Source: Eutreptiella sp. 'Long Island Sound 2002' (taxonomy: Eukaryota > Protista > Euglenida). Taken from it: a stretch of 64,000 nucleotides of DNA. Both the position numbers and the translations under genes were made by a program. The stretch is taken from contig OZ038378.1 of the NCBI GenBank assembly GCA_964036045.1, forward strand, positions 20,088,001 through 20,152,000, given 5' to 3'. The notes below the pieces were generated by a model. It was not told the DNA's origin. It saw only the letters and a list, made by a program, of their open reading frames with translations, and did no database searches. Positions 1 to 64,000 of the stretch are shown here, in pieces (the stretch's first letter is position 1; each line of letters begins with the position of its first letter).

Positions 1-1527
1 CAACCGGGATCAGCTACATGGGAAGCTATACCAGGTCAATCAGATACCAAGAATGTGCCTACCCGTACTGTGCCATGAATATTGCATTGCGGTAGACAAA
101 ACACAATCAAGCGGGCAGAATGTCACCACATCATGAAGTGTGTAGCATAGCAATGGCTTGTGTCCATTTGTAGCATCGCATTTTTGTGTGGCCTTGGCCA
201 ATAAGAAGGAACCGCCGAACATTGCTGCGTGCATGTGCGGAGCGCATTGTGACCTGCTTACAACCTTGTATAAGCTACGCCAAAGTACCAAATTAATACG
301 GTCCTCACGCCTACTGTAGCTTGGACAAGGGCACAACACATATAACTATCGACACACGCATGAGTGAGCGCATGGTATTAGCGCACCTCAACCTCCACCT
401 ACATTCCCAAAAGCACAACGTTAAATTTCGCGTTCACACCCATGTTCCCATAACCAATTAAGCATGAGAACCCTACAATTGTTCGGTTTTGAAACCCTTC
501 TTGCAATGATACACCATGTGGAACAACGGGGGAAGGAGACGGGGACTGGATGAAGAACTCAATTTTTTGGAGGGGGGTACAGAGGCGTGCGGCCACCTGC
601 CCACCCTTCATGTGCGTTGTTTCCCCCAAGGAGGTGTTTCACATGCTGGTGTAGATGCATATCAGGAAAGGATCAAGAGCTGTTTCAGGGAGAAGGTGGC
701 TTGTATGGCTCTTGGGACCCACTTTTCCATGTTTGTGAATGAGACCTTTGGATACAAGGGTGGTTTGACGGTGGTGCATTTGGTGCCTAATGATGGTTTG
801 CATGGGGGGTACCCTTCCCCCTGCTTCTGTAAGCCACGCCCTTGTCCAAGCTATAGCGGGCGTGGGGACAATATTAATTTGGTAACTGATTTAATTCGGT
901 ACCAAATGTAGTGTAAGCACATAAGAGATGGTGTTGATGACAAATTTGCCGGTCACATAGACTCACGGACACATTTGTTGTGAGTGTTCGCCCACTTGAA
1001 CCCACATAGCTCTGATTTTGGGGATATTTGTGCACTGCATTCCCCCTTCTTGTACCAGCTCACCATGCAATCCTCTCTTTTTGAACCTGGGCGTCCGGTT
1101 ATTTTCGGGTGTTCCATCGGGCAGCGTATTTATGCCACAATGGAGGGAACATTGGAGAAGGGGAGACTGTTCGCATGTTGGAGTGGTTGTTCGCTGCGAT
1201 AAATTTCTGAAGCGATGATCCATACCACCAGACGGCACACAATACCCATGGATATGAACAATGGTCGAACTATGTTTCAGAATGTGATGGACCATGTCTC
1301 AAGTCTGCCAACATTTTGTACCCAGTAGGGAATTTGGTGGAAAAGCAATGTTGCCTTAGAATTAGACAAATGGGGGCAACAATGAAATGCTTGTCCAAAT
1401 CTGCTAGAGGATGGGTGTTTTTCGTGACATTTTGTACCAAACCGGGATGGAATTTCCAAAACCAAATTCAATCATAAAACAGAGTAAAATGAAAAAAAAC
1501 GATGAAAAGACGAAGCGCCACAAGAAG

Positions 1528-1770
1528 GCACTTAGCACGGGCGCATCCTGCCCAAACCGGCACTTTGCACGTGGGCATCCGGCGTGGACCAGCACTTTGC
1601 ACGAGTGCGTCCCGCCCAAACTGGCACCTTGCACGGGTGTGTAGGGCCCAACCGCCAATTTGCACGGGCGGACGTGTCCCACCCCAATCAGCACTTTGCA
1701 CAGACGGGTCCGGCCCCAACCGGCACTTTGCACGAGCGCATGCAGCTCCAATTGGTAATTTGCACGTATG
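1528..1770. repeat. Eight copies of a conserved (C)AACCGGCACTTTGCACG-like core at ~32-bp spacing with variable spacers
   Basis: Cores near 1528, 1561, 1593, 1625, 1656, 1692, 1723 and 1756. Confidence 0.85.
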
Positions 1771-2399
1771 AAGATGCATTTGTCGGGGTCCTCCACGGAT
1801 GCCCCCATGCAAGGTGACAGTTGGGGCCACACGGGCCTATGCAATGTGCCATGCCTGCTCTCAACGTACTTCCCGGCAGCCGATGCACATTGAGAATTCA
1901 TAAAAAAATCGACCTCTTGTGCAGCCTCTTATTGAAAATTCGGATTTGCCCACAGGTGAGCTAGACAATGATTGCATTTGCGCTACAATTTCGGGTGCCC
2001 CTTGAGTCCCAAATGGCCGTTTTGTCTCTCCAAGGCATACAAGGTGAGGCAGCCCAAAACCGTTTGGCCACATCTTGCGCAACATGGCCCAAACCCCAGT
2101 AGGCCTGTTGCTAGATTTCGTTCGTTTGAAAATGCAGTTCAAAAAATAGGGGGATACAATTCGCATACTTTGAGAAAGCAATGAGCGCACAGTGCACAGG
2201 ACGCATCACATGGTGTGTTTTTTAACACTAGTATAATTCTTCAGCCTTCAGGTATGCTGGATGTGCCTTGTCTTGTCTGTGCCTGCCACCAGGCCTTTAT
2301 TGCCAACAATCAAAATTGGTAGATTCAGCCCAACTGTTCAAGAGCAGCCATTTGGGCCAAACATTGTCCCAAAAGCCCCTCGAGGCAGTCAAAACCTGG

Positions 2400-2650
2400 G
2401 TAAGAAATATGGTTGCTAGTTTTCTTCGTGCCCAACTGCAGAGGTGATTTCGGCATCTGCTTGACAAACAATTTCGGCTCCCAGTTGGGAAAGTTGCCTG
2501 TTGCTTGCTTGTCGTTGTTGCGTAGATCTAAATGGGTTGATGTGGATGGGGGGGGTCAGGCAAATGATACTTCCAATGTATCGCACTTGTTTGACGTTGT
2601 CAAGAGGAAGCCCCGTAATGTGGATAGTGTATGCTGAGCAGGGCACCAAT
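2400..2650 (-). pseudogene. Possible decayed non-LTR RT thumb fragment
   Basis: TIHITGLPLDNVKQVRYIGSII resembles the IxIxGxxLExVxxFKYLGSxI motif of LINE RTs; no other RT motifs were recoverable nearby. Confidence 0.35.
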
Positions 2651-5247
2651 GGGCTGCGCGTTTGGTACGCGCTTCATTGGACACCTGAAGCCTTCTGAGC
2701 CAGACCAACACTGTTGTGCTGGCAGGGGGTCTGCCATGTCAGTTGAATGGGCATGAGGAAGGGTGGGGGGGGGGAGGGTTGATTCACGTACACAGAACAG
2801 TTTTTGCAGAACAAATGTCCAGATGCCCAATCTAGCTACTATACAGGGCTACACAGGGCTGGTAGAATATGGCTGACAGTGATGGGTATCCCAAAAGCAG
2901 CATCCTTGCACTTCCAAGAATGTACAATACATACCTTTTAGGGTACCCCCAGCACACACGGATGGTTGTCCATCAATTGAATTTCTTTGCAGAAGAAATC
3001 CGCCAGTCCTGTCTGTGTCCTGTGGTGCACATTGTAGTCTCTGCTGTCATTTCCCCGGGCCCAAGCGCAGATCTGTCACAGCCCCATCTTAATAGTCTGT
3101 AGTTGATCTTCCCTCGACAGATCTGTGGCAGGTATCATCTCTTTGAGCCCTGTCTGTCGCATGAGGCTTATTCTTCGGCTGCCTGCCTGCTGTGGTGACG
3201 GGTGGGACGTCTTGTGTGTTGCAATTGAGAAAGCTGACGTGGGTGTGCGTTCACCTGCATTGTGCTCTGGAATAGGCTGCTCAACGAAGAAGGGGATGAG
3301 ACCCCAGCCATCCCACACCACCCACCGACATTAGAAAAACCTTTTCCTGGAGGAAAATCCCTGTTACTTGGTATTTGCCAAGCATATTATTCTCAGTGCC
3401 TTCATTTCTCAGACGAGGCTTAAGGGCGGGCACGCCCCACTGTCCGGCATGGGGCGGCTCCTGGGTTAGGGTTGTCCCGGTGGTGTGGCACAGCTTGGGA
3501 TCGGTGCCCCGAAGCCCCTTGCGTCCCACACGGCCCAAACCGACTGAAAATCACCCACATCAAAGACAGGGTTGGGGTCAGTACTTCAATCAGGGTCAGG
3601 ACTATGGTCGGGGCCCGGGTTGGGGTGGTGTGCACAGGGATTCAGGCTTTGACTCGGGTTGGTTCACAGGATGATCAATATTGGAACTGGGGCCGTGGTT
3701 CTAGTTAAGGGCGAAGGTCAGTTATTTTGGGGGTCAGGCGAAAAGTCTGCGCAACAGTAACGGATACACTTGGCATGCAACTGCCTGTACATTACAAGGA
3801 ATGGACAATGAAGACAGCTCAAATGCTGCCTGACTGTGCAGCGTAGGCCAAGAGCCGTCGGGAATTAGTGATATAGCCCTGTCCGTCTGCCAGTTCGCCG
3901 CGGAGCAGAGGGGCATCCAATGGGCATCGGTGAGAGAACCCCTTCCCGGCTCGCCTCCTGACGCCAGTGGCCACACGCCACTGTCTCCGTTGGCCATCCT
4001 GGTCGGCGAAGGACCGACAGCGTGCCTGGCAGCCCAGAGAGCCCCCCAGCGCCCAACCTCCCATGCAGGGAGGGTACGTATCGGCAACAGGTCACAAACA
4101 CGCACGCGCGCGCGCACACACACACACACACACAGAAGCGCCATCACCACCACCACCACCACCACCACCACCTGTGGCTTCTTGTCGGCCACACCTCAAC
4201 ATAAGCAGGCCAGGCCAGAGGTGGTGGAGTGGCGGGACTCATTACTTACATGGGAGGCACAGGGCAGGGGAGCGTGGGAGACACACGCTGCCGTGGGTCG
4301 TCCACCTCGATGGCTCGCATTCGCGGCTAGCGAGGCAGGAGCAGACATCAAAAACTGCCACACACACATCCAACCCCGAAGTTTCGTCGAAGGGATATGC
4401 ACCGTGGCTCGCAAAGCTGCCCATTGGCAACCGGGACCTCAGAGGTCACAGGGAGGGATATTAAACAGGTTGACGTATTCCATTTCGGGGTATCCTTACT
4501 GCACACATGATTGCTCAGCAACCGAGCTGGTAGCACCCGTCGTCGAGGGACGAAGTGCGCGAGCGAGCGACCGATCGAGTGGGGAGTGTGTGCGTGTGCG
4601 TGGTAAGCATGCACACAAGCACCAGCACACATATTTCGCAGGTAAGCGACAGAGAGGCCGCCCCGCTCTCTGGCAAACACGGTGCCAGATGCCCCGCTGA
4701 ACTTTGGCCGGGTATGAGTGCCAAATCTGCTGCAGTCGCCCATCCATCCGATGGGCAGTCCACGATGATTCGCAATCTCCAAAGTCAGACTCAGGGACCC
4801 AATTGTGGAAATGTATCAGCGAGGGTGACGGGGCTGTGGTGGGCTGTGAAGAGCTGATGAGGCTTCATGAGGGCTGTTGAGCGGTGTTGGGGGTTGCGTC
4901 GGATTGTGATGGATTGATCAGGGTCATTGATGGCGATGGAGGGTTGTCAAGGGCTGAGTCGGGCTGTGATGGGCCCGTGAGGACCCACGAAGGGCTGTGT
5001 CGGCCCGAGTAAAGCCCTGAAGGGCGCTGCAACATAACATAGCGCACTTCATCAGTGCCCACAAAAAAATTCGCGGCAGACAGCACAACCTGCGCACTAA
5101 CTGTTGCGGAATGTACGGCGGTGATGCACCACGCCCCTACTGAGACGGTGGGGGGGTTGGGGCATGCCCAGGACCTCAGGGCACATGGGGAAGGAGATCA
5201 CAGGCAGCCTGATGCTGAAAATGTAGGATATCATCCCCGGGGCTGGG

Positions 5248-5421
5248 CTAATTGGGCTGAAGCGCAGGGAAACCTTCCTTGAACTCTGCAATTGCACCGC
5301 GGAGGGTAAAATTGGGGGTCAATGCCTTGTTGGGCAGCTGCAAATTCGTGACGGGGGACGTCGCATGGGTCCCCAACCAACTTTCAATTGCACTCCGCTC
5401 ATAGGAATGCCCATCAGCCGC
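5248..5421 (-). CDS. U-box domain, C-terminal half and last exon ([57 protein letters not shown])
   Basis: Hand translation matches the U-box consensus DGHxYERxAIxxW...SPxT...L.PN..LR..I; acceptor gtttttag| is phase 0, matching the donor at 10361. Not in the ORF track. Confidence 0.88.
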   Translation of the reverse strand, partial: AADGHSYERSAIESWLGTHATSPVTNLQLPNKALTPNFTLRGAIAEFKEGFPALQPN

Positions 5422-6592
5422 CTAAAAACAAAACAACAAAATAACAAAAGGTGCCGTTGGCCACACAAACAGATGGTTGCATGGCATGGGGCATCATCTG
5501 CGTTTACACCTCTGCTGCTGCACGGTTGCCAAAATTGATGTGTTCGTGTTTGTACCGCAAGTAGCTACAGTCTAAATGGCAGAAAGAAAATGGCGGTAGA
5601 AATGCGGGAAGCCCATTCTTGACGATGCCACATACCCCAGCAGAAGCGATCGTGGGTGCTTTTTCGGCTATTGTGGCACATTGTGGAGTAGGCTGCATGC
5701 ATACAAAAGGGGGCGAAGGTCCAGCCGTTTTGGCGCACCCACCGCCCAAACAAATGGCATCACCCATGAAGACTTCACTTGGAACAAAACGACCTCAGCC
5801 CCACCCCAATTCAAAAAGCCCATGGTCAAAGCGGGTCCCACAATTTTTTCTTCTTCTGCACTGTTTGTTTGTTGTTTTTTGGCTGTGTACTTTTCTGCTC
5901 ATCTTTGCCCGGCATCAGGGCTTTTTGGCCTTTTAGTTCTGTTTCTGTGGACGTGTTGATATAGGCTGTGAAAATGCTGCGGCTGCCGCTTCCGTTTGTG
6001 AACTGGGGATTTGGATTGAAAACAGGAGGACTACAGTATTGGTTGTGTTGCCAAGTCCTGCACTATTCGTTTTGGATGAAGTCTGCACTGTTTTGTTTCA
6101 TGTGTTAAAAAACCTGCACTTTTGAAAACCCTGCATTTGACTCAGAGGGGGGTACACCATCGACACACAAGGCACGCGTGTGCCAGCCAGCCCCCCCCCC
6201 CCCCTACGTGCCAGGCGGGCAGCCAAACAGTCAAAACCAAAAAACCTCAAGCTGTGTGAGCGACAATCAAAACGGAAAAGTGGTATTAGATTTTGGCTGC
6301 TGTGATTCCGGGCCTTCGCATGGGGTCAACTTTTGCAGGCGCCAAATCAGAGCTCTAACACTTTGATTTTGATAGTGCCCTGAAGTGCCCACCAGTGTTT
6401 TGGCCACCCCCCCCACACATCACCTATCCACCCCCTCCCCCCTCATGTGCCAGCACAAGTGCCCGCCAAATGTTGGGAAACATCACCCCTCTCATGGCCC
6501 ACCGTGATGTTGTGCCTAACCTGTGCCTGAAAGTACCGCACAACCCCTGCCTTCGTCCAGACCTCCTCCACACACACACACACACACACACA

Positions 6593-6628
<36 letters not shown>

Positions 6629-6656
6629 GGCACGCGCGCGCACACACACACACAAA

Positions 6657-6706
<50 letters not shown>

Positions 6707-9700
6707 GGGAACCGCGAGACAAGAACAAAGCAAGAAAAGCGGTTGAAAGAAAACTCCTCAGGAACAGCAGAGCTGTCCTAGACGTCTTTTGGTCTGTTGG
6801 TAGAGAATGAGCAATTGCAGTTCTGGACAGGGTACCTCACCACTTCCCGCGTTCAGTCCTGCACCGCGCAACAGACCACAAAAACCGCCCTCGGAGGAGC
6901 TAGTGTACCACCGTCGCCTTCGCCTAGATTTATCGTGTGCTGGGTGCCACCACCCAGCCACACACACACAGAGAAACATTCAGGGCAGGGGAGGCAGGAG
7001 GGATGGAGAGACCGGAGCCTGGCCGGGGTTTGGGCAGTGTGGTGCAGCGGCTGTGCAGCCGGCTGCTGCCCTGAAGACCCGAGTTCGAGTCCTCTTCCGC
7101 AGGCAAGCGGGAGAGGACTATGAGGAGGACATGCGCCACCCGGCGGACGGCGGTAGCAGTGACGGGGCGCGCTGCTGCAGGTGTGCCGTGCCTGGTGCCT
7201 CGTTTTTGTGTGTGCCAGGGGGCCAGGGGCTGGGGTAGGGGGCAGGAAAAAGATGGAGGAGACACGCCACCCGACGCACCGGCGGTACCGATGGTGGAGC
7301 GGGATGCTAAAGGGGGCGGTGGCGGGGGCCTCACCGACGGGCCCCTGGACGGACAGACGAACCGGGGTTCGAACCCCCGACCACGATGAGCGCCCGCCAT
7401 GGCGCATACCACTAGACCGTCCATGCCTCTTACCTGTATTGGTGCAAAAATTGTATAGAGGAAATGGTGGGCGGTCACGGGGGTTCGGCCCTACACACTG
7501 CATGTCACCGGGGACGGGGGGATAATGACTGCGGTTGATTCCCGATAGACCTGACGTCCCGGGGCCCAGCAGACAGGGGTGGGGGCGGTGAGGCAATTCA
7601 GGGCCGAGAGTGGTGGGGGCGGCGGGAGAGAGCGAGGGAGGGGTGTTCAGCATCGGGCTCAGGGAACAGTGGCCATTTTACGTAGCAGGGCGATGTCCGT
7701 GCACCAGGTTGGCGTGTACCCCTCTGGCTGAAATTCCCCTGGAATTTCCCTGTCCGTGTATCTGTCGCCTTCCCAGACAGCCCTATTTGCAAGCCAGTGC
7801 ACCAGTTTTGCTGCGGCGGCACCACGAGAGCATGGGAGATCGTGGCCAACGCTGTACGCGGCGCGCATAGTGTTTTCCGACCACCAAGGGGAGGCGGCGT
7901 ACACACGGCGCACTGCTTTGTGCAGCGCCCGCATCACGGTCATTCGCCTGTAGCCTAAAAGCATTGCCAGCTGGGCCCATGCAAGTGCGGACAGAATTTG
8001 GCCAGCCCATGTTTGTTGCCAGGGGAGGGTACCAGTAAGGCTGCTAATGAGTATACAAGGCAAATACTCCCTGGGCGCGCGTGTCGGGCTGATGAGGGGG
8101 GCACCGTACCGGAGTTCCCAGGTGTCTGTGAGTGCAGAAGGATGTGTGATTGCGCAACAGTGGCCCCCTCCCAGTGTCATGTGTACTCCCAGTGCGCGGC
8201 GGCTCTGGCTCAGGCAGTCCCCGCCACATGATGGGGCACCTCCATCCACGCAGTCGCAAAGCACCTCGAGTTTCCAGATGTCCGACAGTAGGTCACAGAC
8301 TTCCTGTACCAGTGTGGTGTGTGTGCCGGGGGGTAAATTGGTCGCCAGAAGCACATTGTCCCTGAATTGCGCCAGGCCGAACCACATTGTGCCCCTGGTC
8401 CAGAAGATGTAGCCGTCCTCGGACAGGCTCATGTTGCCCCAGTCCTTCATCCTTTTACCATTTTTCTTCACCCCCCACAAGGTGTGCAAGTCTGCACTTT
8501 GTGCCGAAAAAGGTCCCCCCATCGGGATGCTGATTTTCCTGCTCCATAGTCGTCCCAAAGCCTGTAGGACGTTGTTGTGTAATAGCTCAAAGTTCAGCAT
8601 TGCCGTCAGATGGCTGTGTGTTAGTACCCAAAATTTTTCACTGGTTGCCCCGCCCGCCCTGTCCAGCTTGGGTGTGTCTCTGTGGATCGACCAATGCAGT
8701 TGCTGTTGCCTCCGGCGCCTTTTCTTGGTCAGCCACTTTGTTGCTTTTCCAAAGGCTCGTGTCACATCCTTCGGGTGTATGTTGTCAAACTGCTTTTTGC
8801 AGTCCACCTCTGTGATTGCGCGTGCCCCTTTTCGTGCAACGAAATGCAGCCAGCCTGACACTGACTGGATGTCGGTGTACTGGAAGTTGTGTGTGATTTC
8901 CGTTTGTAACATGCGGAGCATACAGGTGAAGGTGCGTGCACCCTTTCGTAGTTGGCGCTGCTGGAGGATAGGGGCGGGAAAGGCGGAGATTCCTCTGAAA
9001 ACCCATTTTCCTGTGCGTCGCGACTTTGCCTTTGCCAGGACATAGAGGATGCACAGTTTCCCGTGTTTGTTGCGCTCTAGCTCCATATCTGAGACTGCGT
9101 CCCCAATGGCGCGTGTCCACTGGTCCTGGGTCTAGCCCGTGGCGTGGAACTTTTCATTGATCATAAATTCAGTTACCTTTTCCCAGACCCAGGCAGAGCA
9201 GAAGCCCCACAGTTCCCCCGACCCTTTATCCACAATTCTTGTGTATTGGAAGGATGCAAGGAACTTTGAGAGGCGTCGCAATTGGCGCAGGAGTGTTCCG
9301 GATTCCGGGAACAGTGAGGGGGGTAGCAGGGTGTCCAACGGGGGCACAGGCACATTCAGGTGTGTGCAGAAGGTGGTGATCCCGGAGATCGCCTTCTTAC
9401 GTGCTTTGCTTCCTGGGATGGGAACGGGGTCGTTTGGTCTCAGCCCCCCGTGGCCCCCCACATTCAGGGCAACCGGTATCAGTGCCACATGGCTGTCGAC
9501 GTCAATGACGTCCCCGTATTGCTTCGCCTGACTCGCGAACTCCGCACAGCGGCAGGGGGGCTTTGTCATCATTCTGGACTGTGCCATAGCTTTGGACTGG
9601 AAGACGAATCGTACCGTGTGGGGGTTGGCGCGGACTATACGGACCGTGTGCCGTAGTGCTTGGTGCTCATAAGCTTTCAAGGCGCTGTCGCGTAGAATGT

Positions 9701-10218
9701 TTCGTAGAATGTTTGTGATCACTGTTTTCTGTGTGGCGCTCAGGTTTGGCACAACGACACTCCCGGCAACGTGGAACGGAAGTCCTATTTGTTGTGCGGT
9801 GTCCCGTAGTACTGCTTGCAACGCTTTCACTCTCTGTGCATCCCGCAGGTCACGCGCCTGACGCAGTTCGTGTAGTGTGTGTAACATTTTGCTGTTGATG
9901 TAGGCGCGCTGCTTGTTGGGTGTGTCCGTTTCGCTGATTCCGGGTGGTATATCATTCAAAGCCCACTTGTGCAGGTCCGCCCACCACTGGCGTTCCGCCA
10001 ATCCTGCTTGGAACAGTGTGTCACAATACCGGACTGGGATGGTGATCCAGTTGCTGATGTCGGTGAGGAGCAATTGTGCATGGAAGGAGGCGCTGTCTGT
10101 GCCTGCTCGTGCGTCACAGTAGTGTTTCCGTAACCGTTGGATTGGGGCCTGGGAGGTCTGACCAACGTACACAGCGCCCGTTCTTAAATTTCTTAAACAC
10201 ACACACACACACACGCAC

Positions 10219-10306
<88 letters not shown>

Positions 10307-13300
10307 ATACACACACACTTAGGATGCGCGGGACTTGTGCGATACAGGGCAGGCAAATACCATGACCGGATCCACCATAATGTCTTGCGTGATGGGGCAC
10401 AGAAACGACACAGGGGGCTCTGCCTCGTGGTGCCCGCCGCCTGTGAAATAGAAAGGGGCTGCTGTAGGCGATCGGCATAAGAAGGTGCGTGGATGAGGAG
10501 GAAGAGGAACAGGCACGTGGGCTTTCGAGTGCCCTGACATTGGGCCTCCGGAGTTTGCACCCAGTTGAGAAGACAGGGTGTGGGTGTGTGGGGGGTTCAG
10601 GGGGGGGGGGGCGCTGTTGCCGGTGTGCGCCTTCCAATCTCCTTTAAATTGCGCGGCAGCCCCCAAAATTGACGTCCCAGTGGTGGAGTGGATGTAGGAG
10701 GGCGGGGGGACCACGGCATGAACCCCCACATAAACCCCAACACAGGCCCTGTAAAATGCAATGAGGCAGTGATTAGTCTGAGGTATGTGTCAGGGGAAAA
10801 TGTCTTTCGAAAAGTTTCCCTTGGGCCGCTTGGCGGCCCATTTTACAAGCCATCACTGGTCCTTAGACTGCCCGTTCCTGAGTACTCTTGTGGGATCTTT
10901 GTAATTCGCAACGTGTCACCCCAGCCCTCAAGGGCCCCAGTCCCCCATCCCCACCAAACAGTATACATCAATATCATACCCACCATTCCCGGACACAGAA
11001 ACGGCACCCACCGCCGCTTTCACCACGGGGCGGTGGGCGCTGAGATGGGGGGCGGGGGGGGGGGGGTACATGCAGCCCGTAACACGGACCACAAGCCCGA
11101 CCTGTGGCCTTTGAGTGACTGCAACTCACGCCGTGTTGCGCATTGGGGGTGGCAGGGTCTGATCCCAACGCGGTGCCCTCTGCCGCTGCCCTGGGACGCC
11201 TTTCTGACACCGGAGTAGCGTTCGGCGTACAGCCCTGCAGGGGGCTGTCCGGCCTATCGGGTTGTGGAGGCGCTGACGGACAGCCCCACTCGTGGGGGTG
11301 AGCGGGCTGTGCAACGCAGTGCACGCAATATGCCCTGCCGAAGCGGTTAGCCCTCCCCCTGTGTGACATTCCGTCTGGGTGTTGTTTCTTTACGCGGCCC
11401 TGAACAGTCACCCGTTCTTCCCTTCGCATGTTGCGTCGTGTTGCTTCTTTCTGTCAACCGCTGCGGCCAGTGCTCTTGCTGGTGTCGTTTATGCGTTCGC
11501 AGAGCCCAGTGGTTGGTGTGCTGGGGCTGTGCTGGCTGTGGCATGGCGGGCCGTTTGCGTGTCCGTGGCGCCCAGTAGTTGGCGTTTTTAGGTTGTGCTG
11601 GTTGTCGCCGGGGTCGTTTGACTGTTTTTGCTGTCCACGCGCCTCTGTCCACAGGCCGTCCATAATCTGCCTCACTGTGTTTCCGTGCGTGTGAGGCCCA
11701 GGTGCCCTGTTCCTCCACACGCTGTCCCGACCGTCCACCATTTGTCCCTTTCCCCCCTCACGGCTGGTCTGCCCCTGATGGGCTCCCGCTCCTGTTGCGC
11801 AAACAGCCCATCTGGGCTGCGGGAGACACCCCCCACCTAATGCCAGTTGAGCAGGGGGGCTGGCCGGCCGGGCCATCCCCTTTGTTGTTGCTGCCTCCCA
11901 TGTGCACGCTCTCCCATCCCCTCCATTCTGGTTCCATGTCCTAGTTGCCTCTCCGACCTTGCTGCGCCCCTCCTCCTTGTCAACTGTGCTCGCACTCGTC
12001 CCTCTTGGTGTGGCTCCCGCATCCTGTGTGTCTGTGTTGCTCCTCCCCCTGTTTGTTGGCGCTCCATGGTGCCCCTTTTGCGCACCCACTCCTGTCCCAC
12101 CCGCCTGCCCCCCCCGTATGCGGATTTCACGTCTGCGTATGACGTCGACTGTCCCGCCCACGGTTGGTTGGTCACGGCCCTGCTGCCACCCCCGTGGCGG
12201 GCACCTCCTGGCGCGCGGGGCGCAGCCCCCGCCCTTGTGGAGTTCGTGGGCACCTCGCAGAGGGAGGGGGGGGCTTGTTTGCTGATGGCTCGCTCGGCTC
12301 ACGCCGCATTTGGTGGTTGCTGCTTTGCTTGCACCTCATGGTCCACCAGTGCATTGCTGTGAGTCCTGTTGGGGCTCGTCTCACTGCCGTGTGTGGGGCA
12401 GCCCTGTGCCTAGTTGCTTCGCTGCGTGTGTACCCCCCAATTTGGTGCTCTTGTTTCTTCTGCTGGGGCACTCACCGTTGCTAGTGTGCACTGACGGGGG
12501 GGGGCGGGGCGTGTTGCTCCCTGCCTCCCGTTGTGGCTGTTGGGTGGTCCCACTGCAATTTGGGTGGCACCAGGGGCACCGGGAACTTCTGCACATGTCT
12601 CCAAATCCGCAAAATGATCTGTCACTGGTGTTTGTTGGGGTTGTTTTGTGGTGAATGTGATGCATTGTTGTTCTTATGCATTCTGGGCTGCTGAGGGGCT
12701 CCCTGTTTGAGGACTTCACTCCGGGTTGTTCACGCCTTGGAGCTAGGGACTCGTGTGAGTCCACCCCCTGTTTGGTCGTGGGTAGTGACCACCAACGGTT
12801 TGGACACTGTGTCCCATAATCGTGCCTAAGGCCCCTGCACTATGCCCTAGTGACAGAACTTGGCTACTCATGGGCAGTATATGTTTTAGGTCGCTGCCCA
12901 ATGGTGAACCGCGTAGCCGGTTGCTAACCCCAAGCAGGGGCGACCCCCTTACTTAGGTTTGGGCTACCTCCACTTCCCGGTGTGGTCGGGAAGGTGTTGG
13001 CTCCCGGGAGTGCATGACGGAAGCATCCCTTTTGTGTTGTGTGTGTTTGTGTGGCCTTGGTTGGTTTGTGTGGTGGGTGCGGTGTTGGCGTTGGGGTGTG
13101 GGGTTGTGGGCCCTTGGTGGTGTCCTGCGTGCGTGCCTTGTTCGTTGGCAGCGGTGGTTGTGCATGGGTGGGTTGCCCACATGGTGGGTCTAGCACCCGC
13201 CTTGGGGCGTGCGGTGTTGGGCTAGCATCGGTGTTTGTGGCGCATGTTGTGGCTGTCCGCCGCCGTTGTGCCGTTGCTGCGTTGTGTGCTACATTGTGTT

Positions 13301-16300
13301 GCCCTTGTACACGCGTGCTCCTCTTATGTGTATTGTGCTACGCTGCTCCTCTGTGCGCCTCCGCCAACTCCATGTGCCTAGGTGTTGCACTATCTTGTGC
13401 TACTTTGGTGAGTGTTGTGCGGCTCTGTTCTGTTGTGCGCTTGTGCCGGCCCTGGCGTGCCCGGCGCTGTGTGCCCTGCTGCATCAACAAGGAATGGCGG
13501 CCACGGCTACACGGGCCACGGCCACACTCTTCTACGGGGGCCAAGTCCCGGTAATCTCCGAAGACTTGGATGCCACCACACACCCGTAGGCAGGGCGGGT
13601 TCCAAGCCTCCGGGGCCCACCAATGAGATTTGTGCGCAGGTCTCATCTTTGCGCCTTTTGTCGGTTATGTGTGCCTGGTGTTGCGCTGTCCTAGAATGCT
13701 CTAGTGTGTATTGTGCTGCTCTGTTCTATTGTGCGCCTTTGTCGCCCCTAGCGCGCCGCGATGCACTGTGTGCTATGCTCTGTGCTATGTAGTGTGCTAT
13801 GCTACACCAACAAAGAATGGCGACCATGGCTACACGGGCCAAGGCCACACTCTTCCATGGGGGCCAAGTCCCGGCAACCTCTGAAACACTTAGATGCCGC
13901 CACACACCCGTAGGCGGGGTAGGGTCCAAGCACCCGAGGCCGGCCATTGAGAATTGTGCGCATTGCTCTTCTCTTCTCGTCTCATGTGTTCGCCTCCATC
14001 AGCTCTCTGGGCCTGGGCGTTGCGCTGCCCTATGCTGTTGTGTGGCCCCTTGAGTTGGGGTTAGGAACTCACAATGCACGCTTTGTTGCGTGGCCCCTTG
14101 AGTTGGGGTTAGGGACTCGCAATCCACGCTTTGTTGCTTTGTTGCGTGGCCCCTTGAGTTGGGGTTAGGGACACTCAATCCACGCTTTGTTGCGTGACCC
14201 CTCGAGTTGGGGTTAGGGACTCGCAATCCACGCTTTGTTGTGTGGCCCCTTGAGCTGGGGTTAGGGACTCACAATCCTAGCTTTGTTGCGTGGCCCCTTG
14301 AGTTGGGGTTAGGGACACTCAATCCACGCTTTGTTGCATGGCCCCTCGAGTTGGGGTTAGGGACTCGCAATCCACGCTTTGTTGTGTGGCCCCTTGAGTT
14401 GGGGTTAGGGGCTCACAATCCACGCTTTGTTGCGTGGCCCCTTGAGTTGGGGTTAGGGACTCGCAATCCACGCTTTGTTGTAATGTGTGTTGCGCTACGC
14501 TATGCGTCTGAGCGTCACTCCGCTTTGCGATGCTCTGTATTGCTGTGTTGGGTGTGTGTCGCGTTGTGCTGTATGCTGTGCTGTTCTGCTCGCGTTGTTG
14601 TCGGCCGCCTGTGTGTGTGCGTTTTTGTGCTGCCCAACCCTAGTTTGTTCGATGTCTTGCATTGCTTTGGTGCGGGCCGCCCGGCATGGCCCCACTGCGC
14701 TTAGTGCTTCTGACTCCCTCGACGTGTCTCGGAGGCCGCCACGATTAAACGTGCTGGCCGATCAGTGGGCAACAGTCTGCCCGGCTGTGAGACAAGGATG
14801 TTCTCTCCTGGTAGGTCCCCGTCTATGTGCACCACCAGCTACCACTCCCCATGTGTGTAGCACACGCCATGCGGGTGGCAGCTACGCTATGGGGTGTACA
14901 CTCCGACGGCCACGATGCGCACCCGGACGACTGGCATCGTGAGCCCTGGGCATATGAAGTGCCAGCCCTACCCCCTGGTCATGCTGGGCTAATGTGTGTG
15001 GGCTAGCTGCCACTCGCGGGGCTGTACTATACTTGTGTACCGAGCTTCCATAAAGTCCACGGTCACATATGCAAAGCATCGCTGCATCGTCATCGTGTTT
15101 GGCTCCCCTGGCCTTTTGCCCTCTTGTTCGGGGCCGTGTGTTGCTGCTCCCCTATTGCCCTGGAGTACCTCCCGTTGTTGGAGCCTGGTGCCTCTTTGTA
15201 TGTCTGCATCGTGCCGTCTTCGCGCCTCTGTGTCTAACAGTCCGTCCTTGGCCTTCCCTATTTGTTTGAAAAGTCCCTCGGCCTTCTCTATGTGGGCTTT
15301 GAGCTGCTTGTATGCACGCTTGATTTCCTCCATGGTGGCCCCAGGGCACCGCACTCCCAACACCTTATACCAGTTCCCGGGCAGTGTGTTTGGCATGTCC
15401 GTGACTGGGTCCTTTCCTTTGGTGTGTGGGACCCTTGTCAGTTCGGTCCCCACCGGTTGGGGCTTGTGATTGGGCTGTGGACGGTGGGCCATGTTTGTTG
15501 TTGGTTTCCCCACCCGTACGACATTGGTTCTTTCGGCGCGGATTTCCCGTCCAAGTGTGTGATGTGGCCCCTGTGTCACGCGCACCTGCACCCTAAAGCC
15601 ATTGTGCCCAACCCCTACTGCCTCACATTTGTTGAATTCCATCTGCCGCAGCCCTTGCAAACGCACCGCCGAACCTTTTTAATGCCTGCGCTGCCCACCA
15701 CTGCTACCGCTGTGCATGCTGCCAATGCCAACATTGCCGCCTCAACGTGGGGGGGGTGTTGCCGATGGCGTCACCGGGGCCTTGTCATGCGTCTGCCCTC
15801 TTGGCGCCATTGTTTGCAGGCCACTAGCTTGCTCTTGACTGCCATTATTCGGGGCCAAGCTGCTAAACTAGTCGTGTGTGACTGCCACTGTTTTGCCTCC
15901 CTTCGCGTGGTCCAATTGCACTATAACCCGGCCATTCCCGTCCCCTTGGATGATTCCTTCTGCTCCATTCAGTTATGCCCTCTGCAGCCCTGTGAGCCAA
16001 ACTTTTCTTCCTGCTTGCCACCTGTCCTAGGCTGCCACTTGCTCTCGTTTTTGTTTCATTGCTGCTGCCCTTCGCTGTTTGGTGGCCTGATCGTGGCTGT
16101 TCTGCCACTTTTTGAACGTGTTCACGAGCACCTGCGGGAGGTTGCAGTCACATAATGCCGCCGTGTATTCACGGATGCACCATCGTGCACTATGCCTCCA
16201 CAGATACATTGCTTGGCGTTGCGCACGTACTTCCCGGCGGTATGCACGTCATCTCCACATATTAGGCACTCTACACGTCCTTTTCCGGGCGTTGTCCCCA

Positions 16301-19300
16301 CCGACATGGAGTCCGCCTTCCACGTGCGACATTGCGCACACAGCTACACTCCCAACTTTCCTCCATCTCCGCACTGCCTGTGGTTCCATGTACCACACCC
16401 ATAACATGTGTATCATGGTCCTACCCCTTGTGCAGCGCACAATGCCGCATTGTATCGCCTTGCTTCGTTATCGTCCGGCGTCGTCTCTAGTGTTTGGTGA
16501 GTCTGTTGAGTCCCCTGCCTATGGCCCTCGTCTTGTGCTTCCTCCCAGCCATCCTCTCTGATAACCCGCGCTAGCGTCTTTCCCTCCACTGTCCGGCCCC
16601 CCTGCGCAGCGACGAGCAGTGTTTCACCGTTGGACCAGGGGCTGGTCGTTGCACAAGGCGGTGTGTGTGTGTGTGTGTGTGTGTGACGCCCAATCATTTT
16701 CGAAATCTCAAAGTGTTCGCTATCATACACCACCTCTCTACAGCAATGTTCGGAGCGCGGCGATGTTTGGTCGTCCGCATCCCGCGGCCTTTCCTCCCTC
16801 TCGGCTCCACACAAAGAATGTATACAGTCTTTTTGTGCCCCCTACCGCGCCTTGCAGCCCCATCTGCCTGCTCCGTGCCCTACACAGGGGCCCCGTGGTG
16901 GGCGAGCCTGCCACAACACATGGCGATGGAGTGATCAGCATGGTGCTTGATTCTCACGAAAACAATGTCCTCTTGACCCGCTGCTTGCCCACCTGTTTGG
17001 GCCTGCAAAAGAAAACACCGGCGGCAGTGTGCCCTCCGCTCCGGGATTTGAACCAACGATCTATGGCGCGGCTGTCAAGTGCGTTTCCGATATGCTACTA
17101 CCCGATGTGGTTAGAAACTTGCCCCGAGAACCACTAGTATAAGAGTTTTGGGTTGTGCCTACACTCCATTTTATTTTGGTACATTGTCACGGAGGACCCG
17201 CAGGGGCTACACAGCGGCGTGCCCGCTGCCCCCGCTTCCGTTTGAAGAACTGTGGCGTGGAGTCACATGTGCTTCAGGTAAGCTCCTCCCTCTATGCATG
17301 GCTCACAGGAACAACTGTCTCTTGGTTGGCACAGGGGCCCCGTAGTGGGCGAGCCTGCCACAGCACATGGCGATGGAGCGACCGGCATGGTGCTTGAATC
17401 TAACAAAAACAATGTCCTCTTGACCCGCTGCTTGCCCACCTTTCGTTCCCGCTCCCCCCGCCCCCGGCGGTCTCGGGGGGCTGACCGGCGGCTCCTAGAA
17501 TGTTGCTCTGCTAGACGGCATCAGGTGCGACAAGTCCGTGTCGCAGCGTTGCCTGTGGGCTACCCTCTCTCCTGACGACGACCCTTGAGACAGGGGTGTG
17601 AGTATTCACACCTCTGAATACAAGAGGACTCTGGTGTCAGCATCTTGACGTTTGAGTATACCGATGATGGCAGCAGTGACTCTGGCGTTAGTGTTCTAAG
17701 GTTTGAATACAGCGACGCCTCTCGTGACAGGTCTAGTGACAACTTTCTCACCTTTGAATATATGGACAACACCTGATCCGACTCTGGAGTCAGTGTTCTG
17801 ACATTGGGGTACACTGATGACGCTGGAAGCAATTGTGGCGTTGCCGGGCCCTCCTGCAGGGAATCCTGCCGGCCCCCCAACTCTGGTTCCATCCGTTCGT
17901 GCATGTGTTCTGACACCGGCAGTAGGGTGGCCATGAGGCAACGGATACTGGGCTCGCATACGCCCCCGTGTCACAGGCGCATGGTCATCACCACACAGTT
18001 CAATGTTTTGCCTTGCTGCACTGCAGCGCTGACCAGTTCTGTACCACTCCAGGTGGCTGCTGATTGTGCTTTGGCCTTGGCCATCTGTACATTCGGGTCA
18101 GCTCGCACCCACCACCCTCCCACAGTGCCGGTTAGTTTCTTACCCTTGCTCTGCGGGTCTGCTGCGACCTCTTGCTCTCTGGCACGTAAAGACGTGTCAT
18201 GTTCGAACTTTGGGGGCGCAAAGGCGTTCCGATGTTTCACTATCAAACTGTTCAGTTCAATGTTTCAATAGGTGCCTGGCTGCACTGCAGCGCTGACCTA
18301 TTCAGTACCACTCCAGGTGGTTTGCGTTTGTACATTGGCTGCCTACATATCCGGGTCAGCTCGCACCCGCCACCCTCCCACAGTGCCGGTTAGTCTCTAA
18401 CTCTCGCTCTGTGGGTCTCCCCCCCCCCCTCTCTCTCTTTCTCTCTCTCTGGCCCTCCTCCCACTGTGACCCACTCTCTCTCTCTTTCTCTCGCATAAAG
18501 GGGTTTTCGGGATTCGGTGGGTCTCTATCCCCCTCGGGGTTCGAACCCTCCTCCACAGGACAGAAGAGGTGTGTTACACCCACTGAGCTACGAAGAGATG
18601 TTGTCCGCACTGTTGTTCTGGCAGTAGGGTGGGGGGGGGGGGGGGTTGTGCCAACCGGACCCCTATCCTTAGAATCTCTACCAGCTCTGCATATCGTTTG
18701 TGTGGTTGCCCGGAGTGCACCACCTTCCACTGCACTTGGTGCTCCCTGCAGTTGAGTAGCTCAAAGACCCTTTGTAGCACACTCACCCCTGGAATGGAGG
18801 ATCCATCCTGGTACACCCACCCTCCCCAATTCCACCTGTCTAGGTTCAAAGACATGTCCATGATCCCTTGCAGAGAGCAGCAGACAATTTGCAGGTGCAG
18901 TTCCGCCGGTACCACCATTAACACCCGCTGGACTGCCGTGTACTCTGCCTCTAGCGTTGACAGAGGCCCCTGATATAAAATTCTATTGCCTTCGGCAGTG
19001 CACCTCGAAGAGAGGTTGACAGTCAGCCAATCAGTCCCTGAGCCAGCAAGCAGGCAGTCAGACAGATACACACAGTTTGGGTTTTTTGTCAGTGGCAGAT
19101 GCGGCCCCAAGCAGCAGGGAGGCCATCCTCCGCAACCAAAGTGGTGGCCGAGTGGCAACACAGCCGACCGGCGTTCGTGTGGTCGGCGGTTCGAACCCCA
19201 GTCGCCCACTTCGGCGCCACCGCCAGCGGCGGCGCTAAAAGTCAGCAGATCAGGGTTCGAACCGACGTCTGCCAAACTGGTGTCGGCTGCGTTACCATTG

Positions 19301-20753
19301 GACCGCTGGCCGTGTTACCAACACCGTGCGTCCCCACTGCTTGTAGCCTATTAAGCAAAAACTTTTGACCCCCCCCCACCCCCCCAACCCCCCCCACCCC
19401 CCCCCTCAAAAAAGTGATATCCAGTTTTAGGGGGTAGAGGCCTCAAAATCAAAAAATCCATTGGGGGATGCTCTTATTGGGCAAAATAATGATTTTACAA
19501 GGGGTTGGACATCCAATATCATGCCTTGGGGTATGCTACGCGAATGACCCCAAAAAAGGGGGGTATATGACGCCCGCGCCTACGCTTGATCTAACAACCT
19601 CTCTTCGAGGTGATTTTCTGGTTATGCGGACGGTTGACCCCGAAAGTGGCTCCATATGCCGTCACATTTCCCTCTGTCACCACCGCCACCCAGGCTTTGA
19701 TCTGTGTGTGCGCTAGTTGTTCCGCTGGTCTCGAACCCGTGTGTGTGCGCCTCTTCTTTCCTGTCACCTTGCTGGGTGTCAAAGGGATCAGTCGGTACGC
19801 AGTCCCCTGCTGTATGGACAACCCTTGCACCTGGTCTCGCACCCTGAGGATATCCTTGATGCAGTCGCAGGTGGTTTGCACGACCTCCCTTGGGAGCGCC
19901 CCTTACGGCATTGCTTTCCACGTAAGCATGACAGAGAAGAATCGCTGAAGCACTGCCATCGGCACATCCGGCGGCCTCTCACTAAGCGCCTCGCACCTGA
20001 TCAGCCACTTGCATAGACTGCCGACCACACTAACCAGCCTTGGACCGTGGACACTGACGACTCTGTATAGTCTGTGCACATCCTTGACGGCTCGTGCCAG
20101 GCATTCTCGGATACATGCACCACCCATAGGCGCCTCACTAGGGCCAGGCTATCCTGCAAGAAGAAGCACTTCTTGAATACATGAGGATGATTTTCTAGCA
20201 CCCCACACAGTGGGCAGTCCACACTGCCCAGCACTTGAAAATTGTTCAGGCGTTGTGCTACAGGCAGTTTGCACCACAGGGCTGCCACCACAAATTCTTT
20301 CAGCCGAAACGGCACCTGCTGAGCTTGCACTTTTGCCCACACCGTTGGCGGTTGTCTCACTTCCATCTGGAGCCCTGTCCTGCACACTGTGAGCACTGCT
20401 GAGAGTTTCCATTCCGCACATCCCAGCAGAGCGCTCCACACCGGTTTGGGCTCTCGCCCATGTGCTGCATCAATGTACTGTACCAATAGTCGTGCATACA
20501 GTGACCTATACGATTGCAGGATTTGCTGGATCAGGTCCACCCGTAGCTGACCCGTTTCGGATACACAATCCCCCACCCGCTGTACACCCTTCGCCACCAG
20601 TCTTGGGCAGTAAAAGGTGCAGTACTGGTTTCCAGGCACCCGAGATTTTACGGGCTTGCGAAAGTAGGCCGAATGCCACAGCGGCACCTTCAACAGCGAC
20701 TCTTTCCCCAGACAGCCGCCTGGGCATCGTTTTGTAAACGCTGAATACACCAC

Positions 20754-20810
<57 letters not shown>

Positions 20811-22185
20811 CACCTGCTCAGCAAACAGTTCACACACCTGGGGCGGGCCCTTGAGCCTGGGCGGCTGCAGTGGGATCTTGGTTTGCGTTCAGGTGGGACT
20901 GGTTGCGGTCGGAGCTGGCAGCCTGGGACAAGATGACATGACGAGGGAGAGGACTGTTGGCCATGTCACGCAGCGCGGAGCACATGGCACGGCACGGGAC
21001 GAGGACAAACAGACGGCACGTAGTAAAACGGTGAGTGAAGTGATAAGTGCAGGTGTGGCTGCGTTTGACTGCGGCTGTGCCTAGGTGTGTGTTTGCGGCG
21101 GCTGTGGCGATGGCTGTGGCTGTGGTTGCGGCTTGGGCTCTTAGGCGACGGTGGCTGTCGCCTTCGCAGTTGGTGTGGACGTGGTTGTGTCTGCAGCCCC
21201 TGTGGTGGCGGTGGTTGCAGGGTGTGGCAGGGGTGCCACGCGGTGCGCCTGCGTGCAACAACGTGCACCTGCATCGGAGGAGGCGTGACCGACAACTCCT
21301 CCAGAAGCTGGTGGCCCTGAATCTGCACTGCAGCCGGCGGTGGCCCGCAAAACTGTCCACCGGTGGGCCGCCGATGAGCCGCCGAGCGATAGCAGCAGAC
21401 AACGCCCGCGCAGGCGACCACCAGCAGCACGCCGAGCCCAACGAGCAGAAACAAAAAAAGATTGTGGTGGCCATGGGGGCGGCCTTCCCCGTCTTCGTCA
21501 TCGTCAACGGATTCGGCCTCGTCCTCCTCGTCAGCGTCAGGGTCCTCCGTGGCCCATGTCGACAGCAGGGCTCGCGAATGCTTCAGAGGCTGGACTTGGA
21601 GAATCGCAGGCAGAGGCGTGATCTCAGGGGGCAGTTTCTTGTTGACGGTGTTCATACGAATGCTTTTGGGGCTGGTCAAAGGGCGTCGCCGAGGCTCGGC
21701 AGAAGAGTGGTAGCGTGACAGCGCGCGCTGCCTGCGGGGCATAAATGATCCCTGCCTTTTGTCCCTCGATGGCACCGCAGTGGGCGAGCCGTGCGACACC
21801 CACAGCGGCGTCCACCAGTCAACCGCATTGACGAAGGTCGAACATGCGGTTGCAACTGCGTTGCTGCAGCGAAGAAATGCATGGCGCAAGAAGCATGACC
21901 GAGCTTCTGGTCAAGAAGTTCACTTGCAAGCTGCACTACAACAAGGGCAAGCATGGGCATGGCCGTTGGACCGGGCCTCGTGCGGAGCATTTGTGTGTCA
22001 ATTTTCCGTCTACATCTGCGGGTTTGGACTGCCGTCACGCACTCGAGAGATCGACGAGGATGTGCCATCACATACCGAGTGGGAAACTCTTGCTTCTTGA
22101 GGAAATCTGCACAACCAGCCATTGTGAGCAATCCTACGAGGCTAATCATGAGGCACGCGGCGGTCCTTCCTTCGAAGACCGCCAT
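5248..22185 (-). CDS. Spliced gene, about 347 aa: signal peptide, extracellular/luminal region, TM helix, Pro-rich tail, C-terminal U-box (putative membrane E3 ubiquitin ligase). Exons 22185-22076, 21863-21269, 20922-20838, 10440-10361, 5421-5248
   Basis: All five exons have GT/AG borders with matching phases (2,0,1,0) and sum to 1044 nt. N-terminus [26 protein letters not shown]; [26 protein letters not shown] followed by RSAAHRR. Linking exons 1-3 to the U-box across a 10.4-kb intron is inference from phase and strand. The exon-2 donor (CAG|GTGCAC) is the best of several candidates. Confidence 0.6.
6568..6702. repeat. Compound (CA)n/(CGCA)n microsatellite at the PLE 3' flank
   Basis: Direct reading. 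Confidence 0.95.
7347..7426 (-). mobile_element. tRNA-derived SINE-like head within the PLE 3' region
   Basis: Box A-like GTCTAGTGGTA and box B GGTTCGAACCC; no credible anticodon arm. Confidence 0.55.
7659..10198 (-). pseudogene. PLE EN-RT polyprotein ORF in a single frame, interrupted by one in-frame TAG at 9132-9134
   Basis: Track ORFs 9132..10637 and 7659..9086 share a frame; the junction reads [24 protein letters not shown]. Confidence 0.85.
10197..10318. repeat. Compound (CA)n/(CG)n microsatellite at the PLE 5' flank
   Basis: Direct reading. Confidence 0.95.
10361..10440 (-). CDS. U-box domain, N-terminal half exon ([22 protein letters not shown])
   Basis: Matches the U-box consensus PxxFxCPITxxxMxDPV; acceptor tttcacag| and donor ATG|GTATTT. 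Confidence 0.85.
13480..13990. repeat. Diverged direct duplication (~160 bp core, ~320-bp period) in a GT-rich non-coding block
   Basis: CAACAA.GAATGGCG.CCA.GGCTACACGGGCCA.GGCCACACTCTT..GGGGGCCAAGTCCCGG occurs at ~13485 and ~13808. Confidence 0.85.
14044..14481. repeat. 48-bp minisatellite, 9 copies, each containing GGGGTTAGGG; partial 3-unit higher-order structure
   Basis: Unit starts at 14044, 14092, 14148, 14196, 14244, 14292, 14340, 14388 and 14436. Confidence 0.95.
14989..16450 (-). pseudogene. Decayed ORF: two PHD-like zinc fingers, a KOW/SH3-like module and a DnaJ-like domain lacking HPD; probably mobile-element cargo
   Basis: Hand translation across stops and frameshifts: [14 protein letters not shown]...LCAQC; CLICGDD...[11 protein letters not shown]...LCDC; [31 protein letters not shown]; [25 protein letters not shown]...[21 protein letters not shown]. 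Confidence 0.65.
16887..17440. repeat. ~110-bp direct repeat pair (16887-16995 and 17335-17440)
   Basis: GGGCCCCGT.GTGGGCGAGCCTGCCACA.CACATGGCGATGGAG...CCTCTTGACCCGCTGCTTGCCCACCT occurs twice. Confidence 0.85.
18003..18400. repeat. Diverged tandem duplication (~140 bp core)
   Basis: GCTGCACTGCAGCGCTGACC...GTACCACTCCAGGTGG...GGGTCAGCTCGCACCC.CCACCCTCCCACAGTGCCGGTTAGT occurs twice. Confidence 0.85.
18400..18596 (-). mobile_element. tRNA-derived SINE-like element with (GA)n tail
   Basis: Head 18596-18528 has TAGCTCAGTGG (box A) and GGTTCGAACCC (box B), followed by a short body and AG-rich tail. Confidence 0.6.
19140..19210 (+). other. tRNA-like sequence (degenerate cloverleaf), left member of a convergent pair
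   Basis: TGGCCGAGTGG box A, stem GCCGACC/GGTCGGC, GGTTCGAACCC box B. Confidence 0.6.
19241..19312 (-). other. tRNA-like sequence, right member of a convergent pair
   Basis: GGTCCAATGGTA box A, CAGCCGAC shared with the left member, GGTTCGAACCC box B. Confidence 0.6.
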
Positions 22186-22539
22186 ATGAGCTGGACTACA
22201 GAGCTGTCAAATGAAGACAGACGGCGTGGCGCAGAGGGAGAAAAGGACACAAACCATGCTCGACAGGTGAAATGAATGCAAGCACGCAACACTGCAGCAG
22301 CGTAGGGAGAGAGCTTGGGCGACTTAGACGAATCACATCAACTCACGTGGTGTGGTCCCTTATGCTAAGTCTTCACCCTAAGTCTTGAGAGTACAGCACT
22401 CACAAGCAAGGAAGAATGCTTGTCATGCAGCATGAGTGAAACCGCCACATTGCTCCTTGTACAGGATGAGTGAATCCATACCCAATCCCTGGGAATTCTA
22501 TTGCCTTCGGCAAGGCACCTCGAAGAGGGGAGAGGGACG

Positions 22540-25300
22540 ACCATTTTTGAGCTGCCGAGGCTATAAGACTGCATAAGCAGGTTGTGCCCCAACCCCCTTG
22601 GGAGCCACCCCCCCCCCACCCCCACCCACCCAAATAAGGTGAAAAACACATAAAGAGGGGCTAAAACATGCTTTACATAGGATATTTGGTCATTGTGGAT
22701 TGTCACAGTGTCAAAATAATCAGTTTCAGAAATTCCATTTTTGAGTTGCCGAGGCTGGAAAACGGCATGAGCAGGTTGTGCCCTAGCCCCCTTGGGAACC
22801 CCCCCCCCCAACATCCAAATAGGGTGCAAAACACATAAAGAGGGGCTAAAACATGCTTTACATAGGATATTTCATCATTGTGAGTGGTCACAATATCAAA
22901 AAAAACTTTTGCAAAATTTTCCATTTTTGACCTGTAGAGGCCAGAAAACTGCTCAAGCAGTTTGTGCACAAACCAAATGCCATTGAACCACCTACAAACA
23001 GCAATTTTGAAGCTTTTGGGGGGCCCATGGCTCGGGCTAGATGGGCCCAGTGGCCACTATGTGGGTTCCCATGGGCACTCAAGTACCCGTATTGTCACCA
23101 AATGATCACCCAAACCCATTCTGGAGGAGAAGAAGGGTTTCCGAAAAAGTCGAAATGTGAAAATTCTATTGCCTTTGGCAAGTCCACCTCGCAGAGAATC
23201 TACCCCAAGCAACACACACCCAAAATAGGGTAAAAACTACATAAATACGGGCTAAAACATGCTTTACATATCTTGGATGGTCATTTGAGGTGATCACAAT
23301 CTCAAAAAAACAAGTTTCGGAAACTTCGATTTTTGAGCTGCCCAGGGTGGAAAAAGTGCATGAGCAAGTTGTGTACCAATCCCATTGGACCCCCCCCCCC
23401 GCACCAAATACCCAAATAGGGTGAAAAACACATAAATACGGCCTAAGGCATGCTTTACGTATCTTGGATGGTCATTTTAGGTGAATAGAAATAAGTTTCG
23501 AAAACTTCAGTTTTCGAGCTGCCCAGAGTGAAAAACTGCATACGCAGGTTGTGTACCATTCTCTTGGGAGCCCCCCCCCCCCCCCCCGCGCCCGATACCC
23601 AAATAAGGTGAAAAACACATAAATACTGCCTAAAAAATGCTTTACATACCTTGGATGGTCATTTTAAGTGATCACGGTATCAAAAAAATAAGTTTCGAAA
23701 ACTTTGATTTTTGAGCTGCACAGGGCGAAAAAAAGACAAAGGAAAAGCAGGTTGTGTACCACTTCATTGCCCACCCCCCCCACAATCCCCAAATAGGGTG
23801 AAAAACACATAAACACTGCCCAAAAAGTGCTTTACATAGCTTGGTCGGTCATTGTGAGTGGTCACAATGTCAAAATAAGTTTCGGAAACTTCGTTTTTTG
23901 AGCTATATAGGGCGAAAAACTGCATGAGCAGGTTGTGTACCACTACATTGGGTCATTCTAGGTGAATAGAAATAAGTTTCGAAAACTTCAGTTTTCGAGC
24001 TGCCCAGAGTGAAAAACTGCATACGCAGGTTGTGTACCATTCTCTTGGGACCCCCCCCCCCCCCGCGCCCGATACCCAAATAAGGTGAAAAACACATAAA
24101 TACTGCCTAAAAAATGCTTTACATACCTTGGATGGTCATTTTAAGTGATCACGGTATCAAAAAAATAAGTTTCGAAAACTTTGATTTTTGAGCTGCACAG
24201 GGCGAAAAACAGGCAAAGGAAAAGCAGGTTGTGTACCACTTCATTGCCCCCCCCCCCCCCCCCCCCACAATCCCCAAATAGGGTGAAAAACACATAAACA
24301 CTGCCCAAAAAGTGCTTTACATAGCTTGGTCGGTCATTGTGAGTGGTCACAATGTCAAAATAAGTTTCGGAAACTTCGTTTTTTGAGCTATATAGGGCGA
24401 AAAACTGCATGAGCAGGTTGTGTACCACTCCATTGGGTCATTTTAGGTGAATAGAAATAAGTTTCGAAAACTTCAGTTTTCGAGCTGCCCAGAGTGAAAA
24501 ATTGCATACGCAGGTTGTGTACCATTCTCTTGGGAGCCCCCCCCCCCCCCCGCGCCCGATACCCAAATAAGGTGAAAAACACATAAATACTGCCTAAAAA
24601 ATGCTTTACATACCTTGGATGGTCATTTTAAGTGATCACGGTATCAAAAAAATAAGTTTCGAAAACTTTGATTTTTGAGCTGCACAGGGCGAAAAACAGG
24701 CAAAGGAAAAGCAGGTTGTGTACCACTTCATTGCCCCCCCGTATGGTGACGTGTGAGCTGTCACGTGTGTGTTGGTTGAGACGAAATCAGCACAACAGGC
24801 AGCACATGCAGATCACAAGAAGGAGAGGAAAAGCTTGTCAAGAGCCGAGACGGCCCTAGGCGCCTTTCGCAAAAAGTCGAAAAAAAAATAGACACTCAGA
24901 AAGCCCCCCCCCCCCCCCACAATCCCCAAATAGGGTGAAAAACACATAAACACTGCCCAAAAAGTGCTTTACATAGCTTGGTCGGTCATTGTGAGTGGTC
25001 ACAATGTCAAAATAAGTTTCGGAAACTTCGTTTTTTGAGCTATATAGGGCGAAAAACTGCATGAGCAGGTTGTGTACCACTCCATTGGGTGACCCCCCCC
25101 CCCCCTTCCCGGCGCACCCAATACCCAAATAAGGTGAAAAACACCGAAATACTGCCTAAAACATGCTTTACCTACCTTGGAGGGTCATTTTAGGTGATCA
25201 CAATATCAAAAAAAAAATAAGTTTCAGAATCTTCGATCTTTGAGCTACCCAAGATCAAAAACTGCAAAGTCATTTCGCGTCTTTGGCACGGGTTTTGACC
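22540..25300. repeat. Tandem ~190-bp subunits (core CCCAAATAGGGTGAAAAACACATAAA...CATGCTTTACATA) with a ~480-bp higher-order repeat in three copies starting near 23470, 23951 and 24437
   Basis: About 11 recurrences of the core; GGTCATT(T/C)TAGGTGAATAGAAATAAG recurs at ~481 and ~486 bp spacing. Confidence 0.9.
24741..24903 (-). mobile_element. 163-bp retroposed insert starting with a euglenid spliced leader (CTTTCTGAGTGTCTATTTTTTTTTCG, 24903-24878)
   Basis: Matches the Euglena SL ACTTTCTGAGTGTCTATTTTTTTTCG apart from the missing first A and one extra T. It is not followed by GT, so it is not an SL RNA gene. It sits in a poly-C run that is empty in the two sister repeat copies. Confidence 0.85.
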
Positions 25301-28300
25301 GGCCCTCGGCAAGGCTACAGACAGCAAAAAACGTCCTTTCGTATCCTAGTAGGCATATACTAGCACAACATCCCCACTCACACCCCTCACAGTGGGTACC
25401 ACGGGGTCACCGAGGTCGCCAAAACCGCCAACATACCAAAAATGGCTGAAAAGTGCATAAACTGTAGAAGCGTTCGTCCCACTCCATCCCATACAAACCC
25501 CATGGAGTCGGGACCCGGAAACACGTTTTCGGCTCAAAATAAAAAAAAACCAAAAGATTCATTATTTTCAACCCAAAAAAAGGGGGGGGTCGTTTTTTGA
25601 CACCCACCCCCCACCCCCCACCTCCCTTAAAACCCCCAAAAAGTGGGTTTCAAGTGGGGGGGGGGGTTGGGGGGGGGGGGTCCGGACCAAAAACTCATTG
25701 GGGGATGCTTTTATTGTACAAAATAACAATTTCACAAGGGGTTAAACTAACCATTCGATCCCGTAGGGTAGGGTAAAAGGCCCAAAAGGCCCAAAATGGG
25801 GGCTATGTGGTGTTTTCCCCTATATACGCCTGCCTGGCTTTGATCTAATAACCTCTGCGAGATGATTTTTCAAAATAGCCTACACAACAACAATTTTGGG
25901 GGTTTTGGAGGGCCCATGGCACCTGCTACATAGGCCTAGCAGCCACTACGTGGGTCCCCATGGGTGCTCAAGTACCCGTCTTGTCACCAAATGATCACCC
26001 AAACCCATCCTAGGGGCAACGGAAGGGTTTCATGAAAAATCGAATTTCGAAAACTTTCACGTGCCACGAAATACCCTATCCAGTGTGAAAACGGCCCAGT
26101 CCTCACTGGCAAGGGGCCATATGGGGGGGGCGAGTGGGGGTACCTGGAGTTGGGACCCGGGACCCCCACCATGGGTTAGGGGGTCCATATACAAGAAAAA
26201 AATTCTTCAGGACCGAGGTCCAAATACACACACAGCAGCCGGAATACGCAAAGAAGTTTTTACCCCCCCCCAAAAAAAAGGGGTACCCAGGTGCATGGGG
26301 GAATGGGGGTCAAAATCAAAACAATCATTGGGGGATCATTTTTGGTCCTAAAATGATGATTTTACAGGGGGTTAGACGTTAGAAACCATACATTGGGGTA
26401 TGCTACGCGAACGACCCCCCAAAAAGGGGGGTATACGACGCTCGCGCCTGCGCTTGATCTAACAACCTCTCTTCGAGGTGAGTTCCTTACATTACGCATA
26501 TTCACAATCAAGTCTCGGGCTCACACAATCGCATTGCAATGTGCATGCTTCTTGCAGACAAGCGTGCTTGTACCAGCAATGAGCGCAGTTACAAGAGCAC
26601 GCTCCTTACCAAGACAAAGTTGAGCACCGCATGCAAAAGCAAGTTGAGAAATAAGAAATCAGTGACAACACGGCAAGCACTGATATAATATGTGAGAGAT
26701 TGGCACCACCATGTCAAGAGGGCAAACCAGCACGGTGTGTGTACTGCGGAGGACTTTGGAACAAAACCTGGGCAAATGTCTTGCTTTTGCCAGGCCTCAT
26801 CAGAAAGCTGCAGGCGGCTGCGAACGTGTTGCCACCAACAGTACCAAGGGTATCCATTTCTCAATGTGCGTACATCGGCTTGCATCCATGCCACACAAGG
26901 TGAGGCGCTTGTGGGCGCTACGGGTATTGGTAGGAGGACGATAGGATAGTTTGGTGACTATGCAGATTCGCATGGTACGCAAGAGGGATGCAGAATTCGT
27001 GCATCGGAGCCAAATAGCGAAAAGGAAGGACAGGACAGGGGTCAAGGTGGATATTCCTGTTGAAGATTTTGTGGCTTACATACGACTGATTTTCAAGGCA
27101 CATACCATTTGAGCTTTGGAGGGAGTACTGTCCGCGATGCACGCATGGTGAGCGCACAGTGTGTGTATTGGGGTTGTTCCCTGGAGTCAGCCTAGGGCAA
27201 GAAGAGGAAGGCTCCTGCAAGACCCGCAGGCCGACTCAAGAATAATGCCCTTTTGCGGAAATCACCCATGCATATTGCAACCTACGTACATCACATTGTA
27301 GCAGACGGTCCCATTGTTGTTGGGTGTTGTGAAGAAACCGCTTGAATCCAATGAATATGGTACGTGGCTCGTTCATAGGCAAACAAAGAACCTAATCAAT
27401 CACCACACACAAATCACACGGCAATAGAGCCCACCCACATTCACTCCTCCATTGTGTGGTGCGTGGAGCGAGCCCTCGGTCCTTCATCGGACCTTGGACC
27501 AACGCACTTTGGCACACGGACCGCAACATATTCCTTGCAGTGCATGTGGTTGCATTCGGGATACATGGTTCATCCCGGGCTAACACCGCACCAACACGAC
27601 CTCACCCTTCACCAATGGATCACATGTACGATTGGATATGACCTTAATGATCACGTAGTGCCTTCTGATTCCGTTTTCGCCAACCTCTTAGGACATGCTC
27701 TTTCGAGTATCCGGACATCCATCCTCTCACGCACATTCAATCACGCCCCCTTGGCCCGCTGGGTTTGCTGATATAGAAAGGATTATAACCTCCAGCACGG
27801 CGTTGTGTTGCCTAGCATTGGGCATACGTATGGCGTTGGTGCAGCGTTAATCTTGGAGAGAGTAGAAGCAGTGTGTCATACTATGCCATGGCATGGTTTG
27901 TTTGCATGGCAAATCTGGTGTTCAGCTGAAATGGGTTGTAGATACCCTTACAGGCCAGTGTAATTACTCCAAGCATTGATTTTTACCTGCACTCTCATGC
28001 GTGTCGAAACTACTTGATTTGGGTGCCATGAATAGGCCTACCTTGGCCTGCCGATTGTGGTCCTTATTTGCTTGATGTCAATCCACACACTTTTGCTTAA
28101 ACCTTTGCCACAAACTTTTGCGTAAAAGGCACACACAGGGCATTACATACATTGACGAACATCAACCATGAAATAGGGAACAGTGCACGTTCATGAACGT
28201 CAGTGGCAATTGATTTGTGCGTGTGTGTTACGTGGGGAGGAGCAAGGGACAGCATCGGCCAAGCAAGACGACTGAGTGGGGAACGTGAAAAGTGTTGGGG

Positions 28301-30249
28301 ATCCTGCGCTAAGCCTTCAGACATCGAATCAATAATTGTGCTGCGGTTTCAGTGTTTGTGGGGTGGGGGTGGGGGGTTATAGCGGAACGCAGGGAGGACC
28401 AGAAGGGGGGCATCCTGGACGAGTAATTCATCAATGGAGCATGGAGTGCTGATGGAGAGGACAAGGTATGGTGAGTATGGTGCTTGGGGGAGCCGTTGGG
28501 AGGCCACTATTGAATTTTTGGTTGGGCTATCGGCTTATTTTTAGCGGGGGGGGGGGGGGGTTCAATGGAGCTGGGATTCCAGGGGACAGAAGCCGGTTTT
28601 TTTTTCCACCAGGTGCGTTGCTGACCAAAATAATATTGTTTTGCAGCCAAGATCATTTGTGTTCGGAGACCCATCCAAAAATCGGTTCAGTTATGACCGC
28701 ATCGCTCCGTTTTAGAACGCGAAACAGTGTGAAAACCTTTCCAAACGTCCGCCGAAAATCCGCCGCATGCTAAGCGTGGCCTGTGGCGCATGGGACCTTC
28801 TCCATGTCCCTCTTGGCCGTGGCTGACTCCGCGGCTGGCATTCCCTGTGGCCGCGAGGAATATCCCTGCGGTTAGCCCCTGCAGTTGAAGATGTTTGACG
28901 GGGTGTGGGCCACAGGTTTGCGTCGAGATTGGGCATGGAGAGGGGGATGGGTGTCACAACAGAGTGCAGAGTGCGTACCCATGGGTGTCCAGCTGATAGC
29001 CCAATCTTCTGTTCTGACCAGCGGTCGTTCCCAGAGCAAGGCAGGTCTCCACCGCATACCCTGGCCCTCATCCAACTTCTGTCCTCTGGTGGAGCGGTAT
29101 TGTGCAGGCCCAGAAGGGTTTTGTCGTGAGCGGGGCTGAAGACGGGGACGGGGACATAAATCAGGGAGGGAGATGCGGATGGAGAAGGGGGGGGGTATGC
29201 CGACTGTGATTGGGGCGGAGGGCTGTGGCGAGGACGGGGATGGTGATGGAGCGGTTGAAGAAGACGAAATCGGGGCTGGAGACGGGACTGCAGACAGCTC
29301 TGACGCACGAACGCAGAGAATCAGAGAGCCCGAGAGTCCGGACATGTTCGGGGCAAAGCCGTATGCATTCGGTATAGTCATGGTGGCTGTTGGGCTGTGA
29401 GCGGACATGCCCACTGTAGATGCGCTCTTTGAATCACGTTGTGCGCCCTCCTTTGCTCTGCAGAGGGCTGCTTGGATACCCCACACAGCCAAAGCGTGAC
29501 AAAAAAGCCACTTATACTGCAGTTGCACCGTCGGTAGAGGCACAGCACCACAGAGGATGAACAATTCCCCACTTCCCAAAATGTGGGTTTCTCGCAACGT
29601 GTAGAACAGTTTGTGCGCAGCGCTGAATTCTGACGCATCACTTGCCTACAGCTGCTGTGTGCATTTGAACCAGTTCCCATGAAGATGCTGAGGACAGTGA
29701 TCTCTCAAATCAGCTGTAACTCCTAAATTGATGGCCTACCACATGAAACACTAGCGTGACGCCACCACGAGAGCAGCCATTCGCAAATAATGAGCAGTCC
29801 ACTGCTGTGCTCGCTGCAGCGCACACGTTTCATTGTGTGCCAGTGAGGTCTAGGTGACGCAAATAGCAGGCCTCGCAGCGCCGCAGGACGCAACAGCTGC
29901 AGACATAGCTGTTGGTATTTGCGGTGTTAGACCGGACTGCATTGAGCCGCGGATGTCTGGCGCATTGCGAACCGGAGTACACCAACCCCACCGAAGCGGC
30001 AGAGCAGCAGAGCAGCAGCAATCAGAGCGGTCATGAACAGCTCCAAGAGCATGCTTGAGGGCGGGTGAAAAAGTGGTCTTCACTGGAATTCAGCGCCACG
30101 TTGTGGTCTGGCACCCGGTCAAAGGGAAGTTCAACAAGAAGTTGATGGCAAGTGCCGCAGGATCACCTTCTGTGTACAACAGCGCCACACCACATCACAT
30201 CAACAGGTGTCGCGCTGCGCGATATTGTTCGTGGCTTGTCTGCATTCCT

Positions 30250-33200
30250 TCACGTGCCGTACTCCCCTTGCAGCCACCGGCGCACAGTCACGCAGGCCTG
30301 TTCCACGGCGCCCCCTGGTGACTGCAACTGAGCCATCTCCGCCGCAGTGAAATCTTCCAAAACGAAATCACCTGCCGCCTGCCCCGGGGGCGAGCGACCT
30401 ATGCCAATCTTGACGCGCGTGTACTGAGGTCCAATAGTTTCCTACACACGTGGAAGCGTGCTGATCAGCAACAGGTGCAATCGGGACTGAGATGAGTCAT
30501 TAAGGCCCAGAAATCCCCGACATGGGCGGTAATAAGGTACCCGACAACGTTTCCAAGGAAAATTGGGAAAAGAGGGAAAATGGGAAATGGGGGGAAATGG
30601 GGGGGAATGGGGAAAAGTAGGGGGTAAATGGGGGGAAATGGGGGAAACATATTGGTAAAATGGGGGAAAATGGGAAAAAGTGTGGAGACCAGGGAACAAT
30701 TGGGGAAAGATATGGGAAAAAATTCTTCGCCACTTTTCCCCATTTCTCCCCATTTTTCCCTCCGGCCATCACCCAGTATACCCACCCCCTGTGTCCCATA
30801 AGCACTGAAAACCACCATTTTCAACTTTTCGGGGGTGGTTTGCCGCCATTTTCCCACTCGGTTTCCAAAAACGACACATTTTCACCCATTTCCCCCGATT
30901 TTTTCCATGTTTTCCCATATTTTGGAATAGCGTCCCAGCAAGGTCCCGGTAGTGGGGATGGGGTCATGGCGAATACTGCTGTGAGGTACTAACGTGGTCC
31001 ATCTAATATTCGTGGGGTCCGTGACCTGCAACAAGCAACCAAGAGCTCCAACTACTTCACCCCACCACCTCCCATCACCGGGACTGACAGCCTTTCGCCA
31101 AGAAGGACTCAATCGGAATGCCCATGCCTCATGTCCCCATGTGTAGCAGCCTACCTGGGCGGCAAGCACACTACGGCTGATGTATGTGATATCGGGCAAG
31201 GGGGGGGGGGGGGGCATCCTATTAATGCAACGGGTGCCCAGGGCATGTGCCCATGAGGTCCAAATCGCTGTTGTGTAAAGGGAGCATCGTATCTAACAGG
31301 ACAGTTACCTTTTACGGTCCAAGTCACCATTGTTCCGGAGGCGAGCTCCAGAGTGTGGATGAGGGCACCCGACCCCCTTGCTCCCTACACTAGACCCTTG
31401 GAGTAAGACACAACAGAGAGACCGGTCTTCCGGTGTCGTGTAGACTCGACCATCGCATGCTGACAAGGCAGCCACGTACGACACCGATTCCGTGCCCCAT
31501 GAAATGGGTCAAGAACATGTATATTTCTTATGTGTGCGGCGTGCAGTGCATGTCAAGGCCCCGGCAACGCGTGCTTTGTTGGATCGTACAAGCTGTCCCA
31601 ATGGCTGCATCCAGCCTTCCCCACTCCCCATCTCCATTTCCTACCCAGCGTTTACTTCCTACACCCCTCTCTATTACCAATCCACGCCTCACGGGCTCCC
31701 TCTATTGCTACCGAACCTCATTGCAGTGCAGCCAGGGAGGGTGAACCCGCACCACGCACACCGCGGAGGGTTTTGGACCAAACCCAGGCAAATGGTGTCC
31801 TTTTGGCAGGCCTCTTCAGAAAGCTGCAGCCTCGGCCTCCGGAGGAGGTGCGGGTCTTGCAGGAGCCTTCCTCTTCTTACCCTTGGCTGACTCCATGGGA
31901 CAACCCCAATACACACACCGTGCGCACACCACGTCCGGTACTCCCTCAAGAAGGCTGCCCCGATGGGGCGGCCCTGGAAAAGGGGGGCACCTCAATGCTT
32001 CGCAGACCATTGTGCCCTCCGCTGCTGCCGGACTTCCGGAAGCGCACCTTTGCAAACGGCAGGGCCAGGTCGTCGCACAGCACCATGACATCCGGCGCCG
32101 CAATGCCATGGGCCTTACAGAAAGCCGCAACATGCCCCCCACTCAAGTTCATGAATGTCCCTGGGAACAGCATGTGGACTTGCAACTCGGATGCTCCACG
32201 GAGGGGTGTGCCTGAGGGCGATGCGGTTGTGGGGTCCCCTGCAGAGACCACGTCGGGGATGGGAGGGGCTGCTGAGGCTGAGGCAGTTGTGAGAGGAGAT
32301 TCTGAGGGGGATGCGGCGCCGAGAGGTGCTTCTGGGGGGGGAGCTTCGGTTTGGGGGCTGTTTGATGGGGAGGGGGTGGATTGGGGTCCTTGCGACTGAG
32401 AAGGGGGTGCAGATGCCGGGTCTGAGGGGGAGGTGGTGGCGGATGGCACGGGCGATGCAGAGCTCTGCTTCGGTTCTCGTTTCTGTCGCTTCATCGGACG
32501 GACCGAATCTGAGGAAAAGGAGAGATACTGAGCGGAAGATACGAATTCCCGTACTTCCAGAGGGCAGGGGAGCAAAAGATGGCACACATGAGGACACGAG
32601 CACAAAATCATGGGACATGTTTCAGTTCAATGGAAAAAGCTCCGTCCTCTCGAATTTCAGGCAAAAGGACAGAACATGGTCATCTCTTTCATCGGTCGGC
32701 TTTCGGAGGCTACTGACAGAAGTGGTGAGTCAGCCGGCGGCGGTTTTCTGTCTCTCTGCTGAAATAAAACAAAGCCTGGCGGTCCACAAAAGAAGGCCCT
32801 GCAATCGCATCACACAATTCATGCCGCTGCCGCGGCCAGCTTGACGTCGTGCAGTTTCGCAACAAACCTGTGCTCTGGCAATGCGTCGTGTTGGAGCTGA
32901 ATGAAGCGACAGCACATTCAGGGCTGCCGGAGAATTGCTGCAAAAAGTACGGAATGCGGATATGACAGTTGGGGCGCCTTTGTAATACAGTGCGCACAAC
33001 GCAGTACGAGAGAGCGCATGCCGTACGTACAGGGCCGTGGTGCTCAGACAAGGCGATGCTCACGCATGCCCCGTCATACCACAAACGAGGAATGCACCAA
33101 AAATCCATCCAAATCCTGACCCAAATCAATGATCTCACAGCAGTGCATCACAAAACAATGTGCAGGCCCTAGCAGGCATGTTCTGGGGACTCTGTGTGGC

Positions 33201-34810
33201 CATCAGGGGCATCATGTGCTGTGGAATATCCGCCCTTTTCGGCCTTCTGCCTGATTGGAAACAAATGCACACGTTTACCTTTTGGGCAGGCTTTGGAGCG
33301 CCTTTGGTGCAGGTTCAGGAATGGATTGGGTTCCTGATGCCCTGGCACAAAACTGGCGTCCACAAATATTCTTTGTGAAGTCGAGCTTGCCCTCAAATAC
33401 ACGGCCCACGCCCCAAAATACCACAGGCAGCTTTGACCCAGACCTCGGACTCTGGCATTGCCTTCGCAAATCATGTGCGGTAAAATGGCAAATGTTCACC
33501 AGTCAGTAGGTGGTGCAGGAGGTTAAAGGTGAGGGGGAGTCACAGTGCATCCTGGACTAGATGGTACCCAGGTTGCTACCCAACGCCCCTCAGGGAAGCG
33601 CCGCACTTCAACTATCCCTGACACAAAGAGTCACCTTAGTCTGCACACCTTTGTGCACTTGGATGGCTGTGCGTTGCCACACAACTCTGTGCCAAACTCG
33701 GCAGCCAGTTTTCGAAGGACCTGAGAGCGCAAAGAGTTGTGGTCCATCAGGGGCGTAATAAGCGCTGCAGGCAATTGCCGGCCCATGCCATGCCGCGACA
33801 TCACAGCTCCCTGGATGGTATCACTGGTCATGTGAGGTTCAAACGTCCCAATGTGTTCATTCAACTCCTCCGGGGGTGCACAGACCGGTCAAATGTGAGC
33901 GGCAGCCCAATGATTTCCCTGAACAGCACCGGTGCTGCGGGCGCAAGCAGAGGTTGGGTCAAGCCGGCCCCAATGTGCACAGCCCAGTTGGTTCGGGGCA
34001 CCCCCTGGGCTGGTGCACACGAGGGAGAGAAATGCTTCTGATGCATCGCCGAAGCCTCTGCAAATTTGGAATTTGTTGGCCGGATTGCGCAGCTTTGCGG
34101 CGCCCACGGCCCTGCGCACAGGGATCGTCCAGCGTCTGACTCCGACAGCTGTCGACTGCTGCTGCCAAAATGTGAATACGACGCGTGCTGTTGCCTGCTA
34201 TTCTTCAAAGGCGAATGGCTCCCATGCAACTGCCCTCCCTGTCCGGAATAGCCCCCCCCCGCCCCCCCCCCTCCTACTCCGCCCCCCGTCCCTTCTGCAC
34301 CGCCATGATTCGCAGCCACACCAGGGGGTGGTCGTGAGACAGAACTACGGGGTCTGACAAGGGTGGCCGGCCGTTGGGGAGGGGAGGCTATGAGGTTGCG
34401 TCTTCCCGTTGATCTACGGGCCTCGAACAGTCCCCCCATCACATTCGTGGGCTCAGGCCAATCTTGTCGCGCGTGCCACTCTGGTTTTCCTCCGATTTGC
34501 TGAACGGCGCCCAGTAATTCTGCAAAGCGACAACCCATGCCTGCATCCACGCAAAAGAGATGACGGCTTCAACCACAGCAAGCCACTCCACATAGACTCA
34601 ACCAGGAGAAAACCACACCAAAAACAGGCAAAACAACACCAAACAACAATCACCGGGGTACAATACCACCATTCTGCCCAGACTGTGACCAGATGCCTGC
34701 GCCGTCCAGCACACAAATATTTGGCAACATACCAGCAACCCTGCATTATGGCGGGTGTTGGCATATTTTGCCCCAGGATTTCCCAAGCCAACAATAAGTC
34801 GTTGGGACAT
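30250..34810 (-). CDS. pth: Peptidyl-tRNA hydrolase (bacterial-type Pth), spliced. Exons 34810-34733, 33720-33659, 32867-(end uncertain, ~32830-32845), (~32560 or later)-31991, 30441-30250
   Basis: Motifs LIVGLGNPGAKYANTRHNAG, VLRKLAAEFG, SKFVAKLHD, FPGTFMNLSG, VLCDDLALPF, GSSGGHNGLRSI and YTRVKIGIGR; catalytic Asn/His/Asp/His are present. GT-AG phases fit except for the unresolved intron 3. Confidence 0.9.
30555..30920. repeat. Low-complexity fold-back: GGGAAAAT-type repeats followed by ATTTTCCC-type repeats (MITE-like) in pth intron 4
   Basis: Strand switch of the purine-rich motif near 30725. Confidence 0.7.
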
Positions 34811-37800
34811 GTATCATCTGCAAACAGAGAAACGCAATGCTACAAAACTCATCATGGCAAAACCGACAGACTGCTCTCGTGATTCCAGCTTTGGCTTGAT
34901 CATGGTGTTGTGTGGCTGTGCTCTGTGCATTGGGCGTAGCTTGCCGCACACAATGCAGTGGATACCTGCTGCCTTGTAGGGGTGAGACAGCAAAATTGGC
35001 ATAGGTACTGGATTGCGTTGTCATAGGCAGTGGCACTGCCTGGGACCAGATGTGGGCGGCTTCCCAAGTGCCTCCTGGTCCCTTGCCACAGGTGTAGACA
35101 GAGGATGTCGCTCGAGTTCTTGCTCCAATGGCATGTACTGGAGCACATCAGACTGTTCCTGATGGCAAATCCATCCCCTTGAAAGTGGAGTGCCGATGGG
35201 CACTTTAGCACTGCATGTAGACTGCCCTATTTTTCGAACGTACTCCCCAAACCTCTTAAAAGCGCCAGTTGCAAAAGCCGCTCCGGACTAGCCTCTGAAA
35301 ACCCACTGGCGCAATGTTTCTCCCCATCTTCCCTCCTGCCAAGGCAACATGCAACGGGCAACAAGATAGGTAATGTGTGGCTCATTTGTACTAAGATGCA
35401 CAGTTCACCCAAAGAAGCCCACAAAGGTCTGAAACAATGGGTTGGGGGGCATTAAACCACTGTCAATAGATTATTGTCTTGCAAAGATTGAGCTGAGCAT
35501 GGCCTGTTTGCTCGTAGGTGCACGACTAGGGGGAAGTGAACCACCCTCCATGATGGGCTTATTCAGCTCGAGTTCGTGGAACATGGTAGGGGGGAACTTG
35601 AGGGGGAATGAGACCTTAACACTACTGAGAGCTGGAACCATGGTCACATTGTCAGCGGTTTTCAATACCAAGGGCGGTGCTGTCAGCGTTTTTCAATACC
35701 AAGGGCAGTGCTGTCAGCGGCACACTTCTTGGGCTGGATCAGCCCGGTAGACAACAACATATTGACATCACATTTGGAACCATCTTTCGGTGGCAGTGGG
35801 CAATTCCATCACTACTTGACTACAAGCGGTTGGGTGGTCAGACGGCCAAAAAAAAATAGTTGCACTGCACACACACTACGCTCAAGCCCCCCCCCCCCCC
35901 TCACGCCCCTGTATATTACCCCAGATCCCTGTGACAAGCAAATTGTCCCTCTGCACCTTGGCAAACTGCACAAAGACGGGTGATAAAGAGCACACAAGGA
36001 AAGCAAAGAACGGGAAAATATCACAGCAGCCATTGATGTGGCACGAGAACCAGCATCAAATCTTGAGGAAAACATAAGGACGAAAAACTTGGAGATCGCC
36101 GTCGTTGTTTTGAGGGCATACTTGTGTATGAGACTTCTTCCGGGCAGCTTTTCCTAATATATGCTGAACATATGCTGCTTGAAGAATGGCAGGTCAGTGT
36201 GTCTGAGCAGGGTTGCAGCAGGCTGAGCTCACCTTTGCCCGCATGGTTCTTATTGAAAAACAGCGTTTTTGTGCGAGCCCCCAGTTCAATGCCTCCAGAC
36301 CCCCAGTTCATATTCCCTCCGGGTTCCCAATTCTCATGCTCGGTTCTCGTGCTCTTCAAAGCCAGGGGCTGAGAGTATTGCCCATGTTGGTTGGAGGCAG
36401 GGGAAAGGAAGGGAAGCATCAGTCATTGGGAGGGAGGGCAAAAGGGGTGATCACTCACCTACGTGTCATTTGATCTTTTCCTCAGAGACGCTGGAACGCA
36501 TTGGTGGGGGGGGGGGAGCGGGGACGCGTTTTACCATTGCCCTTGTGTTCCGCCCTCACCAATCTCAGGCACAGAAACCAGTAATCCATCGCATGGCCTC
36601 GGTAATACAGCTCTTGAATAACAGCCGGTGGGCATGAGAGTGATCCAGGATTCGATTGCTATGTACAATGCATACAGCATATATAAAGATGCGAGAGGTG
36701 CCAAGCCTGCAAGCATAAATCGTCGCAGCAAGAACCCAGGCCTGTGGAAACTAATAACGCAGTATCCATGGGCCAGACAAAACGGACCTCGCATTTGTTT
36801 TCATTTTGCTCAGGTCTGTGTGCAAACCATCGGTATGCTACAGGAAAAAATTCCCCGGGCTCTACATCAGCAGTGCCTTCAGCACTCTCTGTAAATGGAA
36901 GATACAAATGCTACAGGCAACCTGATTGTGGACAGTGTCGGAACCTGATGATGGGACGGACGGACCGACGGGCAGACGGACAGACAGACAGAGGGACCAT
37001 CAGACATTCCCGTTCCTGTCGCCGTCAGGCTCCCGGCGACAAATGGGGGAACTACGGCCCCAGCTTGCTGATGGGAAATGACTTTGCTCAAGAGTCGTAG
37101 CGGGGGAAGAAAAGGGCACAGGCAGGGGGGGGGGGGTACATGACCACATGTTGCAGGTCCGTACTCCCCCACCCTCCCTCCGTTGGCTGCAGTGACGGTG
37201 CAGTCTCTCATACAGTCCTTCGCCCACTAGACCCAAGAAACTGAAAACCTGTGCGCCCTGGAAACACCTGTTGGGTATCTACAGCACGGGGCCCGCACAT
37301 GGGCAGAGAGCTGGGGGCGGGCTGAGGGATTGCAGCGTTCGCCAGCAGGACTCCGCAGAGTGCAGCAGAGCACCATTGAACCGGGCGCTCACATCTGCAC
37401 GACAGGAGCCTGGAGGGGAACATATGCTGGGGCTTCAAGAGAAAGAAAAGAAGCACAGTCCCGAGAACAGTTTACACGCAGAAGCATACCAAAACGACCA
37501 AACACGGGACGTAAAATCAACCCTTGTTTGACCAACCTGATCCCAACTTTGACACTCCTATCACGCAGTTGTTAGGCGCTGATCATATTTCAACTCCCTG
37601 TGTACCACTTGCCTCACTTTGGGAGGGGCTGTGTGTTACTCCCACCACAAAACACCAGCAGAAAGATGGCAAAACACATTGGGGCCTGCAACGGAACAAA
37701 TGGCAAATTACCAGGGCAGAGGGGCGGTGGCGCCGCCTTTGTTCAAGGGTAAACAAAACCCACCCAAACTACGGCAGTCTGGGATCACGAGGAATTCTAA

Positions 37801-38657
37801 CGCCCAGTGTGCACAGGACTTGCTTGGCAGGTGAACGCCGTCGGCTGGCAGGTAAGCAATAGCAGGCGCCGCTGAACCGTGGCGGTTGAGCAAAGGTGGC
37901 TGACGCTTAACTGACGACGATTGACGAGTATAAAAATCGACTTGTCTCGGTGGTTGTTGGTTCCAATGTGCACGGCTCCTGCTGCAACTCCCTTCCTTGC
38001 TGCCTGCTGCCTGCTGCCTGCGAGAACTTCCTGTACCGTAAAGGGGGTGGTAAAACCTGGAATGCCGGCACCGGCTCAGTGACCCAAACCTGGCTTGGCA
38101 ATTGCAAAACCATCCCATGTATGATGTGAAGACCAGCGTGCCATCAAAACATCAAACAGTGCACTTCTGGGGGGGTTTGCTGATGCTCTTTTTCGGCGGG
38201 AATCCAGGACTTGACGTCGTTTACGGGGCTTGTTGGCCTCTGTGAGAGCAACACACATGCGGCGAACCACGACTAAGTATGGGGACCGAGCTGGTGGAAA
38301 AGGTGCACGTCCACCGGGCTCCACCCAGGGATGTGTCACTGTTTAGGTCTGCTGCCGGGCTCCACCCGGTGTGCGTGATTGGGTGGGGCTCCACACAGGC
38401 TGCTCTCAGGAATGTATTTTTGTGTAGCGCTCGAGCCGGAGGGAGGGCAAGCGTGGCAACCTCCTCGGCACTTGAAAGAACTCCCGAGCAAGGTGGAGGT
38501 GGGAATCATCCCCGAATGAAGCCCAAAGCCACGTTAACAAGCATCGTTCTGACATTCGAGGGGGCAGCAGGGGCTTGAGAGACAGCTAGAGGGGAATGCA
38601 GAAGCGCCGGAGGCTCCGTCCCCGTGCCTGGCGTTGTTTTCAGCTGCAGGCTCGGGC

Positions 38658-48481
<9,824 letters not shown>

Positions 48482-51400
48482 GGACTGATGCTAGAGATAG
48501 GGTGTCAGTGTCAACACTCTCTACTAGGTCTTGTATAAGAATATACTAATGACATAATAATACAATAATAATATAATATTGGTGCACAAAGAATCCATGA
48601 AGAAAATGCTCCAATTGTTTGGTGAATCTTTTTGCAACAACACCTACCCCCTCTGTCCTATTTTGGATATGGAGAACCCCAAAAAAAGAGGTTTTGGGTT
48701 CAAACAATACGGGGTGGGTGAGGGGTTCTGCAAAGCATCCAATTTGGGGGCTTCAGTTTTCGGCAGGTTTCCTGCACCGCAAAGCATTGACAGCACAACA
48801 TTTTGTCAAAATGATAACCCACCAAGTTACTTGTTTTTCAGGGCAAAGGCCAATCTGGGGTGTTTATACACAGCACACACTTTCGAGGGTAAAATCAGGG
48901 AACCTCCTTTAGAAAATTGAGAAGTTTTGTGAATTCTTATGCATCAATGGACTAGTGCACCCCCATTCTGGAGCCAACAGCCTTTGCCCCGTTGCCACCC
49001 CTTGCCCCATCATCATTCATCCTCGCCCGTCACGTTCTGTGGGAATTACATTGGAATTGCAATTGAAAGTGCCGTGTTGATGGTAGTGATGAGGTGGCTC
49101 ATGCATTGGTAAGTGCGCTGGTCGGTGTGCGCCTCGGGTTCTATGAAGTCCACAGTGTCATCTCCGAATGGGATACGCATACTGATGATGTTAAGATGCC
49201 AACCTAGGCCTATGCGCCCTTGCTGCAATGCAAATGTACTAGTAGTTGTACGATTCCCCATCGCAATCATGAAATATGCACCCACAAAGGTCAAATTTGG
49301 GTGAAAAGGGGTGGAAAGGGGTGAAAATTGAAATATCCAATATCGCCCGTGAGAGGGGAGCAACCTAAATTGCTGGTATCAAACAGTAGCAATGCCTCTA
49401 AATTGCTGGTACCAAACAGTAATATTGCCTCCAAAACCACAAAGAATGGGTCTCTGGAACAGCATCGTTTGAAAAGTGTGCATAGCACGCGCGCATTACG
49501 CCGTGCGCGCCCTTCGCATAGTGTACCCAAGCCAGAAACAATTCACTGAATTGCGCGAACAACCAAACATTGCAGTGGATGCCTCCCTCGTCTCACAAGC
49601 CATTCTGCTCTAGTACTAAGTCGAATGACTGTAACGTGGTGTTCTCCATGCAAAAGCTCTGGTGAACCTGTCAAAATCTTGCTTTTTGAGCCTATCAACC
49701 ATTTTGCTTCCTGCTGAAGTGGCTTCGTTGCGGGAAGTAGCTGCACCAGCCTGTGAATGTGTGTATGCCACACAGAAAGTGGGGGGAGTCTCAAACATGG
49801 ATAAACCGCAATTTGGACTCATCATGCAATTAGATGCCGCAAGTCGCCCGTATGTGGCCCAGGTACATGTCCGAAGGTCCCACACCCTTCTCACTCCCCC
49901 TGAGATAGTTGGCTGAAGGAAGTCACGGCCACTTTCGGGCCAGTTTACCAGTCCCTGCTCAGCAAAGAAGTGGTACCTTTGTTAGCGGTGTGCTCTTTTT
50001 GTACCTATGCGCTGTACAAATGGGACTTCGTCTTTGCTAGGGCCCTGGCTGATCTCAATTAGGTCCAGCCTTAGCAGGTTTGCATTCACAAAGCACACCG
50101 TTGGGCGGACGTCCTCCTGCCCTTGACATGTGCAACTTTCTTGCACCTGCCGCTGCACCTCGGTGGCGTTGGCTGCCCTTACCTACTCCTTCGCAATCGA
50201 GCCTACTCCTCATGACCTACATCCACGCCTCTCTAAGCCGCAGCCGGCTGTTGTGCTCTGCAGCCACTTAGCTACCTGCTGAGCTCCACTTCCCCGTTCT
50301 GGCCTTGCACAGTGCCGTGGCTGATCTGCAGGTTCGCGTGCACACTCACCCTTTCACTTTTCTTCATGAAACTACCCTTCATTCCGCCTTCTCCAACAAA
50401 CAGGTGCTCCAGGACGTCCTTTGCGTCGTCACTGATGGGGGCCTGACAGACAGCGCCGTAGGGGGGGGGGGGGGGGAATCCTCTACCACCCATAACAGCA
50501 CATTTTATGGAAGCCTTTCTTTGGCTTCCACATGGTCGCGGCAACATTCAGACACGGAGTGGCTACCGGGTCTTCTGCACATTTCAAGGCATTGCGGCCA
50601 TTGGTCCCATCGTTGGCAGGGCAGAAAGCCCCCCTGCGGTTGCAAGGACTAGTAAATACCTTGGCCACGACATGGCCTTTGGTATGGCGGTGATGCACTG
50701 CAGTGTGGATATGACATGGAATGTAAATGTTGTGTGGACCCTCTGATGACCGAATTCCAAGACCACGATGATGAGGCCCCGGACATGCGGCTGGGGCTAA
50801 CCCGGGTCGGTGGGGGGGTTGAAAGGGGTCGGACGCCACCCTTCTGCAGATAGGACAGTGGCGGTCAAAGAATGCGTCGAAGAAGCTGGGTGTCTTTGAC
50901 AAACAGCTCGTCACTGGCCTCAGGTGGAACCGTGTTGAATAGATTCGTGCAAATGCAGCATTGCATTTTGATCCCAACACACCATCAACCTCCCTCTGCC
51001 CTCGGATGGCAGAAATCAAATCTTTGCAGCAAATGGTCAGCGGATCACTGTGTGCTGTCTATGCTGTCGCCCATCAAGTGGAAGCCTTCCCCCTTCCAGA
51101 ACGTCGAGTTTTCACCTGCAGAGCGTTCAACCTCCCAAGCACTGTCACCACTTGAGCCCGTGTGCATGTGGGTACGTGTGACCAGAGAGAACACCATGTC
51201 AAGGAGGGAACCCAGTACAGGTCAGCGGGCTCGTGACATATGTGAGAGCTCCAGTCTTACGAGGGCGGCTGACCGGGGCGAGCTCTCCAAACGACCAAGC
51301 CATCCAGTAGATCGGGGTCCCTGTACCTCAGCCGTCACCTTGGTTAGAAGGCCCCGTTGGGTAGTGCTAGATGACGTTTGTGCCTGCCCTGATCTGCTGG

Positions 51401-54224
51401 CCTGCATCCTGCGCCTGGCCAGCCAGTGTACGCATCTTACGGCAGGATTCTCTGCTTTCTACCAACAAGGGATGCTGACTGGCAGGCGCTCTGGGGCCCG
51501 CCGCTGCACGTGGCGCAGGCGACTGTTGGGGTCAGGTCGGGTTGGCGCGCGCACGTACTGGGGTCGTAGAGCTGGCCAGCCACGGGCGCGTAGGCCGTGG
51601 GACCAAGAAGGTGTCGAGGGGGCTGGATGTGTTTGACAAACACCACCTTCTCATGTCTGGCTGCCCCCATTCCATAAAATCAATCCCCCGCCCACGATGC
51701 TTAGCTTTGCACACCTCCATCCCCTTATGCCTGTCCACAGCAGCGCCCTGCGACTGCTGACAGGCTTTCGAAATGCTGCCGCAAGCCCCAAGTGCCAGCC
51801 CCATCAGCTAATTCATTCAGCCCTGCACTGACTCGTCCATGGCCCACAGTTGGAAGGTTCCCAGGTTTACAAAGATGTAGCGGATGAATGAGAGTAGGTG
51901 GTGGGTAGTAGGTGGTGGTCACGATCGGGGACCAGGGGGAGGGGTGAGGGAGGGGCCGGTGCCTGTGCATTACACACACCCATGAATCTGCAACGGGCTG
52001 TCGTGCGTTTGCAACGCCCTGTTTGCCGCTTGCAAGACAATCCCACCCTCTCCAATCCGGTGCAACACTCCCCCATGCACAAGCCTCTCCCAGAGAGCAA
52101 GTAGATCCCATGGGAAGACAGGTGACCATGCGATGACCGGCTTCCAAGACCGCGATGATGAGGCTCCGGACGTGGGGCTGGGGCTAACCCGGGTCGTGGG
52201 GGGGGAGGTGAATTCTGCAGATAGGACAGTGGCGGTCCAAGAAGGCATCGAAGGAGCTACGTGCCCTAAAACACCCTGAGGAAAGCAGAAGTGCACAACG
52301 CTCATAGAAAATATGCAATGAACCCCAGGAAATGCGGTAGAGACAAACGACATGCTAAACCGGGGCAGTGACCACACACACACACACGACTCATTGTCCC
52401 CATGCGGTCCTTGAGGGCGGAGAGTGCCTCGGAAACGCCCAAGCGCCCGACAAGACTGCACGTCCACTGGTCGTTCTCCACGTCAGCACAACCACCACCA
52501 GCAACACGAGGCATGCCACACCGCTCAACCCAAGTGCTGACCGATTGTGTGGCTGATGGGTCGCGGACTGACCACTGCCCCAGTCATGACCGGAGCTGCC
52601 ATCGCAGGGGGAGCTGCTCGCATTGGCTCCTGCATGTGATGTGCCGGCACTGACCACAGAAATGTCACCGGGCATTGGGGCCCAGCAGCCGCCATGTTCC
52701 CTGGTCATGTCCCCGGTGTTGAGGGACTAAAGACAAGGAAACAAGCACGAGCATTTTTGTAATGTTTTTCTCAGCCAACAGCAAAAGTAATGCCAAGGCC
52801 CACGAGGTTCAGGGCAGACAGAGTGGGAGGATTGCCCGGGAGCCTTGCTGTCCCTGAATACATCTGAAAAATCGGTCTGTGCTGAGTGACTTGCAAATTG
52901 GCGCCTTGCTTTGTATATTGACCCGTCACATTCTTTCCCAGACCATAAGTGAATTCGTGTGTACTTCTCAAAAGATTAGATTATCCGCACCAGCAGAACG
53001 GCAGCCTCAAACAGATCAGTCTTGCAATTCCAGTGTTCGTTCATAATTCCTCCTTTCTCAGGTCCGAGGCGAAGCGATCCCACGACAGGTTTCCTTTGAA
53101 AACTAAGTGAGCGGTGCTGTGCTGGTGTGATGACTCCAGGCATTAGGGATTTCTTTTGTTTGCCCCGCAATTGGCACATGGAGATGCGTTGGGACTGTTC
53201 TGCAGTGTTGGTTTCAAGATCATCGCAACAGGCCCACCGAATGCTGCTGCAGGGTGTGGGATGATTGCTTGGGACATGGGACTCCCTTTACTGGCATTGA
53301 ATCGGGGGGTGCTGTTGTTGTTATTTCGATTGATTGGTTTCCGGTAACCGACATCCATGTGTGCACGGGATTGAGGATGATCCGTAAACCCGATATTTGA
53401 CCCATTCACCATGATCTGCCACCCCACAAACCAAAAGGATTTCACATTTCGCAGTTGAGGAAGAGTCAAGGGTCCTCCGACCCCATGTACTGATCTCTGT
53501 GAATCAGGCACAAGATTGGGGAACTACAATCCCCCAGAACGGATTGATAACCCCACGGGGTTTCCATTTCCTCTTCTTCAGGAGGGATTACCCCCCAAAT
53601 TGCCATTCTTCAGGGCAGGGGGGGAGGGGACTGTCCTGGGGGATTCAGGCGTCACACTGTTCAGAGTTCACCAGCAGCTCACCCCGCTGTGATGGCTGTG
53701 AAGAGTGCAGGTGCACAGCACTGCCCTGTGGGCAGCACTGACAGGTGGGTTGTGGGTCAGCCCAGCCCAGCCCTGTCCTGCCCAGCCCAGTCCAGCCATC
53801 ACCTCCTGTGCACAGCAAATATCATGTCTCTCCCACCTCATTGGACCCCCGATGAATTTAGTCTACCAAAACCAGCTCGCACTTGCACCCAGTCACCCAG
53901 GGGCCACACACACACACACACAGTCTGCAGTCGGATAGCGCTGTTTCAGAAACGCAAAGCATTGAAAGTCGTCACCCCAGTCCCTGGTGATGTCCTGTAT
54001 GACGTACTCAGGTTGCAGTCGCCATGATGCATACCGGGTGCTGTCCTAAAACGCATGTTTTTATAGCCAAATTTCCAGACGGCGTGCGATCGCACACGGC
54101 ATGTGCTGGCATGTGGTAACTGAGTGAATACACTGCTTTAATGGTAGCGCATGTGTCATGCTGTGAAATCACATATGCCCTATGCGCATCCTTATGCATC
54201 GCGCGCATCGCATGTTCACGGCGG

Positions 54225-54228
<4 letters not shown>

Positions 54229-54295
<67 letters not shown>
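54229..54295. repeat. (CA)n microsatellite
   Basis: Direct reading; similar tracts at ~4098-4134, 16661-16685, 20757-20808 and 42765-42810. Confidence 0.95.
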
Positions 54296-54297
<2 letters not shown>

Positions 54298-55216
54298 ATG
54301 TCTGTCCCTCACACATAGTGGCGCGCATGGGGGGAAGCCTCATGCTGCCGTGGAGCAGGCCAGGGAAACCATCACCGACAGGGGTGATTAGGGGGTTGCA
54401 GGGTTCCAGGGGAGGAACTGATCATGGGGCGTGCATGCACCTGCACAGTCCAGCTGGTTCGGTCAAGTGCAAGAAGCAGCAGCCCCCAGTGCCGGGGGGG
54501 GGGGGGGCAGAGCATTTGGAATGTGCGATTGCATGGGTTGGGCGGTTTGGGGGGGGGGGGGGGCGACCCCTTGTGTCTCGTGTCCTTGCCCGCCCCCCTC
54601 CCGCCCATCAGCGGTAGTGAGCACCCTCCAAACTTCACTGCCTTGAGAAAAACTTTATGTGAAGCATGGCCGACGCCGACGTGGGAGGGACGCCAAGGGG
54701 CAGAAGCAGCGCTCGTGAGTAGTGGGACTACCTTCCCACTCTCACCAACTGAAAACACTCCCCCCTCCCCGTGGCTTGCGACACACACATGGGATATCAT
54801 GTCACGGCTGGGGGTTGTGCAGTGCATGCCCTCTTTAGAGGTCTCTCGGCCGAGCAAATGGGACCGAATGGAGCAGGGTGACATAGAATTTCTTCAGATG
54901 GACGCAATACCTGTCTCTGAAGACTTATGCGAAACACCGCTATGATATCAGCTTCATGTAAAATAAAAAATAGGTGATTGATGTTCAGATTGTGAAGTTG
55001 TGCGGAAACAAACGACCACTCCTGACAGTGCCCACATGAGAAGCACAGCCTCCACTGCATGAACCCCATCCTTGACAAGCACAGGATAACCTGCCGGCAC
55101 AACATAAAACACAACGACAGAACACTGGGGGTATACCTTGACAACATGAATGAATCGACCCAAAAAGACACCAATGCTCAGCAGCCACACGAGGCCTCTC
55201 TGCGTGCGTGCATGCT

Positions 55217-58200
55217 TCACACTGGCTGGTCCCCGGCGTTTTCGAGATAAGAACGCCACGTTCGAGACAAAATTGCGCCCTCCAACTTGAACAGAGTTTC
55301 GGCTGATTTGCGGACTGCTGAATGCACCCCACGACTGCACTGCGGCAGCCCCTCGGAATCAACATGATCTCCAGACACCTCCAAGCGCACAGACTGCCTA
55401 CCATCCCGATGTGTGGCAGCTTCCAGAAGCTGTTGCAGACGGACGCTGACAAGAGCCTCGTTGGCAGTGGAGAGGGGTCCGAGGATTGCCGCCTTTGAAC
55501 TCAACTGCAAAACGGAGACAGAGATGCTGGTCCATTTATTGATTCACCTCCATCCTCCACCTCCACGCTCCATCTGGTCCTCGCCTCTGAATCTGCCCAG
55601 CCCCAAAAATGAGCACCTGCGAGGCGCTCAAGCAACCAAACAACACATGGACCCCCTCACTCAGGTTCTCACACCGGCCCAGGCAAAGTTCAAAAGACGC
55701 TCCATGACACTGGATCTGCTTGATACTCCTTCCCCGTGCAAAAAATCTCCAACCAGCAATTTCACTCCAGCTCGGTCCTGATGAATGTCCTCGTGATTCG
55801 GCTACAGCAGTGATCCATGGCCCAGTGCTTGAACTCAACCAGAAAGGCCACTTCAACATTGACGAAAGCCACAAGAAGCACCACACCTTCAAAATGTTAC
55901 ACGAATTCAACAACATTCGTCGGGGGTCCTGAAGATTTGTTAACAAAACGTCTTCCACATCTGTGAAGCCCACTTTTTTCGCACGGAAATTCCAATTCCA
56001 GGAGGTGTTGCGATTTGGATGAAAACAGAGTGATAAACAAAAGCAAGAAAGGGTCATCCAGACTCCGTATCAGTCGCCTTGGAGCGATCCACTGAGGTCA
56101 TGAAGCCAGATGTTGTGGTTGCGTGTAGATTTCACCCGTTTACATTGCTCACGCCCCTCAGGCCAACCTTGATGCCTGCACACCTGCACACATTTGCCCT
56201 TCCCTGTGCCTCCATAGGTGCACAGATAGTGCATCCGCCCCCCCCCTCCAGTTTGTCACTACGGGCCACACATGGTGGCCCAGGCCCACTGGCAGGCGAG
56301 CAGACCCTCTGATGCACCAATTGACACGGCCCATTTCTTTGAAAAAACACATGTGGCTTTCTAAGGAAATGAAATTGTAGATAGAGTTTCAAAGGCCGCC
56401 CAAAGGCCCGGTGTTTCTTCCTTTTTGGAGAGGCTGGGCTTGCAAAAGTCTCGGTGCTTGTGAATACCACGGCCCCTTCCTACCGGTTGCATGTGCTGTG
56501 GTGGAGCACTACCCGCGTTCGACAGCGCAAAAGAACATTAAGCATTCAACAACATTCTTTCCCCCGAGAGCTTCTTGAAGTCCACAAAGGAATGCAAAAG
56601 AGGCGCAATCGAGCCCATTGGAGGTTCTGGCACGTGCACCGGCAGCCCCACTCGCAGCCACTTTGGGGGTGTGTGCGATAAGCAGGTCAGACAGAGTGCA
56701 CGGCGGTGGTGCAGAGAGGGGGGGGGGGAGACTCACCGACCATCAAAAGTGCCAATCGCATCCTCCTTGAAAACTGGGGACACGCCACCTTGCCTGTCCA
56801 GTCACCTTGACTGGCGGCAGTATCCGCTAGAGGTCGACCACCAAAATGCACCCGTAAACAAACCGATCAAGAAAGACTTGCAGCGCAGACACAGGGCGAC
56901 GGGGGTTGTGAAGGGGTAGCACACCCGATCATTCGCTGCCCCATCGTACTCGTCGGCATATGCCACGTGCAGCCGCATCGCCGCCAACAGCCGCATGGGC
57001 GCTGTGCCATTCACTGCATAGCGCTTCCATTGCCTCAGACGCAGAGCCCGGAAAGCGGCCTCCCGAGGTTCAGTCAGTGCTTTGGTGGTGTTGCCTTTGC
57101 AGCACCAGACCCCCACCTTGTCATTGGGGTTGTGGGTTTGGAACATGCCGTAGTTCATGAGGAACTCCACAGAGCTGAGATGATCCGGGTACGCATGGAC
57201 CACCTCTGTGCCACTGGCCAGAGGACGAAGGGCATAGTGGCGCACGCCATCTTCGGAGACGTCCATCCGGGCGTTAGCTGTGGCCACACCCTGCGAGGGA
57301 ACACCCTGCGAGGGAACACCCTGCGAGGGAACACCCTGCGAGGCAGAGAAACCCTGCGAAGACAGAATCACTATTCACCCCTACCCCTGACCGCCAGCCT
57401 GCGGGGCAAGACGGGGGCTGGTCGGGTACCCCATGGTACACCCGGTGCCCGGTGCCATGTCTTTGCGTGGGCTACTTTTGCTGATGAGGCCGTCTGTGTG
57501 TATCGGACTGGGTAAAGGTCCTGTTTTCCAGGTCGGAGAGTGGAATGTCTGTCCCACTGTTCACCATTGCAGCATACTTCCGTCGTACAAGAGAGGGGGG
57601 GTTCACTACCCACCCGCCCACCGAATCTTCCCGCATCACATTGGAATAAGCGTGTCTTAAAATGGGACACAGACCCCTGAGCCCCTCCACCAATTGCAAA
57701 ATGACCCGTAAACCTGCGCTTGACCTCCATGATTCACGACATGATGCCGATGTGAGCAATGTGCCAACCTACTTTTTCCCTCTTCGCCTTGCAGCATTTC
57801 CGGCAGGAATGCCCATGACTATGATGACAAGTCACAAGCCTCGCCCGTCCGTGCTTAGTGCATGGCACAATCTCGTTTCCGCGGGTCACATCGGAAATAA
57901 GTAAATAAGGCAGATGGGCATCACATGTGGACGGACCCCTCTGCTCATGATGCGAAAACGGGGTTGCGCAGCACGTTGTGGAGCTCTCCCAGACGCAGAC
58001 GCATAAGACAGAAAAAAAAAAACCATGCATCCTAACTCTCCCTTGTGACCGTGGGTTATGAGACACATCATTGGAATTTCAATGGCAAGTAGTAGATTCC
58101 AGGACGAACCGATCGTTCCCACTTGAAGAGGGGAAGGTTGTTGCAAGGAAGTCCCGCCACGATTCCCTCCCGGGAGATCGGCTCAACCCGACTCAGGACT

Positions 58201-61200
58201 ATGATGCGTGTGCAACTTGCAGCAAGCACGAAACGCAGGCCATGGCAGGCGGTTTGGGACAGAGGTTGTGCCACCGTTGCTTCATAGATAGCAGTGTCGT
58301 CTGCGATAGGGTGCTGTTCTGGGGCATTCATCATGTCGACCATCGGCAGCAATACCGGCGTCTCTTGTCCTGCGCAAACAACACAGCAAAGAGGCGATAC
58401 GACGCACAGCAGTCATCAGGTGACTGGGCTGCAAGGGCACATCAAAGTGCCAAAAGCAATCCTCAGGACTACGCACATAAAATGCGTGAATGTCTCCTCG
58501 ACCAAATCCCGCACACCAAATCGCGCACACCAAATCCGGATATGGTCAATAGCATTGCCACCCCTAAATGACCCCATTTCACCCTCGTCCCCCCATGTCC
58601 CTGGCATCGGCAGACAAAGACCACTCAGGGGATGCTGTTTTTTTTGGACAGAACAACGGTTTTACAAGGGGTTGAGTCCCGAACTTAACGCCTTTGGGCT
58701 ATAGTACGCGAATGGGCCCAAAAGACGGGGGATATGTGGCGTTTCCCATGTATTCCGTCCCGCCTGATTTGGGTCTGACAACCTCCGCGAGGTGATGCAC
58801 ATGTGCCAAAAGAAGACTAAAATTGTTGGTGCAAACAATACTCGGTGCTGTTACCGTCACTCGTCGAACCACGGGTTTTTGCGGTTCCGCTTTTCGCTTG
58901 GAGTAGGGGTGGATATGTGCCGCATACTCTGGCGTGATGCTGTGGCCTGGAATGGTTTGTTTCGTTACGGTCCTCCGCATCGAACGCACAATGGTGCCAT
59001 GCACGGGTTTGAGAAACCATTTCTTTTGGCGGCGTGGGGGGGAGAAGGGGAAGATGGGGGGGGGGGGGGGTGCAGGAAGAGGTGCAAAGGGGGGTGAAGT
59101 GGGATGCCTGTGAAATGGCAGAACCTCGGCTGAACACGAACATGACCCATCCACACGTGCCGTGTCTCTGCCTTATGTACACCCAATCTCGCCCTGCTTT
59201 GCCGCAGGCACAGTGCACACAGTGGGGGGTTGTCGTCCTCCAGGTGTAATGGGTGTCTGGGGTACGGGTACGACACGTTTTCTGGTGCCGTCACACTTTC
59301 CATGAGGCTGGCAGTAAGCCGCCCGGAATGAAACGGGAATGGACGCCGCACGAAAGTCGGCTTTTCGGGTCCTGGTGTGACACACCCGCTGTGCAAAACT
59401 GCTGTCAGTTGGAGGCTGGGGCATACGACATGAAGGCGTGAACTGACCACGGCCGAGAGCCAGCAGCTCGAGGCACCTCCAAACACATGGCTCCGCCGTG
59501 GATCCGCACTACGGGCGGGCACACAGCAGAACCAATGCACGTGGGATGAGGCGGCCACGCACCAGCGATTTCCATCGTGAATGCCCGGGACCACATAATG
59601 TGAAGCGCCCACTCGAAGTGTTGCAACTGCACCGCCGCAAAGACCTCGGGGTTCCTTTGGGAGAGGTACATGCGAGCCAACACACGACAACTGTGTAAAT
59701 ATAGTGCACGCACGTGTGGGCCCGTGGTTCGGATTGCGGGCAGCACCTCGTCCGGTATACCCCTCCTTGGGGGCGACAACGCGGCAGAAGATGGAGCTGG
59801 ACCCATGGGGGGGGGGGGGGGGGCGGTTCAGGTCAGTTCCGGGCCCCAAGCCCTGCGGCGTGGGCAGGAGGTCGGGTGGGTACAACCTGATGGAGGGGAG
59901 CTAAGTGAAGGGGTAGGGGGAACCTTTGGTAGACTTACCCGGGGGGGGTGGGGGTCATTCCGAGCATTTGAGACGGGACCCCAAGACGGCAGAGGTTATG
60001 CAGCCATATTCATCGACATGACAGTGTTGGTGCGGGACTGCACTGCACACACAAACACACGTCCCATTGCTGGCATCCCTGTCAAACGGGATGAAGACTC
60101 GTGTAGAGCACCTCGAAGCAGCCACATGTCCTCGATGCAGGGGGCCGAGTGGGAGGCCGATCTGGGGCACCTGGAGGTGGGACCCGCGAGCGTGGATGCC
60201 AATGGCATGCATACTTGGCAAAGACAGCGGTCTGCGCATCACGAAACATGCGCTCCATCATCGCCTTTCGCTCGGTGACACGCTTTGCAATCGGATGCTT
60301 CCCAAAGCACGCCAACTCCTCTGCAGTACGAACCATAAATAGGGCAAGAGTGTAGCCGGAATCAGCGTCGGGCTGAAGAGAAAGGGAGTATGCCCACACT
60401 TCAAAAAGTGTCGCCGATCCACCCAACTTCCGCTTTATTGCTCCCGCATTGTGACGTCGCGTGTGTGCGCACTGGAATTTGTGACTGGGATACGCAACGT
60501 TGATGCCAATCGATGATTGCACACATTTCAGAAATCATTGCTCGGCCCACACATCTACTGCCACTTCAGTAAAAATGAATGCCCCCCGGAAAGGAATGCG
60601 CCCGCCTCGTGGTAGATTCATTTCAGGACCGGTCGCCAGGACGTGCTATCGGCTGGAGACGGAAATTTGTCGTGAAGGTAGTGCTGCAATTCTTCCTTCA
60701 AGCCCATGCTTGAATGGTGTGCCGCACACTCATGGCCAGGCGTCCCATACAGGAAGATTCACAACATCACCATTTTAGGGCTCACCATTCAATTTCTTGA
60801 ATGAAGCGACTGGACAACTGGTTCAACCCCAATAAACGCGCAGTGCGCGCGCACGGTCATGCAGTCCATTCACGTTGGGCAGTACCTACTCTATCCGATT
60901 GTACATCACACATTTCCAGTCGACCAATGGAAATCACCCACTGTCCGTCTTTGGCGCTTCACATGGAGTGACAGGACCTGGGCTGTACATTGACGGCAAC
61001 GGGGGGTCGAAGCGTCTGGGAAGAACGTCCAAATACGGCCGCCATTGCGACTGAGGGTTGCCGTCTTCATACAACAGCAACACCGCCAGAAGGTGATAAG
61101 GAGTTAGACTTGCCTCGTGTAGGCCCTCCAAAGGCGCGTCGTATACCGCGTGCGGTGACAGTACGGCGTGGAGTGGGAGGAAGGACAGCAATTGTCCTTG

Positions 61201-62991
61201 CACGACGGTGTTGGTGGTCACTACAAGCCTTCCACGGGAGGGTCCTGGTCAACGAAAGAGAAGCATGACCAGACACAGACACCGGGGCGTAAAACACAGC
61301 CACAGCTGCCCACCACCCCGACAAGATGCATGCACCGAAGCCCGCTCTTAAGGGGGAACCCTTGCACTGCGCGCTACTTTTAGACTAGATTCCCCTGTGA
61401 AGAACCCCCATACCGACCCCTTCCAAACACCCTCAAAATTAGGCCACCCTAGCTACCCAAATGCCCCTAAATTTAAGTCACTCAAACTACCCTAGCTCAA
61501 GACAAATGCAAGCTACCTTCCCTTTATATAAGACATCATGCAAAACGCGGAAAGCCACGCACATATCCTCTTTTTTGTTCAATTGAAAGCTCACTCACCC
61601 TACCACCTAGTCCCAAAGCCGCGTATGTGTCCACCCCATCCTCAACTGGACCGGGGGGCAAAGTTTCTTGCAGGAGGGAATCCACGTCAACCTCTGTTTT
61701 CAACTTGTGGTACAACCACGCTTCCTCATCAGCGGGGATGTGGCCTCGCATAGGGGATTCGACTGTGGTCAGGCAAAAACCGGGCAGTCCGCCACGTCAA
61801 CTCTAGGGCCCACACCAAAGTGTGGGAGTCCATGGTGAAGATGAGCAAAACAAAATGTGAAAAGGGGTGGAAATGGGTGAAAGTGGGTGAAAATCCAAAA
61901 ATGCCATATCCCCCATGTGGAAGAAGCATCAAAACCTATGCTGGGGGCAACAATAATGCCCCTAGTATCACAAAGTATGGGTCTCCAGTACGGCTAGACG
62001 CCCAAATAGTTGCACTGCGCCCGCACTGCGCGCACTGCGCTAAGGGAGCCCCCGAACAAGAAAGTGTCGGGCTTGACCGTTGTCCGACGGGTGGTTGGTG
62101 ATTCAGCGACGGAGGTTGGCGGTGAACGGACAGAAAGTGGCGTAAATGCTGGCGGTCAATGGGCGACGGTTAGTTGGCAACTGCTGGCCTCGCACGCACC
62201 AATGCCCCATGCCACCCAACTACAAGACGGGAAGGCGGATGGGCATCAAATATGGATGAGCACCTCTGCTCATGCGAAAACGGTGTTTTGCAGCGCGTTC
62301 TGGATCCGCCCCTCACCCCGACAAGGCATGGACACTGGCCCCCGAACAAAACGTTGTGACCGAACAAGTGACGTACGGGGCCTCACCCGTGCGAGGGATC
62401 GCAAGCCTTGCGGCGGGGGTCTCAGGCTGATAAGCACCAGGCCCACATTCAAAGCATGCAATCAGCCCCTGATCACACTCGGTCTTGCGGCCACAGTGCC
62501 CCACGGGGCAGGGGAAGCAACCGGAGAGCGCGGCGTTGCCGGTGACGGTGCCGTAGGGGCTGGCATTGCGGTTCGTCTGGAGTCTGGGCTTGGGATGTTG
62601 CGCACTGGTGGGCCCGGAGCCCCAGCCGCACGGGCATGGGCACCTCGTGCGTTCTGGGAACCACCTCGATGCATGAACACAATGCACGCATGTCCATGCA
62701 ACGCTTGTGGACCACTTCGTTGTCTCAGGGCGGGGGCCCTTGCTGTTGCTGACGCTCCGGGGTGCACGAACATCATGCAACTTCAACGCACAGAAATGCA
62801 AATTACGCTGGGCTAGGGCCAGGGCCAGGCTGGGCTGAAGGTGCAGGCTCACAACCCGAATCCGTGACGGCCACTGCCGGCAGTTGGACTCCGGATCTTT
62901 GGCACCACCTCATGAAGGACGCCACGTCTGCGGTTGTGCTGTGAGCGACGGGGCTGGCGAAGGCCAACAAGTACCAAAGGAAGAGCCACAT
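55217..62991 (-). CDS. SET-domain protein of the Rubisco LSMT/SETD3-SETD6 type with signal-like N-terminus, about 449 aa. Exons 62991-62856, 61244-60978, 60320-60215, 59654-59563, 58369-58275, 57290-56925, 55504-55217 (possible extra exon 62653-62387)
   Basis: Motifs FMRWCQRSG, GRLVVTT..VQGQLL..LP, LAVLLLYE...SQWRPYLDVLP, FEWALHIMWSRAF, LLPMVDMMN, YPDHLSSVEFLMNYGM..NPND, RLLAAMRL, PLSTANE and LEGAIL. GT-AG borders are phase-compatible and sum to 1350 nt. Confidence 0.88.
57286..57360 (-). repeat. 15-bp tandem repeat spanning a splice acceptor of the SET gene
   Basis: ACACCCTGCGAGGGA x3 perfect plus partial and degenerate copies; each carries CAG|GGT on the minus strand. Confidence 0.9.
58600..58794 (-). 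mobile_element. Diverged 5'-terminal fragment of the same family in a SET-gene intron
   Basis: GGGGATGCT...TTTTACAAGGGGTT...TACGCGAATG...ACAACCTCCGCGAGGTGA resembles 19465-19613 and 26330-26481. Confidence 0.6.
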
Positions 62992-64000
62992 GAAGCAAAC
63001 CGACTGTGACGATGCGAACGTACGATTGCGAAAGCACGTGGCCGGCACTTTGGTGAGTGAAGCCAACGGGAGCAGGCTTACTCACGCTGCATCAACACTG
63101 GTCCCTGGGGGATTCTGTGTTGTGTAGCTTCATGGCAATGGGCAGTGTGGCCTGCGGTACAGTCAGTTGCTACGACCCTTCAGTACATCAACACCACTTG
63201 GCAAACAGTATGCTCGAAACAATGCACAACGGAAAGGCATTCTGGTTGCCCCGAGTTCTTTTCAATACCTGCAGGACACACTACGCATAGATTGCCGAAC
63301 CGTTCATGAGTGTGTGGTACATGCGGTGCCCCCCCTCCACACACACAGATACAGCGGCAGCTGTGGTCACAAAAGGCGGGGGAAGGGGGGGGGGGGGCGG
63401 TGTTGGGGGCAATATGAGTCGTTGAACGCGCCAAGGGCTCCTTGACTGACTGCTGGTTGGTCTTGGCGTCACGCGGCGCATATTGTGATCGCGGCTGCTC
63501 AAAATGGTGGGACGTCCGGAAATTACATGCAAAAAGGGACTGGCCCCGGCCTTTGCGGAGACGATGGCCATGCAGCATGGGGCGCTGGTCCACCGCCGCG
63601 GCGGTGGCAAGCGTTGCTACATGCTACATGCTACATGCTACATGCATGGAGTGGGGCCAGGGGGGGGGGGATTGCGGTCTGGGGGGGTCCAATCCGATTG
63701 TGAAAAATTGCGAGGAAATTGCAGGAAATTGCGGGGAAATTGCGAACCTCAAATGGCTCATCAGGGAATTGTTCCTTCCTCTGCCACGGGGACATGCTGC
63801 AATACTTTGCCCCTGCACCCCCACAACCAGTCCCATATTTCCTCTTCAAGGGACCAGACCCAGCAACCTCCTCAGACTGTGGCTCAAGGGAGAGTGTCTC
63901 AGATGGTGATGCCATATTGCTGGTGGCAAAAAAAAAAGAGGAACAGAGTCTGGCAGAACAGCAAATGGCAGTTGTCAGGCACACATTGCAGCATGGCCCT

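Follow-up and report, generated by a model that had tools for sequence, protein, structure and literature searches.

A spliced-leader-headed insert in a Eutreptiella tandem repeat is most probably a by-product of a Penelope-like element, copied from its trans-spliced 3' tail

In the window analysed here (64,000 nucleotides of Eutreptiella sp. 'Long Island Sound 2002', contig OZ038378.1, positions 20,088,001 to 20,152,000), a short insert headed by the spliced leader (SL) interrupts a tandem repeat. Our analysis makes it highly probable that a Chlamys-type Penelope-like element (PLE) gave rise to this insert as a by-product mobilised in trans, copied from the trans-spliced RNA of the element's own 3' tail. 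The insert does not represent a novel class of mobile RNA. The features of the locus, numbered within the window, are listed below.

24741..24903, minus strand: the whole retro-insert, SL plus 3' tail of the Penelope-like element; two sister repeat copies lack it
24878..24903, minus strand: SL part of the insert, the SL exon minus its first A, with T9 vs T8; it stops exactly at the exon 3' end (..CG)
24741..24877, minus strand: body of the insert, 137 nt, corresponding to the 3'-terminal stretch of the element (positions 5076-5212); at the fetched loci, 27 parent tails with the acceptor match it at 100% identity
24746..24764, minus strand: 3'-proximal GTGAC...GTCAC hairpin, highly conserved in sequence, clear covariation absent
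24842..24856, minus strand: hairpin GGGCCG / CGGCUC in the tail, retained across subfamilies via G-U/G-C and loop-length changes (RNAalifold, 27 distinct tails aligned)
24734..24740, minus strand: G7 run immediately following the tail 3' end (plus-strand C7), downstream half of the split target run
24904..24918, minus strand: G15 run immediately preceding the SL 5' end (plus-strand C15), upstream half of the split target run
24247..24266, plus strand: empty sister site in repeat copy 2, an uninterrupted C20
23770..23781, plus strand: empty sister site in repeat copy 1, C3AC8
23470..25085 (end approximate), plus strand: higher-order repeat of ~485 bp that carries the insert, built of ~190-bp units with one C-run per unit

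The insert measures 163 bp, made up of a 26-nt SL and the 137-nt body, and its edges are clean. A previous sequence-only reading had placed an SL-headed insert at 24741-24903 on the minus strand, within a run split into C7 and C15; this was borne out, the run being unbroken in both sister copies, and the GTGAC/GTCAC hairpin (24746-24764) and the lack of poly(A) throughout the 137-nt body (24741-24877) were likewise confirmed. The window contains a single match to the SL 21-mer, versus 0 in 100 shuffles. TRF analysis gave a 485-bp higher-order repeat of 97% identity over 23470-24740, and the flanks of the insert (~300 bp) are otherwise identical to repeat copy 2. The filled site contains 22 C residues and the empty site 20 (C20 becoming C7 + 163 bp + C15), indicating that, apart from homopolymer noise, the target site was neither duplicated nor deleted. 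The insertion is recent, as had been proposed, given that its sister sites are empty. Other copies of the element have also entered this host repeat family, as seen in the flanks of loci L018, L024, L026 and L044.

The body belongs to a two-ORF, multi-copy retroelement of 5212 bp (~5.2 kb). A conserved splice acceptor (..CTCACAG/AC.., boundary at the slash) lies in the 3'UTR of this element, 95 nt past the ORF2 stop and 137 nt ahead of the element 3' end, and it is kept in diverged subfamilies (L073 and L075). Parent copies carry a pyrimidine tract and an AG directly before the body, which begins at the base after the AG. The SL of the insert, in turn, ends exactly at the point after which SL genes read GT; this combination of the 26-nt SL and GT is present 1219 times in the genome, in agreement with the earlier statement that SL RNA genes have GT right after the leader. 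The exact junction of SL exon and AG acceptor upholds the proposal that a trans-spliced RNA was reverse-transcribed, and, as judged from such DNA junctions, trans-splicing probably takes place at the 3'UTR acceptor of the element.

The same junction leaves little room for two other origins. An ordinary host mRNA could have yielded the insert as a truncated retrocopy, its body being a host 5'UTR copied by any reverse transcriptase (RT), and other SL-headed sequences are indeed abundant (1569 matches for the SL plus a non-G base). However, the body makes up the last 137 nt of a retroelement and stops at that element's own 3' terminus with a G-run, and no other source of the body was found among the 41 matches scored, so that capture of a host 5'UTR, which the first reading had allowed for, is hardly conceivable. 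An exchange at the DNA level, by recombination or gene conversion, in which an SL RNA gene and the tail of an element took part would have highly repeated sequences on both sides to draw on (1219 SL genes and 463 tail ends), but the junction falls precisely at the SL donor and the element AG acceptor, it is shared by 57 loci whose SL 5' ends are trimmed to different extents, and SL-gene intron or flank is absent. We regard such an event as extremely improbable.

Genome-wide pattern searches, which followed the suggestion to look for dispersed copies of SL plus body in G/C runs, returned 57 SL-tail junctions, with 0 for the reversed-pattern control (controls were patterns read backwards, with 0 matches wherever a control is listed). 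Tail starts amounted to 388, with 276 after YAG and about 53 after the SL. The tail 3' end reads ..CCATAC in all copies and is followed by G-runs and then by unrelated flanks, GGGG coming next at 387 of the 463 tail ends (84%). On the 5' side, at least 4 G adjoin the SL in 23 of 31 SL-headed copies. We inspected 30 of the 57 junction loci, the remainder being represented by the pattern counts; all 30 match the element only in the tail, and 26 of them cover the entire tail. Some SL-headed copies are duplicates and not independent insertions, since L037 and L038 have common flanks; L039 and L042 are similar. By coordinate comparison, SL junctions are absent from the vicinity of all 13 full-length 5' ends. 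The missing first SL base(s) may, as the sequence-only reading suggested, reflect RT stalling at the modified cap; the genome also contains SL-headed LINE-like families, in which the leader was complete in 6 of 8 fetched copies.

These copies also bear on the possibility that the assembly fused a homopolymer run with a piece of cDNA, as a chimera or contamination. Homopolymer runs are error-prone, but the order of G-run, trimmed SL, tail and G-run is found at dozens of loci with different flanks, in diverged and partly mutated copies, and the target preference equals that of acceptor-bearing copies; an artefact of this kind is thus very unlikely.

We then consider the nature of the parent element. 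Its ORF1 encodes a CCHC-knuckle protein. ORF2 (987 aa) has an N-terminal GIY-YIG nuclease (aa 126-208), followed by a CHC motif and a C-terminal RT; the CxC linker is conserved as PxCxC in the alignment consensus, so the permuted EN, CxC, RT order of the Chlamys/Naiad clade is present. Motif C of the RT reads FRDN, versus the usual ..DD. The AF2 model of ORF2 (pLDDT 86.8) had TERT structures as all of its best 18 Foldseek matches in the PDB (E 5.6e-10 to 1e-5), ranking before group II intron, LINE-1 and R2 RTs, and the model of the N-terminal domain (pLDDT 82.4) best matched the catalytic GIY-YIG domain of I-TevI (TM 0.77-0.80 by target, rmsd 2.3-2.4 A), with the GIY-YIG domains of UvrC and Slx1 next. 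At the level of profiles, Pfam GIY-YIG (PF01541) matched ORF2 of the reference copy at E 0.003 and 18 bits, under the curated cut-off of 22.6, and matched 7 of 150 relatives with a best E of 1.9e-5; Pfam RVT_1 did not detect the element RT, and a profile search of PDB sequences gave no match. A word-based homologue search found only four unnamed proteins (ENA source), 43-98% identical to ORF2, and a full HMM search gave 1307 unnamed matches, those among the 150 listed being for the most part fragments, which served solely to deepen the alignment.

Full-length copies of the element sit in G-runs, and at 13 of 13 full-length 5' ends a 5'-truncated tail copy and exactly GGGG precede the element, forming a pseudo-LTR; this upstream tail copy is ~285 nt long in most full-length elements and ~70 nt in L072. 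Rfam searches detected no hammerhead in either the insert (E<=10) or the whole element (E<=1). A hammerhead ribozyme in the tail was also considered by eye and rejected, as GAAA and CUGAUUU/CUGACGU are present but the canonical CUGANGA core is absent. This lack of a hammerhead is consistent with most Chlamys elements, from which canonical hammerheads are absent (PMC8557442). The GIY-YIG, CxC and telomerase-like RT arrangement, together with the pseudo-LTRs and the insertion in G-runs, identifies the parent, by architecture and predicted ORF2 structure, as a Chlamys-type PLE. A PLE-type RT is thus the likely agent, as the sequence-only reading had supposed; the nearby PLE that it had mentioned as a possible RT (window 7659-10637) is not the source but a relative with only 31-40% identity.

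That reading had put forward as a candidate an independent family of short SL-capped RNAs or SL-SINEs, a view that did not survive the finding that the body is the element's own 3' tail past its 3'UTR AG acceptor. A related version is a self-propagating, non-autonomous SL-plus-tail lineage that is re-transcribed and re-copied, with the flanking G-run as its 5' boundary. The 57 dispersed copies in G-runs and the clusters of closely similar SL-headed copies would fit such a lineage, and a copy lying within a read-through transcript might in theory be copied again, its 5' join falling at the upstream G-run. However, SL-headed copies have no AG acceptor, so the leader could not be regained at that site, and SL trimming (0 to 6 nt in most copies) differs among close relatives, where a trimmed leader could not regrow. 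Each variant or subfamily checked also has more acceptor-bearing parents with the same diagnostic bases: 80 versus 12 SL-headed for the T variant, 196 versus about 40 for the C variant and 46 versus 15 for the GGGTCG subfamily. The window copy itself is identical to 27 parent tails, the fetched acceptor-bearing parents being almost all of the youngest subfamily. SINEs are recognised by an own promoter or small-RNA head and by propagation as a lineage; neither was found here, the head being the SL, with no tRNA-, 5S- or 7SL-like part by Rfam. We therefore consider a self-propagating lineage unlikely. The differing SL trimming and the acceptor-bearing parents of the same variants instead suggest, at the level of sequence comparison, that SL-headed copies arise repeatedly and independently, and such repeated regeneration implies that the SL-plus-tail RNA is probably copied in trans. 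In the RNAalifold consensus of the tail, supporting changes were seen only for the GGGCCG/CGGCUC hairpin, and long-range pairs were not trusted.

We propose the following route for the origin of the insert as a trans-mobilised PLE by-product. A copy of the element would be transcribed, and the host spliceosome would join the 26-nt SL to the 3'UTR acceptor, giving a short RNA composed of the SL, the 137-nt tail and a few G. This RNA would have no coding sequence but would retain the 3' end used by the element RT. The protein of another element copy could then nick the C-strand of a G/C homopolymer run, and base pairing of the C-run 3' end to the G at the RNA terminus would prime reverse transcription, which would reach the capped SL 5' end or halt a few bases before it. 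The last step would connect the cDNA end with the remaining half of that run. We infer this succession of nicking, priming and 5' joining as the most plausible one.

Why the acceptor is conserved may be explained by the pseudo-LTR: it may be kept because the upstream tail copy gives the full-length mRNA an SL cap, although none of the 13 full-length copies is itself headed by the SL. Such an mRNA would consist of the SL, the 137-nt tail, GGGG and ORF1/ORF2, and its cap would serve a PLE otherwise poor in promoter and cap. More tentatively, and with somewhat less than even confidence, the tail acceptor could be a maintained device, in which the acceptor of the upstream pseudo-LTR yields SL-capped mRNA, the downstream acceptor sheds SL-plus-tail RNAs, and 137 nt plus a few G suffice for TPRT in trans; the shedding from the downstream tail would then be unavoidable. 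If this were true, the ~57 SL-headed copies would amount to a natural deletion experiment on the cis needs of PLE TPRT, with both joins made within one G/C run.

PLE retrotransposition is without an in vitro system (PMC8557442), and SL-headed copies bear on what the PLE RT recognises and on the origin of the microsatellite target bias. Our results suggest that the last 137 nt and a short G-run are enough for mobilisation in trans, and the empty sister sites reveal that no more than 2 nt are duplicated or deleted when integration takes place in a homopolymer run. In Euglena, >70% of mRNAs are trans-spliced (PMC10679874). Host trans-splicing acting on retroelement RNA at a conserved site, as the DNA points to, would give a testable idea of how such elements gain a cap.

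Chlamys/Naiad-type PLEs with an N-terminal GIY-YIG were described by Craig et al. 2021 (PMC8557442), who reported (C)n as a common target of Chlamys PLEs and made no mention of trans-splicing; we found no paper naming PLEs in Euglena. Like Chlamys/Naiad PLEs, the parent element has the GIY-YIG, CxC, RT order, tandem-copy pseudo-LTRs and no canonical hammerhead, and like Chlamys PLEs it inserts in homopolymer or microsatellite runs. Unlike them, it has a euglenid host, a separate CCHC ORF1, FRDN as RT motif C, a conserved trans-splice acceptor in its tail and SL-headed tail copies. SL-tagged DNA copies have been published for dinoflagellate genes, as SL-relic retrogenes (PMC5585692, PMC6050394); our literature search found nothing comparable for euglenids or PLEs, and no publication describing SL-headed PLE tail copies. 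In both cases a genomic SL marks the reverse transcription of a trans-spliced RNA, but in dinoflagellates host genes became retrogenes, whereas the copies described here, in a euglenid, are non-coding pieces of the retroelement's own RNA, shortened by trans-splicing.

Retrozymes are described as non-autonomous PLE partners with hammerhead ribozymes and a proposed movement through circular RNA (bioRxiv 10.64898/2026.07.22.740005). The SL-headed tails resemble them as short non-coding sequences dependent on PLE machinery, and differ in being linear, headed by the SL and free of any Rfam hammerhead. Eel UnaL2/UnaSINE1 exemplifies LINE/SINE pairs with a shared tail: the partner RT recognises this 3' tail on a short non-coding RNA and copies it in trans. 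SINEs of this type are driven by a pol III promoter of their own and spread as a lineage. The SL-plus-tail copies are likewise a short non-coding RNA with a tail recognised by the partner's RT, but they show no promoter evidence and are apparently regenerated from parents each time. Finally, human LINE-1 gives rise to spliced integrated retrotransposed elements (SpIREs; PMC5860796), in which, as here, splice sites within retrotransposon RNA lead to shortened RNAs that are still retrotransposed and to copies that are dead on arrival. In SpIREs, however, cis-splicing removes internal sequence, whereas trans-splicing in the present element would swap everything before the last 137 nt for the host leader.

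The 163-bp insert is divided as follows (window coordinates):

24878-24903, minus strand: spliced leader (SL) exon part, with the first A absent and a T run of 9 versus 8
24741-24877, minus strand: body, 137 nt, without poly(A)

A 21-mer of the SL occurred once in the window and in 0 of 100 shuffles, and the 3' end of the SL part was exactly the splice donor. The 26-nt SL followed by GT occurred 1219 times in the genome, bearing out the sequence-only reading that SL RNA genes carry GT directly after the leader; GT/AG splice sites are used by Euglena outrons and SL RNAs (PMC10679874). A 485-bp higher-order repeat hosts the insert in its third copy; the C-runs are C3AC8 in copy 1, an unbroken C20 in copy 2, and C7 plus C15 flanking the insert in the filled copy. 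With the 163 bp removed, copy 3 showed 0 mismatches to copy 2 over ~300 bp and differed only in C-run length; no target-site duplication or deletion was seen beyond two homopolymer bases. Because the empty copy 2 matches without mismatch save for C-run length, the insertion was clean and recent, as had been proposed together with the empty sister copies.

A search of the 2.28 Gb genome (in which the window is C1:20088001-20152000) with the insert as query gave 1484 first-look candidates and 41 scored matches, most of which covered query positions 26-163, the body, alone at 99-100% identity. Among the fetched loci, 27 parent tails were identical to the insert body. In the parent copies, a pyrimidine-rich stretch ending CTCACAG stood directly 5' of the body, and the body always ended in CCATAC, with a run of 4-14 G separating it from unrelated flanks. 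The CTCACAG and the constant CCATAC/G end show that the body, which begins just past a splice acceptor, is the 3' terminus (tail) of a repeated element. With the SL ending at the donor and the body starting after the parents' acceptor, the earlier proposal of a reverse-transcribed trans-spliced RNA was supported: as read from the DNA junctions, the copied RNA had the SL joined at the acceptor, kept the 3' end proper to the element, and was inserted within a single G/C run. Several independent element copies (full tails and one SL-headed) lie inside a ~190-bp repeat family, every unit of which carries a C-run (window 22541-25250; flanks of loci L018, L024, L026 and L044), and the element seems to land in these C-runs recurrently.

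The parent is a two-ORF Penelope-like element (PLE), represented by a full copy at locus L061; a relative of it lies within the window:

L061, 4333-9544, reverse strand: full element copy, 5212 bp, two ORFs
Window 7659-10637, minus strand: diverged relative, with 31-40% amino acid identity to the parent element by tblastx, split into at least two ORFs

ORF1 (424 aa) carries CCHC knuckles, ORF2 has 987 aa counted from a conserved Met, and the acceptor sits between the ORF2 stop, 95 nt upstream of it, and the 3' end, 137 nt downstream. In the element, Pfam gave a weak N-terminal GIY-YIG match (E 0.003) and detected no reverse transcriptase (RT), and Rfam found no hammerhead. A word-based search with ORF2 returned four unnamed proteins (source ENA; 43-98% identity) and a full HMM search 1307 unnamed matches, of which the 150 listed, mostly fragments, formed the AlphaFold input alignment. 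The resulting model was confident (pLDDT 86.8), and its 18 best PDB matches were all telomerase RTs (E 5.6e-10 to 1e-5), with group II intron, LINE-1 and R2 RTs ranked below. The N-terminal domain modelled alone (pLDDT 82.4) best matched the I-TevI GIY-YIG catalytic domain (TM 0.77-0.80 by target, rmsd 2.3-2.4 Å), followed by UvrC and Slx1, and Pfam matched GIY-YIG in 7/150 relatives (best E 1.9e-5). A CHC motif lies between nuclease and RT, with PxCxC in the family consensus. A 5'-truncated tail copy and exactly GGGG preceded each of the 13 full-length 5' ends found genome-wide, which is the pseudo-LTR arrangement of PLEs; most upstream tail copies start where an internal G-rich tract meets a G-rich flank. 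Architecture, models and pseudo-LTRs match the N-terminal-endonuclease Chlamys/Naiad clade.

RT motif C in ORF2 reads FRDN rather than the usual ..DD (L061:689-3652:-; alignment A1); it is invariant even among relatives with only 42-50% identity, in a family rich in young copies that are nearly identical. A 629-aa ORF upstream of the L061 element (L061:8090-9979:-), with a clear Pfam RVT_1 match (E 4.7e-13), belongs to a different retroelement just upstream of the PLE pseudo-LTR. The relative within the window gave a weak GIY-YIG match (E 0.0016); this nearby PLE had been suggested as the agent, and at 31-40% identity to the parent it was rejected as the insert's source.

Genome-wide, 57 SL-tail junctions were found (last 8 nt of SL plus first 17 nt of tail, ≤1 mismatch), and the pattern read backwards gave 0 matches. 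By pattern counts, tail starts numbered 388 in any upstream context, 276 directly after YAG and about 53 directly after SL, and 387 of 463 tail ends (84%) were followed by GGGG. Of the 57 loci with a junction, 30 were inspected: in 30/30 the element match was limited to the tail, at 82-100% identity to that of the young element, and 26/30 spanned it whole. At least four G abutted the trimmed SL 5' end, which lacked 0-6 nt in most copies, at 23/31 junctions, and at least four G followed the tail at 24/31; the element's sense strand was always the G strand. One locus (L046, G000:C4:11649311-11652335) holds two junctions within 3 kb that share an upstream flank, a local duplication, and one of the two copies is interrupted after ~100 nt. 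In an alignment of 27 distinct tails, the ~50 nt at the start and the ~30 nt at the end were strongly conserved. One hairpin (window 24842-24856) has its pairing kept via G-U/G-C changes, with loop-length changes tolerated. The GTGAC/GTCAC hairpin noted earlier is conserved in sequence, and for it the alignment gave no clear covariation.

Do the SL-headed copies propagate themselves? Both SL-headed and acceptor-bearing forms were found in each variant or subfamily definable: 12 and 80 for the T variant, about 40 and 196 for the C variant, and 15 and 46 for the GGGTCG subfamily, respectively. The extent of SL trimming varies between close relatives. These paired forms, the 27 identical parents and the varied trimming together argue that SL-headed copies are repeatedly regenerated, and they are best read as dead-on-arrival products. 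Because AG is absent, re-splicing at their tail start is impossible; trimmed SL bases cannot be recovered; and since the copies have no coding capacity, their copying must occur in trans. Existing SL-headed copies may themselves be re-copied, as a minor contribution; some are segmental duplicates (L037/L038). Regeneration from parents bears on the suggested SINE-like family: its dispersed copies, mostly beside G-runs, are real, but the body is a parent element's tail, and a self-propagating family is unlikely.

For the insertion itself, the GIY-YIG nuclease would nick the C strand, and the 3' end of the C-run may pair with the G that terminate the RNA; such G are never missing, and pseudo-LTR junctions have exactly four of them. 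Reverse transcription would proceed to the SL 5' end or nearly so, and the cDNA would be joined to the run's other half. As pseudo-LTR ends and 5'-truncated ends show the same kind of G-run join, this join belongs to the element and not to the cap. The acceptor is kept in diverged subfamilies (L073, L075); we hypothesize that the acceptor in the upstream pseudo-LTR might supply a leader to full-length mRNA, and none of the 13 full-length copies was SL-headed.

The T8 form of the SL, with any base except G coming next, occurred 1569 times genome-wide, and many of the following sequences are recurrent; with L076-L078, three fetched copies of one family with a complete 26-nt SL and unrelated flanks without G-runs, this makes SL-headed retroelement copies a general feature of the genome (examples L076-L083). 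SL-headed LINE-like families had a complete leader in 6/8 fetched copies and no G-run. Two related SL-headed elements (L079, G000:C1:36349700-36351700; L081, C1:43590300-43592300) lie within long (TA)n microsatellites, a target preference different from that of the G-run element. A second partial or whole SL directly follows the first at C1:141688635, C1:1042733 and C1:72395306, and also at L058 and L043; these tandems resemble SL relics and would be consistent with successive cycles of trans-splicing and reverse transcription.

Our literature search turned up no paper that connects PLEs either with Euglena or with trans-splicing, and the Euglena genome papers examined mention neither. Genomic SL relics have been published for dinoflagellate retrogenes (PMC5585692, PMC6050394), and SpIREs are spliced, shortened retrotransposon copies of human L1 (PMC5860796). 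The landing in G/C runs seen here resembles that of Chlamys PLEs, which are reported to target (C)n commonly (PMC8557442).
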